The position numbers and the translations under genes are program-made. The notes under the pieces are model-generated. The model was not told where the DNA came from, did no database searches, and saw nothing but the letters and a program-made list of their open reading frames with translations. Positions 1 through 64,000 of a stretch of 64,000 nt of DNA are shown here, in pieces. The DNA comes from an uncultured Chloroflexia bacterium (lineage in GTDB: Bacteria > Chloroflexota > Limnocylindria > Limnocylindrales > CSP1-4), in contig CAVSXG010000002.1 in assembly GCA_963731865.1 (NCBI GenBank), positions 455,271 to 519,270 of the forward strand. Reading direction: 5' to 3'. Every line of letters begins with the position of its first letter. Position 1 is the stretch's first letter.

Positions 1-684
1 GGAACCTATCTCCCCGGATCCAAGCTGCCAAACGAGGACGCCCTGGCCGAGCGCTTCGCGGTGAGCCGGGCGACGATCCGCGAAGCCGTCCGTGGGCTGG
101 TGGAGGAGGGCTATCTCTCCCGCCGTCATGGCTCCGGGACGTATGTCACGGCGCGGCCACTGCTGCGCAACTCCCTCGATCGCAACTTCTCGTACACGTC
201 CTACCTGGAATCAACCGGCGTTCAGGCGGGGCGCCGAACGCTGTCGATCGCGACCATCCCGGCCTCGGAGGCCGTCGCAGAGCACCTGCTGCTCGAACCT
301 GGGTCAGCCGTGGTGGAGCTTCGACGCGTGCGCACGGCTGATCGCCGGCCGGCCGTCTATTCCGTGGATCACCTGCCGGCCGACATCGTGGACGCCGAAC
401 GCGATCGCGAGCCCCTCGGCGGCTCGATGTACGCGTTGCTGGCGTCGCTCGGGCACCCGATCCTCCACGGCGAGGCCGTCATCTCTCCGGCCAGCGCCGA
501 CACCGAGCTCGCGGCGGTGCTCGAGGTGCCGACGGGGACGTTGCTCCAGCACCTCGAGCAGGTCGACGTCGATGCGGCGGGTCGGCGGGTGATGCTATCG
601 CTCGAGTGGCATGTCCCAAGCGTCATCGAGCTGCGTGTCTACCGGCGTGGCCCAGGCGTGACGGATGGCGAGGCGCGCTCCTAG
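1..684 (+). CDS. GntR/HutC-family transcriptional regulator (5' end cut by window edge)
   Basis: Frame 1 is open from base 1. 'LPNEDALAERFAVSRATIREAVRGLVEEGYLSRRHGSGTYV' is a GntR winged-helix HTH and the remainder resembles a UTRA effector domain. Stop at 682-684. Confidence 0.85.
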   Translation, partial: GTYLPGSKLPNEDALAERFAVSRATIREAVRGLVEEGYLSRRHGSGTYVTARPLLRNSLDRNFSYTSYLESTGVQAGRRTLSIATIPASEAVAEHLLLEPGSAVVELRRVRTADRRPAVYSVDHLPADIVDAERDREPLGGSMYALLASLGHPILHGEAVISPASADTELAAVLEVPTGTLLQHLEQVDVDAAGRRVMLSLEWHVPSVIELRVYRRGPGVTDGEARS

Positions 685-699
685 CGTCGCGCCCGACCG

Positions 700-1263
700 T
701 TATCGCCCCGGCTGCCAGAGCGGCTCGGGGACCGCGCGTTCGTGGTTCTCGAACCTTGCCATCACGAACAGCGCGTCTGACAGGCGGTTGAGGTAGGGGA
801 GCACGGTAGGCCCGAGCTCCTCCTCGCGCGCCAGCGTCGTTGCGGCGCGCTCGGCTCGACGGCAGATCGTTCGCGCGACGTGGAGCTGGGCAGCGCCTGG
901 CGACCCGCCTGGCAAGAGGAAATTCGCAAGCGGCCCGACCACGTCATTGAGCTCGTCGATCAATCGCTCGAGCTTTTCGACGTGCCGTGGCTCGACCGTC
1001 GGCACAGGATGCCGAGCCTGGCTCGTCGCTGGCGTCGCAAGGTCTGATCCGAGGTCAAACAGCTCGTTCTGGATCAGCGGGAGCTCCTCGGCAAGGCGAC
1101 TGCACAGGCCGGTCGCGAGGGCCACACCAATCTGCGAATTGAGCTCGTCCACCGTGCCGTACGTATCGACCCGTTGCGAATCCTTTGGAACGCGCTGCCC
1201 GCCGCCCAGACCCGTGAGCCCCTCGTCACCGGTCTTCGTGTAGATCTTCGTCAGGCGTGGCAT
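700..1263 (-). CDS. ATP:cob(I)alamin adenosyltransferase, PduO type
   Basis: 187-aa ORF. '[19 protein letters not shown]', '[15 protein letters not shown]' and '[14 protein letters not shown]' are typical of the PduO/MMAB family. Confidence 0.85.
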
Positions 1264-1381
1264 GGCCGCTCTCCGTGGTATTCAGGACCCGAACGCATTG
1301 TCCGCAATCCCGGCGCCGGGCGTCGATACCCCGCGTCGACGGGCCGCCGGGCCTGACCAACGCGCCCCGCCACGCTGATCA

Positions 1382-2551
1382 CGTCCAGATACGTGCGTGA
1401 CACCGGGGCTGGGCGCGGAGTGAGGCGAACCCGGGGCTGAAAACGAGTCGAGAGCCCTCGCTACGCTGGTGGTGTCAAGACATCAGCAACGGAGGCTCTC
1501 GATGCGCAAGTCTACGCGGGCTCGATCGCCGAGGGGACGGAACGCGGGTGGTCAGCTCATCGTCACCACCAGGCGCCAACCACCCGCCGTTGCACCCGAT
1601 CTGTCGCGCGATGCCCGGCGACGGCTGGCGATGGTCGACTGGCATCGCGCCCATGGTGCCAACATCAGCCGGACCGCCCGCCACTTCGGCTACTCGCGGC
1701 CGACCGTCTATCGCTGGCTTGCGCGCTATGACCGCTTCCGGCTCGAGACGCTCGAGGACCGCCCTTCGGCGCCACATCGACGACGTCGATCGACCTGGAC
1801 GATCGAGCAACTGGGCGCCGTCCGCGACGTCCGGCTCCAATACCCGCGCTGGGGCAAGGACAAGCTGCGGGTGCTGCTGCGCCGGGCCGGCATCGTCCTG
1901 TCGGTGTCGATGATCGGGCGGATCCTGGCCCGCCTGCGCCGCTCGGGCGAACTGCACGAGCCGGCCGCTCGACGCCGGATGAGCGTGCGCCAGCGACGCT
2001 GGGCACGGCCGTACGCGATCCGCCGACCGGCCGACTGGGTGGTCGAACGACCAGGCGACCTGGTCGAGCTCGACACCCTCGACATCCGGCCACTGCCCAG
2101 CCAGATCTGGAAGCAGTTCACCGCCCGGGACGTGGTCAGCCGCTGGGACACCGTCGAGCTCGGCCGACGGGCGACCGCGCAGGCCGCGGCCGACGTCCTC
2201 GACCGGCTGGCCGAGCGGATGCCGTTCCCGATCCGCGCCATCAGCATCGACAACGGCTCCGAGTTCATGGCCCAGTTCGAGGCCGCCTGCCAGGCCCGGG
2301 GCATCCGCTTGTTCGTCCTGCCGCCGCGCTCGCCCAAGCTGCACGGCGCGGTCGAGCGGGCCAACCGCACCCACACCGAGGAGTTCTACCAGGTGACCGA
2401 CGCCCTACCCGAGCTTGCCGCCTTCCAGGCCGAGCTGCGAGCCTGGGAAGTCGTGTACAACACTGTCCGACCACACCAGGCTCTGGGCTACCTCACCCCG
2501 GCCGAATACCTGGCCTCTGTTGGGGTCGAGGTGTAACGGACGTACTGGACG
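1382..2551 (+). mobile_element. IS481-family insertion sequence (single transposase, imperfect terminal inverted repeats)
   Basis: Left end cgtccagatacgtgcgtgacacc (1382-1404) aligns with the reverse complement of ggtgtaacggacgtactggacg (2530-2551): 20 matches, 2 mismatches, one 1-nt gap. The repeats bracket one DDE transposase ORF. I could not recognise a target-site duplication. Confidence 0.6.
1502..2536 (+). CDS. IS481-family DDE transposase (HTH + rve integrase core)
   Basis: HTH 'ISRTARHFGYSRPTVYRWLARY'. Candidate DDE residues lie in 'LDTLDI', 'SIDNGSEF' and 'HGAVERANRT'. The C-terminal 'YNTVRPHQALGYLTPAEY' is typical. GGAGG lies 8 nt upstream of ATG 1502, and the ORF is open from GTG 1469. 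No frameshift. Confidence 0.85.
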   Translation: MRKSTRARSPRGRNAGGQLIVTTRRQPPAVAPDLSRDARRRLAMVDWHRAHGANISRTARHFGYSRPTVYRWLARYDRFRLETLEDRPSAPHRRRRSTWTIEQLGAVRDVRLQYPRWGKDKLRVLLRRAGIVLSVSMIGRILARLRRSGELHEPAARRRMSVRQRRWARPYAIRRPADWVVERPGDLVELDTLDIRPLPSQIWKQFTARDVVSRWDTVELGRRATAQAAADVLDRLAERMPFPIRAISIDNGSEFMAQFEAACQARGIRLFVLPPRSPKLHGAVERANRTHTEEFYQVTDALPELAAFQAELRAWEVVYNTVRPHQALGYLTPAEYLASVGVEV

Positions 2552-2562
2552 AGTACACCAGT

Positions 2563-2591
2563 TTGCCGCATCGGGGATTGCCTGCTACCAT
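2563..2591 (+). promoter_or_regulatory. Putative sigma-70-type promoter of rpsO (TTGCCG-N17-TACCAT)
   Basis: Hexamers at 2563-2568 and 2586-2591 with a 17-nt spacer, about 55 nt upstream of the rpsO start and immediately beyond the right IS end. Pattern match only. Confidence 0.3.
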
Positions 2592-2644
2592 CCGCCGGTC
2601 ATAGAAGAACGCCAAAACAAAGAAGTTCGTGTTCGGAGGAACGA

Positions 2645-2914
2645 GTGCCGCTGGCGCGGGAAGAGAAGCAGGAGATCATCACCGGGTATGCCACCAAGGA
2701 AGGTGACACCGGTTCACCGGAGGTCCAGGTCGCGCTCCTGACGGAGCGGATCAAGGAACTGACCGGACATCTCAAGAGCTTCCCCAAGGACAATCATTCG
2801 CGCCGCGGCCTCCTCAAGCTCGTCGGTCAGCGCCGCCGTCTTCTTGCATACCTGATGAAGAAGGACAGCGCGCGCTATCGAGTCGTCATTGGACGGCTCG
2901 GGCTCCGCCGCTAG
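2645..2914 (+). CDS. rpsO: 30S ribosomal protein S15
   Basis: 89 aa. '[51 protein letters not shown]' is canonical S15. GGAGG precedes the GTG start. Confidence 0.95.
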
Positions 2915-2927
2915 GCGATCCGCCCCC

Positions 2928-2949
2928 GGACCCCGGTATCCCGGGGTCC
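2928..2949 (+). terminator. Perfect 9-bp GC hairpin between rpsO and pnp (terminator/attenuator candidate)
   Basis: ggaccccgg-tatc-ccggggtcc followed by tctcgcgttc, 14 nt after the rpsO stop. Confidence 0.4.
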
Positions 2950-3028
2950 TCTCGCGTTCGCTCTGAAGCTCAGTCGGCCGACCCGTGCAGGTCGTTGCCT
3001 CCTCCACGACCAAGGAGGATAGGTTCCC

Positions 3029-5611
3029 TTGTCTCAGACTTTCGAGACACAGCTTGGTGGTCGAACGCTGACCATCGAAACCGGCAAACTCGCCCGTCTT
3101 GCCGGCGGCTCCGTCACCGTCCGATACGGCGACACCATGGTGCTCGGCACGGCCAACCGCGCCGAGCCGCGCCCCGGCCTCGACTTCTTCCCGCTCACGG
3201 TCGATTTCGAGGAGCGCATGTACGCCGCGGGCAAGATCCCGGGCGGCTTCATCAAGCGCGAGGCGCGACCCTCGGAGCACGCGATCCTGGCCGCCCGTCA
3301 GACGGACCGGCCGATCCGCCCGCTCTTTCCCGAGGGCTACAAGGACGACGTCCAGCTGGTCATCACCGTCCTCTCGACGGACCAGGAGAACAACCCGGAC
3401 GTCATCGGCACGATCGCGGCGTCCGCGGCGCTGACGATCAGCGAGATCCCGTTCAACGGTCCGATCGGATCGGTCCGCGTCGGACGGATCGACGGCGAAT
3501 TCGTCATCAACCCCACCCACACGCAGCTGGCCGACTCGGAGCTCGACCTGATCGTGGCCGGGACCAAGGACGCGATCATGATGGTCGAGGCCGGGGCCAA
3601 GCTCCTGCCCGAGGCCGTCATGGCCGAGGCGATCCTGTTCGGGCATCGCGCCCTCCAGCCGATCGTGGATCTCCAGGTGGAGCTCCAGAAGGCGCTGGGC
3701 AAGCCCAAGCGGATCCCGTACCTCGAGCCGTCGACCAATTCGGTCCTCGAGTTCGCGGATGCGACCGACGCCAAGCGCGAGCTCGTCGTCATCGACGTCG
3801 AGACGACCGGGACCGACCCGAAGATGGCCGACCTCCTCGAGGTCGCCGCGGTCAAGATCAAGGGCACGAAGGTCGTCGATCGCTGGTCCACCTTCGTCAA
3901 TCCCGGCCGACCGATCGTCGGCAACCAGATGCACGGCATCACCGACAAGGACGTCAAGGGGGCCCCGAACGCCAAGGAAGCGGCCGAGAAGCTGCTGGCC
4001 TTCGTCGGTGACGCGTTGATCGTCGGCCACAACGTCGGCTTCGACATCGGCTTCATCGAAGAGGCCATGGGCGACGGGTTCCGCGTCAAGCCAGGGTCAT
4101 ACATCGACACCCTGATGATCGCGCGCGAAGGGTATCCCGGTGCCGAGTCGTACAAGCTCGGCGATCTGGCGAGGTTCTTCGGGGTCGAGCTCGCGCAGGG
4201 CCACCGCGCTCTTGCGGATGCCGAGGCGACCGCCAATCTCCTGATCTGGTTCGCCAACGACCTACCGGGTCGCATCGCCACCCTCCGCGAGTCGATCGCC
4301 GAGGCCGTGCGGGCGAACCGGACTGGCGGCGACACCACCAAGCTCCTCGAGGCGGCCCGGCGTCAGGCGCGAGTCGGCAAGGCCCTGTTCAGCCTGATCC
4401 AGAAGAAGACGGTCCGCCGGATCGTGCTCGACGAAGGGATCCGGATCGACGGCCGCGGCCTTACGGACATCCGGCCGATCTCGGTCGAGGTCGGTCTCGT
4501 GCCGCGCGCCCACGGCTCGGGTCTGTTCACGCGCGGTGAGACGCAGGCGCTGACCGTCGCCACGCTCGGCGCGTCCTCGGACGTCCAGCGGATCGACACG
4601 ATCAGCCCGGAGACCGAGAAGCGCTACCTCCACCACTACAACTTCCCGCCGTACAGCACGGGCGAGAACAAGATGATGCGCGGGCCAAGCCGGCGCGACA
4701 TCGGCCACGGCCACCTCGCCGAGCGGGCGCTTGTGCCCGTCCTGCCGTCGCAGGAGGAGTTCCCATACGTGATCCGGCTCGTGTCGGAGTGCGTGACGTC
4801 GAACGGCTCCACGTCGATGGCATCGACCTGCGGCTCGACGCTCGCCCTCATGGACGCCGGCGTGCCGATCAAGGCTCCGGTTGCCGGTGCGGCGATGGGC
4901 CTGATCAGCGAACCGGATGGCCGGTTCGTGGTCCTGACCGACATCCTCGGCAAGGAGGACTCGATCGGGGACATGGACTTCAAGGTCACCGGGACGCGTG
5001 ATGGCGTCACGGCGCTCCAGATGGACATCAAGGTCCAGGGGATCAGCGAGGCGATCATCCGCGACGGCCTCAAGCAGGCCCTCACGGCCCGCCTCCAGAT
5101 TCTCGACAAGATGGCCGAGGTGCTCCCGGCAGCCCGCGAGACGATGAGCGACTTCGCGCCGCGCATCATCACGATCAAGATCAACCCCGAGAAGATCCGC
5201 GAGATCATCGGCAAGGGTGGATCGATGATCCGCAAGATCCAGGAAGAGACCCAGACGGAAATCAACGTCGAGGACGACGGCACGGTGGAGATCGCGGCCG
5301 TCTCCGGCGAAAACTCGCGCAAGGCGATCCAGTGGATCGAAAGCCTCACCCGCGAGGTCGAGATCGGCGCGCTGTACCTGGGCAAGGTCACCCGGATCAT
5401 GGGCTTCGGCGCGTTCGTCGAGATCCTGCCGGGCAAGGAAGGCCTCGTCCGGATCGGCGAGCTCGCCGACTACCACGTGCCGAGCGTCGAGGACGTCGTG
5501 TCCGTCGGCGACGAGGTGATGGTCGTCGTGACCGAGGTCGACCGCCAGGGCCGGGTCAACCTGTCGCGCAAGGCGGCCATGCAGCGCCACCTGGCAAAGG
5601 ACCCGGCATAG
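3029..5611 (+). CDS. pnp: Polynucleotide phosphorylase with an inserted DEDDh exonuclease domain
   Basis: 860-aa uninterrupted ORF with a TTG start 9 nt after AAGGAGGA. RNase PH core 1 has 'FFPLTVDFEERMYAAGKIPGGF'. Core 2 has 'RIDGRGLTDIRPI', 'GSGLFTRGETQAL' and 'GDMDFKVTGT'. KH has 'GKGGSMIRKIQ' and S1 has 'GKVTRIMGFGAFVEI'. The ORF is about 150 aa longer than typical PNPases because of the insert at 3770-4290. Confidence 0.95.
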   Translation: MSQTFETQLGGRTLTIETGKLARLAGGSVTVRYGDTMVLGTANRAEPRPGLDFFPLTVDFEERMYAAGKIPGGFIKREARPSEHAILAARQTDRPIRPLFPEGYKDDVQLVITVLSTDQENNPDVIGTIAASAALTISEIPFNGPIGSVRVGRIDGEFVINPTHTQLADSELDLIVAGTKDAIMMVEAGAKLLPEAVMAEAILFGHRALQPIVDLQVELQKALGKPKRIPYLEPSTNSVLEFADATDAKRELVVIDVETTGTDPKMADLLEVAAVKIKGTKVVDRWSTFVNPGRPIVGNQMHGITDKDVKGAPNAKEAAEKLLAFVGDALIVGHNVGFDIGFIEEAMGDGFRVKPGSYIDTLMIAREGYPGAESYKLGDLARFFGVELAQGHRALADAEATANLLIWFANDLPGRIATLRESIAEAVRANRTGGDTTKLLEAARRQARVGKALFSLIQKKTVRRIVLDEGIRIDGRGLTDIRPISVEVGLVPRAHGSGLFTRGETQALTVATLGASSDVQRIDTISPETEKRYLHHYNFPPYSTGENKMMRGPSRRDIGHGHLAERALVPVLPSQEEFPYVIRLVSECVTSNGSTSMASTCGSTLALMDAGVPIKAPVAGAAMGLISEPDGRFVVLTDILGKEDSIGDMDFKVTGTRDGVTALQMDIKVQGISEAIIRDGLKQALTARLQILDKMAEVLPAARETMSDFAPRIITIKINPEKIREIIGKGGSMIRKIQEETQTEINVEDDGTVEIAAVSGENSRKAIQWIESLTREVEIGALYLGKVTRIMGFGAFVEILPGKEGLVRIGELADYHVPSVEDVVSVGDEVMVVVTEVDRQGRVNLSRKAAMQRHLAKDPA
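3770..4290 (+). other. DnaQ/RNase T-like DEDDh 3'-5' exonuclease domain embedded in pnp
   Basis: Exo I is 'VVIDVETTG' (D 3794-3796, E 3800-3802). Exo II is 'VGHNVGFDIGF' (about 4022-4057). Exo III is 'HRALAD' (H 4202-4204, D 4217-4219, i.e. H-x4-D). All are in frame with the flanking PNPase sequence. Confidence 0.8.
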
Positions 5612-5639
5612 CGTCCAGCCCAACCACGCAGCACCTGGG

Positions 5640-5675
5640 GGAGCCGCCGGGCGACCGGCGGCTCCTCTCGTTTCC
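5640..5675 (+). terminator. Intrinsic terminator-like hairpin after pnp
   Basis: ggagccgccgg-gcga-ccggcggctcc (11 bp perfect) followed by tctcgtttcc. It starts 29 nt after the pnp stop. Confidence 0.55.
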
Positions 5676-5796
5676 GGAGGGCGGTTCAGACCACTCGCGG
5701 CCGTCCCGTGTTGACGTGGATCGACCGGATTCGATCCCGCAGGAGCCGCTGCTATACTCGGTTCGTGCCCGTCCCAGCGACTGAGCGAGCGGAGCC

Positions 5797-6897
5797 ATGT
5801 CACGGATGAACCGCCAACCACTCACCGTCGCCGTCGTGGGCGCCACGGGCGTCGTCGGACGGACGATGATCCAGATCCTCAACGAACGGGAATTTCCGGT
5901 CGGTGAGTTGCGCCTGCTTGCCTCCGGGCGTTCGGCAGGCCGCAGCGTCATCGTCGATGGTCGGACCCTCGAGATCGCCGAAGCGGTTCCCGAGGCGTTC
6001 GAAGGCGTCGACATCGCCCTCTTCTCGGCCGGCGCCGACGTGTCGCGGGACCTGGCGCCGGCAGCGGTCTCCAGGGGCGCCACCGTCATCGACAACTCGT
6101 CCGCGTGGCGGATGGAGCCAACCGTCCCGTTGGTCGTCTCACAGGTCAATCCAGACGACCTCGAAGGGCATCCGGGGATCGTCGCCAACCCCAACTGCTC
6201 GACGATGCAGCTGGCGCCCGTGCTGATGGCCCTGCGCGATACGGTCGGGATCGAGCGAGTCATCGTCGACACCTACCAGTCCGTGTCGGGCACCGGCGCC
6301 GATGCGCTCGCCGAGCTCGAGGGCCAGATCCGGGCCCATGTCTCGGGCGAGCCAAAGACAGCGAGCGTCTATCCGCACCCGATCGCGTTCAACGCGCTGC
6401 CCGAGATCGATGTCTTCCTGCCCAACGGCTACACCAAGGAGGAATGGAAGGTCGTCAACGAGAACCGCAAGATCCTGGGCCTGCCCGATCTGCGCATCTC
6501 GTGCACGGCGGTGCGGATCCCCGTCTTCGTGAGCCACTCCGAGGCCGTCCACGTCGAGACGCGCGACCCGATCACGCCCGAGCGCGCTCGCGAGCTGTTC
6601 GCGGCCGTCGCCCGGCGTCCTCGTCCAGGACGATCCCGAGGCGCACGAGTATCCCGCTCGCCTCGGACGCCGCCGGCCGCGACGAGATCTTCGTGGGGCG
6701 GGTTCGCCGCGACGTCTCGATCGATGATGACCGTGGTCTTGCGTTCTGGGTCGTCTCCGACAACCTGCGCAAGGGGGCCGCGACGAACGCCGTCGAGATC
6801 GCGGAGCTGCTCCGCGAGCGGGAGCTGGGTCGCGTCTGCCTCCGCCCGTGGGGCCCGCCCGTACCGCGCCATGGGCGCCGTCGGGGCCACGGCGTGA
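5797..6897 (+). pseudogene. asd: Aspartate-semialdehyde dehydrogenase, frameshifted as sequenced (probably artefactual)
   Basis: Motifs 'VAVVGATGVVGRTM', active-site 'ANPNCSTMQ' and 'DTYQSVSGTG'. The conserved sequence continues in frame 2 after CCC 6611-6613 ('PGVLVQDDPEAHEYP'). It then continues in frame 3 after CCC 6653-6655 ('LASDAAGRDEIFVGRVRRD...SDNLRKGAATNAVEIAELL'). A third shift is needed to reach the frame-1 stop at 6895-6897. Confidence 0.85.
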
Positions 6898-7697
6898 CGG
6901 ACCTCGAGCGCCGGCAGGTGCTCGACGCCATCGCCGCTGAGGTCCGGGTGTGCACGAACTGCCGGTTGCACGAGACCCGGACGAACGCCGTTCCTGGTGA
7001 GGGCGACCCGGAGACCGAGGTCGTGTTCGTCGGCGAGGGCCCGGGCTTCAACGAGGACCGGGGCGGGCGACCGTTCATCGGTCGCGCTGGCGATCTGCTG
7101 GTCAAGCTGCTGGCCTCGATCGGTTGGCGTCGCGAGGAGGTCTTCATCACCAACATCGTCAAGTGCCGGCCACCCGAGAACCGCGACCCGCTCCCGGACG
7201 AGGTCGCGGCATGTGCGCCGTACCTGCACCGACAACTCGCCGCGCTCGACCCCGCGGTGATCGTGACGCTGGGGCGGCACTCGATGGCCCGGTTCATGCC
7301 CGGCGCGCGGATCTCGCAAGCGCACGGCACGGTTCGCCCGGTCGATCCCGAAACCGGCGCCCAGGACGCGCTCGTATTCGCCATGTACCACCCGGCGGCA
7401 GCGCTCCGGACAGGGGCGATCGAGGCCGAGAGCTACGCGGACATCGCCGGCGTCCCGATTGCCTTGCTCGACGCCCGTCGCCGTCGCGAGACGGCGAGGG
7501 TTCAGCGGGAGACTGCTGCGCGTCCCGTCGACGCGACACCCGCCACTGCCGTACCCGTCGCCGCGACGCCCGCTGCGCCAGCCGAGCCGACGACCACCCC
7601 CGACGGGAGCGACCGAGTGGGGGTCACCGCTGACAGCCAGCTCGATCCCTCGGCGCGTCCCGGCGAGACCACCACGCCCCAGCTGACCCTCTTCTAG
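6894..7697 (+). CDS. Family-4 uracil-DNA glycosylase (Fe-S type) with Pro/Ala/Thr-rich C-terminal tail
   Basis: Motifs 'CTNCRLHETRTNAVPGEGDPETEVVFVGEGPG', 'GRPFIGRAGDLL', 'ITNIVKCRPPENRDP' and 'MYHPAAALR'. GTG 6894 overlaps TGA 6895-6897. The start is inferred, because this frame is also open upstream through the asd 3' part. Confidence 0.8.
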   Translation: MTDLERRQVLDAIAAEVRVCTNCRLHETRTNAVPGEGDPETEVVFVGEGPGFNEDRGGRPFIGRAGDLLVKLLASIGWRREEVFITNIVKCRPPENRDPLPDEVAACAPYLHRQLAALDPAVIVTLGRHSMARFMPGARISQAHGTVRPVDPETGAQDALVFAMYHPAAALRTGAIEAESYADIAGVPIALLDARRRRETARVQRETAARPVDATPATAVPVAATPAAPAEPTTTPDGSDRVGVTADSQLDPSARPGETTTPQLTLF

Positions 7698-7699
7698 CC

Positions 7700-9403
7700 A
7701 TGTCCCCACAGAAGAACGCACCCGTGAAGAACGCACCCGTGGACGACGAGCCGCTCCGGATCATCCCGCTCGGCGGGGTGGGGGAGATCGGCAAGAACAT
7801 GTACGTGTTCGAGTACCGCGACGAGATCGTCGTGATCGACTGCGGGCTGATGTTCCCGGACGAGGAGATGTTCGGCATCGACCTCGTCATCCCGGACATC
7901 ACGTACCTCAAGGAACGGCGAGCGAACGTCAAGGCATTCCTCATCACCCACGCCCACGAGGACCATGTCGGGGCCTTGCCCTACGTCCTGCCGGAGTTCC
8001 CGGGCGTCCCCGTCTATGCCTCGACGCTCGCCCGTGGTCTCCTCGGCAACAAGATCAAGGAGCACAAGCTCCACAACAACCCGCTGATCGCGCTCGAACC
8101 GGGCGACGAGGTCCAGATCGGCGCGTTCACGGTGATGCCCTTCCGGGTGGGCCACTCCATCCCTGACGCGATGGGCATCGCCCTGCGGACGCCGGTCGGC
8201 ACGATCGTCCACACCGGGCGACTTCAAGTTCGATCACACGCCGGTGGACGGCAAGCTGTCCGACTTCGCGATCCTGGCGCGCCTCGGCCAGGAGGGCGTC
8301 GCGTGCCTCCTGTCGGACTCGACGCGAGCCGAGAACCCCGGCTACACGCCGTCCGAACGAACCGTCGGCGACGCGTTCCGCGAGATCATGGAGCCGCTCG
8401 ACGGCCGAGTCATCGTGGCGACCTTTGCGAGCAACATCGCCAGGGTCCAGCAGGTCCTTGACGCCGCGGCCGACATGAACCGGAGCGTTTCGGTCATCGG
8501 GCGGTCGATGGAGCAGAACTTCCGGATCGCCACTGACCTGGGCTACCTCAAGTACGACCCGGCACGGATCGTGTCCAAGGACAAGATCAAGGACCACCCG
8601 GATGCGAAGCTGGTCATCGCCACGACCGGCGCTCAGGGCGAGCCGATGGCGGGTCTCGCCCGGATGGCCAACCGGGACCACCGATTCGTGGAGATCCAGC
8701 CCGGCGACACGGTCATCGTCAGCGCAAGCCCAATCCCGGGCAACGAGGAGTACGTCTCGCGGACGATCGACAACCTGTTCAAGGCTGGCGCCAACGTCTA
8801 CTACCACACGATCAAGCGCGCCCACGTGTCGGGTCACGCCAGCCAGGAAGAGCTCAAGCTCATGCTCGGCCTGACCAAGCCGAAGCACTTCATCCCGATC
8901 CACGGCGAGTTCCGGATGCAGGTGCAGCACGGCCGGCTGGCGATCGAGACCGGGCGTCCTTCCCGAGAACGTGTTCATCATCGAGAACGGCACACCGATC
9001 GAGCTCTTCGCCGATGGCAGCGCCCGACGCGGCCAGCCCGGTCACGGCCGGTTACGTGTACGTCGACGGGCTGTCGGTCGGCGAGGTCGGCGATGTCGTC
9101 CTGCGCGACCGACGATCGCTCGCCAACGACGGCATGTTCATGATCGTCGTCACCATCGACAAGCAGACCGGCTCGGTCATCGGTCGGCCGGAGATCATCA
9201 CCCGCGGCTTCGTCCACCTCAACGAGCTCGATCCGCTCATGGAGGAGGCCGTCAACCGGGTGATGAAGGCCATCGACACGCCGGGCGACCACATCAGCGA
9301 GGTCGGCCTGCTCAAGGAGCAGGTCAAGGACGGGGTCTCGCGCTACCTCTACGAGCAGACGAAGCGACGACCGATGGTCTTCCCGGTCGTCGTCGAGGTG
9401 TAG
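7700..9403 (+). pseudogene. rnj: Ribonuclease J, three +1 frameshifts as sequenced (probably artefactual)
   Basis: Metallo-beta-lactamase motif 'LITHAHEDHVGALP', then beta-CASP and C-terminal domains. The conserved sequence runs 7700-8218 (frame 2), to 8953 (frame 3), to about 9038 (frame 1), to 9403 (frame 2). The shifts fall at GGG 8216-8218, GGG 8952-8954 and CCC 9037-9039. Confidence 0.9.
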
Positions 9404-9404
9404 C

Positions 9405-11747
9405 GTGGCCACCCGCCGCCGAACGGCCGCTCGAAAGCCGGCCACGCGCTCCGCGCTCGCGACGAACGAACGCGTGGACGGCGCGCCTGACCCCCGACGT
9501 GGTGCGTTCGATCCTCGGGCTGGTCCTGCTGGTGCTCGGCGCGATGACGCTGATCGCCCTGCTCCCGACCACCCGCGGCGGTTCCCTGACCAGCTGGTGG
9601 ACCGACCTCTTCGCGCCGTGGTTCGGGACGATGCGCTGGCTGCTGCCATTCTTCCTGCTGGCGTCGGGCTGGTGGCTCGAGTGGGGGCCCGGCAAACGAC
9701 CCGGGTCGGGCTGGGGGATCACCGTCCTCGGTCTCGTGATCACGTATGCGGGCGTGGTTGGCGCCGCGCAGGTCATCAACGTGTCAGGTGGCCGGATCGG
9801 CCGGTTTCTGGCGGGCACGCTGGGCGACCTCGTCAGCCCCGCCGGCGCGTTCATCCTGCTCATCGCGCTTGCCGCGCTGGGGCTGGTCGTCGGCTTTGGC
9901 ATCCCGCTGCGCCAGCTCCTCCACCCCGCCGTGGGGACCGCTCGATGGGTCGGTTCGACGGCGAAAGAGGCGATGCGACGGACGCCACCTGAGACCACTG
10001 CCCCCGGAAAGCCGGTCACGCCCGCCGACGCGCCGACAAACGGCCGAGGCAAGGGCGGCGATCGGGCGTCCGATCGGCGCGACGCCGTCGCCTGGCCAGA
10101 CCGGGGTGTGGGGTGAGAGCGACGAGGCCGCGATCCCGGTCGCGATCCCCAGTCCGCGCCCGGTCTCCTCGACGTTTGCCCCGGCACGGGGCGCGGCATC
10201 GGCGACCCTCGTCGCGCCGGTCCGCCCCGTTCGGGATCCCGACGACATCACCGACGCCTCCGATTCGCCGCCGACGAAGGAGCGCATCGAATACGTCCTC
10301 CCGGCCCTCGAGGCGCTCGATGACGTCGCGATGCCGATCAGCACCGGTGTCGACGAGGCCGCTCACGCCCGCAACGAGGAGATCATCGTCAAGAAGCTGG
10401 CCGGGTTCGGGATCCCGGCGCGCATCGTGGCGAGGAACGCGGGACCGGTCGTGACCCAGTACGAGGTCCAGCCCGCCCCCGACATCAAGGTCAGCCGGAT
10501 CGAGGGGCTCTCGGACGACCTGGCCATGGCGCTTGCCGCCAGCTCGCTCCGGATCGAGGCGCCGATCCCGGGCAAGAGCGCCGTGGGGATCGAGATCCCG
10601 AACAAGGACTTCAACGCCGTCCCCCTCCGGCGCGTCCTCGAAGAGGTCGAGTTCACCGCCTCGGAGTCGAAGCTGACGTTCGCCCTCGGCCGTGACGTCG
10701 CGGGGGTGGCAAAGGCCGTCGACCTGGCCAAGATGCCGCACCTGCTGATTGCCGGGGCGACCGGGTCAGGCAAGAGCGTCATGGTCAATGCCGTGATCAC
10801 GAGCCTGCTGTGCAAGGCGACGCCGGACGACGTGCGGATGATCCTGATGGACCTCAAGCGGGTCGAGCTCGCGGCCTACAACGGCCTGCCGCACCTGCTG
10901 GTCCCGGTGATCACGGAGCCGGAACGCGCCAAGGCCGCGCTCAAGTGGGCTGCCAACGAGATGGAGGCGCGCTACCGACGCCTGGCCGGCGCGTCGGCTC
11001 GCAACATCCGCGCGTTCAACGAGACCCGGGTCGATCCCGAGGATCGGATGCCCTACATCGTGATCATCATCGACGAGCTCGCCGACCTGATGATGCGCGA
11101 GGGCAAGAACGTCGAGGACCCGATCGTCCGCCTTGCCCAGAAGGCGCGGGCCACGGGCATCCACATGGTGCTCGCCACGCAGCGGCCAAGCGTCAACGTG
11201 GTGACCGGCCTGATCAAGGCCAACTTCCCGAGCCGGATCGCGTTTGCCATGGCCTCGCAGATCGACTCGCGAACGATCCTCGACACACCCGGCGCCGAGG
11301 ACCTGATCGGTCGCGGCGACATGCTCTATCAGCCGTCCGACCTGCCGCGGCCGATGCGCCTCCAGGGCGTGTTCGTGTCCGATGCGGAGATCGGCAAGGT
11401 CGTCGAACACTGGAAGGCCCAGATCGACGACCCGCGCTACGACATGACGATCATCGATACCGGGGACGAGGGAAGTCGGGTCCGTCGACGACCTCGCGGA
11501 CGAGGACGCCGATCGATTGTTGCCTGATGCCGTGGAGGTCATTCGGGAGTACGATCGCGCCTCGGCGTCGCTCCTCCAGCGTCGCCTGAAGGTCGGCTAT
11601 GCACGGGCGGCTCGAATGATCGACCAGCTGGAGGCTCGCGGCTACATCGGCGCGTTCGACGGCTCGAACGCCCGGCAGGTCCTTCGTCGCGACGAGGCGC
11701 CGACGTCCGGCGGTGCGGACGACGGACTCGACGGGGATGACGGATGA
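9405..11747 (+). pseudogene. ftsK: DNA translocase FtsK, at least three +1 frameshifts as sequenced (probably artefactual)
   Basis: N-terminal membrane domain 'ILGLVLLVLGAMTLIALL...WLLPFFLLASGWWL'. Motor domain has Walker A 'IAGATGSGKSVMVN', plus 'IIIDELADLMM' and 'ATQRPSVNVVTG'. Gamma wHTH is 'ASASLLQRRLKVGYARAARMIDQLEARG'. The frame changes near 9420-9490, 9990-10113 and about 11474. Confidence 0.9.
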
Positions 11748-13117
11748 CGACGCGGGAACAGCTCAAGCGAGCGGTCGGTGCCGATCGCTCGGAGGCGGGT
11801 CGCGGGATCGCCGCGGAGCCGGCGCCCAGCCTGCCCGAGCGCCTCTATGCCGCCCGGGAGCGCAAGGGCGTCGATCTCTACCGCGCCGAGCGCGATACCA
11901 AGATCCGGGCGCGGTATCTCGGGGCCCTCGAGCGCGGCGATTACAAGGAGCTGCCCGGCGCGGTCTACACGAAGGGGTTCCTGCGCAACTACGCGCTCTA
12001 CCTCGGGCTGGATCCGGATGAAGTGCTCGACCACTGGCGCCGCGAACGCGGCGAGGCGCGGGACATCACGCCGGTCATCGCCGTCCCACGGCCGATCACG
12101 GCACCACGCCAGGGGCTGACGTTCTCGCCAAGCATCGTCGTGTTCGCCTTGCTGACGGTGTTCGTCCTTGCTTTCGGTGCCTACCTCGCGGTCCAGGTGC
12201 TGCGCTTTGCCAAGCCACCGACCATCGCCGTTACCGATCCGCTGACCGCGGTCATCACCGTCGACGAGTCGACGACGAGCTACACGCTGCGCGGCACGAC
12301 GTTGCCCGGTGCGACCGTGACCATCGCGACTCCAGGCGACGATCCTTCGCAGGTCACCGCCGGGCCGGACGGCGACTGGACGTCCGATGTCGATCTCCGG
12401 CGCGGTCGCAACCAGTTCGACGTCACCGCGATCGACCCTGACACGGGCAAACGATCAGAAGACACGATCCGCCGCTTCATCACCGTGCCGGTGCCGGACC
12501 TCGAGATCGTCGCCCCGACGCTGACCGTCGATCAGCCTGCCGAAGGCACCTCGTTCGCCAATGGCGCCATCCCGGTCGCCGGCCGGGCGACCAATGCCGA
12601 TTCCGTCGTGGTCAGCGCCGCCTATGTCGGCCCGAACGCGCCGGCCACCACCGAGGGCGGCGCCACGCCGGCACCACCCGCCGTGCCCAGTCCCGTGACG
12701 CTCGAGGTAGCCGATGACGGCTCCTTCAGCACGCCCTATGAGCTCACCGCCGGGCGGTGGACCATCACGGTCACGGCCGAGAGCCAGCAGGGCCGCACCT
12801 CGGCCCAGACGCGCAATGTCTCGGTCGTGTTCCGGGGCGTGAACCTTGTCGTCACGATCGAGGGTGGACGGGCGTGGCTCAAGGTCTGGGTGGACGGCAA
12901 GCTCGATCCAGGGCTCGGGGCCGCCGGCTCGGTCATTGCCAATGGCCGAACCCTGACCTTTACCGGCGAGGAATCCGTTGAGGTTCGGTCCGGTTCGTCC
13001 GGGGTCACCCATTTCACGCTGAACGGGACGCCGCTCGGCGCGCTCGGCCGCCCGGGCATTCCCGAGACCTGGCTCTTCGCCCCACCGGACCCGCCGGTCA
13101 AGACCGCCCGGCGGTAG
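11744..13117 (+). CDS. rodZ: RodZ-like cytoskeleton protein (HTH + TM + DUF4115-type C-terminus)
   Basis: 'LYAARERKGVDLYRAERDTKIRARYLGALERGDYKELPGAVYTKGFLRNYALYLGLD', followed by one TM helix and a beta-rich C-terminal region. ATG 11744 overlaps the ftsK TGA (ATGA). Confidence 0.7.
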   Translation: MTTREQLKRAVGADRSEAGRGIAAEPAPSLPERLYAARERKGVDLYRAERDTKIRARYLGALERGDYKELPGAVYTKGFLRNYALYLGLDPDEVLDHWRRERGEARDITPVIAVPRPITAPRQGLTFSPSIVVFALLTVFVLAFGAYLAVQVLRFAKPPTIAVTDPLTAVITVDESTTSYTLRGTTLPGATVTIATPGDDPSQVTAGPDGDWTSDVDLRRGRNQFDVTAIDPDTGKRSEDTIRRFITVPVPDLEIVAPTLTVDQPAEGTSFANGAIPVAGRATNADSVVVSAAYVGPNAPATTEGGATPAPPAVPSPVTLEVADDGSFSTPYELTAGRWTITVTAESQQGRTSAQTRNVSVVFRGVNLVVTIEGGRAWLKVWVDGKLDPGLGAAGSVIANGRTLTFTGEESVEVRSGSSGVTHFTLNGTPLGALGRPGIPETWLFAPPDPPVKTARR

Positions 13118-13120
13118 CGC

Positions 13121-13648
13121 GTGGCGGACCTCCAGGGAGCGCCCGTGACGGACGACCCGCTGGTCTCCCTGGTTGCCCGCTTGCACGAGCGGTGTCTGGC
13201 CACGGGGATCCATCTCGCGACGATCGAATCGTGTACGGGCGGCCTCGTCGGCCACCTGATCACCGAGACGCCCGGCTCGAGCGCCTATTACGTTGGGGGC
13301 TTCGTGACCTATTCGGATCAGCTCAAACGCGAGCTCGTTGACGTGCCGGGTGAGGTGCTCGCGGCGCACGGGGCGGTCTCGGCGCAAACGGCGATCGCCA
13401 TGGCTACGGGCGGCCGGGCGCGGGCTCGCGCTGATCTTGGTGCCTCCGTCACGGGAATCGCCGGGCCTGACGGTGGCAGCGAACAGAAGCCGGTTGGGCT
13501 GACGTACGTCGCCGTCGCCGACGGGACGGGCACCGAGGTCCGCCGGTACCAGTGGTCGGGCTCGCGCACCGAAAACAAGCGGGCCAGCGCGGAGGCGCTG
13601 CTGGGGCTGATCCTCGAGCGGATCGACAGCCGCTCCGATCCAGCGTGA
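13121..13648 (+). CDS. CinA C-terminal domain / nicotinamide-nucleotide amidohydrolase (PncC family)
   Basis: 'IESCTGGLVGHLITETPGSSAYYVGGFVTYS' and 'SVTGIAGPDGGSEQKPVGLTYVAV' are CinA/PncC signatures. Confidence 0.85.
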   Translation: MADLQGAPVTDDPLVSLVARLHERCLATGIHLATIESCTGGLVGHLITETPGSSAYYVGGFVTYSDQLKRELVDVPGEVLAAHGAVSAQTAIAMATGGRARARADLGASVTGIAGPDGGSEQKPVGLTYVAVADGTGTEVRRYQWSGSRTENKRASAEALLGLILERIDSRSDPA

Positions 13649-15204
13649 CCTCGTCCGCAGACCGGGTCCGCGGCGGACTGGCTCCGGTACGGGAAGCGCG
13701 GGCGATCCGCGCCGGCGAACGGATCCATGTCGTTGGTGCCGCGGGCGCCGGTGCCAGCGCGGCCGCACTCCTTGCCCATCGGTCCGGGGCGATCGTCACC
13801 GCTTGCGATGCCGGCGGGCCATCGCCGTACACGGTTGCGCTCGATGCCCTTGGCATCACCCTCGAGGCCGGGCACTCGCCGGGCCATGTCACGACCGAGC
13901 CGACTCCCGACCGCCTCGCGGTCACCAAGGCGCTGTCAGCCCTTCAGCCGGACCATCCCGAGCTCGTCGCCGCTCGCGATCGGGGCGTGCCGCTCGAGCC
14001 GTGGCAACAGGTCGTCGCCGACGCCGCCGTCGGCAGGACGTTGGTGGGCGTCGCCGGGACCCACGGCAAGAGCACGTCGGCCGGCTGGCTGGTCCACGTG
14101 CTTGCCGATGCCGGTGCCGATCCGTCGGCGTTCGTCGGGGCGTTGTTGCCGCCGACCCTGACCGGTGGCCCGCCGGCAACGGCGCGCTGGGGTAGGGGCG
14201 AGGCGTTTGTCGTGGAGGCCGACGAGTACGCCGGGAACTTCGACGCGTATCGACCGTCGCTCGCGATCCTGACCAGCGCGGACTGGGATCATCCCGATGT
14301 GTTCGCGGACCAGGAGGCCGTCATCGAGGTCTTCGAGCGCTGGCTCCGCCGTGCTCAACCCGGCGCGACGCTTGTGGCCAACGTAGGTGACGCCGGGGTC
14401 GCCACCGTTGTCGAGCGACTGGCCGACTGGCCGGGCCCCGTGGTCGCCTATGCGCTCGTCGATCAGGCGCCGCAGCGATTGGGCGGGTATGCGCGAGCGA
14501 TCAGCGAACGGTTCGCCACCGCCGCCGGTCCTGCAAGGGCGCTGCTCGGGCGGATCACCGCCATGGATCCAGGTTCGACCACGCTGGACATCCTTGGGCT
14601 CGATCCGTTGTCCGGGCTCGTGTCGGCCCGGCTCGTGACCGCCGGGCGACACAACGCGGCCAACGCGCTCGCCGTCACCGGCGCGGCGACAGTCCTGGGC
14701 CTTGGTCCGGGCGAGATCACCGCCGGCCTTGCCTCGTTCGCCGGGGTCGGGCGTCGCCTGGAGCAAAAGGGCGAAGCCGGTGGCGTCCTCGTGTTCGACG
14801 ACTATGGCCACCACCCAACCGCGATCCACGAGACGCTCGCCGCGGTGCGTCAGCGCGCCCCCGGCCGCCGCGTGTGGGCCGCGTTCGAGCCCCTGACGTT
14901 TCATCGCACCGCGGCCATGCTCGACGCGTTCGCGGAGGTCCTCGCCGGCGCGGACGGGGTGGCGATCGCCGATATCTGGGCGGGTCGCGATCCGGACACC
15001 ACGATCGCGTCAGCCGCCCAGCTCGCGGCGGCGATCAGCGCGAAACGCCCAGAACTCCCGGTCTTTGCCCCGGGCTCGGTCGAGGTGACGGCGGACGTCC
15101 TTGCCCGTGAGGTCCGGGCGGGCGATGTCGTGCTCGTGATGGGCGGCGGACGGAGCTATCGCATCGGCGAGCGGCTCCTGGAACACCTGGGAGGTCGGGA
15201 ATGA
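13645..15204 (+). CDS. Mur ligase family protein (MurC/Mpl-like UDP-N-acetylmuramate ligase)
   Basis: Motifs 'VGVAGTHGKSTSAGW', 'VVEADEYAGNF', 'DWDHPDVF' and 'DDYGHHPTAI'. GTG 13645 overlaps the cinA TGA (GTGA). The EADEY pattern looks more Mpl-like than MurC-like, but I cannot decide by eye. Confidence 0.8.
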   Translation: MTSSADRVRGGLAPVREARAIRAGERIHVVGAAGAGASAAALLAHRSGAIVTACDAGGPSPYTVALDALGITLEAGHSPGHVTTEPTPDRLAVTKALSALQPDHPELVAARDRGVPLEPWQQVVADAAVGRTLVGVAGTHGKSTSAGWLVHVLADAGADPSAFVGALLPPTLTGGPPATARWGRGEAFVVEADEYAGNFDAYRPSLAILTSADWDHPDVFADQEAVIEVFERWLRRAQPGATLVANVGDAGVATVVERLADWPGPVVAYALVDQAPQRLGGYARAISERFATAAGPARALLGRITAMDPGSTTLDILGLDPLSGLVSARLVTAGRHNAANALAVTGAATVLGLGPGEITAGLASFAGVGRRLEQKGEAGGVLVFDDYGHHPTAIHETLAAVRQRAPGRRVWAAFEPLTFHRTAAMLDAFAEVLAGADGVAIADIWAGRDPDTTIASAAQLAAAISAKRPELPVFAPGSVEVTADVLAREVRAGDVVLVMGGGRSYRIGERLLEHLGGRE

Positions 15205-15584
15205 TCGACTACGCCACGGCTGGGGCCGTGCTCGACGCGTACGGCCGTGCCTGGGAGACGTTTGACGGCGACGCCTGGGTCGCGATCTTCACCGAGGATG
15301 CCGAGTACCATGAGGACCCGTTTGGCGAGCCGATTACCGGCCATAACGCCCTGCGGGCATACTTGCTGGACGCCGCCGCGTCGCAACGAGACGTCGAGTT
15401 CACCGTGGAACGGCACTGGGTCTCGGGTCCGACCGTCCTGGCCGCCTGGCACGTGACCTTCACGCGTCGCGAATCGGGTCAACTCGTGCGTATGGCCGGG
15501 TTCATGACCGCGGAGGTTGCCTCGGACGGGCGGATCGCCCGCTTCCGTGAGTGGACGAGGTACGGCCCGGAGGGTCGAGGCTAG
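15201..15584 (+). CDS. SnoaL-like / NTF2-fold protein
   Basis: 127 aa. 'AYGRAWETFDGDAWVAIFTEDAEYHEDPFGEPITG' fits the SnoaL_2-type fold. ATG 15201 overlaps the upstream TGA (ATGA). Confidence 0.6.
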   Translation: MIDYATAGAVLDAYGRAWETFDGDAWVAIFTEDAEYHEDPFGEPITGHNALRAYLLDAAASQRDVEFTVERHWVSGPTVLAAWHVTFTRRESGQLVRMAGFMTAEVASDGRIARFREWTRYGPEGRG

Positions 15585-15596
15585 AGAGGAGGATCG

Positions 15597-16091
15597 ATGG
15601 CGGGAGACCAGTCATTCGACGTCGTCAGCGATTTCGACGAGCAGGAGCTGCGGAACGCCCTCGACCAGGTGCGGCGCGAGGCCGGAACCCGGTTCGACTT
15701 CAAGGGCGTGACCGTCGATCTCACCCAGGCCAAGGAAGAGCTGATCCTGATCACGGACGACGAGCATCGAGCGAGCGCGCTGAAGGACCTGATCGAGTCC
15801 AAGGCGATCCGTCGCGGCCTGTCGCTCAAGATCTTCGACTGGGGCAAGGTCGAGGAAGCCGGCGGCAACAAGGTCCGCCAGCGAATCGGCCTGCGCCGCG
15901 GGCTGTCGGATGAGATCGCCAAGCGCATCACGCGACTGATCCGCGACGAGTTCCCAAAGGTGAAGTCGCAGATCCAGGGCGATGCGGTGCGCGTATCGGG
16001 CAAGAGCAGGGACGATCTGCAGCGCGTGATCATCAGACTGCGCGAGCTGGAGGACTTGCCCCTGCCACTGCAGTTCGAGAACTACCGCTGA
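15597..16091 (+). CDS. yajQ: YajQ-family nucleotide-binding protein (UPF0234)
   Basis: 164 aa. 'SFDVVSDFDEQELRNALDQVRREAGTRFDFKG' and 'VSGKSRDDLQRVI' are typical. GAGAGGAGG lies upstream of the ATG. Confidence 0.9.
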   Translation: MAGDQSFDVVSDFDEQELRNALDQVRREAGTRFDFKGVTVDLTQAKEELILITDDEHRASALKDLIESKAIRRGLSLKIFDWGKVEEAGGNKVRQRIGLRRGLSDEIAKRITRLIRDEFPKVKSQIQGDAVRVSGKSRDDLQRVIIRLRELEDLPLPLQFENYR

Positions 16092-16268
16092 GGAACCCTG
16101 ACCAGGCAGCCCGATGTTGAAGGAGCGCCGTCGCCATGACCGAGCTCGACGCCCAAACACCACCGTCCCGACGAAGACGCGAAGACCGACACCGACCCAC
16201 CAGCCCTCGAGCCCGCCGAGCCAGCATCTGCTGAGGCGACCGAGTCCACGGCCGACGAGGCGACGGCG

Positions 16269-18119
16269 GTGGCGGCAGCCCCCGAGCCCGAGCCCGAAGA
16301 CGCACTAGACGAGGCGGCCGAGTCCACGGCCGAGCCCGAACCCGAGGCGACCGAGGCCACGGCCGAGCCCGCGGAGGCAGCGGCGCCCGAGCTGGAGCGC
16401 GATGAGGCCACAGCGCAGGAAGCCGAACCCGAGTCATCGGATGTCGCGCCGCCGGCCGAACCCGGCCCGCGAACGGTCGGTCGGTTCATCGCCGACGCCC
16501 TGCGGTCCGCCGGCGTTCGGTACGCATTCACCGTCCCCGGGGAGTCATTCCTTGGGCTCCTCGATGCGTTCGAGGGAGCCGGGATCCGAGTGATCGCGAC
16601 CCGCCACGAAGGCGCCGCTGCATTCATGGCCGACGCACATGGCCAGCTCACGGGACGGCCCGCCGTCTGCCTCGGGACCCGCGCGGTGGGTGGCGCCAAC
16701 CTCGCGATCGGCATCCACACGGCGCGTCAGAACTCGACGCCGATGTTCGTGGCGATCGGACAGGTCGAGCGACCCTTGCTCGGACGCGAAGCGTTCCAGG
16801 AGATCGACCAGGTCGCGACGCTCGGCGGTCTTGCCAAATGGGCCGCGCAACCACGCGAGGTAGCCGACGTCGCCGCGACGATGACCGAAGCGATCCAACA
16901 GGCGCTCGGCGGGCGGCCCGGCCCGGTGCTGCTCGCGCTGTCCGAGGACCTCCTCGACGAGCCCATGCCCGACGACGCGCGGATCGACAGCGGCCGGCCG
17001 AACCAGCCCCGTGCGAGCGACGATCAGATCCGCGCCGTGATCGAACTCCTTGCCTCGGCCCGACGGCCGGTCATCCTGGCCGGCGCCGGGGTGCTGCGGG
17101 CCAGGACCTCGACCGAGCTCACCCGGTTTGCCGAGCTCCTGCACGTCCCGGTGATCGCCAGCTGGCGCCGCGCCGACATCATTTCCAACGACAACCCGCT
17201 GTACCTCGGGATGGCCGGGCTCGGCGCCGCCGTGTCGGTGCGCGAGCGGCTCGACGCCGCGGACGCGCTCCTCGTGATCGGCTCACGGCTCAGCGAACCC
17301 ACCAGCTACGGCTACGAGGTTCCACGATCTGGGCTGCGCTGGGCGCACGTTGACATGCAGCCTGGCGGACCCCCTGGCCTCCCGCCTCCGGAACTGACCG
17401 TGGCAACCGACGCGAAGGCCTTTCTACGGGCCGCCAACGAGCGCCTCGTGGGACGGGCCGTGCTCGATGCCGAGCGGGTGGCCACGCGCCAGGCCAACAA
17501 TGTCGTGGACCGGGCCGCGTGGGAGGAAGCCAGCGTGGTCGACGCGCAGCCATGGGACGGACCTGGCGTCCACCCGGGCGCGACTGTGGCCACACTGCGG
17601 CGGGTCCTGCCCGATGACGCGATCCTCACCACCGATGCGGGCAACTTTGCCGGCTGGGCCGGACGCGGGTTCCGGTTCCGGCGACCCGGCACGTTCCTGG
17701 GACCAACCTCCGGTGCCATGGGCTACGGGCTCCCGGCGGCGATCGCCGCGGCCCTCGTGCATCGCGATCGAGCGGTGGTCGCACTCGTCGGCGACGGCGG
17801 CCTGGGGATGACGCTTGCCGAGCTCGAGACGGCCGTCCGCGTCGGCGCACGCGTCGTCGTCGTGGTCTTCGACAACGAGCGCTACGGGACCATCCGGATG
17901 TGGCAGGAGCGGCGGGGGAGCGGCGTTGGTGTAGGGACCGAGCTCGGACCTGTCGACTTTGCCGCGATCGCCCGAGCCTGCGGGGCGCGGGGCGTCCGCG
18001 TCGAGAAGGACAGCGAATTCGAAGCTGCCCTTCGTGCCGCGCTCGCTGCAGACCGCGCGAGCGTCATCCACCTGACCGTCGATCGTCGCTGGGTGTCGGT
18101 GGACGACCCGGCGGCGTAA
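16269..18119 (+). CDS. Thiamine-pyrophosphate enzyme of the acetolactate synthase large-subunit family, with an acidic low-complexity N-terminus
   Basis: Motifs 'VRYAFTVPGESFLGLLDA', 'TRHEGAAAFMADAHGQLTGRP' and the TPP motif 'GDGGLGMTLAELETAVR...VVVVVFDNERYG'. The coordinates are the ORF as sequenced. The true start is probably ATG 16136 (GAAGGAG 9 nt upstream), joined by a +1 shift at CCC 16167-16169. Confidence 0.8.
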   Translation: MAAAPEPEPEDALDEAAESTAEPEPEATEATAEPAEAAAPELERDEATAQEAEPESSDVAPPAEPGPRTVGRFIADALRSAGVRYAFTVPGESFLGLLDAFEGAGIRVIATRHEGAAAFMADAHGQLTGRPAVCLGTRAVGGANLAIGIHTARQNSTPMFVAIGQVERPLLGREAFQEIDQVATLGGLAKWAAQPREVADVAATMTEAIQQALGGRPGPVLLALSEDLLDEPMPDDARIDSGRPNQPRASDDQIRAVIELLASARRPVILAGAGVLRARTSTELTRFAELLHVPVIASWRRADIISNDNPLYLGMAGLGAAVSVRERLDAADALLVIGSRLSEPTSYGYEVPRSGLRWAHVDMQPGGPPGLPPPELTVATDAKAFLRAANERLVGRAVLDAERVATRQANNVVDRAAWEEASVVDAQPWDGPGVHPGATVATLRRVLPDDAILTTDAGNFAGWAGRGFRFRRPGTFLGPTSGAMGYGLPAAIAAALVHRDRAVVALVGDGGLGMTLAELETAVRVGARVVVVVFDNERYGTIRMWQERRGSGVGVGTELGPVDFAAIARACGARGVRVEKDSEFEAALRAALAADRASVIHLTVDRRWVSVDDPAA

Positions 18120-18125
18120 CCGGGC

Positions 18126-18977
18126 TCAACCCCGGCGCGCCACCACCGAGAACGAGAGGGGCACGCGTCCGCGATCCGCTGGGCGGATGTCGCCATGGCC
18201 GCCCCACCAGTCGATCGGGTGCTCCGTGACCGCCTCCAGCCGCAAACCGGCACCGAGAAGGGACGTGAGGATCTCGCCGAGCGTCCATGCCCGGGCAAAC
18301 TTCAGGCTCTGCTCGGCCTCGGGGATCGACAGGTGGTCGATGTACTCGGGCGCCCAGCCCCGGGACGCCTCCGGCCTGGCGAAGTAGTCGTAGTCGGTGA
18401 CGATCCAGCGACCATCCGGATCGGCATCGAAGAGCCACTCGACTGGATGGCCTTCGAACAGCACGAACCGACCGCTCGCGCTGAGGAGCCGGGCGACGAC
18501 GGCCGCCCACGCGTCGAGGTCCTGGAGCCAGATCAGCGATCCGCGACCCGTATACACGAGGTCGCCGGTTCCGTCGAGGTCGTGTGGCGTGTCAAGGACG
18601 TCGGAGCGGATCCACCGCGCTGGTGCGCCGGTGGCGACGGTCAGGCGTTCTGCGAGCTCGAGCATGCGTGGACTGAAGTCCACCCCAACGACTTCGGCCG
18701 CACCGAGGTTCCAGAGGGACAGCGTGTCCCGACCAGCCGCGCACTGCAGGTGGATCGCCCGTCGGCAGCGGCCGTGGAGATCGCCGATCAGCTCGATCTC
18801 GGCACCGAACAGGTTCGTGCCACCGCTCTTGATCAACTCGATCGCTTCGTCCAGCCAGCGCTCATACCGTTCGGCGGCCTCATCCCACGCGGCCCTGGTC
18901 GCCTCGTGCATCGCGCGCACGTCGCCGGCCTCGGCGGAGGTTGCGGGTCTGACGAGCTCGCCTCGTTGGTCTCCCAT
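18126..18977 (-). CDS. Class I SAM-dependent methyltransferase
   Basis: 283 aa with motif I-like 'AIHLQCAAGRDTLSLWNLGAAEVVGVDFSPRML'. Confidence 0.75.
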   Translation of the reverse strand: MGDQRGELVRPATSAEAGDVRAMHEATRAAWDEAAERYERWLDEAIELIKSGGTNLFGAEIELIGDLHGRCRRAIHLQCAAGRDTLSLWNLGAAEVVGVDFSPRMLELAERLTVATGAPARWIRSDVLDTPHDLDGTGDLVYTGRGSLIWLQDLDAWAAVVARLLSASGRFVLFEGHPVEWLFDADPDGRWIVTDYDYFARPEASRGWAPEYIDHLSIPEAEQSLKFARAWTLGEILTSLLGAGLRLEAVTEHPIDWWGGHGDIRPADRGRVPLSFSVVARRG

Positions 18978-19056
18978 CGCCGCGAGCCTACACCGAGGTC
19001 ATGTCGTTGCACGCGCAACTACCCACGTGGTACGCTGACGACGAAGAGGAGACCAG

Positions 19057-20065
19057 ATGCCTGCCGTCGTCGTCGAAGACATCACCGTGCTGCCCCGGAT
19101 CCTGGAGCCGGATCCGGCGATCGCGCGCCAGCGAGCTGTCCGGAGCATCACCGTGGCCCCACGAGGGTTCGAGGGGGAGGGCTTTCCCGGTGCGGAGAGC
19201 CTTCGCCGGCGTCGACCTGGCGGACCTCGACCCGTTCGTCCACCTCGACCAGATGGGCGAGGTCGAATACGCGCCGGGCGAGCCAAAGGGCACGCCGTGG
19301 CATCCGCATCGCGGGTTCGAGACGGTCACCTATATGATCGACGGGACGTTCGAGCACAGCGACTCGAACGGGGGCGGCGGCGTCATCACCAACGGCGACA
19401 CGCAATGGATGACGGCTGGAGCAGGGATCCTCCACATCGAGAAGCCGCCCGAGGCATTGGTCGCCAGTGGTGGACTGTTCCACGGCTTCCAGCTCTGGGT
19501 GAATCTGCCCGCCGCGCTCAAGTGGAGCCCGCCGCGCTACCAGGACCTGCGCGCGAGCGAGGTCGCGCTCGTGTCGTCCAGCGACGGCGGCACGCTCGTC
19601 CGGGTCATCGCGGGAGACGTTGACGGTCATCAGGGCCCGGGCTCGACATACAGCCCGATGACCCTTGTCCACGCCACGCTCAGTCCCGGCGCCCAGCTCT
19701 CCATCCCGTGGCGCGCCGACTACAACGCGCTCGCCTATGTGCTAGCAGGATTTGGCACGGTGGGCGCGGATCGACGACCGATCTCGACGGGGCAGCTCGC
19801 CGTGTTCGGCGAGGGCAACGCCCTGATCATCGCCGCGGAGCCGGTCCAGGAGAGCCGCGCCCCGAGTCTCGACGTGCTGATCCTCGGCGGCCGTCCGATC
19901 GGCGAGCCCGTCGCCTGGATGGGTCCGTTCGTGATGAACACGCGCGAGGAGATCATGCAGGCGATCGCGGACTACCAGGCGGGGAAGCTCGGCCAGATCC
20001 CGGCGATCCACAACGCCCCGACGTCGATCGTCGAATCCGGCGACTCGGGCCGAACCGCCGGCTGA
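19057..20065 (+). pseudogene. Pirin-family protein, one +1 frameshift as sequenced (probably artefactual)
   Basis: 'MPAVVVEDITVLPR...GFEGEGFP' is in frame 1. After CCC 19186-19188 the sequence continues in frame 2 with 'VRRAFAG...PWHPHRGFETVTYMIDGTFEHSDSNG...GFQLWVNLP'. Confidence 0.9.
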
Positions 20066-20080
20066 GGCGTCCGGCCAGGC

Positions 20081-21384
20081 TCATCGCGCCGCACCCTCCG
20101 CGGCCGGCACGCTTTCGCCGACGGTCTCGCCGATCAGGAAGAACGTCGACATCGGGCCCTTGCCCCGAACCTCCGTGAGCCCGCGTGGGTCAAAGGCGAA
20201 CCGGCCACGAAGCCGTTCCTCGACCTTCGCGGTTACCTGGATCCGACCCGGGATTCCGGTCAATTCCATTCGGCTTGCCACGTTGACGGTGTCGCCCCAG
20301 ACGTCGTAGATGAACTTGCTCGTCCCGATGACGCCGGCGACGACCGGCCCGCAATGGATCCCGACTCGGAACTGGATCCCGAGACTTCGCGCGGTCTCGA
20401 TGCCTCGCAGGCACGAATCGAGGCGCAGCGCCATTCGCGCGAGCCGTTCGAGGTGATCGTCCGTCGGCGAGCTCATGCCGCCGACGACCATGTACGCGTC
20501 GCCGATCGTCTTCACCTTCTCGAGACCCGCATCCGCGACCAGCTCGTCGAAGACGCTGAATACCTCATTCAGCACCGACACGAGCTCGTCGGCCTCCATC
20601 CCACCGGACAGGCTGGTGAACCCGACGATGTCCGCGAACAGGAGTGACACGTCGTCGAAGCGGTCGGCGATGGGCCGCTCGCCCTCGACGGAGTCGATCG
20701 GCGACCGGCTCGGGAAGGATGTTCAGCAGCAGGCGCTCGTTTTCGCGGTGCGCCGCCTCGAGGGCGTAGGCAGCCGTGATATCGGTGCCATACACGTTGA
20801 TGAACGCGAACTCGGGCACGTCCACCGGGAGGAGGCGATAGCGATCGCTCGCCACTCGTGACGTCGACCGTCCCGCGCGTGCCCTCCCGGACGCGAGCCA
20901 GCAGCGGCTCCAGCACGTCGGCCGGAAGCGGCGTCCCGACCGACCAGCCAAGCGCGCCGACCAGTTCGCGGCTGGCTGGGTTGGCATAGACGAGGGTGCC
21001 GTCCCAGGTCAGACGGAAGACCGGGTTCGGGTTCTGGTCGGGGAATTTGACGATCGCCCGCGCCGCGGTGACATCGGTGCCGTAGATGTTCGTGAACCCG
21101 AGGTCAGGGACACGGACGGCGAGGAGCTCGAACGTTCGTGGCCCGACCTGCACCTCGAGGGACGACAAATTGGTCGCGGCGGCACGGAGCCGATCATGCC
21201 ATTCGGTGGTCAAGGGCTCGCCGACCCGCCCACCGATGGCCTCGAGCACGGGTTCGCTGGCATCGTTGGCGTACGTCAGGCGGCCGTCGTCCGTGACCCG
21301 CATCACCGGGTGTGGGTTGCTGCCCGGAAAATATTCGGCCGAACCGGTCGAACGCGGATCGTCTGGAACCGACATGAGGATCAA
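20081..21384 (-). pseudogene. Class III adenylate/guanylate cyclase with two N-terminal PAS-like (NPxPV-type) sensor repeats, two frameshifts as sequenced
   Basis: Repeats are 'FPGSNPHPVMRVTDDGRLTYANDAS' and 'FPDQNPNPVFRLTWDGTLVYANPAS'. Catalytic domain has 'SLLFADIVGFTSL', 'KTIGDAYMVVGG' and 'YDVWGDTVNVASRME'. The frame changes near 20870 and 20687. Confidence 0.8.
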
Positions 21385-21592
21385 GGTACTGCACCGATTC
21401 CATTGACGGGAGCCGGCGCGATTGGCTACCGTGGCCCGACCATCCGCTGGATCAGGTCGGTCAGCCCAGTCCGACCTGCAACGAGGGTAGGAGGTCGCCA
21501 GGCGAAGATCACGCCGTTTCGAGCCGACCCGGTTTCACCTCTGCCGTGCTGCCCGTCACCGCGCACGCATCGCTCATGGAAGGAGCCGACTC

Positions 21593-23054
21593 TTGGCAAC
21601 GACGACTTCGACGCTTGACCCCGCTGCGCCCCCAACGTACCGATACAAGCTGCCGTTCGTGATCAGCGCGTCTGCCGCTGGCACGGTCATCGAGTGGTAC
21701 GACTTCTATCTCTACGGCGTGCTGGCCGCGTTCTTTTCCACGCAGTTCTTCCCACCCGGCAACGAGACGACGGCGCTCCTCGCCTCGCTCGCGACGTTCG
21801 GGGCGGGCTTCGCGGTTCGGCCGTTCGGGGCGGCGTTCTTTGGACGGATCGGCGACCTGATCGGCCGGAAGTTCACCTTCCTGGTGACGATCACGGTCAT
21901 GGGCGTGTCGACGGCCCTGGTGGGACTGCTCCCGACCTTCGCCCAGATCGGCATCCTGGCCCCGATCATCCTCGTCGCCCTTCGGCTGGCCCAGGGTCTC
22001 GCGCTCGGTGGTGAGTACGGCGGGGCAGCGATTTATGTCGCCGAGCACAGTCCGGATGCCAAGCGTGGCCAGAACACGAGCTGGATCCAGACCACAGCCA
22101 CCCTCGGGCTGCTGCTGGCCCTCGCGGTCATCGGGATCACCCGGATCAGCATGTCTGCCGAGGATTTCACGGCGTTTGGCTGGCGGCTCCCGTTCCTCTT
22201 GTCGATCGTCCTCGTGATGCTTGCCCTGTATGTCCGCCTCCGGCTGCAGGAGACGCCGCTCTTCACCGAGCTCAAGGCGAAGGGTCAGGCGTCGACCTCG
22301 CCATGGCGGGATTCGTTCGGCAACAGCGCAAACCGCAAGCTGATCATCCTCGCCCTCCTCGGCGCGACGGCCGGCCAGGCGGTCGTCTGGTACCAGGGCC
22401 AGTTCCAGGCGCTCTTCTTCCTCGGTACCAACCTCGGGGTCCGGTTCCAGGACGCCTATCTGATCGTGGGCACGGCAATCGTGCTTGCCACGCCGTTCTT
22501 CGTCGTCTTCGGGCGGTTGTCCGATCGGATCGGTCGCAAGAAGGTGATCCTGTCGGGATGTGCCATCGCGGCCAGTCTCCTACTTCCCGATCTACAACCT
22601 GATGACCCAGTTCGCACACCCGCAGGGTGTCCTTGCCACGACCGGCAAGGCCGCCGGCAAGTTCGTCGGCGCCGACGGCGAGACACCGACGGTGGCGCAA
22701 CCCGAGATCATCCCGCTCATCGCCCTGGTCTGGATCCAGGTGGTGTTCGTGACGATGGTCTACGGGCCGATCGCCGCGTTCCTCGTCGAGCTGTTCCCGG
22801 CGAAGATCAGGTACACGTCCCTGTCGATCCCGTATCACATCGGGAATGGCTGGTTTGGCGGGTTCCTGCCGCTGATCTCCGCCGCGCTGCTGGCGTCGAC
22901 GGGCAACCTGTATGCGGGGCTGGTCTACCCGATCGTGGTGGCCGTGATTACGGTCATCATCGGCGGCCTGTTCCTTCGCGAAACCAGGCATGTCCTGATC
23001 TGGGACGAGGTCGGGGGCGAAACGGCGAATGTCCGAGCCGCTTCCGGCGGCTGA
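21593..23054 (+). pseudogene. MFS metabolite:H+ symporter-type transporter, one +1 frameshift as sequenced
   Basis: 'GTVIEWYDFYLYGVLAAFF', 'FGRIGDLIGRKFTF' and 'LAQGLALGGEYGGAAIYVAEH' are in frame 2. After about 22572 the sequence continues in frame 3 with 'YFPIYNLM...VELFPAKIRYTSLSIPYHIGNGWFGGFLP'. TTG start 7 nt after GGAAGGAG. Confidence 0.85.
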
Positions 23055-23282
23055 CTCGCGCCGAGCCATCCGGGCCCTGCCACGACCGCCACAGGCGGAC
23101 GACTCGGTGGGACCCGGATGGTCGATGGTCTTGCATTCGGGGCGTCCAGATGCGACACTGCGCCCTCGATGAACAAGCGTCGCGGCGCCCTCGCGTGTCT
23201 CTGTCGACCCACTGCCGAGCAGGGCAGGTGGTGTAACTAGGCGTGCGATCGGATGACCCGCACGCCGGAGACGCCTCCGCTA

Positions 23283-23308
23283 CCCCTGCCGGACAGGGGT
23301 TTTTGTTT
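23283..23308 (+). terminator. Canonical intrinsic terminator (stem + T-tract) inside the leader of the sulfurtransferase gene
   Basis: cccctg-ccgga-cagggg followed by tttttgttt. This is the only classical U-tract terminator I saw in the window. It lies 36 nt upstream of ATG 23344. Confidence 0.55.
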
Positions 23309-23343
23309 GCCTTGAACGACACGACTGACGAGGGACACGAGAC

Positions 23344-24681
23344 ATGACAACAACCGAAGCCGGAGTAGAGACCACGAGACCGACCATTGCGATCGAGGAG
23401 CTCAACGCTCGCCTCGCCGATGGCACGACCACGATCGTGGACGTACGACCGATCGCCGCCTACAACGGCTGGCGGCTCCAGGGAGAAGCCCGCGGCGGCC
23501 ACATTCCCGGCGCCGTCGCCTTTCCCGCGGCGTGGCTTCACAGCGTCGATCCGGCAGAGATCGATCGCCTGCTCCTTGCCAAGGGCATCACCGCTGGACG
23601 CCACATCGTGGTCTATGGCGATGGGCTCGAAGCGGATGCCTTTACGGCCAAGCTCCACGGCCTCGGCATCGAGGGCTCGCGGATCCTCGAGGCCGGGTTT
23701 CCGGCCTGGGCGGCCGACGAGCGTCTCCCCATCGAGCGGCTGCCCAAGTACGAGAAGCTCGTCCACATCGAGTGGCTCCGCCAGGTGCTCGACGGGGAAC
23801 GGCCCGAGGCCGCTCCGCGAGGCAAGTTCGTCCTCTTCCACGTCAATTTCGGCGTGCCGGAGGAATACGCGGACGGACATATCCCGGGAGCGCTCTACCT
23901 CGATACCAACTGGCTCGAGGACCCCGCGGACTGGAACCGCCGGTCGCCCGAAGCCATCGAGACGGCGCTTCAATCGCTCGGCATCACCCATGACACGACA
24001 GTCGTCGTCTATGGACGCGACACGGAAGGCGACGCGAACGAGAAGTGGCCCGGTCGACGCGCGGGACAGATCGCCGCGACTCGTGCCCTGATGATCCTGC
24101 GGTACGCGGGCGTTGACGACGTGCGGCTCCTCGACGGCGGCTATGACTGGTGGGTGCAGGCCGGGTATGAGCTCGAGACCGTGCCAAGGCTTCCGACGCC
24201 GGTCGGGGCGTTCGGTGTCCCGGTTCCGCTCCGCCCCGAAGTCATCGTCGATATCGAGGAAGCCAAGCAGATCCTTGCCGACCGGGACGGCGCCGCGTTG
24301 GTCAGCGTGCGGACCTGGCGCGAACACATCGGGGCGAGCAGCGGCTACAACTACATCGGACCGGCGGGCCGGATTGCCGGCGACATCTGGGGCAACTGCG
24401 GGACCGACTCGTACCACATGCAGCACTACCGCAACGTCGACAACACGATGCGCGCGTACCCCGAGATCGCGGCCAACTGGGCCGAGGCGGGGATCACCGC
24501 CGACAAGTGGGTCGCGTACTACTGCGGCACAGGCTGGCGAGCCAGCGAGACCTGGTTCTACGCGTTTCTCCAGGACTGGCAGCGGATCGCGGTCTATGAC
24601 GGCGGCTGGTTCGAGTGGAGCCAGGATCCGATCAACAACCCGATCGAGGTAGGCGAACCGCGCGACGTCTTCGCCGCCTGA
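23344..24681 (+). CDS. Multi-rhodanese-domain sulfurtransferase
   Basis: 445 aa with repeated rhodanese modules: 'IVDVRPIAAYNGWRLQGEARGGHIPGAV', 'GHIPGALYLDTNWLE', and a C-terminal active-site-like 'YCGTGWRASETWF'. Confidence 0.85.
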   Translation: MTTTEAGVETTRPTIAIEELNARLADGTTTIVDVRPIAAYNGWRLQGEARGGHIPGAVAFPAAWLHSVDPAEIDRLLLAKGITAGRHIVVYGDGLEADAFTAKLHGLGIEGSRILEAGFPAWAADERLPIERLPKYEKLVHIEWLRQVLDGERPEAAPRGKFVLFHVNFGVPEEYADGHIPGALYLDTNWLEDPADWNRRSPEAIETALQSLGITHDTTVVVYGRDTEGDANEKWPGRRAGQIAATRALMILRYAGVDDVRLLDGGYDWWVQAGYELETVPRLPTPVGAFGVPVPLRPEVIVDIEEAKQILADRDGAALVSVRTWREHIGASSGYNYIGPAGRIAGDIWGNCGTDSYHMQHYRNVDNTMRAYPEIAANWAEAGITADKWVAYYCGTGWRASETWFYAFLQDWQRIAVYDGGWFEWSQDPINNPIEVGEPRDVFAA

Positions 24682-24690
24682 CGCGTCAAT

Positions 24691-24715
24691 GGGGCGCGTC
24701 TACGGGACGCGCCCC
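24691..24715. terminator. Perfect 10-bp GC hairpin between convergent genes (bidirectional terminator candidate, no U-tract)
   Basis: ggggcgcgtc-tacgg-gacgcgcccc, starting 10 nt after the sulfurtransferase stop. Confidence 0.4.
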
Positions 24716-24879
24716 CTCCGGCGCTTTGGCTTGATCGCGGCGGCCTTCGCCTGGGCATCCTGGATCTGCTTGAAAACCTTGCCCATGCCCGGACGCATCA
24801 AGTCGCGTTCCTCGGCAGTCGCCTCACGATCGCGGCGCCGTGCGCGCTCTGCTTCGCGGGGATCCAGGTCGTCGCTCAT
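24700..24879 (-). CDS. Small highly charged hypothetical protein (59 aa)
   Basis: My own translation is 'MSDDLDPREAERARRRDREATAEERDLMRPGMGKVFKQIQDAQAKAAAIKPKRRRGRVP'. Third positions are G/C-rich. It falls below the ORF-track length cutoff and has no clear RBS. Confidence 0.3.
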   Translation of the reverse strand: MSDDLDPREAERARRRDREATAEERDLMRPGMGKVFKQIQDAQAKAAAIKPKRRRGRVP

Positions 24880-24942
24880 GCGGCGATCGTCAAGCCAACG
24901 CTTCGGACCGTCAAGCGCTCGTCACCGGTCTCGCAGACGCGC

Positions 24943-25194
24943 CTAGCCGTTGCTCCCGGCGTCGTCGATATCGATGACAAGGGTGCCCCGGTGCCGTTCA
25001 ACGACCTCGCGGGCAGCCTCCACCACCTCTTCGCGGAAGCGACCAGCGAGGATCGCGACATCGCTGACATTGCGCGCGGCTGCGAGCGCTTCAACCCCGA
25101 TCTGGCCCGGATCGAGGTGGAAGGCACGCATCAATTGGGTTCGCGCCGCTCGCGCCGAAGCGTCGTCGGGGAACGAGGCGGCGAGGACTCTCAT
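24943..25194 (-). CDS. Hypothetical protein (83 aa from ATG 25194; ORF open to 25287)
   Basis: 'MRVLAASFPDDASARAARTQLMRAFHLDPGQIGVEALAAARNVSDVAILAGRFREEVVEAAREVVERH' has coding-like composition and G/C-rich third positions. I do not recognise a family. Confidence 0.45.
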   Translation of the reverse strand: MRVLAASFPDDASARAARTQLMRAFHLDPGQIGVEALAAARNVSDVAILAGRFREEVVEAAREVVERHRGTLVIDIDDAGSNG

Positions 25195-25323
25195 TGGTAA
25201 ACCGTGGCGAAGGTCTCTGGCGTCCAGCAAGTATTCGCCTTCGCCCACGTGACGTCGGGCTATGGACCATCGCGCAAGCCCTTGCATCCACGTTGCAACG
25301 CCGTCTCCGGTAGCCTGCGCGAG

Positions 25324-26520
25324 ATGCCTGACCCATCAGAACGGAAGACGCCAATCCCGTTTGCGCTCATCGGGGGATTGTTCCTGGCGACGCTCGGCCT
25401 CCGCCCACAACTCCTGGCGATCGGGCCGCTCCTTCCGTTGATCCGCGATGACCTCGCGTTGCCCGCGAGCGTGGCCGGACTCCTGACGACGATCCCGGTC
25501 CTGTGCATGGGGCTGTTCGCCCCGGTTGGCCCGTACGTCGCGGCACGCCTGGGACCCCGCAACGCACTCGGCGTCTGTCTGTGCCTGGTCGTTGGGTTCG
25601 GCGTCGGCCGTGCGCTCGCCCCGACGTATCCCCTGGTCCTCCTCGCCACGTTCGGCCTCGGCACGGGCGTCGGGGTCGCCGGGGCCATCCCGTCGATGCT
25701 CGTCTCTCGGCGGATGACGTCCCGACCGGCCCTCGGGACCGGTGCCTACGCCGGCGGCATTGTCGCCGGATCCACGCTCGCAGCGGCGCTTGCCGTGCCG
25801 CTCGCGGTCAATGGGGACTGGCGGCAGTCGTTGCTCGTCATCTCGGTGGTCTCGATCGCCTCGATCGTGGCCCTGGTCGTCCTGGTTCCCGGAGACAGGG
25901 CCGGCCAGATCCGGGCAATGGTTCCCCGGCTACCGTGGCGGCACGGGACGGCGTGGCTGCTCGTGGTCGCATTCGGACTGCAGTCGCTCATGTATTACGG
26001 CGTCGTGGCATGGCTCCCGAACACCTTTGTCGAGCGAGGCTGGACACCGGCCGATGCCGGCGCATTGGTCGCGGTGACCAATGGCATCGGGCTCATCACG
26101 ACGCTCGGCGTCCCGTTCGTTGCCGATCGATTTGGGGGGCGACAGCGGCAGCTCGTCGCGACAGCCGTCGGATCGACCGGCGCGATGTTCGGCATCGCGC
26201 TGGTCCCGGATCTCGCGTTCGTCTGGGTTGCGATCCTTGGTCTTACGCTCGGGAGTGTCTTCACGCTTGTCCTGACGCTGCCACTGGATGTCGCCGATGA
26301 GCCCGGGCAGGTGGGCTCTGTCGCTTCGTTCATGTTGCTCGGCGGTTATGCCATCTCGGCACTCGGACCGTTCGCCCTTGGGCTGGCAAGGGATGCGACG
26401 GGAAACTTCGAAGCCAGTCTCTGGATCCTCGTCGCCGTCGGTGTCGGGCTCGTCGGTTGCTGCTTCCTGATCTCACCATCTCGCCTTCGCCGCGGTATCC
26501 GCCGCGCCGTACCGGGATGA
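25324..26520 (+). CDS. MFS transporter, CynX/NimT family
   Basis: 'LGLRPQLLAIGPLLPLIRDDLALPASVAGLLTTIPVLCMGLFAP' closely follows the CynX N-terminal pattern. About 12 hydrophobic segments. Confidence 0.8.
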   Translation: MPDPSERKTPIPFALIGGLFLATLGLRPQLLAIGPLLPLIRDDLALPASVAGLLTTIPVLCMGLFAPVGPYVAARLGPRNALGVCLCLVVGFGVGRALAPTYPLVLLATFGLGTGVGVAGAIPSMLVSRRMTSRPALGTGAYAGGIVAGSTLAAALAVPLAVNGDWRQSLLVISVVSIASIVALVVLVPGDRAGQIRAMVPRLPWRHGTAWLLVVAFGLQSLMYYGVVAWLPNTFVERGWTPADAGALVAVTNGIGLITTLGVPFVADRFGGRQRQLVATAVGSTGAMFGIALVPDLAFVWVAILGLTLGSVFTLVLTLPLDVADEPGQVGSVASFMLLGGYAISALGPFALGLARDATGNFEASLWILVAVGVGLVGCCFLISPSRLRRGIRRAVPG

Positions 26521-27974
26521 CGGGCAACGGGCACAATCCATCGATGCGCACGCCACCCTCAGATTCGACGACGCTTGGCGGTCCGCTCGACGCGCTCCGC
26601 CGTGACCTGGTCGGCGACCTGGTCCTGCCTGTCGACGCGCCATTCGACGAGGCGCGCCGGGTCTGGAACGGGATGATCGACCGTCGACCCCTCGCCGTCG
26701 TTCGTGCCCGCTCCGAGGCCGACATCGCTCCCACGATCCTCTTTGCCCGCGATCAGGAGCTGCCACTGGCGATCCGTGGCGGTGGCCACAACGTCGCGGG
26801 GAACGGCACCGTCGACGACGGGATCGTGCTGGATCTCCGAGCCCTTGACGACGTGACCGTGGATCCCGAGGCACGTGAGGTCCGGGTCGGCCCCGGGGCG
26901 ACGCTCGGCGACGTCGATCGAGCGACCGAGCCGCACCATCTCGCCGTGCCCATCGGTGTCGTATCGGGCACGGGTATGGCCGGCCTGACCCTGGGCGGTG
27001 GGGTCGGCTGGCTGACCCGGTCCTACGGCCTGACGGTCGACAACCTGCTGCGCGCCGAGGTGATCACCGCGAACGGCGAGCGCGTCCAGGCGAGCGCCAC
27101 CGAGAACCCGGACCTGTTCTGGGGCCTTCGCGGTGGCGGCGGCAACTTCGGCGTGGTCTCGGGCTTCACGTTCCGCGCTCATCCGATCGGCCCTGATCTC
27201 GTGGCCGGCAACTTCATCTATGCGTTGGACCAGGCAGCCGATGCGCTCCGGGCGTACGCGGCCTGGACGGCGGATCTGCCGGACGAGATGACCTCGATCA
27301 TCTCGTTCCTCATCCCGCCGCCCGATTGGGACCTCGGCGAAGCGCTCCTGATGATCGTGGGGTTCGTGTGGGCAGCTCCGGATCGCGCGGAGGGGGAACG
27401 CTGGATCGACAAGCTCCGAGTGGCGGCGCGACCCAGTGCGGAGAGCCCGGATCCGACGACATGGCAGGCCTGGCAATCCGCGGCTGACGGCCTCTTTCCC
27501 AGGGGATCCCGGGCGTACTGGAAGAACACGTCGTTTGACCGACTCGACGATGCGACCATCGAGACGCTTCTCGCCCGCGCTCGTGACCTGACGTGGCAAG
27601 GGACCGCGTTCGACATCCACCACATGGGTGGCGTCTTTGGCCGCGTCGAGGAGGACGCCACCCCGTTCCCTAACCGTTCGGCGACGTACTGGCTCAACGT
27701 CTACGGCTTCTGGAGTGACGCGGCTGACGATCGCAGCCATACCGAATGGGTCCGTGGGTTCGCAGCGGACATGGAGTCGCACGCGTCCGGCGGCGTTTAC
27801 CTCAACTTCCTCGGCCAGGACCCAGAGCCCGGCGGTGCTGGCGCCGGCCGTGGCACCCGTGGCGCCGCCCTGGCGGTCTATGGTCCGGACAAGCTCGACC
27901 GTCTCGTCGCGCTCAAGCGCCGATACGACCCGGGCAACCTCTTCCGGCTCAACCACAACATCCCGGTGGAATGA
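26517..27974 (+). CDS. FAD-linked oxidase of the VAO/BBE-like family
   Basis: Motifs 'LAIRGGGHNVAGN' (His 26787-26789 sits where covalent flavinylation occurs in this family), 'GTGMAGLTLGGGVGWL', 'NPDLFWGLRGGGGNFGVV' and the BBE-type C-terminus 'YLNFLG...LKRRYDPGNLFRLNHNI'. ATG 26517 overlaps the upstream TGA (ATGA). Confidence 0.9.
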   Translation: MTGNGHNPSMRTPPSDSTTLGGPLDALRRDLVGDLVLPVDAPFDEARRVWNGMIDRRPLAVVRARSEADIAPTILFARDQELPLAIRGGGHNVAGNGTVDDGIVLDLRALDDVTVDPEAREVRVGPGATLGDVDRATEPHHLAVPIGVVSGTGMAGLTLGGGVGWLTRSYGLTVDNLLRAEVITANGERVQASATENPDLFWGLRGGGGNFGVVSGFTFRAHPIGPDLVAGNFIYALDQAADALRAYAAWTADLPDEMTSIISFLIPPPDWDLGEALLMIVGFVWAAPDRAEGERWIDKLRVAARPSAESPDPTTWQAWQSAADGLFPRGSRAYWKNTSFDRLDDATIETLLARARDLTWQGTAFDIHHMGGVFGRVEEDATPFPNRSATYWLNVYGFWSDAADDRSHTEWVRGFAADMESHASGGVYLNFLGQDPEPGGAGAGRGTRGAALAVYGPDKLDRLVALKRRYDPGNLFRLNHNIPVE

Positions 27975-29002
27975 CCGAGCGGGTCCTGGGTTCGCGCCAG
28001 CTGAACCGGACCCTCCTCGCTCGTCAACTCCTGCTCGAACGCGCGAGCCTTCCGATCGAGGGGGCCGTGGAACAGATTGCGGGTCTGCAGACGCAATACG
28101 CCCCATCGGGGTACGTGGGGCTTTGGACACGCCTCGCCGGCTTCGATCGAGAGTCCCTGACCCGCGCACTCGAAGATCGGTCCGTGGTCCAGGCGACCCT
28201 CATGCGCGTGACGATCCATATCGTCTCGGCGCGCGAGTTCTGGCGGTATGCGGCAGGAGTGCGGCAGGCCCGGCGGACCTCCGTCCTGCGAGCATCCGGC
28301 CAGTCGACCGGCGAACACGACATGGTCGAAGCGGGACAGCGTCTGCGGGACGCGCTCAAGGATGGTCCGAAGACGGTGAAGGAGCTCGGGCCGCTGGCTA
28401 CCGGGTTCGTCGGGACGCTTGGACTGTGGGTCGATCTCGTCCGCGTCCCGCCATCGGGAACGTGGGAACGCCGTCGCGCCGATCGGCTGGGGCTTGCCGA
28501 GGACTGGCTGCCAGTCGAGGAGGTCTCGGAGGATGAGGGCCTGGCGCACCTCGTTCGTTCGTACCTGCGTGGTTTTGGCCCGGCGTCGTGGCGCGACATC
28601 GCATCGTGGGCCGGGATCTCCGTGACCGATGCGAAACGCGGCGGCGCCGCCCTCGACCTGGCTCGCTACCGTGACGAGGATGGTCGCGAGCTCATCGACC
28701 TCGCCGGGGCCACGATCGTCGACGCCGAGACCCCGGCGCCGGTGCGGTTTCTCCCGCACTGGGATGCCAACCTGCTCGTGCACGCTCGACGGACGGGCCT
28801 GCTCCCGGAGCCATACCGGTCACACGTCTTCAGCATCCGAAATCCGTTCTCAGTTGGCACGTACCTGGTGGATGGCGTGGTCGCCGGAGCGTGGTCCGTT
28901 CGCGACGGCCGGGTCGAGCTCGACCCGTTCGAGCCGCTCACGGGCAGGGATCAGCGCGCAGTGGACACCGAACGCGAAGCGCTCGAGGCCTTCCACGCTT
29001 GA
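27971..29002 (+). CDS. Winged-helix DNA glycosylase-like protein of the AlkZ/YcaQ (DUF1006, HTH_42) family
   Basis: 343 aa. 'LLARQLLLERASLPIEGAVEQIAGLQTQYAPSGYVGLWTRL' carries a Q-x-Q motif (Q40-T-Q42, 28088-28096). The C-terminus is 'VGTYLVDGVVAGAWSV'. ATG 27971 overlaps the upstream TGA (ATGA). Confidence 0.75.
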   Translation: MTERVLGSRQLNRTLLARQLLLERASLPIEGAVEQIAGLQTQYAPSGYVGLWTRLAGFDRESLTRALEDRSVVQATLMRVTIHIVSAREFWRYAAGVRQARRTSVLRASGQSTGEHDMVEAGQRLRDALKDGPKTVKELGPLATGFVGTLGLWVDLVRVPPSGTWERRRADRLGLAEDWLPVEEVSEDEGLAHLVRSYLRGFGPASWRDIASWAGISVTDAKRGGAALDLARYRDEDGRELIDLAGATIVDAETPAPVRFLPHWDANLLVHARRTGLLPEPYRSHVFSIRNPFSVGTYLVDGVVAGAWSVRDGRVELDPFEPLTGRDQRAVDTEREALEAFHA

Positions 29003-29011
29003 GTGCGTCGC

Positions 29012-29893
29012 TCAGGCCGCGACCGGGACCGTCAGGGCCACGCTGAACCCACTCGCCACGTCGCCGGTCACCTCGCCCAGCTGTTGGGCGGCGCCGTCAT
29101 CGCGGAAGACATTGTCCGAGCTCAGGCTCACCTGCGCCATGTTGGACACGCTCTGGCTGTAGCCATCGGTGGCATACACGAGGTCGCACGTGTCCTTGGG
29201 AAACGCGAGCTGCGATGTGGCGATCTTGTTGGCCTCGTTGGTCGCCAGCTCCAGGCTAGGGTAGATCTCGAAGTGGGCGTGCGGCCAACGACCCGAGTAG
29301 CACGCCGGGAAGATGCTGGTGAAGGTGACCAGACCATTGTCGTCGGCCGCCTGCACGCCGCGCAGGTAGTTCTCGTCGGCCGCAGCATCGGAGTAGAGCG
29401 AGTAATTGCCCTCCCGGTCGCAATGCCACAGGTAGACCGCGGCGCCGGCCAGCGGTGCGCAATCGGCGCCGTCCTGGATCGTGAGCTGGATCGTCAGGGG
29501 AATGCCCTCGGCCACGGTCGTCGACGATCCAAAGCTCGAGCGGATATCGCTGCGGACGACGCCGCTCTCGGCCAGGACGTTTGGTCCATTCGAGCCGTCG
29601 CCGGGAAACGGGCCGGCTGTCTCCTCCGGGATGACGGCGCAGCTCTCGCCCGTTGTCGCGGCGGCGCTGGCGGCGGCCGTCGCCGAGGCCGTCGCCGAGG
29701 CCGAGGCTGAAGCCGCGCCGCTCGACCCGGTGGGTCCGCAAGCGGCGATCGTGAAGAGCGTGGCGCTGACGCCACCAAAGCCGAGGAGCTTGAGCATCCG
29801 CCGCCGGTCGAGCGTCACCAGGTCGAAGACGAGGCCTCGATCGTGGTCTTCGAGGTCGTCGTAGGCGGCGTCGAGGATGAGCGTCTCGGGCAT
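29012..29893 (-). CDS. Intradiol ring-cleavage dioxygenase-like protein with Tat/lipoprotein signal
   Basis: 'LDRRRMLKLLGFGGVSATLFTIAAC' is a twin-arginine motif plus lipobox. This is followed by an Ala/Ser/Thr linker, then 'YLWHCDREGNYS' and 'FPACYSGRWPHAHFEI'. GTG 29818 would give a more canonical Tat N-region than ATG 29893. Confidence 0.8.
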   Translation of the reverse strand: MPETLILDAAYDDLEDHDRGLVFDLVTLDRRRMLKLLGFGGVSATLFTIAACGPTGSSGAASASASATASATAAASAAATTGESCAVIPEETAGPFPGDGSNGPNVLAESGVVRSDIRSSFGSSTTVAEGIPLTIQLTIQDGADCAPLAGAAVYLWHCDREGNYSLYSDAAADENYLRGVQAADDNGLVTFTSIFPACYSGRWPHAHFEIYPSLELATNEANKIATSQLAFPKDTCDLVYATDGYSQSVSNMAQVSLSSDNVFRDDGAAQQLGEVTGDVASGFSVALTVPVAA

Positions 29894-30025
29894 CGGAAGG
29901 CTCGCTTTCGTACATGTGCCGCTGTGGACGGACGAACCATAGGCGTCGATCCGTGAGAGCCGTCTGAGAGCTGGCTGAAGCGCCTCGCGACGAGCCGCGT
30001 CGGCATCAAGCCGCGGCGATGACCT

Positions 30026-30568
30026 TCATGCGCCTTCCTCCGGGCTGTCGCGGACGAGTTCCGCCGCCAGCAGGTCCATCAGGAGCGCGTCGGCCCACGT
30101 CCCGTCCGTCATTCGCTGGTACTGGCGCAGGCGGCCAACCGCCCGGAACCCGACCTTGGCATAGGCGGCGATGGCACGCGTGTTGTCGGCGACCGGATCG
30201 ATCGTGATCCGATGATGGCCGCGGCGGTCGATCAGATCGGCGGCCAGGACCCGAATCGCCTCTGGGCCGAGCCCGAGCCCTTGCGACGACGCGGTCAGGA
30301 ACAGGTCGATCGACGCGTGCCGGAACTCCGGATCGGGCTCCTCCGCGCACTGGATGTAGCCCACCACGGTGCCGGCATGCTCGATGACGAACCCCTCCTC
30401 GTCGTCGCGTTCGGAGACGAGCTCGGCCAGGACACGCGCGGGATCGAATGGCGGCCACCACCGGGCGACCGCCGGCTCGGCGAGGATCGAGACGAGCGTA
30501 TCCGCGTCGGCGGCGGTGGGCTCCCGGAGCACGACGCGTGGCCCTTCCAGGCGTAGACCATGAGCCAC
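30026..30568 (-). CDS. GNAT-family N-acetyltransferase
   Basis: 'LREPTAADADTLVSIL', 'GYIQCAEEPDPEFRHASIDLFL...GLGLGPEAIRVL' and 'DPVADNTRAIAAYAKVGFR'. The start is set at GTG 30568 to avoid overlap with the upstream gene; the ORF is open to 30640. Confidence 0.8.
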   Translation of the reverse strand: MAHGLRLEGPRVVLREPTAADADTLVSILAEPAVARWWPPFDPARVLAELVSERDDEEGFVIEHAGTVVGYIQCAEEPDPEFRHASIDLFLTASSQGLGLGPEAIRVLAADLIDRRGHHRITIDPVADNTRAIAAYAKVGFRAVGRLRQYQRMTDGTWADALLMDLLAAELVRDSPEEGA

Positions 30569-30572
30569 GGCG

Positions 30573-31502
30573 CTACCGAACGATCTCGACGATGTCGCCG
30601 TCCTCGACCGCGTGATCGCGGCCGACACGTTGCCCCTCAAATCGTGCCGAGGCGCCCCACACCCGCGCGCTCGCGAAGGTCGTCCCGAGGTCGTGGTGGA
30701 CCCAATCAGCCACGTCCGCGACCGTGGAGCCGGGTTCGAGGGCGAGTGGTTCCGGATCGACGGAACCGTTGTTCCGCAAGCGGACCCGGATCAACCCGGT
30801 CAGCCGCCACGCAGCCGCGCGGAAGGCATCCAGGCTGGCCTCGTCCAGGATGGAGACAGGCAGCACCTCGAGATCAGGAAAGGCACGGGCGAGACGGTCC
30901 GCCGCGGCGGGATCGGCCTCGTCAGCACGGGTGACCGCAAGGAACGCGGGCTTCTCGATGCCAGCTGCAGTGATCTCCGCCAGTACGACGGCGAGGTCGG
31001 TCGGATCGGCGCTCGCGCGGCAGCAATAGATGATGGCGTCGGCCAGCCGCAGGACGCCAAGCAGTGCCCGGCCACCACCGCGATCCTCCGAGGCGCCCTC
31101 GATCAACCCCGGGATCTCCACCAGCTGGACGAGGACACCTTCGATGCGCGTCAGCGCCGGAACTGGACGAAGCGTGGTGAACGGGTAGTCGCCCGTCTTG
31201 ATCTGGATTTCGGACAACGCCTGGAGGAGGGAGGACTTGCCCACGTTGGGAGGGCCGACCAACGCGATCTGGGCGGCGCCTTCGCGTCGGACCGCGATCG
31301 AATCGCGGTGAACCGCGTTCGAGCGGACACGTGTGTCCTCGATCTCCGTGCTGAGCCACTTCCGTAAGTCCGCGTACGGACCATTCTTGTAGTCAGGTAA
31401 CTCGTCGAGGAGCGCCCGGACTTCGCGGATTCGCTCTCGACCTTCCTTTCCAACCAGCCGTCGCTTCGCCACCTGGGCGAAGGTCCGATGCGGCATCGGC
31501 AT
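30573..31502 (-). CDS. Obg/DRG-like P-loop GTPase with C-terminal TGS domain
   Basis: G1 is 'GPPNVGKSS', G2 is 'YPFTT', the G3-like motif is 'VEIPGLIEGA' and the G4-like motif is 'TRAD'. The C-terminal 'GSTVADVADWVHHDLGTTFASARVWG...VEDGDIVEIV' is TGS-like. Confidence 0.85.
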   Translation of the reverse strand: MPMPHRTFAQVAKRRLVGKEGRERIREVRALLDELPDYKNGPYADLRKWLSTEIEDTRVRSNAVHRDSIAVRREGAAQIALVGPPNVGKSSLLQALSEIQIKTGDYPFTTLRPVPALTRIEGVLVQLVEIPGLIEGASEDRGGGRALLGVLRLADAIIYCCRASADPTDLAVVLAEITAAGIEKPAFLAVTRADEADPAAADRLARAFPDLEVLPVSILDEASLDAFRAAAWRLTGLIRVRLRNNGSVDPEPLALEPGSTVADVADWVHHDLGTTFASARVWGASARFEGQRVGRDHAVEDGDIVEIVR

Positions 31503-31708
31503 CGCGATCTCCCTTCGATCACGCGGGACGACGCGGCGCGCGCAGTCTTGGCTGCGGCTTCGGCACGCGTCGGTCCCGCCCCTTCCACTGACGCTTGTGG
31601 CGGAAGGGGCCGATCAGCCGTTCTGGTTGGAGATCGTGGCGGCCCACGCGTCCATCGGACGCTGGGCGAGAAGGTGGTTCATCGCCCGGACAGCGTACAA
31701 CGCCTCGG

Positions 31709-33340
31709 TCAACCGTTGTCTTCCAGCACGTACGCATCCACGGCCGTCGTCTTCCCCTTCACCTGGATCGGACCGAGCGCTCGACCGTGGGCATCGCCGT
31801 TGAGCGAGTTCCATGTCGCGCCGGCCACGATCACCTGGCCCGGCTCGCCAGCGGCCATGAGTCTTGCCGCGGTGTTGGTCGTGTCGCCGATCACCGCGAA
31901 GCTGTGGCGCCCGGCGACCCCCACATTGCCTACGACGGCAGGTCCGGTGTTGATCCCGACCCGGAACAGCGGCCAGTCCGGTCGCGACGCGGCCAGAGGT
32001 CGGCTGGCATCGAGAATGGCGAGTCCGGCCCGGGCCGCGCGCTGGCTGTGATCTGGCTGGTCGCCCGTGGCATTGAAGACGGCCATGACTCCGTCCCCGG
32101 CGAAATGCTCGATCACGCCGCCGGCGTCCGTGATCACCGGCACGACCCTGGCCCAATACTCGTTGAGCATGCCAATGACCTCGGTCGGTGCCCGATTCTC
32201 GCTGAAGGTCGTGAACCCGGCGAGGTCGGCGAACAGGACGCTGACATCGCGCTCCTCGCCACCGAGCTGGGCCACCGCGGGCTCGCGCCGACGGATCCCG
32301 CGGGCCACGACGGACGGCAGGTATGGCCGGAACGCGGCGTCGAGGCGACGGACCTCGCGCGCCGCGTGGGCGAGCAGGGCGACTTCGTCTGTTGTCGCTC
32401 CCTCACGACGGAGGTCGTCCAGGACCTGCTCGGTGGAACCACGTTCATCTGCGGCCACCACTGCAGCGATTGCCTTCGCGTGCCATCGGTCGACGCGCTC
32501 GAGGGTGCTGCCCAGATAGAGGCCCCCGAATGCCGACGTCAGGGACCCGCTCCGCTGGTACTCGCTCCGCGCTCCCAGGGCGATGGCCGCGAACGCGAAG
32601 AGCATCAAGAGGTGCCATTCCCACCAGCTGAGGTGCCAGTTCCGACTCAGGGCCACGGCAACCATGGCCTCGGCGAGCAGAACGAGCGCGATCGTGACCG
32701 TCAACGGGACGATCCCGCCACGCCGCCGGTAGAGCCCGACATAGCGCCAGGCCGAATAGCCATACACGGCGACGGCCTCGACCGCGAGCACGGTCAGGAG
32801 ACCGACGCCTTCCTGCGTCGGTGGCGGCCCGTCGAGCGGCGGCAGGCTCGCGAGCGAGACGACGGCCCAGGCGACCATAAGCGCGAGCAACCCGCCAAGC
32901 AGCCACGACCGTCTACGCAGCACGGAGGCTGCCCTCGGGCCTGCAAACGGCCCCACGGACAGCGCCGCGAACACCGAGGCGATGACCAGCCCGAGCGGCG
33001 TCGCCACGGCGAACCCGAAGTTGGGGTGGGGGAGGAGAACTCCCGGAGTTGCGAGCGCGTGGAGCCCCAGGAACCCGGCGCTGGCGAGAAATGCAAGGGA
33101 CACGAGCAACAGCCGGGCATCGCGGAAACGTCCCGCGGCCAGGTTGGTCACGTAGGCGAGCGCCACGTTGACCACCGCCGTCACGAGAACCAGCCAGAAA
33201 TGGCTTGGGTGGTGCTCCCACTGGACATCGAACTCCGGGCGGAGCAGCAACAATCCCAGGCCAATCACCGGGAGCACCAGGAGCAGCGCCCACCACCGGG
33301 ATACGGTAGCTGGCTGATCGGCGGTTCGACTCACCATCAT
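31709..33340 (-). CDS. Membrane-anchored class III adenylate/guanylate cyclase
   Basis: The N-terminal roughly 270 aa contain multiple TM helices. Catalytic domain has 'VSVLFADLAGFTTF', 'HFAGDGVMAVFN' and 'AVIGDTTNTAARL'. Confidence 0.85.
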   Translation of the reverse strand: MMVSRTADQPATVSRWWALLLVLPVIGLGLLLLRPEFDVQWEHHPSHFWLVLVTAVVNVALAYVTNLAAGRFRDARLLLVSLAFLASAGFLGLHALATPGVLLPHPNFGFAVATPLGLVIASVFAALSVGPFAGPRAASVLRRRSWLLGGLLALMVAWAVVSLASLPPLDGPPPTQEGVGLLTVLAVEAVAVYGYSAWRYVGLYRRRGGIVPLTVTIALVLLAEAMVAVALSRNWHLSWWEWHLLMLFAFAAIALGARSEYQRSGSLTSAFGGLYLGSTLERVDRWHAKAIAAVVAADERGSTEQVLDDLRREGATTDEVALLAHAAREVRRLDAAFRPYLPSVVARGIRRREPAVAQLGGEERDVSVLFADLAGFTTFSENRAPTEVIGMLNEYWARVVPVITDAGGVIEHFAGDGVMAVFNATGDQPDHSQRAARAGLAILDASRPLAASRPDWPLFRVGINTGPAVVGNVGVAGRHSFAVIGDTTNTAARLMAAGEPGQVIVAGATWNSLNGDAHGRALGPIQVKGKTTAVDAYVLEDNG

Positions 33341-33404
33341 GGCTTCAAGCTTACGTGGCCGATTCGTTCAAGACGACGTCGTCGAGGCGCGGTACGGTGC
33401 ATCC

Positions 33405-33806
33405 ATGACTGCACGACTGGACGTCATCGGCATCGTTGTCAGTGACATGGCTCGCTCTCTCGCCTTCTATCGCGCACTCGGGTTTGAGGTACCCGACGCT
33501 GCCGACATCGAATCGCACGTCGAAGCCACAATGCCCGGCGGGCTTCGAATTGCCTGGGACACGATCGAGATGATGCAATCGTTTGATGCCGCGTGGACCG
33601 CCCCAACGGGCAGCGCCCGGATGAGTCTCGCCTTTGCATGCGACGATCCTGCCGACGTCGACGCGACGTATGGGCGCCTGACCAACGCAGGTTACGACGG
33701 GCACCTGCCACCCTGGGACGCGCCCTGGCGGATGCGGTATGCGGTGCTCCACGACCCCGACGGGAATACGGTGGATCTATTCGCCAATCTTCCCGAGTCG
33801 GGTTGA
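33405..33806 (+). CDS. VOC (glyoxalase/bleomycin-resistance fold) family protein
   Basis: 'LDVIGIVVSDMARSLAFYRALGFEV' and 'YAVLHDPDGNTVDLF'. The ORF is open from 33339, but ATG 33405 gives the usual family N-terminus. Confidence 0.85.
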   Translation: MTARLDVIGIVVSDMARSLAFYRALGFEVPDAADIESHVEATMPGGLRIAWDTIEMMQSFDAAWTAPTGSARMSLAFACDDPADVDATYGRLTNAGYDGHLPPWDAPWRMRYAVLHDPDGNTVDLFANLPESG

Positions 33807-33831
33807 CGGCACCGGGCTGATCCGACCCGCG

Positions 33832-34281
33832 TCAACCCACCAGCTGGGAGAGCGGGACGCCGGCGAACTCCTTGACGTCACGTGCCAGGTGCGCCTGATC
33901 GGCGTAGCCCGATTCGGCGGCGACGTCGACGAACGGCAGGCCCGATAGCGCGAGGTCGATCGCTCCGCTGAGACGGAAGATTTGCGCCAGTGTCTTGGGC
34001 CCGTATCCAAACACCTCGAGCGACCGTCGGCGGATCTGTCGCTCGCTCATGCCCAATGCGTCTGCGACGCGCCAGATCGGGAGGCCGGCGCGAAGCTGAC
34101 GCGCCATCTCCGCGATGGCCGGCCCACGGCGATCTTCCCGGTGCGCTTCGGTGGCAATCGCCTCGAGCACCGCTTCTGACTCCTTGCTGGAGGCGAGACG
34201 GTTTTCCATCCGGCAAACATCGGCGGCCCGCCAGATCGCGTCGAGCTTGACCCGCTGGTTCGAGAGCTCGTTGGCAGGCAA
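33832..34281 (-). CDS. AraC-family HTH transcriptional regulator (N-terminus uncertain)
   Basis: C-terminal 'IAEMARQLRAGLPIWRVADALGMSERQIRRRSLEVFGYGPKTLAQIFRL...GYADQAHLARDVKEFAG' is an AraC HTH pair. An upstream piece 'MRAVSEERPSRLTGSVVWRRI' from ATG 34381 lies in another frame, suggesting a frameshift near 34285. Confidence 0.65.
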   Translation of the reverse strand: MPANELSNQRVKLDAIWRAADVCRMENRLASSKESEAVLEAIATEAHREDRRGPAIAEMARQLRAGLPIWRVADALGMSERQIRRRSLEVFGYGPKTLAQIFRLSGAIDLALSGLPFVDVAAESGYADQAHLARDVKEFAGVPLSQLVG

Positions 34282-34395
34282 CCCGAGGATGCTCGGACCG
34301 AACCCCGCCGGGGGTGGTGATGCGTCGCCAGACGACGCTACCGGTCAGCCGTGAGGGACGCTCCTCGGACACGGCCCGCATTCCGTTCCGACGGC

Positions 34396-34944
34396 CTAGA
34401 GCTTGCGGATCGCGTCGCCGGTCCGCACGGTGCCAGGCTCCACGATCCGGGCGTTGAGCCCGCGCATCCGATGGGCCCGCCCGATGGGGGAATTGATCCA
34501 GCGCAACGCGTCGCTGCCGAACCTCGAGCTGAACTTGGCACATCCTGTGTGCGGCGTTTCGCTGATCTCGATGACGGATGTCCCCACGGCGAGTCGGCTG
34601 CCGGCGGGCAGGTTGGCCTCGCTCAGGTCGAGATCGACGTACAGCTGATCGCCAGCCAGCGGCCAGCGGCCCCTGTCGGGCTCGATCACGCTCAGGACGC
34701 GGGTGCTGATGACGGTCAGCTGGGCATCGAGGTAGACGGGCGTGTTTTCGCGGTCGCGGACCGCCCAGCGATCACCGACCAGCCCGCCCTCGAGATCGAG
34801 CTGCGCTTCCGCGAGGATCTCGCGCTCCTCAGTGGCCGGCCGGCGAACGATGAGCTCAACCCGTCCGTTGTCGGCGGGAGCGGCCTGGACGTCAGGTAAA
34901 CGCGCCTCGAATGACTGCCCGTACCGCTCCAGCTGATCCTGCAT
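34396..34944 (-). CDS. MOSC domain-containing protein
   Basis: 182 aa. 'QLTVISTRVL', 'ISETPHTGCAKFSSRFG' and 'RGLNARIVEPGTVRTGD' are MOSC-like. Confidence 0.8.
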   Translation of the reverse strand: MQDQLERYGQSFEARLPDVQAAPADNGRVELIVRRPATEEREILAEAQLDLEGGLVGDRWAVRDRENTPVYLDAQLTVISTRVLSVIEPDRGRWPLAGDQLYVDLDLSEANLPAGSRLAVGTSVIEISETPHTGCAKFSSRFGSDALRWINSPIGRAHRMRGLNARIVEPGTVRTGDAIRKL

Positions 34945-35116
34945 TTCCAGAGTGTCGCAGATGCGGACGGACGAACGCGAATCGACGGTCTCGACGTGAC
35001 TGGTACCATCGAGGGGTCGCGATTGTTGGCATTCCTGGCCAACCTGAGCCTCGGTCCGGTCACCGTCTCCGGGCGCGCATCGGGAAGCTATCCCGCTCCG
35101 ACCCTGGAGGCCCAGC

Positions 35117-36316
35117 GTGGCCCTCGCTCCATGGATCGCCCCGGCTGTCCTTGCTGTCTACGTCCACAATGCCGGCATCCGGCTCAAGCGCCAGTTCCGC
35201 GGCCACACACGACACCCGGGCGATGCACGAGCGATCGTCCGAGCCTGCATCGAAGCCTGCTGGAACGGCCGGACATTCACGGCCAGCCCGGGACACTTCG
35301 ACATGTTCTGGACCCGTGACCTGTCGTTCTCGACGCCATCGCTGGTCCGCCTTGGCCATCGCGAGCGTGTGCACACGTCCCTCGCCTATGCCCTTGACGT
35401 CTGGACGCGCCGAAAGAGCCACATCACCACGACGATCCATTACTTCGACCGCCCGGGCGACGTGTTCGAATATGGCGTCGACTCCCTGCCGCTCTTCATG
35501 GCCGCTCTCCGGGCCACGGGCGCCGACGACCTGGTCGACCGCCATCGAGCCTGGCTGCAGGGCGAGGTCGATCACTTCTACCGTCTCGTCGTCGATCCGG
35601 CGACGGGCCTCGTCCGCTCCGATCGCAAGTTCAGCGCCCATCGCGACACCGTCGTCAATCGCTCGAATGCATACGGCAACACGATGGTGGCGCTCCTGGC
35701 CAAGACGATCGAGGAGACCGGCTGGCTCGACTCGCCGTTCGTGCGCCACTTCGAGGGCGACTACGGGCGCCTGCTGCTCGACCATTTCTGGTCGGGCGAC
35801 CATTTCCGCGACGCCCTGGGCGACGAGACCGTCTCGGGCGAAGCCAATATCTGGCCGTTCTACACGGGCGTCATCGCCGATCCGCTGATCATCGGGCCAG
35901 CGCTGGCGCACATGGCGACGAACGGGTTCTGCGATCCGTATCCACTCCGCTACGAAACGAGCCGACGGCCCGAGCGAGAGGTGTGGCTGACCCGGCACAT
36001 CCTGCCGGACTACCAGGGCAGCACGGTCTGGACCAGCCTCGGCGCCATGTATCTCCAGGTCCTGCGGACCATCAATCCCGGACTCGCCGCGAGCGAGACC
36101 GCCCGATACGTCGAATGGATCGAGCGCGACGGCACGTTCTGGGAGGTCATGAACAGCCTGGGCCAGAACTGGGTCAGCCCGCGCTGGATCATGATCGGCG
36201 AGGAGTCGATGCTCTGGTCCGCGATCTTCCTCGACCATCTCGAGAACGCCGGGCTGGCCCCCGCATACTTGTCCGAGCCGATCGTCGCAGCCATCGCCAC
36301 AGAGCTCGTCGCCTGA
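35117..36316 (+). CDS. Six-hairpin (alpha/alpha)6 glycosidase-like protein (GH15/GH63-like); function uncertain
   Basis: 399 aa. 'GHFDMFWTRDLSFS', 'GEANIWPFYTGV' and 'GTFWEVMN' resemble glucoamylase/debranching-type barrels. GTG start 7 nt after GGAGG. Confidence 0.5.
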   Translation: MALAPWIAPAVLAVYVHNAGIRLKRQFRGHTRHPGDARAIVRACIEACWNGRTFTASPGHFDMFWTRDLSFSTPSLVRLGHRERVHTSLAYALDVWTRRKSHITTTIHYFDRPGDVFEYGVDSLPLFMAALRATGADDLVDRHRAWLQGEVDHFYRLVVDPATGLVRSDRKFSAHRDTVVNRSNAYGNTMVALLAKTIEETGWLDSPFVRHFEGDYGRLLLDHFWSGDHFRDALGDETVSGEANIWPFYTGVIADPLIIGPALAHMATNGFCDPYPLRYETSRRPEREVWLTRHILPDYQGSTVWTSLGAMYLQVLRTINPGLAASETARYVEWIERDGTFWEVMNSLGQNWVSPRWIMIGEESMLWSAIFLDHLENAGLAPAYLSEPIVAAIATELVA

Positions 36317-36352
36317 CCTGATGCGCCGGTGCCGCTGGGCGCCGGCGAACGC

Positions 36353-37030
36353 TCAGCCTCGAAGGAGCAGGTGGCGGTAGCCCCAGCCCTCGTGCTGGTC
36401 GAACGCCTCGTCAACGACGACGAGTCCCTCAGCGGCCAGCCATGTCATGGCCCGGTCACGTCCCGGGTAGTAGTGATAGCCCGCGGTGTCGCCCTCGACG
36501 ACCTCGCCATGGACGGCCGGCCAGCCACGCGCCTGCGCGTCGGCGAACGCCGCGTCGACTTCGGGCTCGTCCGCCTCCTCCACCGTCACGTACAGGTGGC
36601 CGCCGGGTCGAACGGCTCGATGCAGGTTGGCCAGCACGAGCGGCCAGTCCTCGGGCGGGACGTTCTCCATGGCATCGATCGTCATCGTGGCGTCAAAGGC
36701 GCTATGGAACGCCATCTCCTGGAGACCAGTGTGCTCGGTCGCCTCGGCGAGCCCTCGAGCCCGGGCCACGGCCAGCATCCCGGCTGATTGGTCGATCCCC
36801 ACGACCCTCCGGCCGGCGTCTGTCACGAGCGAGAACCAGCGGCCCGTTCCGCACGGGGCATCGAGGACGATGCCATCAGGCGGGCACGTTTCAACGAGTC
36901 GACGGATGAACACGGGCTGGAGCGGGACCGCGTAGTCGATCTCGACGTCGTATGTCGGTGCTTCGGCGTCATACGTCGCGCGCACTGTGGCCCGTCGTTC
37001 AATGAGCCAGGACCCGCGTTGCTCGTTCAT
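36353..37030 (-). CDS. Class I SAM-dependent methyltransferase
   Basis: Motif I 'VLDAPCGTGRWFSLV' and 'VVGIDQSAGMLAVAR'. Confidence 0.8.
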   Translation of the reverse strand: MNEQRGSWLIERRATVRATYDAEAPTYDVEIDYAVPLQPVFIRRLVETCPPDGIVLDAPCGTGRWFSLVTDAGRRVVGIDQSAGMLAVARARGLAEATEHTGLQEMAFHSAFDATMTIDAMENVPPEDWPLVLANLHRAVRPGGHLYVTVEEADEPEVDAAFADAQARGWPAVHGEVVEGDTAGYHYYPGRDRAMTWLAAEGLVVVDEAFDQHEGWGYRHLLLRG

Positions 37031-37063
37031 CGAGCTACCTGGCCACCCGGTCGCAACGAGTGG

Positions 37064-37273
37064 TCAGAACGCTCGCTTGAGCAGAAGAAGGCCGAAGAAG
37101 ACGACGACCACAAGCGCAAGGAGCGCCGCCGGCGGCATCGTCGAAAGGGTGTGCACAGAATCGTTGATGAACTGACCCGCCTGCGCACCCACGTCGACTG
37201 TGCGGCCTGGGTCGGCCGCTCCACCGCTGACCTGGCCCGACACGCCACTGACGCCGTTGCCGTACTCGACCAT
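37064..37273 (-). CDS. Small hypothetical protein with C-terminal membrane anchor
   Basis: 69-aa ORF ending 'PPAALLALVVVVFFGLLLLKRAF'. No RBS is evident. Confidence 0.3.
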   Translation of the reverse strand: MVEYGNGVSGVSGQVSGGAADPGRTVDVGAQAGQFINDSVHTLSTMPPAALLALVVVVFFGLLLLKRAF

Positions 37274-37334
37274 GCGCGGATCATCGCATGCCTACGCAAG
37301 GGTTCCGATTCGTCTGAGCGGATAGGCTCACGGA

Positions 37335-37904
37335 ATGCACGATGAATGGCCGGAGGGTGGTCATCGCCTCCGCCGGGTTGCAACGGCCGACCTGACCCAG
37401 GCCGAGGCCAAGTCCATCCGCGCGATCATGGACGAGGCCTTCGGGACGGATGAGGAGGAGCGCTTTACCGATGACGATTGGGAGCACGCCCTCGGCGGCA
37501 CCCACTTCGTCCTCGACCTCGATGGGGAGATCGTTGGACATGCATCCGTCGTGGAGCGCCGGCTCGAGCTCGGTGGCCGTCCGGTACGCACGGGCTATGT
37601 CGAGGCCGTCGCCGTGGCCACGGGTCGGCAGGGCGGGGGATTTGGATCCGTGCTCATGACCGATGTCAACGCCTGGATCGCGGATCACTTCGAGCTCGGA
37701 GCACTTGGCACCGGCCGGCGCCGCTTCTACGAGCGCCTGGGCTGGCTGACCTGGCGCGGGCCGTCATCTGTACGAACGACCGACGGCGAACGGCGCACGG
37801 CCGAGGACGACGGCTACATCATGGTGCTTCCCACGCCCGCGTCACCACCGCTCGACCTGGCGGCGTCGATCACCTGCGAGTGGCGACCCGGCGACGTCTG
37901 GTAG
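37335..37904 (+). CDS. Aminoglycoside 2'-N-acetyltransferase-like GNAT (AAC(2')-I family)
   Basis: 'DDDWEHALGGTHF', 'HASVVERRLELGGRPVRTGYVEAVAV', 'YERLGWLTWRGPSSV' and the C-terminal 'CEWRPGDVW' parallel mycobacterial AAC(2')-I proteins as I remember them. Confidence 0.75.
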   Translation: MHDEWPEGGHRLRRVATADLTQAEAKSIRAIMDEAFGTDEEERFTDDDWEHALGGTHFVLDLDGEIVGHASVVERRLELGGRPVRTGYVEAVAVATGRQGGGFGSVLMTDVNAWIADHFELGALGTGRRRFYERLGWLTWRGPSSVRTTDGERRTAEDDGYIMVLPTPASPPLDLAASITCEWRPGDVW

Positions 37905-37982
37905 CGCCGGCACCGCAGCACGTCCATGTCGTGTACGCTGCACCCATCAAGATAGTTGCGTACGCAACTGAAGGAGCAGGTG

Positions 37983-38414
37983 ATGGCTGACCCCGATCCG
38001 AATGCATGGGAGAATACGCTCATCGCCGACATGCGCGCCAATGGCGGGGCGGTCACGATGGGACCCCTGGCCGGCGAGTCGTTGCTGTTGATGACCTCGA
38101 CGGGCAAGAAGACGGGGGCTCGGCGGCGCGCGATCCTTAACTACTCACGTGACGGCGAGGCCTATGTGGTCGCGGGAACGGCCGGGGGCTCGCCAAAGGA
38201 TCCGGCGTGGGTATCCAACGTCAACGCCAACCCAAGTGTCGAGGTCGAGGTCGGTAGTCAGACCTACCGGGCGACCGCGAGCGTGGCCGACGACGTCGAG
38301 CAGGCGCGGCTGTGGAACCAGCACGTCGCCGCGATCCCGCGGTTCGTCGCGTACCCCAAGCAGACCGGTCGAGTCATCCCGATGGTGCGGATCACCCTGA
38401 GCGACAAGCGCTGA
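37983..38414 (+). CDS. Deazaflavin (F420)-dependent nitroreductase family protein (Ddn-like)
   Basis: 'LLLMTSTGKKTGARRRAILNYSRDGEAYVVAGTAGGSPKDPAWVSNVNANP' and 'IPMVRI'. ATG follows GAAGGAG. Confidence 0.85.
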   Translation: MADPDPNAWENTLIADMRANGGAVTMGPLAGESLLLMTSTGKKTGARRRAILNYSRDGEAYVVAGTAGGSPKDPAWVSNVNANPSVEVEVGSQTYRATASVADDVEQARLWNQHVAAIPRFVAYPKQTGRVIPMVRITLSDKR

Positions 38415-38473
38415 CCGGCGGCCAGGTTGCCCCGGGCGCCGCATCGCCGGCGGCCGGACGCTATCGTTGATCC

Positions 38474-39703
38474 ATGGCGACCACCTACCACGTCCAGGGC
38501 GCGATCCTGACCGAACGCGAGCACGCCGTTCCGCTCGATCACGGCCGGCCCGACGCGGGAACCATCACTGTCTTCACGCGCGAGGTGGCCGCGCCTGACG
38601 GGACGGATCGCCCGTATCTCGTGTTCCTCCAGGGTGGCCCTGGGTTCGAGGCCGCGAGACCGACGAGTCCGCCGACAGGCTGGATCAAGCGCGCGATCCA
38701 GGAATACCGGGTGCTCCTGCTCGACCAGCGTGGAACCGGCCGGTCCACGCCCGTTGGACCGATCATCCCTGGCGACACGGCGGAGGCCCAGGCGGCGTAC
38801 CTGACCCTGTTCAGGGCGGATTCGATCGTCCGCGACGCCGAGTGGATCCGGCAGGAGCTCGACGTCGACCGCTGGAGCGTGCTCGGCCAGAGCTTTGGCG
38901 GCTTCACGTCGATGACCTACCTCTCGATCGCGCCCGAGGGACTCCGCGAAGCGTTCATCACCGGGGGCCTGTCGCCGATCGGGCGACCGGTCGATGACAT
39001 CTACGGCGCCACGTACCGGCGCCTCATGCGCAGCAATCGACGCTACTTCGAGCGCTATCCAGAGGATCGGGCGCGAGCAGCCGAGCTGTTCCGCCGGCTC
39101 GACGACGAGGACGTTCGCCTTCCGACCGGTGAACGACTGACGGCACGCCGGTTCCGCCAGCTCGGGTTATGGCTCGGCGACAGCGCGGGCTTCGAGCTCC
39201 TGCATCACGTCATCGAGCTCCCGTTCGGATCTCCCGCGTTTCTACAGGATGCCGAAGCCGGGGTCCGGTTCGGCCGCAACCCGATCTACGCGACCCTGCA
39301 CGAGTCCTCGTACGCCGACGGCGTGGCGACGCGTTGGTCGGCCCACCGCCTGCTCCCCGCGGAGGTGGAGCAGCAGGGCTTCTTCACCGCCGAACACGTC
39401 TTTCCCTGGATGTGGGAGGACTACGCGGGCCTGCGGCCGCAGCGAGCCGCCGCCGATCTCCTGGCCGAGCATCCATGGCCGGCGCTGTATGACGCGGACC
39501 GGCTTCGCCGCAACGAGGTCCCGGTCGCGGCCACGATCTATGTCAACGACCTGTACGTCGAGCGTGACTTCGCGGAGGAGACGGCGGACACGATCCGTGG
39601 GCTGCGTGCCTGGGAGACCGACGAATTCGAGCACAACGGGCTGCGAGCCGATGGAGAGCGCGTCCTTGGTCGATTGATCGACATCGTGCGTGGTCGGGTC
39701 TGA
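38474..39703 (+). CDS. Alpha/beta hydrolase, prolyl aminopeptidase (S33) type
   Basis: 'YLVFLQGGPGFEA', 'LLLDQRGTGRSTPV' and nucleophile elbow 'VLGQSFGGF'. Confidence 0.85.
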   Translation: MATTYHVQGAILTEREHAVPLDHGRPDAGTITVFTREVAAPDGTDRPYLVFLQGGPGFEAARPTSPPTGWIKRAIQEYRVLLLDQRGTGRSTPVGPIIPGDTAEAQAAYLTLFRADSIVRDAEWIRQELDVDRWSVLGQSFGGFTSMTYLSIAPEGLREAFITGGLSPIGRPVDDIYGATYRRLMRSNRRYFERYPEDRARAAELFRRLDDEDVRLPTGERLTARRFRQLGLWLGDSAGFELLHHVIELPFGSPAFLQDAEAGVRFGRNPIYATLHESSYADGVATRWSAHRLLPAEVEQQGFFTAEHVFPWMWEDYAGLRPQRAAADLLAEHPWPALYDADRLRRNEVPVAATIYVNDLYVERDFAEETADTIRGLRAWETDEFEHNGLRADGERVLGRLIDIVRGRV

Positions 39704-39725
39704 CTGAAACCCCGTCGGGGGCCCG

Positions 39726-40013
39726 ATGGGCTGCCCGCTCGGGCACACGGGCGTAGGATCGGTCACGACATGGGGTTTCTCCGACGGCTCCTGGGTGGCG
39801 AGGCGACGACCCGCGAAAGACGCGCCAACGCCGTTCGATGCGGCCGAGGTGGAAGCGGAGGAGCGGGCCCACGAGCTCGACGTGCTTCGGACCGAACAGG
39901 AACGGCTCGATGACCTTGCGCAGCGCCAGCTGCGATACGCAGACTACGCCTGGCAGCCGCCCGCCCAGGGCGGCGAGCGCCGCGCCGACGACGGGGACAA
40001 ACGCGAGCCATGA
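39726..40013 (+). CDS. Small hypothetical protein, translationally coupled to the downstream cyclase
   Basis: The ORF as sequenced starts at ATG 39726. A more typical N-terminus 'MGFLRRLLGGEATT' starts at ATG 39770 in frame 2 and would join this frame if one C of CCC 39810-39812 is spurious. The body is acidic and coiled-coil-like: 'FDAAEVEAEERAHELDVLRTEQERLDDLAQRQL'. Confidence 0.45.
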   Translation: MGCPLGHTGVGSVTTWGFSDGSWVARRRPAKDAPTPFDAAEVEAEERAHELDVLRTEQERLDDLAQRQLRYADYAWQPPAQGGERRADDGDKREP

Positions 40014-40895
40014 CGCCCTGATCCGCCATCCGGTCCCGAGGACGCGTTCTGGCGCGACTTCCTGACCCGGGGACACCCGGCGGAACGCGCGACCCGTCGC
40101 TTCTTCATCCGGATCCCCGCCGAGCCGAGGTGCACGATCTGCGCCGCTCCGTTTGCCGGGATCGGTCGCCCGTTGATGCGCCTCATCGGCAAGCGGCCGT
40201 CGGACAGGAGTCCAAGGATCTGCAACTCGTGCTACACGTTCCTGGCCGACCACCACGGCGGGGCCGAGATCGAGTGCACGATGCTGTTCGCCGACATCCG
40301 CGGGTCGACGACCCTTGCCGAGGGCATGTCGGCGGGCGCATATCACGATCTGCTCAACCGCTTCTATGGGACGGCGACGAGGGTCGTATTCGAGAACGAC
40401 GGCTCTGTCGACAAGTTCGTCGGCGATGAGCTCGTGGCGTTCTTCTATCCGCTCATCTCTGGGTGGGACCATGCGGCGAAAGGCGTGGAGGCCGCGCTGG
40501 CGCTCCTGCGTGCGACCGGACACGCGGATGCCGAGCCGGGGCGTGGGTGCCGGTTGGCGCCGGCGTCCATACCGGCCAGGTGTGGATGGGCGCGAGTCGG
40601 CGAAGGCGCCCACGTCGAGCTCACCGCGGTCGGCGATGCCGTCAACGTGACGGCGCGGCTCGCTTCGGCGGCTGCGGCCGGCGAGGTCCTGGTGACCGTC
40701 GCCGCGGCGACGGCCGCTGGCCTGGACCCGTCGCTCGAACGGCGCAGCCTGGAGCTCAAGGGCAAGCAGGTCGCGACCGAGGTCGTCAGCCTGCGGGTGG
40801 ATCCGGTCCGGCACGCCCGTCTGAACCGCCCGACGGTCGGATTCGTCCGCGCTCCGGTAGGATCGTCCAGACCTGCCAGGACGGAGTTCGGATGA
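40010..40895 (+). pseudogene. Class III adenylate/guanylate cyclase with N-terminal zinc-ribbon, frameshifted as sequenced
   Basis: 'PRCTICAAPFAGIGRPLMRLIGKRPSDRSPRICNSCY' has no in-frame start. ATG 40010 (ATGA overlap with the upstream stop) joins it if one C of CCC 40016-40018 is removed. Catalytic domain has 'CTMLFADIRGSTTL', 'KFVGDELVAFF' and 'AVGDAVNVTARL'. A compensated -1/+1 pair near 40530-40590 garbles 'WVPVGAGVHTGQVWMGA', which is readable in frame 2. Confidence 0.8.
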
Positions 40896-41467
40896 TTCGA
40901 TCGACTGTTGCCGTTGCCGTGCTCGCCGCGGCGCTCGTGACCGCGTGCGGCAATCCCGCGACCCCGAGTCCGCCTGCATCCGACGAGCCCTGTGCGCGTC
41001 GTCAACGCCGGCGCCGTCGAGCGCCGTCCCCAGTCCGCATCGGCGGCCGCGGCCTGCGTCGCGACCGACATCCTCGCGACGGGCGGCCCATGGGGTGGCG
41101 CGGCCGGAAGCCGCGGCTCGGACATCGTCGTGGAGAACCGGGGCACCGTCGCCGTGCCTGCTCCCGGCCGCGCCCACGGTCGCCGTCGTCGATCAGGCCG
41201 GGCACGGTCGCTCCTGACGAGCGCCCCGCCGCCGTCCGGAGCCGGGACCGGAGGTCGCCGCCGGCGGATCGGTCGGCTTCTCGCTCGCTCCTGGGCAATT
41301 GGTGCGATCAGGTCGGTGAACCTGCCGCTCCACTTCCGGCTCGCCCTGGCGACTGACGGCGTCGACATCGGGGACCTGACCGCGGCCACGACGTCGATGA
41401 CCTGCCGCCATGCAACGGGCCTGGCCAGCCGGCGACCCTGTCGACGACGGAGTGGCAGCCCGGCTGA
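40892..41467 (+). pseudogene. Lipoprotein, probably DUF4232-type, multiply frameshifted
   Basis: 'MIRSTVAVAVLAAALVTACG' is a signal peptide plus lipobox. DUF4232-like pieces such as 'ACVATDILATGGPWGGAAGSRGSDIVVENRGTVA' are spread over three frames. ATG 40892 overlaps the cyclase TGA. The end is inferred. Confidence 0.4.
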
Positions 41468-41474
41468 TCCGGGC

Positions 41475-43260
41475 CTAGCGGACGCTGTACCGCTCGATCG
41501 GGCTCCAGGCGCTGTTCGCGTTGAACGTCGTCGGGTTGGCGATCGAGCGGACATACCACTCGCCGCGGGTCGCGAAGGTCCACGTGTACGACGCGACCCC
41601 GTCGCGTTGACGTACGCATCCCGGGTGGTGAACAGCGCCCAGCCGCTGCTCACGCGACGGTAGATGCGAGGGTCACCTTGGCCGGCGGAAGGTCGACTCC
41701 GCGATGGCCGGACCGTCGTCGATGAACGTCACCTTGCGGCCGCGGCTGACGACCTTCGTCGCACCGTTCGTCGTCGGGCGCAGGAGCGCGATCTGGCGGA
41801 CGACGACGCGAGCGGTGTTGCTGGTGACGGCCGCGAGCTCGGGCGCGCCGATCGAAGACACCCCGGTAGTAGAGGTTGTTGGCCGGGCGGTACGTCGAAC
41901 GAGGCATTGCCGTCGGCATCGGTCGTCAGGGTCGTGATCGGCGCCCAGGTCATGCCATCGCGGGCGCCCTCGAGCGTGAAGGTCTTGTTCGCACCGATCG
42001 TCCCAAAGCTCGCCTTCAGGTCCACGCTTTCACCCCAGGTGATGACCGTTGCCGACGGGGTGATCGTGAGCGTCGCGGTCTGGTCGATCGGTCCGGTCGG
42101 TGTCGTGGTCAGCAGGACGGAGGTGAGGTCCAGTGCCGTTGATAGCGGTTGAGGTCGACCCGGCCGGTGATCCCGGGCACGGTGCCACTCGAGGTGTACT
42201 GCCAGAACGTCCAGCCCGTGCCGCCCCAGTTGCCGCCGGGGACGCTTGGCGTCGGGCCGCTCGTCCAGTGGGCGACCCACAGCGTCCGGTAGCCGTTGAC
42301 CGCAAACCAGTTCGTATCGGCCATGTTGTTCCGCCAGAACGAGGGCGAGGTGTAGATCACGCCGCGGGCGCCGGTCCGCTCGTAGATCCGCCCGAGGTAG
42401 GACTTGACCCATTCCTGGAGCTCGACCGGCGCCAGCCCGCCGTCACCTCGAGGTCGAGCACGGGGAGGAGATCGCCGGCCGCGAGCTGTGACATCGCCAG
42501 GAAGTAGTCGGCTTCGGCGATGGCATCGCCCGGGTTCCGATCCGGTCGCGCGAAATGGTAGGCGCCGACGTACAACCCGAGTGCCTTCGCCTGGGCGCGG
42601 TTTCCGGTAGTAGAACGTCGTCGATCAGCGTCGTGCCCTCGGACGCCTTCATGTAGGCGAACCGCTTGCCGGCACGCCGCGACCTGGTTCCAGTCGATCG
42701 TGTTCTGCCAGTGGCTGACGTCGATCCCCTCGGTCACCGGGACGAACGGCGTCGGCAGTCGGGGTCGGTGTCGGGGTCGGCGTCGGTGTCGCGAAGGGAT
42801 CTGGCGTCGGCGTTGGCGTGGCGAACGGATCGGGCGTCGGCGTTGGCGTCGGGGTCGGCGTCGGCGTCGGGAGCCGCCTGGAAGAGACCCGATGGCGGAG
42901 TAGACGAACGGCACGCCGTAGAGCGCGGCCACGCTCTGGCCATTGACCTCGCTGATCTGGTGCCAGGTGTTGCCGCTGACCGGGCCCGCGGCACAGGTCG
43001 CGCTCCACGAGCCCCCGGTGATCGTCGTCTCGACGCTGACCGGCGTGCCCGCGAACAGGCTCGAGCCGACCTGTGCATCGCCCGTGGTGGGGCCCGTGCG
43101 GAGGCGTACGCCGTCGCACGCCGTGGCCATCGGGGTGGCCGCCAGGACGGTCGGACCGCGGGAAGACCAGGCGACGCCCAGCACAAGGGCAGCGGACAGC
43201 AGCGCTGTGATCCGGCGATCGGGGCGGCGGACGGGGGCGTCGGGCGACGTCGGGTCGCAT
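41475..43260 (-). pseudogene. Secreted GH25 muramidase (signal peptide, SH3-like domain, Pro/Thr linker, GH25 catalytic domain, beta-rich C-terminal domains), heavily frameshifted
   Basis: Pieces in all three minus frames include 'TACDGVRLRTGPTTGDAQVG...GNTWHQISEVNGQ', 'PTPTPTPDPFATPTPTPDPFATPT' and 'GIDVSHWQNTIDWNQVA'. Others are 'MKASEGTTLIDD', 'LGLYVGAYHFARP', 'IYTSPSFWRNNMADTNWFAVNGYRTLWVAHW' and 'GGTGWTFWQYTSSGTVPGITGRVDLNRY'. Start is ATG 43260 after GAGG; stop is at 41475-41477. Confidence 0.8.
42791..42850 (-). repeat. Two tandem 30-bp copies inside the Pro/Thr-rich linker of the GH25 gene
   Basis: gcgaagggatctggcgtcggcgttggcgtg (42791-42820) versus gcgaacggatcgggcgtcggcgttggcgtc (42821-42850), 27/30 identical. 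They encode the repeated 'TPTPTPDPFA' and sit inside a wider GTCGG-rich tract at about 42758-42871. Confidence 0.6.
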
Positions 43261-43429
43261 GGCTACCTCGCTCGCTTGGACCCCACTCCGACTCCGATAG
43301 CCGCGCGCTCGACGAAACCCAGGGGGCCAGACCGCACCGGCCCAGCTGGCGGGCCACATTCGCAAGAAGATACACGACCCCGCCAACAGGACCCGGAACC
43401 GTGCCGTTGGCCGGCCGAGGGAACAGGGC

Positions 43430-43458
43430 TTGTCAACGGCATTTGCCGTGCGTATCCT
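43430..43458 (+). promoter_or_regulatory. Putative promoter TTGTCA-N17-TATCCT with a palindrome in the spacer
   Basis: Hexamers at 43430-43435 and 43453-43458. The spacer contains acggca-tt-tgccgt (43436-43449). It lies in the divergent region between the GH25 gene and the DUF4287-like gene. Pattern match only. Confidence 0.3.
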
Positions 43459-43625
43459 CGGGGTGACGGCGCGTCCCGCGCCGAACCTCGCTCCGGCGCT
43501 CACGCCGCCGGCATCGATGGGGCAAAGGGGAACTCGCTTCCCCGGGACGGCTGGTTCGCCCTTCTCCGGCGAGCCGCGAGAGCGTGAGTCCCGTGGCGGC
43601 GCCGACCGAGAAGGATGCCGAAACG

Positions 43626-44354
43626 ATGCCGACCCAGAAGGTCTTCAAGCGGCGCGTTCGCGCGCGCATGACCAAGACGGGCGAGTCCTACACGGCCGCC
43701 CGGCGTCAGCTCCTGCGGAAGGCCACCGAGCCGGAAGCAGGTCCAGCTCGAAGCGCCAGCCTCGACTGCGCCGCCCGACGCTCGCGAGCGCCGGACCGGC
43801 AGCCCCCGATCCCGGCGGATGTCCTGCTCGTGGCGGATGCGGCGATGCTCCGCGCGACCGGGAAAGGTCACGCCGAATGGTTCGCCATCCTCGATGCCTG
43901 GGGGGCGACGGACCACACCCACACCGAGATCGCCCGGTGGCTGAGCGAGACGCAGGGCACGCCCGGTTGGTGGACCCAGAACATCACGGTTTCGTACGAA
44001 CGGGCGCGGGACCTGCGCGCCCGACACCAGATGGCCGACGGCTTCTCGGTCAGCGTGACCAGGACCGTCGATGTCGGGCCGGAGGTCGCCCTCGCGGCCT
44101 TTACCGACGAGGCCATCAGGACGACCTGGCTGCCCGTGCCAATGCGCCAGCGACCGACGCGGGCCCGGAACGTGGCGCGCTTCGACTGGGACGAGCCGCC
44201 ATCCCGGATCCTGGTGTCGCTCGTGCCCAAGGGGGATGGCCGGACGGCGGTCACCGTTGCTCACGAACGGCTGCCCGATGCCGAGGCCGGCGAGCAGTTC
44301 AAGGGCCGCTGGCGCGAGTGGCTCGCCGCGCTCAAGACGTTCCTCGAACCCTGA
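43626..44354 (+). CDS. DUF4287-like N-terminal domain fused to an SRPBCC/AHSA1-like domain
   Basis: 'MPTQKVFKRRVRARMTKTGESYTAARRQL', 'GKGHAEWFAILDAWGATDHTHTEIARWLSETQG...WWTQNITVSYE' and the C-terminal 'FSVSVTRTVDVGPEVALAAFTDE...WREWLAALKTFLE'. The ORF is open from 43584. Confidence 0.65.
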   Translation: MPTQKVFKRRVRARMTKTGESYTAARRQLLRKATEPEAGPARSASLDCAARRSRAPDRQPPIPADVLLVADAAMLRATGKGHAEWFAILDAWGATDHTHTEIARWLSETQGTPGWWTQNITVSYERARDLRARHQMADGFSVSVTRTVDVGPEVALAAFTDEAIRTTWLPVPMRQRPTRARNVARFDWDEPPSRILVSLVPKGDGRTAVTVAHERLPDAEAGEQFKGRWREWLAALKTFLEP

Positions 44355-44409
44355 TGAACACCGCACACCAACACAACCTCTCCAGGAACCCAGAAGGGAG
44401 CCCGCTGTC

Positions 44410-44802
44410 ATGACCTCGACCAAGACGACCATGCACATCACCGACATCCGAACCATCGCCGTTCCGGTGACCGACCAGGACCGGGCCCTCGAGTTCTATC
44501 GCGACGGACTCGGGCTCGAGACCCGCATCGACATGTCGTACGGCGACGACCAGCGCTGGCTGGAGGTCGTGCCAAGCGGTGCCATGACCTCGATCGCCCT
44601 GGTCCGAGCCGGGGAGTCCGCGCCGGCCGGCATCGATACCGGCATCCGGTTGACCACCGACGATGCCGTTGCCGACCACGAGGTCCTGCGAGCCAAGGGC
44701 ATCGACGTCGATGCCGAGATCCTCCAGTACCCGGTCCCGATGTTCACGCTCCGGGACCCGGACCGGAACGTCCTGTATGTCGTCCAGCGGCAGGAGGGCT
44801 GA
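44410..44802 (+). CDS. VOC (glyoxalase/bleomycin-resistance fold) family protein
   Basis: 'IRTIAVPVTDQDRALEFYRDGLGLE' and 'MFTLRDPDRNVLYVVQ'. ATG lies 9 nt after GAAGGGAG. Confidence 0.85.
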   Translation: MTSTKTTMHITDIRTIAVPVTDQDRALEFYRDGLGLETRIDMSYGDDQRWLEVVPSGAMTSIALVRAGESAPAGIDTGIRLTTDDAVADHEVLRAKGIDVDAEILQYPVPMFTLRDPDRNVLYVVQRQEG

Positions 44803-44831
44803 GGCAAGCCGCGAGGGCTCGGGTCGTTACG

Positions 44832-45468
44832 ATGTCGAGCATGCCTGCCAACCCCCGGCCGATGCCGGATCGGATCGCCGGGATCGCGGTGCCTCGAGAC
44901 GACGTCTCGTCGGCGACGTGGGCCTGGGCCATCCGGACGCTGCCCGAGTACCTGCTCGCGCACTCGGTCCGCTCGTATTGCTGGGGCGCGGCGCTCGCGG
45001 GCGAGCAGGGCTGGTCGTTCGATCGACAAATCCTCTGGACCGCCGCGCTCTGGCACGACTACGCGTTGACCAGGATCCCACGGAACACGATGTGCTTCGA
45101 GATCGAAGGCGCCGAGCTCGCCCGCGGGTTCCTGCGGCGAGCCGGCCTGTCCGGCCGCCGACGTCGACCGCGTCGCGATTGCGATCATCCTGCACATGCA
45201 ACCGGGCGTGAGCCTCGCCGATGGCGCCGAATCGGTGCTCCTCGACGAGGCGACGGCGATCGATGTTCGGGGGGATGGCTACGAACGGATCGAAGCCGTC
45301 CGCGATGGCGTGGTCCGCGCCTATCCCCGGCGTGCCTTCGACCGCCACTTCCTGGCCGCCATCCGGCGCGAGACCGCGGTCCGGCACGATTGCCAGAGCG
45401 AACGACTCCTCGTCACGAACGATCTGGCGGGCTGGATGGCTCGCTCACCGTGGGCGACGGCTCCCTAG
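44832..45468 (+). pseudogene. HD-domain protein, one +1 frameshift as sequenced
   Basis: 'LLAHSVRSYCWGAALAGEQG...ILWTAALWHDYAL' is in frame 3. After about 45150 the sequence continues in frame 1 with 'ADVDRVAIAIILHMQPGVSL...'. Confidence 0.7.
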
Positions 45469-45510
45469 CACCAGGGTCGTCCCGCGATATCGCAGAGGAA
45501 GGGAAATCCC

Positions 45511-47769
45511 GTGACCGAATACATCGAGATCCGCGGAGCGCGGGAGAACAACCTCAAGGACATCTCGCTGCGGATCCCGAAGCGCCAGATCACGATTTTC
45601 ACGGGCGTCTCGGGGTCCGGGAAATCATCCGTCGTGTTCGACACGATCGCGACGGAAGCCCAGCGCCAGCTGTACGAGAACTTCAGCCTGTTCATTCGCA
45701 GCTTCCTGCCGCGCTATCCGCAACCCGAAGCGGACGCCATCGAGAACCTCAGCATGGCCGTGATCGTCGACCAGAAACGCCTGGGCGGCGGCTCGCATTC
45801 GACGGTCGGCACGATCACCGACATCTACACCGTGCTGCGGCTCCTGTACTCGCGAGTCGGCGAGCCACACGTCGGCTACTCCAACGCGTTCTCGTTCAAC
45901 GATCCCCAGGGGATGTGCCCCGAATGCAACGGTGTTGGCAAGAAGATCGGGATCGCGTCTGAGGACTTCCTCGACCTCGACAAGTCGCTCAGTGAAGGAG
46001 CGATCACGGTCCCGTTCTGGGGCAGCTGGGAGGTCGGCGCCTACTCGGCTTCGGGCTTCTTCGACAACGACAAGAAACTCCGCGACTTCTCGGCCGAGGA
46101 GATGGACCTCCTCCTGCGTGGCAAGGACCGCAAGTACAAGCTGCCGGTCGGGGACAAGATGATGAACGCCACGTATCTCGGCGTCATCGAGAAGATCGAG
46201 CAGTACTTCATCAAGCGCGACATCAAGACGCTCTCCGAGCGGACGCAGAAGGCGGTCGAGCCGTACCTGCGACCAAAGACCTGTCCGTTGTGCAAGGGCG
46301 CTCGGTTGAGCCAGGCGGCCCTCGCGTCGAAGGTCGAGGGCCATTCCATCAACGAGCTGTCCGCGATGGAGGTTGGCGATCTCATCGCGCTCCTGCATGG
46401 GATCAAGGGCGCCACAGCCGCCCCGATGGTCGCGATGCTCGTGGAGCGGCTCCAGCACATGGTCGATATCGGGCTCGAGTACCTCAGCCTCGATCGCGAG
46501 ACCGACACGCTTTCGGGCGGCGAGTCGCAGCGGATCAAGACCGTCAAGCACCTCGGCAGCAGCCTCGTGGACGTCGCCTACATCCTCGACGAGCCGAGCA
46601 TCGGTCTGCACCCCCGCGACGTCCATCGCCTGACCGAGTTGCTCCAGAAGCTTCGCGACAAGGGCAACACGGTGATCGTCGTCGAGCACGACCCCGACGT
46701 CATGAAAGTGGCCGATCACATCATCGACATGGGTCCGCTCGCCGGCAGGGGTGGTGGAGAGGTGGTCTTCGAGGGCACCTACGCCGAGCTTCGGAAGGCC
46801 GACACACTGACCGGGCGCTTCCTGGATCGGTCGCTGCCCGTCAAGGAGACCGTGCGCCAGCCGAAGGATTGGCTGCCGATCCGCAACGCGCGGGCGAACA
46901 ACCTCAAGGGCGTGGACGTCGACATCCCGACCGGCGTCCTGACGCTCATCACGGGTGTGGCCGGATCGGGCAAGAGCTCGCTCATCGACGAGGTATTCCT
47001 GCCAGACCATCCCGAGGCGATCGTCATCGACCAGTCGGCGGTCGGGACCTCGACGCGGTCCAACCCGGCGACGTACACGGGCGTCATGGACGACATCCGC
47101 AAGGCCTTCGCCACCGCCAACAAGGTGGACGCCGGGTTGTTCAGCTTCAATTCGAAGGGCGCCTGCGAGACGTGCAACGGCGCGGGTGTCATCTACACGG
47201 AGCTGTCGTTCCTGGGTGGCGTGAAGAGCCCCTGCGACACCTGTGACGGACGGCGGTTCAAGGAGGAGGTCCTCACGTACAAGCTCGACGGGAGGAACGT
47301 GAGCGAGGTGCTCGAGCTGACCGTGGCCCAGGCGCTGGAGTCCTTCAGCCAGAAGGAGATCGTCCGCAAGTTGCAGGCCATGAGCGACGTCGGGCTGGAC
47401 TACCTGACGCTTGGTCAGCCGTTGAGCACGCTGTCCGGCGGTGAATGCCAGCGGATCAAGCTGGCAAGCGAGCTCCACCGGAAGGGCAACATCTACGTGC
47501 TCGACGAGCCGACGACGGGGCTCCACATGTCGGACACGACCCATCTTCTGCAGATGCTCGATCGCCTGGTCGAGGCCGGCAACTCGGTCATCGTGATCGA
47601 GCACAACCTCGATGTCATCCGCAACGCGGACTGGGTCATCGACCTTGGTCCCGAGGGTGGCAGTCGGGGCGGGGAGATCGTCTTCACCGGGACCCCGACG
47701 GAGCTGATGAAGGCGAAGGGCTCGTTGACCGGCCAATACCTGCGCGGAGCGGAGCGGGTCGCCGCCTGA
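45511..47769 (+). CDS. UvrA-paralogue ABC ATPase (short, DrrC/UvrA2-like class)
   Basis: 752 aa, intact. 'IRGARENNLKDISLRIPKRQITIFTGVSGSGKSS', Zn modules 'CPECNGVGK', 'CPLCKGARL', 'CETCNGAGV' and 'CDTCDGRRF'. ABC signatures 'LSGGESQRIK' and 'LSGGECQRIK', second Walker A 'GVAGSGKSS'. It is about 190 aa shorter than canonical UvrA. Confidence 0.9.
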   Translation: MTEYIEIRGARENNLKDISLRIPKRQITIFTGVSGSGKSSVVFDTIATEAQRQLYENFSLFIRSFLPRYPQPEADAIENLSMAVIVDQKRLGGGSHSTVGTITDIYTVLRLLYSRVGEPHVGYSNAFSFNDPQGMCPECNGVGKKIGIASEDFLDLDKSLSEGAITVPFWGSWEVGAYSASGFFDNDKKLRDFSAEEMDLLLRGKDRKYKLPVGDKMMNATYLGVIEKIEQYFIKRDIKTLSERTQKAVEPYLRPKTCPLCKGARLSQAALASKVEGHSINELSAMEVGDLIALLHGIKGATAAPMVAMLVERLQHMVDIGLEYLSLDRETDTLSGGESQRIKTVKHLGSSLVDVAYILDEPSIGLHPRDVHRLTELLQKLRDKGNTVIVVEHDPDVMKVADHIIDMGPLAGRGGGEVVFEGTYAELRKADTLTGRFLDRSLPVKETVRQPKDWLPIRNARANNLKGVDVDIPTGVLTLITGVAGSGKSSLIDEVFLPDHPEAIVIDQSAVGTSTRSNPATYTGVMDDIRKAFATANKVDAGLFSFNSKGACETCNGAGVIYTELSFLGGVKSPCDTCDGRRFKEEVLTYKLDGRNVSEVLELTVAQALESFSQKEIVRKLQAMSDVGLDYLTLGQPLSTLSGGECQRIKLASELHRKGNIYVLDEPTTGLHMSDTTHLLQMLDRLVEAGNSVIVIEHNLDVIRNADWVIDLGPEGGSRGGEIVFTGTPTELMKAKGSLTGQYLRGAERVAA

Positions 47770-47800
47770 GGCGTTCCCCAGGCGGCGTATCCGTTGGCGT

Positions 47801-48622
47801 CTATCGCTTGACGATCACCGCCTCGAGGTATTCGTTGGGCACGACCATCGTGCCGTCGTCGGCACGATTGAACCGCGCGATCAGCTCCAGGAAGTCCGCG
47901 CGCAACGCCGGTGCTCCGGTCTCGCCGACGGTGGCGAACGCCTTCAATGTCGGGCCGTAATAGCGCTGCCAGTAATCGACGAAATGCTCGGGAGAGCTGT
48001 CGCGAAAGACGTAGTGGCGCTTCTCGACGTGCATCTCTGCGATGTTGTCCCCGAAGAGCTCGCGCAGGCGATCTTCCGTGCCCCACAGGACCGGCGAACG
48101 GAGTCCGGCCGGCGGCGGCACGTGCTTGCCGATCACCTTGAACAGCTGGCCGATGAACCCGTCGGGCGTGTGGGCAACGAGACCGATGCGACCGCCCGGC
48201 TGGCAGACGCGGGCGAGCTCGCTAGCGGTCTTCTCCTGGTCGGGGGCGAACATGGTGCCAAACACGGAGCTCACGACCTGGAAGGTCCCGTCCGCGAATG
48301 GGAGGTTCTCGGCATCGCCCTCCACGAACTCGACCTCGACGGCCTCGGCCTCGGCGCGTCGGCGAGCCTGCTCGAGGAGTGCTGGGACGTAGTCGACCCC
48401 CACGACGGCACACCCGCGTCGAGCGGCGGCCAACGCCGCATTGCCACTGCCCGTCGCGACGTCGAGGACACGCTCGTTCGAATGGACATCCAGCGCCTCG
48501 ATCAGGAGCTCCGATACGATCAGGATCTGGGTCCCGATCATGTGGTAGTCGCCGCTCGCCCAGGTGGCCTGTTGGCGCTGCTTGATCGCGGCGAAGTCCG
48601 GCTGGGTCGCGATTTCGATCAT
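47801..48622 (-). CDS. Class I SAM-dependent methyltransferase
   Basis: 'VLDVATGSGNAALAAARRGCAVVGVDYVPALLE' and 'GDAENLPFADGTFQVVSSVFG'. ATG 48622 follows GGAGG; the ORF is open to 48691. Confidence 0.85.
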   Translation of the reverse strand: MIEIATQPDFAAIKQRQQATWASGDYHMIGTQILIVSELLIEALDVHSNERVLDVATGSGNAALAAARRGCAVVGVDYVPALLEQARRRAEAEAVEVEFVEGDAENLPFADGTFQVVSSVFGTMFAPDQEKTASELARVCQPGGRIGLVAHTPDGFIGQLFKVIGKHVPPPAGLRSPVLWGTEDRLRELFGDNIAEMHVEKRHYVFRDSSPEHFVDYWQRYYGPTLKAFATVGETGAPALRADFLELIARFNRADDGTMVVPNEYLEAVIVKR

Positions 48623-48851
48623 TTCGTTGCCTCCGTTTATGGGTGGAGATTGGTCATGCGAAGCCTCGGCGCTGAACGGGTGCCGTCGCATCTGGAGGAC
48701 TCCTTATCTTTGGGAGGCTCCACTGTTCATTTCGTCTGACGTCGCGATCGCCCTGTTTGGGTCCCCTGGCTGATTTGAGGCGATTGCAAGCCGGGTTGGG
48801 TGAAGGTGACCCGAACGATCCGTCACGGGACAGGTATCAAGGGAGGATCCG

Positions 48852-49745
48852 ATGACCGACACGGAGAACCTGTTCAAGCTCCGGGGCGGCAGGACGGTCG
48901 CGGTCCACGAGCTCGCGACGCCCGATGAACCGGACGGCTCGTCGAGAACGATCGTCTTTTTCCACGCCGCACCCGGGGCCGGGAACTTCGACCCCGATCC
49001 AACGGAGACATCGGCACGGAATGTCCGCCTGATCGCCGTGGATCGCCCGGGGTACGGTGGCTCGGAACCCGTAGCGATCGGGGAATGGGCGTCTGTCGAT
49101 CGGGCCGTCGAGGACACCGCCGAGGTGCTCAAGGACCGCGGCATCGAACGGGTGAGCGCAGTAGGCTGGTCGGCCGGCGGACGCGAGGCGCTCGCCCTGG
49201 CCGCTCGATACCCGAATCTCGTCGACCGTGTCGCGGTCATCGCGACGCCGGCGCCAGACGAGGCGGTGCCATGGGTCCCACCCGAGCAGCGAGCCGGACT
49301 CGAGGCGCTCCGCGGAACCCCCGCGGATGAGGTTCACGCGGCACTGACCGAACAGATGGGCGCGATGGTTCCGCCAGATCCGTCCGACCCGAAGGCTGTA
49401 GGTGTGGTGGGAGGGGGTCCGGCCGACGAGTCGGCCTTGTCGCGCGATGGTGCCCGCCAGCGCGTCGCGGCAATGCTTGCCGAAGCATTCGCGCAGGGCG
49501 CCGTGGGCATGGCAGCTGATGTGGCCGGGTATGCGCTTCGACCGTGGGGGTTCGACCCGGGCGACGTTCGACAGAAGGCGCTACTGATCTATGGCGCCCA
49601 GGACAGGCTGGCGGGCGCCAGGCACGGCCGGTGGTGGCAGGAACGCCTGCCGAACGCTCGACTCGAGATGGTCCCGGATGCCGGGCATCTCGTCGTTATC
49701 CCCATGTGGAAGCGCGTCATGTCCTTCCTGGCGCCGAGCCGCTGA
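48852..49745 (+). CDS. Alpha/beta hydrolase
   Basis: 'IVFFHAAPGAGNF', 'LIAVDRPGYGGS', nucleophile elbow 'AVGWSAGG' and the C-terminal 'VPDAGHLV'. AGGGAGGA precedes the ATG. Confidence 0.85.
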   Translation: MTDTENLFKLRGGRTVAVHELATPDEPDGSSRTIVFFHAAPGAGNFDPDPTETSARNVRLIAVDRPGYGGSEPVAIGEWASVDRAVEDTAEVLKDRGIERVSAVGWSAGGREALALAARYPNLVDRVAVIATPAPDEAVPWVPPEQRAGLEALRGTPADEVHAALTEQMGAMVPPDPSDPKAVGVVGGGPADESALSRDGARQRVAAMLAEAFAQGAVGMAADVAGYALRPWGFDPGDVRQKALLIYGAQDRLAGARHGRWWQERLPNARLEMVPDAGHLVVIPMWKRVMSFLAPSR

Positions 49746-49822
49746 CCTCCAACGCCGGCGACCCCTGGTCCGCCCCGCGGGCCAGGGTTTTCCTGGCATA
49801 TCCAAGTGGACCATGGCGGCCG

Positions 49823-50317
49823 GTGACCGTAGGGTTGATTGGTGAGACTGGCCCGATTGTTTCCGATCGTGTCGCTACTGGTCCTCGCGGAGGTCTCGCC
49901 ACGACGGGCAAGCTGCTCGCTGTTGTCGACCGGACGGTCGACGCGCCGGCCATCGTTGCCGCCCTCGGTCAGGCAGGCATCGACACATCAGAGGTGTCGC
50001 TGCTTCGCGGCACGGAGGGCGCGGCACGAATCGACGCGACCGGTGTCGAGGGCGGGTTGTGGGCACGCCTCCGCCAGGCCACGTCATTCGCCCTCGTCGA
50101 TCAGATGCCAGACTTCGTGCTCTACCAGGCGGCGATCCTGGACGGGCGCACGGTGCTCGCGATCCCGATCCCTTCGGACGAATCGAAAACCGCCGTGGTC
50201 CGGATCCTTCGCGAGCACGGCGCACACTTCATCAACCTCTACGGCCGGTTCGCCACGGAAGAGCTCGACGCCTGGCGCGGTCCGGAGCTCGAGATCCCGA
50301 GCCTCCTGCGCCGGTGA
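49823..50317 (+). CDS. Hypothetical protein (start uncertain: GTG 49823 or TTG 49835)
   Basis: The frame is continuous with coding-like composition: 'GKLLAVVDRTVDAPAIVAALGQAGIDTSEVSLL...VLAIPIPSDESKTAVVRILREHGAHFINLYG'. No family recognised. Confidence 0.45.
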   Translation: MTVGLIGETGPIVSDRVATGPRGGLATTGKLLAVVDRTVDAPAIVAALGQAGIDTSEVSLLRGTEGAARIDATGVEGGLWARLRQATSFALVDQMPDFVLYQAAILDGRTVLAIPIPSDESKTAVVRILREHGAHFINLYGRFATEELDAWRGPELEIPSLLRR

Positions 50318-50494
50318 CCGCCAGCCGCGCTAGCGCGCTCCGATCATCTTGGACGCCGGGGACTGTCCCTCGCAAGCTGACCGTCGGGAGGGCTAGCCGC
50401 ATCCGCGCCCCGAGGGTGACCGCATTGCGCGCTCGCGTCGGAGCGGGTCCAATGACCGGGTAGGCTGGACCGCCAAAGCGTGAGGAAGCAACCG

Positions 50495-51490
50495 ATGAAA
50501 GCCGCCCTGCAGGACCGATATGGCCCGCCCGAGGTTGTGCGGCTCGTCGACGTCGATCAGCCGATCCCCGTGGACGACCAGGTGCTCGTGCGGGTGCACG
50601 CGGCGTCCGTAAACCGAGCCGATCTCGATGGTTTCGGTCCGCGGCCGGGCTTCGTACGCCTCTTCATCGGGATCCGTGCTCCGAGGAACCATCGAACCGG
50701 GCTGGACGTGGCCGGCGTCGTGGAGGCCGTCGGCCCGACCGCGAGTCGATTCCAACCAGGCGACCGGGTCTTCGCAGACCTGTACACGCAGGGAGGCGGC
50801 GCCTTCGCGGAGTACGCGTGTGCGCCTGAGAAGGTATTCGAGCGGATCCCTGACGAGATGTCGTTCGAGGACGCGGCCACGTTGCCGCACTCGGCGATCC
50901 TCGCCGTCCAGGGCCTGCGGCTGCGCAGTGGCCGAACCATTCGCCCGGGCGACAAGGTCCTGATCGATGGTGCGTCCGGCAACGTCGGCCCGTTTGCCGT
51001 CCAGCTCGCCAAGGTCATGGGCGCGAAAGTGACTGGCGTGGCGAGCATGGGCAAGCTCGACTTCGTCCGATCGCTTGGTGCCGATCACGTGCTCGACTAC
51101 AAGGCCGTCGATTACACCAGGGCTCGGGAGCGGTACGACTGGATCGTGGATACCGACTCCCACCACTCGATCGTCGCCGTCCGGCGCGCCCTCCGACCAC
51201 ACGGCGTTTACGTCACGCTCGGTGGTACGGCGCTCCCGATCTTCAGTGCCCTGCTGCTCGGATCCTTGATCTCGAGGTTCAGCAGTCGCTACAGCGGGCT
51301 CCTGCTGTGGTGGAAACCGTTCAATCCCGCCGATTTGGCGGCGGTGACGACCTTGATTGCCGAGGGGAAGGTCCGGCCGGTCATCGACCGGCGGTTTCCC
51401 TTGGCGGAGATCGTCGAGGCACTCCGTTACGTTGACGACGGCCATGCCAGAGGCAAGGTCATCATCACGATGGGCGCGGCCGACTCCTAG
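50495..51490 (+). CDS. Medium-chain dehydrogenase/reductase (quinone oxidoreductase-like, NAD(P)-dependent)
   Basis: 'VLVRVHAASVNRADL', 'GLDVAGVVEAVG', 'VLIDGASGNVGPFAVQLAKVMGAKV' and 'GHARGKVII'. ATG follows GAGGAAG. Confidence 0.85.
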   Translation: MKAALQDRYGPPEVVRLVDVDQPIPVDDQVLVRVHAASVNRADLDGFGPRPGFVRLFIGIRAPRNHRTGLDVAGVVEAVGPTASRFQPGDRVFADLYTQGGGAFAEYACAPEKVFERIPDEMSFEDAATLPHSAILAVQGLRLRSGRTIRPGDKVLIDGASGNVGPFAVQLAKVMGAKVTGVASMGKLDFVRSLGADHVLDYKAVDYTRARERYDWIVDTDSHHSIVAVRRALRPHGVYVTLGGTALPIFSALLLGSLISRFSSRYSGLLLWWKPFNPADLAAVTTLIAEGKVRPVIDRRFPLAEIVEALRYVDDGHARGKVIITMGAADS

Positions 51491-53040
51491 TCCTCGGGCC
51501 CCCTCCTGGGGCTCCCGAGCGGCGGCTGCACGGCGCCACTCATGGCACGGGCGACCGCGAGCTGGAGAGCCGGCACCTTGAACGGCTTCGGCAGGAACTC
51601 GCCGAATTCCCTCAGGTTCGTGGGGCGATCGACAAGTTCCGCCGCGTATCCGCTGGTGAGGATGACCCTGATATCGGGCCGGTCCGTCCGGATTGCGCGC
51701 GCGAGCTCGGACCCATGGAGCCCCGGCATGACCACGTCCGTCAGGAGCACATCGATCGCCCCCTCCCAGGCCTGGGCCGCCGCGATCGCATCGGTTCCGC
51801 TCCCTGCCGTCAATACCGTGTAGCCGATCGACTCGAGCGTTCGACGGCAGAGCTCGCGAACGGGCTCGTCGTCGTCGACGACCAGCACCACGCCGTCGCG
51901 ATCGACCACCGGCGGCGTGGCCCGGCGACCCTGGACGACGATGGATGGGCTGACTTCGTTCGAGAAGTCGACTCGCGGGAGATCGATGTGGAAGGTGGCG
52001 CCCGCACCCGGTGCCGTCTCGACGCTGATCTGACCACCGGATTGGGCCACGATCCCGAATACGGTCGAGAGCCCGAGCCCGGTACCCTTGCCCTCCGTCT
52101 TGGTCGAAAAGAACGGATCGAACATCCTCGCCTGGGTCTCTTCGCTCATCCCGAACCCGCTGTCCTGGACCGTGATGCGCACGAATGGCCCCGCGGTCAG
52201 GTCCGCGTCCGGCCGCTCCGGGTCCATCGGCGCGAGGTCGTGGACACCGATCTCGAGCGTGCCGCCAGTCGGCATGGCATCGCGAGCGTTGATCGCCAGG
52301 TTCACGATGACCTGCTCGAGCTGTGTCGCATCGACCAGCACCCAGGCGTGATCTGGCGCAATCACGACGGTCAATTCGATCCCGTCCCCGAGCAGCGGCC
52401 TGAGCATCGGCACCAGGCCCGACACGACACTGCCCGGGTCGATGTCCGTCGGAACCAGGACTTGACGGCGAGTGAATGCCAGCAACTTGCTGGTGATGGC
52501 GCTGGCCCGCTCGGCGCCGATCAACACCTGGTCCAGGTCATTGCGGGCGGGATCGTCCTCGACGAGCTGCCCGAGGGCAAGTTCGGCGAACCCGTGGATC
52601 GACGTCAGCAGGTTGTTGAAGTCGTGGGCGATCCCGCCGGCGAACTGGCCGATCGCCTCGAGGCGCTGGTTCTGCATGATCTGCGCATCGATGCTGCGCT
52701 TGCCGCTGACGTCACTCACGTTGAGCATGACCCCGACGTACACGTCCCCGTGGTAGATCGGGCTCCCGGCCAGGAGAACAGGCAGATCGCGGCCGTCCAG
52801 TCGACGCAGGCTGAGCTCCATCCGCTCGCCCGCGTGCGTCCGCTGCCGGTCGAGGAACGCTTCGACGCCGCTTCGCAGATCGGCATCGACGAAGTCGACC
52901 AATGGACGGTTGCGCATCGCCGCACGGGTTGTGCCGAGAAGGACAGCGATCGCGCGATTCACATACGTCGTTCGTCCGTCCGCGCCCAGCAGCCAGACGC
53001 CGTCAAACATTCCATCGAAGATCGATCTGAGCCGGCCCAT
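51487..53040 (-). CDS. Hybrid sensor histidine kinase / response regulator (PAS-HisKA-HATPase-REC)
   Basis: PAS has 'FDGVWLLGADGRTTYVNRAIAVLLG'. H-box is 'GGIAHDFNNLLTSIHG'. HATPase has 'INARDAM' and 'GKGTGLGLSTVFGIV'. REC has 'VLVVDDDEPVRE...LLTDVVMPGLHG'. The start is set at ATG 53040; the ORF is open to 53322 through an R/P/G-rich stretch that looks non-coding. Confidence 0.85.
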   Translation of the reverse strand: MGRLRSIFDGMFDGVWLLGADGRTTYVNRAIAVLLGTTRAAMRNRPLVDFVDADLRSGVEAFLDRQRTHAGERMELSLRRLDGRDLPVLLAGSPIYHGDVYVGVMLNVSDVSGKRSIDAQIMQNQRLEAIGQFAGGIAHDFNNLLTSIHGFAELALGQLVEDDPARNDLDQVLIGAERASAITSKLLAFTRRQVLVPTDIDPGSVVSGLVPMLRPLLGDGIELTVVIAPDHAWVLVDATQLEQVIVNLAINARDAMPTGGTLEIGVHDLAPMDPERPDADLTAGPFVRITVQDSGFGMSEETQARMFDPFFSTKTEGKGTGLGLSTVFGIVAQSGGQISVETAPGAGATFHIDLPRVDFSNEVSPSIVVQGRRATPPVVDRDGVVLVVDDDEPVRELCRRTLESIGYTVLTAGSGTDAIAAAQAWEGAIDVLLTDVVMPGLHGSELARAIRTDRPDIRVILTSGYAAELVDRPTNLREFGEFLPKPFKVPALQLAVARAMSGAVQPPLGSPRRGPED

Positions 53041-53467
53041 CGGCACCTGGCCGACTGACGTTCGCGGCCTGCTTGCCGGAATCAGCGACCCGCCTCCATC
53101 GTCAAGGCGCTTTCCGCTGCCCGGCAACCTGCCGCTGCTCGGCGAGCCGACGTTCCTCGGCAGGCTTCGATTGCGATACGGCGAGGTCGGCGCGTGGCCT
53201 TTGGTCAAGTGTCCTCCCATCGACGTCGCCAGCGTGGCAACGCGACCCGTGCCCGCACCTCCCGTCCCGGAGCGTGGAGGTCGAGCCTGATGAACGATCC
53301 CTGAACATACTGCAATCGTCATGACAGGCCGTCACGTGGAGCGGGTTGGAATCCTGCCGCCGGTGCCACCACTCCACGGGCGGCGTGAACGCATTGGCGC
53401 CTCCCGCTGCCGTCCGGCTCCGGTAGGCTTTCCGGGGACGAGACGACCGACACGACGGGAGGCCGCC

Positions 53468-53716
53468 ATGCTCTTTCACATCAAGCAATCTCACGCGCCG
53501 GCCGACTGTCCCTATGGCAAGGGTGGCTCGAAGTCGCTGTTCGACGAGAACGCCTCGGGCATCAAGCTCCACGGGTACTGGCTGGCGTTCCCGGAGCACA
53601 CCACGTTCCTGGTCGTCGAGACCGACGACGCTGTGAACCTGCAGGCGTTCCTTCGCCCGGGCGCGAACCGGTGCACGGCCGTGATCACGCCCGTCACGGA
53701 CCAACCTGCCTCCTGA
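53468..53716 (+). CDS. Small hypothetical protein (82 aa, possibly DUF3303-like)
   Basis: 'MLFHIKQSHAPADCPYGKGG...TTFLVVETDDAVNLQAFL'. GGGAGG lies 6 nt upstream of the ATG. Confidence 0.5.
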   Translation: MLFHIKQSHAPADCPYGKGGSKSLFDENASGIKLHGYWLAFPEHTTFLVVETDDAVNLQAFLRPGANRCTAVITPVTDQPAS

Positions 53717-53732
53717 TCCAGGCGTAGTCTCG

Positions 53733-54545
53733 TTGCCCAATCCGGTGGAACCGGGTCTCGCCGCTAATCTCTGGCGCGCATACGGCGCCCATGCCGAATG
53801 CATGTTCGCCCACGGTCCTGCGCCAATGACCGTGCTCGGCAACACGACGTTCCTGGTCCTGTCCGGCGGCGATCACGTCGATCTCAACCAGGCTGGCCTG
53901 TTCGAAGGCGCAACAACCGCGGACGCCAGCGAGCTCGCCCGGCTTGTCGTCGAGGCCGGTCGTCCCGTGCTGCTCGGCCGGTCATCGACGGTGTCGCGGG
54001 GGATCATGGACCCGCTCGAAACCGTGGGGTTCCGCGCCATGGCAGCGACGGAGCACCTCTTCTGGATGCCCGGCGTCCCGATCGAACAGCCATCCACATT
54101 CGATGTTCGCCGGATCGAGACGGACGCCGACATCGGGGCCATGCAGGCGATGTTCCTGGAGGTCCATGGCTACGAGCCGGAGCTGACGGCGACGTTCCAC
54201 GGAGACGCGATCCGGTCGGACGAGGGGGTGACCGGCTGGATCGCGTGGGACGGGGATCAGGCCGCGAGCCTCACGTTCGTCACCGAGGTGAGGACGAGCC
54301 TCGGCGTTTGGGAGGTCATGACGCCGGTCCAGCACCGGCGTCGCGGCGCAGCACGGGCGGTGGTCGCGACCGCGTTGCGAGCGGTCGCGTCCGCTTCCTC
54401 GTCACCGATCGAGCGCACCGTGCTCTGGTCCTCACCGGCCGGGGCCCCGCTCTACGACGCACTCGGTTTCAGCGTCGGGGATACCGTGCAAGCCTGGGTC
54501 GTGGGCGCCAGCGAGGCCGACCTGGCGGCCGTGGGCGCCGGCTGA
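53733..54545 (+). CDS. GNAT-family acetyltransferase (two-lobed)
   Basis: The C-terminal half 'LGVWEVMTPVQHRRRGAARAVVATALR...SSPAGAPLYDALGF' is a GNAT acetyl-CoA-binding core. Confidence 0.65.
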   Translation: MPNPVEPGLAANLWRAYGAHAECMFAHGPAPMTVLGNTTFLVLSGGDHVDLNQAGLFEGATTADASELARLVVEAGRPVLLGRSSTVSRGIMDPLETVGFRAMAATEHLFWMPGVPIEQPSTFDVRRIETDADIGAMQAMFLEVHGYEPELTATFHGDAIRSDEGVTGWIAWDGDQAASLTFVTEVRTSLGVWEVMTPVQHRRRGAARAVVATALRAVASASSSPIERTVLWSSPAGAPLYDALGFSVGDTVQAWVVGASEADLAAVGAG

Positions 54546-54611
54546 AAGGCGTCGGGGGAGCGACGAGACCTCTAGCGATGCTGGTCGCCCGGGGGTACCG
54601 TACTGTCCGAG

Positions 54612-56573
54612 ATGGTCGAGACACTCGAACGGGGTCGCGACGCAATCGAACGGCACGCCTGGACGGAAGCGGTCGACGTCTTCGGCGCGGCTGACGCAGA
54701 GGATCGCCTCGGCGCGGAAGACCTGGAGCGACTGGGCACGGCTGCCTGGTGGGCGGGCGAGCCCGACAAGGCCACCGAGGCCCAGGAACGAGCCTTCGCA
54801 AGCTACGAGGACGCCGGACGGTCGACGGATGCGGCGCGGGTCGCCTTGACCCTCGCGTACCAGGCGTTCCGCCGCGAGGCCGTTGGGATCGGTGCCGGCT
54901 GGCAAGCCAGAGCCCAGCGGCTGCTCGACGCGGAGCCCGATTCTCCTGGGCACGCCCGTCTCGCTCTGTTCAATGTCATTGGAGCGCTCTTCGGCAACCA
55001 GATCAGCGACGCCATCGAGCTTGCCGATCGCGCGCTGGCGCTGGCGGAAAAGCATGGAGATGGTGATACCAGGTTCCTTGCGATGAGCTTCAAGGGCATC
55101 GCGCTGGTCCTGACCGGTGAATTGCAGGCCGGGTTTGCGTTGATCGACGAGGCTGCTACCGCCGCGTCGTCCGGGCGGCTCGACCTCCGCGTGGCGAGCG
55201 ACATCTACTGCAACACGATCGCCGCTTGCCGCAATGCCGGCGACCTGAAGCGGGCGGCGCAGTGGGCCGACGAAGGCGAGCGTTGGATGAAACAGCGTTC
55301 GTTGGGTGGGTATCCGGGCATCTGTCGCGTCCATCGGGCGGAGCTCAAGATGCTGCGCGGTCTCTGGCCGGAAGCTGAACAGGAGGCGCGCCAGGCCTGC
55401 GATGAGCTCGAGCGGTATGGGCTTGTCGACGGGGTCGCCTGGGCGCACTACATGATTGGCGAGATTCGGCTTCGGATGGGTGACTTCGAAGCGGCCGGCG
55501 ACGCCTTCGACAAGGCGTACGAGCTCGGACATCCCGCCCAACCCGGCATGGCGCTCCTCCAGCTCGCCCGCGGTGAGGTGGACGCGGCCAGGCATTCGAT
55601 CGAACGCGCCCTCGCGACGGCCGAGGGCAGCCGGGGTCAATCGCACCGAACCTTGCGGGCTCGACTCCTGCCGGCGCAGGTGGACATCGCGCTCGCGGCC
55701 GGCGACCTCGAGACAGCGGGCACCGCCGTGACCGAGCTCGAAGCGATCGCCGTCGACTTCCAGCGCCCTCTCTTCGAAGCTGGCGCCCTCACGGGGCGGG
55801 GCGAGCTGCTCCTCGGTAAATCGCGACCCTCGGAGGCATCACCGATCCTGAGCAGGTCGTGGCGGCTCTGGCTGGAGACGGACCTGCCCTATGAGAGCGC
55901 CAAGGCGCGCCTCCGCTATGCGGAGGCGTTGGCGGCGGAAGGCGAGGAAGCCACGGCTCGACGGGATCTGCAGGCGGCGCGCAAGGTGTTCGAGCGACTC
56001 GGCGCAAGGGCCGAGCTGTCCCGGGCGGATGCCCTGCTGGGTGAAGGAACGCCGTCCCAGGACGCCGTGGTCCGAGCGTCGAAGACCTTCATGTTCACGG
56101 ATATCGTCACCTCGACGGATCTCGTCGGGTTGATCGGCGACGAGGCATGGGGTGAGCTCCTGCGGTGGCACGATCGCGAGCTGCGATCGGCATTTGCAAG
56201 CCATCGCGGCGAGGAGATCAAGCAGACCGGTGACGGGTTCTTCGTCGCCTTCGAGCGCGCCGTCGATGGCCTCGAATGCGCCGTCGACATCCAGCGACGG
56301 CTCGCACGGCATCGACGCGAGCATGGCTTCGCGCCCTGGGTACGGATCGGGCTCCACGCGGCCGAGGCGACACGACATGGTCGCGACTACCAGGGTCGAG
56401 GCGTGCACGTGGCGGCGCGCATTGGTGCCGCCGCTGCCCGCGAGGAGATCCTCGTGTCCAGCGCGACGCTGGAGGCGCTGGGCTCCCCGCACTTCGGGCT
56501 GTCCGAACCGCGCACGCTCAGCCTGAAAGGCGTCGAGGAGCCGGTGGCCGTGGTGGCCGTCAACTGGCGGTGA
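54612..56573 (+). CDS. Class III adenylate/guanylate cyclase with a long N-terminal TPR/helical-repeat sensor region
   Basis: About 470 aa of TPR-like repeats, then 'KTFMFTDIVTSTDL', 'KQTGDGFFVAF', 'VRIGLHAAEAT' and 'GRGVHVAARI'. Confidence 0.85.
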   Translation: MVETLERGRDAIERHAWTEAVDVFGAADAEDRLGAEDLERLGTAAWWAGEPDKATEAQERAFASYEDAGRSTDAARVALTLAYQAFRREAVGIGAGWQARAQRLLDAEPDSPGHARLALFNVIGALFGNQISDAIELADRALALAEKHGDGDTRFLAMSFKGIALVLTGELQAGFALIDEAATAASSGRLDLRVASDIYCNTIAACRNAGDLKRAAQWADEGERWMKQRSLGGYPGICRVHRAELKMLRGLWPEAEQEARQACDELERYGLVDGVAWAHYMIGEIRLRMGDFEAAGDAFDKAYELGHPAQPGMALLQLARGEVDAARHSIERALATAEGSRGQSHRTLRARLLPAQVDIALAAGDLETAGTAVTELEAIAVDFQRPLFEAGALTGRGELLLGKSRPSEASPILSRSWRLWLETDLPYESAKARLRYAEALAAEGEEATARRDLQAARKVFERLGARAELSRADALLGEGTPSQDAVVRASKTFMFTDIVTSTDLVGLIGDEAWGELLRWHDRELRSAFASHRGEEIKQTGDGFFVAFERAVDGLECAVDIQRRLARHRREHGFAPWVRIGLHAAEATRHGRDYQGRGVHVAARIGAAAAREEILVSSATLEALGSPHFGLSEPRTLSLKGVEEPVAVVAVNWR

Positions 56574-56619
56574 TTTGAGTCTGCAGGAGCAGCCGGGCGG
56601 TTCGGGCTAGAGTCAGGCG

Positions 56620-57363
56620 ATGCAGATCGAAGACGGCTACTTCGGTGAACCCGTCGCTGCCACCTACGACGACGACTCGGACCCCATGTTCTCCCCGGAC
56701 GTCGTCGACCCGACGGTCGACTTCCTCGCGGCTCTGGCGCGGGATGGCCGCGCGCTCGAGCTCGGGATCGGCACGGGTCGGATCGCCCTGCCGCTGGCGG
56801 CTCGCGGCGTGCCGGTGCACGGAATCGAATTGTCAAAGGCGATGGTCGCCAGACTCAAGGCCAAACCGGGAGGCGAGGGGATCGGGGTCACGATCGGCGA
56901 CTTCTCGACCGTGAAGGTCAACGGCACCTTCCGGATGGCCTACCTCGTGTTCAACACGATCGGCAACCTCACGACCCAGGCGGCGCAGGTCGCCTGTTTC
57001 CGGAACGTCGCGGAGCACCTGGAGCCGGGCGGGACGTTCGTGATCGAGGTCGGTGTCCCGGAGCTGCGGCGCCTGCCGCCCGGCGAGCGATATGTGATCT
57101 TCGACTTCGGCGAGCACCACTGGGGCATCGATGAGTACGACACCGTGAACCAGGGGTTGGTCTCGCATCACTTCCAGCGGCAGGCGAGCGACACGATCGA
57201 GAAGTCGTCGGGGCCGTTTCGCTACGTGTGGCCGGCAGAGCTCGACCTGATGGCGCAGCTGGCGGGGCTCGATCTCCGCGAACGCTGGTCCGGGTGGAGG
57301 CACGAGCCCTTCACGCGCGAGAGCACAAAACACGTGTCGGTCTGGGAGAAGCCAGGAGGATAG
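56620..57363 (+). CDS. Class I SAM-dependent methyltransferase
   Basis: 'ALELGIGTGRIALPLAARGVPVHGIELSKAMV' and 'LEPGGTFVIE'. Confidence 0.85.
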   Translation: MQIEDGYFGEPVAATYDDDSDPMFSPDVVDPTVDFLAALARDGRALELGIGTGRIALPLAARGVPVHGIELSKAMVARLKAKPGGEGIGVTIGDFSTVKVNGTFRMAYLVFNTIGNLTTQAAQVACFRNVAEHLEPGGTFVIEVGVPELRRLPPGERYVIFDFGEHHWGIDEYDTVNQGLVSHHFQRQASDTIEKSSGPFRYVWPAELDLMAQLAGLDLRERWSGWRHEPFTRESTKHVSVWEKPGG

Positions 57364-57394
57364 CCAGGCCGGCCCCGGATAGGATGGGTCGTTC

Positions 57395-58675
57395 ATGACC
57401 CATCGCTCCTCGGACCGTTCATATCGCGCGCTGCTCGGCGTGCCCTCCCTGGGACGGATCCTCCTCGGAATGGCATTCGCGCGCGTCGCGCAGGCGATGG
57501 TCGCGATCGCGCTCGTGCTCTTCACGCTCGCCGAATACCACTCGCCTGAGCTCGCCGGGCTGGTGACCTTCGCGAGCATCCTGCCGGGCATCCTCATCAG
57601 CCCGATCGCGGGTGTGCTGCTCGATCGTCATGGCCGGATCCGGCTGATGATCGTCGACTACCTCGTCGCTGCGGCCGCATTGTTTGCGATCGCCGGTCTC
57701 GCCGCCATCGACGCCCTTCCGGCATGGCTACTCGTGATCATCGCCACGGTCATGTCGTTGACCTCGATCTTCAGCGCCGTCGGGCTGCGGACGCTGTTCC
57801 CATTGATCGTCCCGCGGCAGCTGTGGGAACGGGCCAACGCGCTCGACTCGAATGGCTACGTCATCGCGACCATCCTCGGACCGCCCATCGCGGCGGCGCT
57901 CATCGGATTTGGTGGCGGACCGGTGGCGCTGTCCTTCATCGGCCTGTTGTTCGGGGTGACCGCGCTAACGATGGTCGGCGTCCGTGATCCGCAGACCGAG
58001 GTGACCGCGACCGGGACCCTGCTTGGCGACGCACGCGAGGGCCTCGTGTACGTGTGGCGGAACCGGACCCTGCGGGCGCTGGGCGTGACGGTCTCGCTCC
58101 TCAATGTCACGGGCGGGATGACCACGATCGTGGTGCCGCTCCTCGTCCTTCGTCAGCTTGGCGCGAGCGAGGTGGTCGTGGGCATCCTGTTCGCGCTGTC
58201 GGGCCTGTCGGGGATGGTGTCGGCACTCGTCTTCGGACGGATCGATACGCGGGGTCGCGAGTGGATCATGCTCGTGCTGCCACCCTTCGGGTATGCCCTG
58301 GCGATCGCGCTCGTCCTGCCCGTTGCACTCGCTTCCCCGATGGGTGCTCCTGGCGCGATCGACCCGATCGTGGGGATCGGGCTCATTGGTGCCGCGCAGC
58401 TATTCGTCGGCCTGGTCAACGGCCCGTTCGACGTCGCCATGTTCACGGTTCGTCAGCGACGGACCGACCCGGCCTGGCTCGGGCGAGCCTTCGCCATCTC
58501 GATGGGCTTCAACTACATCGGGGTTCCGATCGGAGCCGTCCTGGCGGGCCTCATCGCCGCAAACTCGCTGGTCGGCGCGGTCATCCTGGGGATCGGCGCG
58601 AGCATCGCGTCGGGGGTGCTCTCGGCGGTGCTGGTCCCTGCCCGGGACCCGGCCACGACTCGGAATGCGACCTGA
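57395..58675 (+). CDS. MFS transporter (EntS/MFS_3-like)
   Basis: 426 aa with about 12 TM segments. 'PIAGVLLDRHGRIRLM' is a loop 2-3 signature. Confidence 0.85.
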   Translation: MTHRSSDRSYRALLGVPSLGRILLGMAFARVAQAMVAIALVLFTLAEYHSPELAGLVTFASILPGILISPIAGVLLDRHGRIRLMIVDYLVAAAALFAIAGLAAIDALPAWLLVIIATVMSLTSIFSAVGLRTLFPLIVPRQLWERANALDSNGYVIATILGPPIAAALIGFGGGPVALSFIGLLFGVTALTMVGVRDPQTEVTATGTLLGDAREGLVYVWRNRTLRALGVTVSLLNVTGGMTTIVVPLLVLRQLGASEVVVGILFALSGLSGMVSALVFGRIDTRGREWIMLVLPPFGYALAIALVLPVALASPMGAPGAIDPIVGIGLIGAAQLFVGLVNGPFDVAMFTVRQRRTDPAWLGRAFAISMGFNYIGVPIGAVLAGLIAANSLVGAVILGIGASIASGVLSAVLVPARDPATTRNAT

Positions 58676-58721
58676 CGGCGCGTACACTGCCGTGCACAAA
58701 ATCCATCGAGGGGGACCGCGG

Positions 58722-59669
58722 ATGGCGCGACGACTCCTGTCGGCAGGCCTGATGGCACTGCTCGTCGGTGCATGTGGGACGAGTGTTGGGACGAGTCCGC
58801 CGCCCTCCATCGAGGCCAATTCAACGTCGCCTGATCCGACTCCACTCGCCGCCGTGACGGCGGCGCCGCCGTCCCCGTCACCGTCACCCGCTCCATCGCC
58901 CTCGCCGTCCCCGTCGCCGTCACCCGCCGAGAGAAACGACACCCCGTTGGAGCTCGTTGCGGTCGGGGACTCGATCTTCTTCAACAGCCCGCGTGACTGT
59001 CCGGGCTGCAAGAGCGCCGTCGACCGCTATGCGGAGGCGGTGACGGCTGCGACCGGTCGATCCGTCCACATCCGGAACCTGTCCGAGCACAACGGCCTGC
59101 GACTGAACGGCCTGCTCAACGAGCTCGAGCGCGATCGCACTCGCAAGGATGCGCTCGCGGCCGCAGACATCATCCTCGTCGGGATCGCGCACAACGACGC
59201 ACCGATGAATCGCGACAACGATCCATGCGACGGCGCCGGTGGCGATTTCCCGGACTGGTCGAAGTTCACGGACGAGTGCATCGCCGAGGACATCGCGACG
59301 TACACGCCGCTGTACGAGCGTGCCTACGAGCAGATCGCCGCGATGCGCGCGGGCAAACCGACGATCCTGCGGACGATCAATCGGTTCAACGACTGGATCG
59401 GCTGGCCCGGCCACGAACTGACGTCCGAGGGCATCGCCGCAACAAGGGCCGTGGTGACCGCCTGGAACGACATGATCAGCGGTGCCGCCGAGGCGAACGG
59501 CTTTTTATGCGCGGACATCGCCCGCCGGTTCAACGGCGAGGACGGCAGCGAACCGGCCGGGGACCTCCTCGTTGCCGACTACACGCACCCTTCAGCCAAG
59601 GGCAACGTGGTCATCGCCCAGGCCCTGATCGCCCTCGGGTACGCGCCCCTGGCGACCACCGGGGGCTGA
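58722..59669 (+). CDS. SGNH/GDSL-type hydrolase lipoprotein
   Basis: 'MARRLLSAGLMALLVGACG' is a signal peptide plus lipobox. A Pro/Ser linker follows, then block I 'VAVGDSIFFN' and the C-terminal 'ADYTHPSAKGNVVIA' (D-x-x-H). Confidence 0.8.
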   Translation: MARRLLSAGLMALLVGACGTSVGTSPPPSIEANSTSPDPTPLAAVTAAPPSPSPSPAPSPSPSPSPSPAERNDTPLELVAVGDSIFFNSPRDCPGCKSAVDRYAEAVTAATGRSVHIRNLSEHNGLRLNGLLNELERDRTRKDALAAADIILVGIAHNDAPMNRDNDPCDGAGGDFPDWSKFTDECIAEDIATYTPLYERAYEQIAAMRAGKPTILRTINRFNDWIGWPGHELTSEGIAATRAVVTAWNDMISGAAEANGFLCADIARRFNGEDGSEPAGDLLVADYTHPSAKGNVVIAQALIALGYAPLATTGG

Positions 59670-59675
59670 CGGCAC

Positions 59676-60299
59676 CTATCCGGCGATCGTGCCTCGCGTC
59701 CAGGTCGTTCCCGGCATGGCGACCATCAGGACCCACGCCGCCGGGAAGCGGCAATCCATGGTCGTGCAATCGGAGATGTCGATCTCGGGTGGCACGAGGG
59801 TCAGCTCGTCGCCCTCGATCGTGTACCGGAACGGCGTTCCATTGATGACGACCACATCGTCACGCTCGAGTCGGTAGCCACCGTCGTCCACCTGCTGTCC
59901 GTTGTAGTCCCTCGACCCAAAGAACCCGTCTGCCGTGAAGAAGTGCGAATGCTTTCGGGGGACCGCCCCAGCGCAGGGTCGATTCATGTCCTCGATGTCG
60001 GATTCGGCGTCCACGCCTGGCACCAGCCCGTTCCCAGCCACCGCCTCGGCGACGAATTCCTCGAGGCCGGCATTCGACAGCATCTTCTGGATCCGCAGGC
60101 AATCGTGGATCCCAACCCATTCACCCACGATCGCCGCCGGCGACGCTCGGGGAGCAGGCTCCGTTGGCACCGACGTGGTCGCCGCCGAAGCTGGGACGGT
60201 TGCGACATCGAGCGTCGAGCCACTCGGCGCAGCGCCTGACGCGCAGCCACCAACGACAAGCGCGACGAGGAGCACGACGCATAGGCCCCGAACAGCCAT
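59676..60299 (-). CDS. Hypothetical lipoprotein
   Basis: 'MAVRGLCVVLLVALVVGGCASG' is a signal peptide plus lipobox. The 207-aa ORF is intact. Confidence 0.6.
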   Translation of the reverse strand: MAVRGLCVVLLVALVVGGCASGAAPSGSTLDVATVPASAATTSVPTEPAPRASPAAIVGEWVGIHDCLRIQKMLSNAGLEEFVAEAVAGNGLVPGVDAESDIEDMNRPCAGAVPRKHSHFFTADGFFGSRDYNGQQVDDGGYRLERDDVVVINGTPFRYTIEGDELTLVPPEIDISDCTTMDCRFPAAWVLMVAMPGTTWTRGTIAG

Positions 60300-60493
60300 G
60301 ACGCAATTCTAGGCCTCTTGCCGCCGCAGGCCGAGTCGCTGAATTCGATGGGCGTGTCGCGAATCGGCGGCGTGGCACTCATGCACCGCCAGTCCGCTGA
60401 ATGGCTGGACCGAGGTTGACCTGCCGCCTAGCTGGCCGGCACTTCATGGTCCTCCGACCGCGTCCCGTTCACTACACGACGGAGGGTGGCGTC

Positions 60494-60905
60494 ATGGTGC
60501 GCACCGGACTATCTCGATCGGCCAGGCGCCTTGGGGCGCTCCTAGTCTTTGCCCTGCTCGCGGGCATGTTGCCGGCGATGGCCTCGGCCCAGGACGACGC
60601 GCTGCAGCGGGCGATCCAGGTCCAGGAGCGCATTGCGCCGCACCTCCTTGCCACACCAGGCATCGTCGGGGTCGGCGTGGCCGTGACGGCCGGAGCCCAG
60701 GCCAGGATTCGCGTGTACACCGTCGCTTCGAACACGGCTGGTGTTCCGGCCAAGCTCGAGCTTCACGACGATCGCAACGGTGAGCAACAGCGGTTCCCAC
60801 CGCGACAACCTCGGCAAGCGGCCCGGGTCCGGGACGTACACGTATCGCGTCTGCAACGCGGGCACCTCGAGCTGCTCGAACACGGCCACCGCCGCGGTGC
60901 CCTGA
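60494..60905 (+). pseudogene. Possible remnant of a secreted peptidase gene (signal peptide + propeptide-like start joined to a short C-terminal piece)
   Basis: 'MVRTGLSRSARRLGALLVFALLAGMLPAMASAQDDALQRAIQVQERIAPHLLATPGIVGVGV...RIRVYT...AGVPAKL' lies after GGAGGG. A second frame gives 'GSGTYTYRVCNAGTSSCSNTATAAVP*' ending at 60903-60905. No catalytic domain lies between them. Confidence 0.3.
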
Positions 60906-60955
60906 TCCGGTTTCGGGATCCGGGCGCCCATCCGGGCGCCCGGCGTACCTTGAAC

Positions 60956-61426
60956 CTAGTCCGTCGTTCCCAAAGTCGAATGGCGCGTTCGGACCCTGGC
61001 CAGTCGATCGTGCGCGAGCCGGAGCAGCGGGATCACGGTCTTCTCAAAGGTCGAGGCGCTCGGGTTCAGGATCGAGATCCAGAGCTGCCTGGCGTAGACC
61101 GGGTGGGGGAACAGCCGATCGAGTTCGGTGTAGTCAGGCTCGAGGGCTGATTCGGCGATCCGGTTGAACGTCGGCCGATCGACGCCGATGTTGAGTCGAA
61201 AGATGCCTGGTCGCGAGAGATTGGATGCCTGATCGTGCTCGTCCGTGGTCACGATCGTGGCGAAGTTCGGCCAGTGCTTCTCGTCGAGCGAGAAGAACCA
61301 GGTGCCTGCCATCTCGAGCACGACCGTCTCGGGATACGTTTCCTTGATGTAGTGGGTGATCGTCTCCGGATTAGGTCCGGAACCCTTTGCAGGACACATG
61401 TCCTGATCGTAAAAGATGCATGTCAA
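60956..61426 (-). CDS. DUF6194-like protein
   Basis: 'GTWFFSLDEKHWPNFATIVTTDEHDQASNLSRPGIFRLNIGVDRPTF' fits my memory of that family. Confidence 0.55.
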   Translation of the reverse strand: MTCIFYDQDMCPAKGSGPNPETITHYIKETYPETVVLEMAGTWFFSLDEKHWPNFATIVTTDEHDQASNLSRPGIFRLNIGVDRPTFNRIAESALEPDYTELDRLFPHPVYARQLWISILNPSASTFEKTVIPLLRLAHDRLARVRTRHSTLGTTD

Positions 61427-61443
61427 GCCCCTGGCTCAGCGGC

Positions 61444-62517
61444 TCAGCCGTCCTGGACGAGGTACGCGGCAAGCGCGCTAGCGACGTCCTCCAGGCCAGC
61501 ATCCCGGCGGCTGTACCGCCAGCCCTGCGACCCAGCGTCGTGCATGGTCAGGAGACCGGCCGACCGCAGGATCCCCAGGTGGTGGTGGAGGCTGGTTCGC
61601 TCGACGCCGAGGCGGCCAGCGATCTCGCTGGCCGTCAACTCCTCGTTCGCCAGGATGTGCAGGATCCGAAGTCGCAGCTCGTCGCCGATGGCTGCGGCCA
61701 TCTTCACGAGGTGGCGCGGCGGGGTGGAAGCATCGGCCTCGAACGCGTCGTCAGCGACCGACGAAAGCACGATCAACGTCGAGCCGAACTCGCCCGGGGC
61801 GATGAACGGACGGAGGGCAACGGTCGGAATGACGACGATGTCCGTTGCCCACGTCGTCGGATCGAGATCGATGCCGTTGGTCGCCGTGAGAAGCGCCTCA
61901 CGACCCGGGAGTGACGCGAACAACCGGTCCTTCGCCTCGACATCGCGTGCGATGACCGCACGTGCATTGTCGGCAAACGTCGGATACACCCGGGTCGACC
62001 AGGCCTCAACGATCGCGGAGATCTGGTCCTGGACCTCCTCGGCAGTGCTAGACAACAGCCGATCGATCGCGCGCCGCGCCTGCGGGTACAGGCCGAGCGT
62101 CCCGCGAAGCTCCGCGCGAGCCTTGCGGTCTCCAGCGAGTCCTCGATCGAACGCGCCATCCGAGACCATCGAGCGATTTGGCGGAGACTCGGCGCCCAGC
62201 AATCGACGCCGGAGGACGTCCGCCGGGAAGTCCCGGAGGCGACTGACGAGCTGGGCTGGCTCGTATGGCGGGCCGGCTTCCAAAGCGATCGACGCGAGCT
62301 CGGTGTACAGCGCGAAGCCCCATCGCTCGACGTGTTCGATGAGGATGACTCCAGCGAGCGCGCGGACCTCGCGGATCCATGTCTTGCCCGATTCGAGCGA
62401 CGGTCGAGCCGGGCCGCTCACGAACGCGGCGAGCTCCGCGACGACTTCGAATGCCGCACCGGAGACGACCCGGACCGACGGAAACTCGGGGTCGACGGCC
62501 GGGTCCGTTTTCGCCAT
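61444..62517 (-). CDS. ArsR-family winged-helix regulator with large N-terminal DUF5937-like domain
   Basis: C-terminal 'AAIGDELRLRILHILANEELTASEIAGRLGVERTSLHHHLGILRSAGLL'. ATG 62517 is chosen; the ORF is open to TTG 62538. Confidence 0.8.
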   Translation of the reverse strand: MAKTDPAVDPEFPSVRVVSGAAFEVVAELAAFVSGPARPSLESGKTWIREVRALAGVILIEHVERWGFALYTELASIALEAGPPYEPAQLVSRLRDFPADVLRRRLLGAESPPNRSMVSDGAFDRGLAGDRKARAELRGTLGLYPQARRAIDRLLSSTAEEVQDQISAIVEAWSTRVYPTFADNARAVIARDVEAKDRLFASLPGREALLTATNGIDLDPTTWATDIVVIPTVALRPFIAPGEFGSTLIVLSSVADDAFEADASTPPRHLVKMAAAIGDELRLRILHILANEELTASEIAGRLGVERTSLHHHLGILRSAGLLTMHDAGSQGWRYSRRDAGLEDVASALAAYLVQDG

Positions 62518-62586
62518 AAGGTCAGTATCGCCTGTCAACTGGGCCGGGCGACCTCCCAGGACCGCCCGGACCCAGCTCGGAAATGG

Positions 62587-63111
62587 CTACTCGAGCCCGA
62601 CGCAGAGTGCCGGGAATGGCGTGCCGTCCTGGTGGCCGGCAGTGGAGTCGATGGACAGGACCTCGCCAGTGGCCGTGTCGAGCGTTGCGGTGATCAGGCC
62701 CGTGTTGCCGACGATGAAGCCGATCCCGGGCGCCGTGTACTGCTGGGAGTTGCCAGGGATGCGAAGCGTCGTGGTGCCATCGCTGTTGTCGGTGTAGACG
62801 GCGGGACCGGCGAGGACGGCCTGCAGGGTCTTGCCGTTGTCCGGGTTCAGATACCCGATCTTGCCGTCCTTGTAGCTGAACGTCGTCTTCGTGAGTCCAT
62901 CGGAACTCGTGAATGTCGTCGTGACCAGCGTGCCATCGATGGTCCTGACGACCTCGAATGCACAACGAACGCCGGCGGCGAAGGTCGTGCTGATATGGAC
63001 AGCTTCCGCGGTCCGGGTGGGTGCCGCGGCAAGTGTCGCGGACGTCATGAGGGTCGCGACAGCGAACGTCACGAGACCGCCAAGCGCGAAGCGTCGAAGC
63101 GTGCGGAACAT
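62587..63111 (-). CDS. Secreted hypothetical protein
   Basis: 'MFRTLRRFALGGLVTFAVATLMTSATLAAA' is a signal peptide and the mature part is Thr/Gly-rich and beta-like. GGGAGA lies 8 nt upstream of the ATG. Confidence 0.6.
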   Translation of the reverse strand: MFRTLRRFALGGLVTFAVATLMTSATLAAAPTRTAEAVHISTTFAAGVRCAFEVVRTIDGTLVTTTFTSSDGLTKTTFSYKDGKIGYLNPDNGKTLQAVLAGPAVYTDNSDGTTTLRIPGNSQQYTAPGIGFIVGNTGLITATLDTATGEVLSIDSTAGHQDGTPFPALCVGLE

Positions 63112-63321
63112 GTGGATCTCCCAAATGCGGATGTCGCATCGGACTCTATGTCATGTGTTGAACAATTTCAACGACACGTGACGAACGTCGTGTGGCGACG
63201 CACCGGGCGAGCGGCATTCGGCGGTGGCGTCCGTCGAGCGGACCCATCTCCCGAGAGTCCTTCCCGCGGCCGTCGGCGTGGCGTAGGCTTCGGGCCTTAG
63301 CCAGTCACGGAGGGCCGGACG

Positions 63322-63552
63322 ATGACGATGCGAGACGCACTCGAACAAGCCTTGAACATCCCGCAAGGCGAGACCGTGCGACGGCTCAAGGAGGGCGGAT
63401 TGGCCATCGCCAATGAGGACACGATGGCCCAGGCGATCCACGACGTGTACTGCGGGATCGTCGCCGATCACAACCACCCGAACGAAAAGGATCACGACCA
63501 GGCGCGCTCGCTGATCGAAGCCCTCCAGAAGCAAGCGGGGGGCGACGCCTAG
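63322..63552 (+). CDS. Small hypothetical protein (76 aa)
   Basis: ATG lies 7 nt after GGAGGG. Composition is coding-like. No family recognised. Confidence 0.45.
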   Translation: MTMRDALEQALNIPQGETVRRLKEGGLAIANEDTMAQAIHDVYCGIVADHNHPNEKDHDQARSLIEALQKQAGGDA

Positions 63553-63594
63553 TCCAACCCGGCGAACCGACCGACCCGCGCCGGACGTCAAGCA

Positions 63595-64000
63595 ATGACC
63601 AAGCCCAGCTTCATCGCCCCGATGCTCGCCACCCTCGTTGGTGGGCCGTTCGATGGTCCCGACTGGTTGTTCGAGGTCAAGTGGGACGGCTTCCGGGTGG
63701 AGGCCATCGTCGACGGCGGAACGGTGCGCCTCTGGACGCGTGGCGAGAAGGACGCGGCGGCGTCGTATTTCGGTCCGTTCCTCGACCCGCCGACGTGGAT
63801 TGCTGCCGACCAGGCGATCGTGGACGGGGAAGTGATCGCGCTCGACAAACGGGGCGAGCCCGACTTTGCGCTGCTCCAGGCGAGGATCAAGGGGAGGGGA
63901 GCGGCCTCGGAGCCGACCCCCTTCGTGTACGAGGTCTTCGACCTGCTCCACCTGGACGGCCGTTCGCTCCTCGACGAACCACTCGAGGAGCGGAGGCGGC
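63595..64000 (+). CDS. ATP-dependent DNA ligase (LigD/LigC type), 3' end cut by window edge
   Basis: My own translation from ATG 63595 is 'MTKPSFIAPMLATLVGGPFDGPDWLFEVKWDGFRVEAIVDGG...VDGEVIALD...DFALLQ'. 'EVKWDGFR' is the KxDG adenylation motif I. The frame stays open to base 64000. Confidence 0.85.
   Translation, partial: MTKPSFIAPMLATLVGGPFDGPDWLFEVKWDGFRVEAIVDGGTVRLWTRGEKDAAASYFGPFLDPPTWIAADQAIVDGEVIALDKRGEPDFALLQARIKGRGAASEPTPFVYEVFDLLHLDGRSLLDEPLEERRR

Follow-up and report, generated by a model that had tools for sequence, protein, structure and literature searches.

The pnp gene occupies positions 3029–5611 (plus strand) of the window, by which we mean the whole 64-kb stretch of DNA that was analysed, and encodes an 860-amino-acid PNPase with an inserted DEDDh exonuclease, as assigned from Pfam, NCBIfam, alignment to solved PNPases and AF2 modelling. 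The ORF begins with TTG and has no internal stop, in agreement with the initial annotation, which had described 860 uninterrupted codons. Upstream lies rpsO (ribosomal protein S15; 2645–2914, plus strand; PF00312, E = 4e-35), the usual upstream partner of housekeeping pnp, and the same gene order is found in the relative L001. A Shine-Dalgarno sequence, AAGGAGGA, is read directly from the DNA at 3012–3019 (plus strand), 9 nt 5′ of the TTG start, and the resulting N-terminus, MSQTFETQ, agrees with the N-termini of homologues. The rpsO-pnp intergenic leader is predicted by RNA folding to form a G+C-rich hairpin, GGACCCCGG-UAUC-CCGGGGUCC (2928–2949, plus strand); the fold of 2912–3040 has an energy of −55.9 kcal/mol (z = −2.76), and 0 of 200 shuffled sequences were equally stable. 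We infer only that this hairpin may be a terminator/attenuator or a processing site; Rfam returned no family match for the leader, and Rfam and promoter/terminator scans around pnp gave nothing specific. RNase J lies two genes downstream of pnp. As had been remarked for the neighbouring genes, both asd (split near 6600) and RNase J (pieces 7700–8458 and 8244–9140) are frameshifted, which is typical for a long-read assembly. A UDG gene is located two genes downstream of the insert-bearing pnp, and neither a second pnp nor a second DEDDh copy was found within the 64-kb window.

Outside the insert, the product is a canonical PNPase, as the initial annotation had claimed of its flanks. The whole 860-residue protein scores 954.7 bits against the PNPase equivalog TIGR03591, passing the cut-off of 525.05, and 949.1 bits against NF008805 (cut-off 471), and Pfam recovers two copies each of RNase_PH and RNase_PH_C followed by KH_1 and S1. 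RNase PH-like core 1 (RNase_PH plus RNase_PH_C; residues 1–225, 3029–3703) aligns to residues 18–235 of 5yjj. Core 2 (residues 481–700, 4469–5128), also assigned by Pfam, contains the phosphorolytic site and is followed by the KH domain (residues 714–771, 5168–5341; PF00013, E = 5.9e-11) and the S1 domain (residues 777–848, 5357–5572; PF00575, E = 3.2e-18), all encoded on the plus strand. The PH2 phosphate-site motif SNGSxSMA (S591NGSTSMA) and metal-site motif GDMDFK (G647DMDFKV) align with those of the E. coli and 5yjj PNPases and are conserved across the family; judged by sequence, both PNPase halves look catalytically intact. The AF2 model of the full-length monomer (pLDDT 90.0, pTM 0.83) matches PNPase structures in Foldseek with a target-normalised TM of up to 0.93.

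Between the two PH cores of this single uninterrupted polypeptide lies a DEDDh (DnaQ/PolC/DinG-like) 3′–5′ exonuclease domain (residues 251–410; 3779–4258, plus strand), identified with PF00929, NCBIfam models and Foldseek. The profile search put forward in the initial annotation found PF00929 (RNase_T), as anticipated there, between the PH pairs at residues 253–405 and matched over its full length (profile positions 1–164 of 164; 110.8 bits, cut-off 24; E = 1.3e-31). Alignment to solved PNPases, likewise suggested there for defining the insert borders, leaves residues ~221–452 unmatched; the corresponding stretch has 76 residues in PNPase 5yjj and ~53 in that of E. coli (7ogk), for a net insertion of about 156–159 residues. 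The three exonuclease motifs that had been read from the sequence are present in order, VVIDVETTG at residue 253 (nt 3785–3811), VGHNVGFDIGF at residue 332 (4022–4054) and HRALAD at residue 392 (4202–4219), and all fall within the interval 3770–4290 originally assigned to the insert. They contain Exo I (D256-x-E258; 3794–3802), Exo II (H334-N-x-x-F-D339; 4028–4045) and Exo III (H392-x4-D397; 4202–4219), the last being the signature of the DEDDh subtype; all three are on the plus strand. All five catalytic residues (D256, E258, D339, H392 and D397) are unchanged in 139/139 correctly framed orthologues, as is H334; at position 335, 99 of these sequences have N and 40 have S. Apparent exceptions among the catalytic residues in L071, L190 and L241 were rejected because a wrong-frame ORF had been picked as the longest ORF in each. 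Since the PH2 site is intact and all five metal-/water-activating residues of the DEDDh domain are invariant, the inserted exonuclease and the phosphorolytic site are probably both active.

The exonuclease module appears to be positioned inside the PNPase helical domain, between its first and second helices. The initial annotation had the insert taking the place of the linker domain; the location is right, but the domain appears to be kept, not replaced. In the AF2 model one helical segment is kept before the insert and three after it (residues ~411–469, comprising 411–431, 436–447 and 451–469). The first of these segments, which directly precedes the insert, spans residues 237–247 (3737–3769, plus strand) by AF2 secondary structure, and the remainder of the helical domain spans residues 411–476 (4259–4456, plus strand), where PF03726 gives a partial match. 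Only profile positions 52–80 of PF03726 match (residues 448–476; 24.2 bits against a cut-off of 24.6), and the first two thirds of the profile are not recognisable in the insert-bearing PNPase. In-silico excision of the DEDDh module at five different borders did not restore the full PF03726 match, and only positions 50–80 were recovered. By this profile comparison the N-terminal part of the helical domain is diverged, and the ancestral insertion point is not exactly fixable from PF03726 alone. On the C-terminal side, two independent AF2 runs predict a continuous helix (residues 394–431; 4208–4321, plus strand) running from the last helix of the exonuclease into the helical domain, with pLDDT of about 86–95 for this block in both. 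The helix contains a conserved junction motif, D411-L-P-x-R415, and the position of P413 inside it suggests that the connection may be kinked instead of straight. The linker at residues 226–250 has a dN/dS of 0.46.

To place the inserted domain among the DEDDh families, we compared it with profile and structure databases. AF2 predicts an RNase H-like α/β fold (pLDDT 87), and Foldseek assigns a probability of 1.00 to the exonuclease domains of DinG, PolC and epsilon, with rmsd values of 2.3–2.8 Å over about 171–178 alignment columns for PolC, DnaQ and epsilon; the best fold matches are 8zef (DinG) and 9qrn (35% identity, rmsd 2.5 Å). The best PDB matches by sequence are PolC 9qpc (E = 8e-24), 2p1j, DinG 8zef and DnaQ 8h18, and further DNA-acting matches by sequence or fold include Pol III epsilon, Exo X and Cas2-DEDDh. 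Among NCBIfam models the best matches are PRK07883 and the PolC and DinG exonuclease models, with the match to the PolC, DinG and PRK07883 proteins limited to the exonuclease domain and their polymerase, helicase and GIY-YIG partners unmatched. No NCBIfam equivalog cut-off is reached (136.7 against 873 bits for PolC, 134.9 against 789 for DinG and 150.3 to 154.7 against 495 for NF005906), so the insert falls outside every named orthologous group. RNase T ranks below DnaQ, PolC and DinG, Orn 9f7m appears at Foldseek rank 48 (TMq 0.43, 21% identity), and no Orn model is found among the best 25 of the 31 NCBIfam models matched. By sequence and predicted fold, the insert belongs to the DnaQ/PolC-proofreader/DinG-exonuclease group and not to Orn or RNase T. 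The original label of DnaQ/RNase T/Orn-like was thus too broad, and with Orn so remote the oligoribonuclease analogy is functional speculation and not homology.

The initial annotation had also proposed asking how widely the architecture and its junctions occur. The whole gene, or both of its junctions, was recovered from 160 listed species-representative genomes, and the number of genomes that encode a relative is at least 291. The insert-bearing genomes belong to the class Ca. Limnocylindria (Chloroflexota), including Ca. Limnocylindrus, Ca. Aquidulcis and CSP1-4, and derive from independent short-read (megahit, SPAdes) and long-read assemblies of many studies and habitats; genomes of this lineage are small (~2.4 Mb). 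Full-length copies of 860–864 residues were found in NCBI, JGI, ENA and Logan. A neighbour-joining (NJ) tree built from the cores only places all insert-bearing PNPases (62/62) in one clade, whose sister is an insert-free Chloroflexota PNPase, from the lineage of MAG CF_4 (VBDQ01). An exhaustive search of 1.84 billion representatives returned 58,364 matches, and among the best 150 of these P0121 is the sole full-length match in one stretch; the other one-stretch matches are fragments from the P0121 family, and further PNPases, at no more than 61% identity, align in two stretches. No independent PNPase-DEDDh fusion occurs among the same 150, and in the ten of its longest PNPases that were scanned the added length consists of extra S1/KH repeats or tails.

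The exonuclease domain is, from codon comparison, under purifying selection, with a dN/dS of 0.27 against 0.15–0.17 for the PH cores. Median pairwise identity among orthologues is 63% for the exonuclease and 83% for the cores; the exonuclease evolves faster and is therefore less constrained. Recent horizontal insertion or a mobile element was rejected in view of the single clade, the purifying selection and the absence of any GC or skew discontinuity. Homologues of 450 residues or fewer had raised the reading of a split gene, which was also rejected, since those inspected are frameshift-broken fragments and intact full-length copies exist. The frequent indels of the source assembly (asd and RNase J) and the many broken gene calls among database homologues would be in keeping with an artefact, that is, a chimeric assembly or a gene mis-joined in an error-prone long-read contig. 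This explanation can be regarded as refuted: the uninterrupted ORF of 860–864 residues also occurs in megahit and SPAdes short-read assemblies from many studies and habitats, the junctions are conserved, the genes form a single clade, and GC and skew show no break at the insert. The initial annotation had reached the same conclusion from the lack of frameshifts; the conclusion stands, but the better evidence is the 160 genomes, the one clade and the purifying selection. In our best explanation, itself a tentative one, an ancestor of the Ca. Limnocylindria lineage would have acquired the exonuclease domain in its PNPase.

Canonical PNPases (TIGR03591; E. coli Pnp, S. antibioticus GpsI, C. crescentus PNPase) share with the Limnocylindria enzyme the order PH1-helical-PH2-KH-S1, with the helical domain as AF2 predicts it, the phosphorolytic-site motifs and the rpsO-pnp synteny; outside the insert, its identity to solved or typical PNPases is 42–55%. 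The Limnocylindria enzyme differs in having about 157 extra residues that make up a complete DEDDh exonuclease in the helical domain, and we know of no characterised PNPase with a second nuclease domain. The insert has the same Exo I/II/III motifs, including H-x4-D, as the PolC proofreading domain, the N-terminal exonuclease of DinG and Pol III epsilon, but its host is an RNA phosphorylase whereas theirs is a polymerase or helicase; in PolC the DnaQ-like domain is likewise inserted within another domain (PHP). Orn and REXO2 are also DEDDh hydrolytic 3′–5′ exonucleases and finish decay after PNPase, a relationship that the fusion may hard-wire. In contrast to the insert, however, they are separate proteins with no family-level homology to it and act as obligate dimers whose 5′-phosphate cap confines them to dinucleotide substrates, whereas the host protein of the fusion is expected to be a trimer. 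RNase D and Rrp6 are DEDDy enzymes, and Rrp6 is found on the cap side of its ring. In human mitochondria PNPase-SUV3 is paired with REXO2 (PMC7261184), and both the eukaryotic exosome (Exo9-Rrp6) and the Caulobacter degradosome (PNPase plus RNase D) combine a PH ring with a DEDD-superfamily hydrolytic 3′–5′ exoribonuclease in one machine (PMC4245959, PMC5735172). The latter two associations are non-covalent, in contrast to the Limnocylindria DEDDh domain, which is fused in cis within the helical domain, on the ring face away from the cap side.

The helical domain of known PNPases sits on the side of the ring that faces away from the KH/S1 RNA entrance and contributes to a side pore leading to the active site, so the trimer should carry three hydrolytic modules on its back face. 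The best reading of the architecture mounts the exonuclease on the ring face with the side pore to the phosphorolytic site, and the AF2 models suggest that the modules should be held by a continuous helix and not by a floppy tether. The helical domain, which flanks the NDP/Pi pore, affects the activity of PNPase (PMC2723993). We put forward as the best explanation, with confidence that falls a little short of even, a single housekeeping, rpsO-linked PNPase with an added hydrolytic exonuclease that would finish what phosphorolysis leaves. The PNPase ring would thread RNA and phosphorolyse it from the 3′ end, and the hydrolytic module would take over what phosphorolysis cannot finish, the candidate substrates being the short limit oligonucleotides that leave close to the active site, or 3′ ends at which the PH site stalls. 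Work that is elsewhere split between PNPase and Orn/REXO2, Caulobacter RNase D or the exosome Rrp6 would then be united in one polypeptide. A short oligonucleotide product does remain after PNPase (PMC11572968), and short oligonucleotides from exoribonucleases require a dedicated nanoRNase (PMC9779919). A built-in nanoRNase is a plausible role that fits the predicted position beside the active-site side pore (PMC2723993). The stronger version, a self-contained RNA-decay machine in which three rigid DEDDh sites at the back-face pore or exit would finish 2–5-nt products or unblock stalled 3′ ends and so replace a separate nanoRNase, is possible but doubtful.

The families closest to the insert, proofreading and repair exonucleases directed at DNA, speak against an RNA role. 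Reported ssDNA exonuclease/polymerase activities and DNA-repair phenotypes of B. subtilis and mycobacterial PNPase also favour the alternative that the inserted exonuclease acts on DNA, not RNA, and that the PNPase ring is a single-strand-binding platform for repair or recombination, serving 3′-end resection or clean-up, or the stripping of RNA from RNA-DNA hybrids. All of the top matches by sequence and fold (PolC proofreading, DinG, Pol III epsilon, Exo X and Cas2-DEDDh) act on DNA, and the closest characterised relatives act chiefly on ssDNA, although some act on RNA too (PMC12345164, PMC12525004). The B. subtilis DinG exonuclease favours ssDNA and the RNA strand in a hybrid as substrates and, with Mg2+, leaves linear ssRNA uncut (PMC12525004), but that of SaDinG, the closest characterised relative, degrades ssDNA to mononucleotides and is reported to be active on RNA substrates as well (PMC12345164). 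DEDDh sugar specificity, moreover, is not readable from sequence, the gene keeps the classical arrangement with rpsO, lies two genes upstream of RNase J and retains all the RNA-decay features of PNPase, and the sole DNA-repair gene in specific linkage with it is UDG, whose place two genes downstream is weak evidence. We consider action on DNA unlikely, though it deserves serious weight.

A further alternative makes the module chiefly structural or regulatory, gating or tuning phosphorolysis or, as a substitute for an RNase E-type degradosome scaffold, recruiting partners, with hydrolysis incidental or lost. Such a role would be consistent with the reported influence of the helical domain and its place at the NDP/Pi pore (PMC2723993), with the AF2-predicted rigid helical connection, which would pass on conformational changes, and with the conservation of the linkers too, as in the DLPxR motif. 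In a domain with a purely structural role, however, some catalytic residues would normally be lost, and here the five catalytic residues and H334 are invariant in 139 orthologues despite a median domain identity of ~63%, a pattern expected only if catalysis is selected; we regard this alternative as quite improbable.

Few RNA-decay enzymes have been studied as much as PNPase, and to our knowledge its five-domain plan has been treated as invariant from bacteria to human mitochondria. Across an entire class of uncultured soil and freshwater bacteria that are abundant in the environment, this enzyme carries a second nuclease of different chemistry that is apparently active, at a defined, apparently rigid position that the models place beside the active-site side pore. 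In line with the novelty suggested at the outset, no published description of a PNPase-DEDDh fusion was found in the literature, and a recent comparative-genomics paper on Limnocylindria mentions neither PNPase nor exonucleases. If the domain acts on RNA, the enzyme would be a natural experiment coupling phosphorolytic and hydrolytic decay, with a direct bearing on the clearance of PNPase limit oligonucleotides; action on DNA would lend sequence-level support to the debated role of PNPase in DNA repair. Should the self-contained RNA-decay machine be correct, the protein would be a Rosetta-stone fusion, and free-standing DnaQ-like "orphan" exonucleases in other Terrabacteria would be PNPase partners in RNA decay. 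Either way it is one compact polypeptide that is easy to express and in which the two functions can be cleanly separated by mutation (D256A/E258A versus the PH2 site). In annotation pipelines the product goes by "PNPase" or else by "DNA polymerase III epsilon subunit family exonuclease", and neither name reveals the fusion.

The pnp gene occupies an uninterrupted ORF on the forward strand (3029–5611), opens with a TTG codon preceded 9 nt upstream by a strong Shine-Dalgarno sequence (AAGGAGGA), and encodes a protein of 860 aa, as the initial annotation had read it. The whole fusion protein scores 954.7 bits against the TIGR03591 PNPase equivalog model, passing the cut-off of 525, and a Pfam search returned two RNase_PH, two RNase_PH_C, a KH and an S1 domain, together with the anticipated PF00929 (RNase_T/DEDD exonuclease) between the PH cores (aa 253–405, E=1.3e-31, profile positions 1–164 of 164). 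The three exonuclease motifs reported for this region are present in order, at aa 253, 332 and 392. Solved PNPases align to the protein in two blocks (query 3–220 and 453–851 for 5yjj), which sets the borders of the insert: aa ~221–452 are left unaligned where ordinary PNPases have about 53–76 residues, a net insertion of ~157 residues.

That the fusion is an assembly artefact was refuted, and we give this explanation a negligible probability. When each GTDB species, represented by a single genome, was scanned with the junction-spanning segment (aa 208–464), at least 291 genomes proved to encode a relative. The 80 matches listed are 67–97% identical to the query and derive from megahit, SPAdes and long-read assemblies; 78 of them span essentially the whole 257-aa query and both junctions, the remaining two (L030 and L056) being truncated by contig ends. 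This recurrence across independent assemblies bears out the earlier view that the insert is neither junk nor a chimera. A second scan seeded with P0121, the most divergent insert-bearing member (69% identical), listed 80 further loci, nearly all absent from the first set and including Ca. Limnocylindrus, Ca. Aquidulcis and the groundwater genome CSP1-4. Intact fusion proteins of 860–864 aa are present in NCBI, JGI, ENA and Logan, and no break in GC content or skew was found at the insert in the window.

Across 139 full-length, correctly framed orthologues, the exonuclease domain has a median pairwise identity of 63%, and D256 and E258 (Exo I), D339 (Exo II), H392 and D397 (Exo III) and H334 are invariant; the H-x4-D form of Exo III assigns the domain to the DEDDh subtype. 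The PNPase phosphate/metal-site motifs SNGSTSMA and GDMDFKV are also conserved, and on this sequence evidence both active sites look functional. Nei-Gojobori estimates over 400 sequence pairs gave dN/dS values of 0.14 in KH-S1, 0.15–0.17 in the PH cores, 0.27 in the exonuclease and 0.36–0.46 in the two linkers; purifying selection acts on the exonuclease, though somewhat less strongly than on the cores. The counterpart of H334 in the exonuclease of S. aureus DinG (SaDinG) is required for digestion to mononucleotides (PMC12345164). Position 335, right after H334, is N in 99 and S in 40 orthologues (H-N-x-x-F-D vs H-S-x-x-F-D), a clade-level split. Three seeming exceptions at catalytic residues proved to be wrong-frame ORFs rather than true variants.

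The best NCBIfam matches of the inserted domain are to the PRK07883-type 'DEDD exonuclease domain-containing protein', PolC, DinG and epsilon models; no equivalog cut-off was reached, which places the domain in no named orthologous group. A PDB sequence search returned PolC (9qpc, E=8e-24; 2p1j), SaDinG (8zef), DnaQ (8h18) and Cas2-DEDDh as best matches, and Foldseek ranked the exonuclease domains of SaDinG and PolC (35% identity, rmsd 2.5 Å), DnaQ and epsilon at the top, followed by RNase T and Exo X. Of the original label 'DnaQ/RNase T/Orn-like', the DnaQ part therefore stands, whereas RNase T ranks lower and Orn, only at Foldseek rank 48 with a TM of 0.43, does not fit; by sequence and predicted fold the domain is DnaQ/PolC/DinG-like, not Orn-like. 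Among characterised enzymes the nearest relatives are two DinG exonucleases. That of SaDinG degrades ssDNA to mononucleotides and is reported to be active on ssDNA and RNA substrates (PMC12345164); that of B. subtilis DinG favours ssDNA and, in hybrids, the RNA strand, cutting linear ssRNA only with Mn2+ (PMC12525004). Given these mixed DNA and RNA activities, sugar specificity cannot be inferred from the relatives.

AF2 modelled both the insert plus linkers (pLDDT 87, pTM 0.82) and the full-length fusion (pLDDT 90, pTM 0.83) with confidence. In these models a helix at aa 237–247 lies ahead of the exonuclease, which extends from its first strand at aa 251 to its last helix at ~410; the Exo III helix continues as a single helix (aa 394–431), bearing the conserved junction motif D411-L-P-x-R415, and is followed by further helices of the helical domain (aa 436–447 and 451–469) before PH2 starts at aa ~484. 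The insert had been placed at the site of the all-alpha linker domain; this location is correct, but the helical domain appears not to be replaced, since predicted helices flank the insert on both sides and a PF03726 match persists at aa 448–476. In the model the module is therefore positioned between helices one and two of the helical domain, and its predicted mount is a continuous, possibly kinked helix with no flexible tether. Nurmohamed et al. 2009 (PMC2723993) locate the helical domain of PNPase on the side of the ring facing away from S1/KH; there it contributes to a pore by which the active site can also be reached, and it may govern NDP/phosphate access. By this analogy the back face of the predicted trimer would hold three exonuclease modules, adjoining the side pores.

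We suggest that a housekeeping, rpsO-linked PNPase gained a hydrolytic 3'-5' exonuclease that would finish the short RNA oligonucleotides left by PNPase, and that fusion in cis beside the side pore of the active site would make a PNPase-DEDD partnership permanent, with putative coupling of the two sites. A short oligonucleotide remains as the product of PNPase action (PMC11572968), and cells need a dedicated enzyme for short oligonucleotides (PMC9779919). Known systems join a PH-ring enzyme to a DEDD exonuclease: human mitochondria combine PNPase-SUV3 and REXO2 (PMC7261184), the Caulobacter degradosome contains PNPase and RNase D (PMC4245959), and in the exosome Exo9 works with hydrolytic partners (PMC5735172). 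These pairings are non-covalent, whereas the fusion is in cis. RNA finishing is the best explanation we can offer, and we hold it tentatively. A DNA-directed role, to which the family affinities of the inserted domain point, is a rather unlikely but serious alternative; a mainly structural or regulatory role for the module is improbable given that its catalytic residues are invariant.

A full-text literature search found no description of a PNPase-DEDD fusion, and a recent comparative-genomics paper on Limnocylindria mentions neither PNPase nor exonucleases. Public databases name the fusion proteins 'polyribonucleotide nucleotidyltransferase' or 'DNA polymerase III epsilon subunit family exonuclease', two divergent names indicating that the fusion has escaped automated annotation. 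Each domain by itself is well known; what is new is the domain combination, the place of insertion and the fixation of the fusion in an entire class. No principle is overturned, and a specialist in RNA decay would find the fusion surprising and quickly testable.

In a neighbour-joining tree of the PNPase core, from which the columns of the insert were left out, the insert-bearing sequences with sufficient coverage, 62 in number, all fall into a single clade, whose sister is the insert-free PNPase of CF_4, a soil Chloroflexota MAG (L082 = P0125); other Chloroflexota lie further out. An exhaustive HMMER search covered 1.84 billion cluster representatives; among the best 150 of 58,364 matches, P0121 is the sole full-length protein to align in one continuous stretch, other such matches are fragments of the insert-bearing family, and the next PNPases (61% identity and below) align in two stretches and hence are without the insert. 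Ten of the longest other PNPases among these matches were scanned and have no exonuclease, their extra length being S1/KH repeats or terminal tails. Together these results make the insertion look like a single event, afterwards kept throughout a class-level lineage. P0148 (899 aa; marine-sediment and Logan assemblies), from another PNPase lineage, has ~150 extra residues (~209–367) with no Pfam family after PH1_C and ahead of a complete PF03726 helical domain, at about the same site as the DEDDh insert, and also a second KH domain; the matches listed for it in a PDB sequence search were all PNPase, S1-domain or exosome proteins. Insertions in PNPase may thus generally favour the helical-domain boundary as a hot spot.

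Record titles and NCBI taxonomy place the insert-bearing genomes in the class Ca. Limnocylindria (Chloroflexota, formerly Ellin6529), whose members have small genomes (~2.4 Mb, GC ~69%), in keeping with the window, and the fused pnp could act as a lineage marker. One MAG labelled Ca. Limnocylindria (L085, DASPZT010000060.1) nevertheless has an insert-free PNPase, and insert-bearing pnp occurs in MAGs labelled Dormiibacterota, Patescibacteria group, Binatia and Thermoflexus (L047, L188 and L209 are among the inconsistent record titles); mislabelling or misbinning is the probable cause. MAG SRP136066_co1_191 has both an insert-bearing pnp fragment (L013, CAZTAI010000380.1, 1.5 kb) and an insert-free pnp (L083, CAZTAI010000001.1, 35 kb; 71% identical to P0125), most likely because the short contig contaminates the bin; that the genome has two copies of pnp is the conceivable alternative.

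The gene order rpsO-pnp-asd-udg-rnj-ftsK is the same in a related contig (L001), and RNase J (7700–9143, forward strand) near pnp makes this a small RNA-decay gene cluster. The window assembly is indel-prone, and broken gene calls from comparable assemblies make up many of the homologues in the databases. Downstream of pnp, as had been observed of its neighbours, both asd and RNase J are split by frameshifts: in the asd and udg region (5797–7697, forward strand), asd is frameshifted near 6600 and the Semialdhyde_dhC profile resumes in another frame, running into the UDG gene, and RNase J is divided between forward-strand ORFs 7700–8458 and 8244–9140. As similar breaks occur at different places in L001, these seem to be indel errors of long-read sequencing and not marks of pseudogenes. 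Upstream of pnp lies rpsO (S15; 2645–2914, forward strand), itself directly preceded by an IS-type transposase/integrase ORF (HTH_28/HTH_32 and rve/rve_3; 1469–2536, forward strand); the genes that precede rpsO in L001 have no Pfam family on record. The rpsO-pnp leader has no Rfam match. It contains a very stable 9-bp G+C hairpin after the rpsO stop codon (2928–2949, forward strand), is as a whole more stable in RNA folding than 200 of 200 shuffles (z=-2.76), and recalls the E. coli rpsO-pnp leader, which is regulated.
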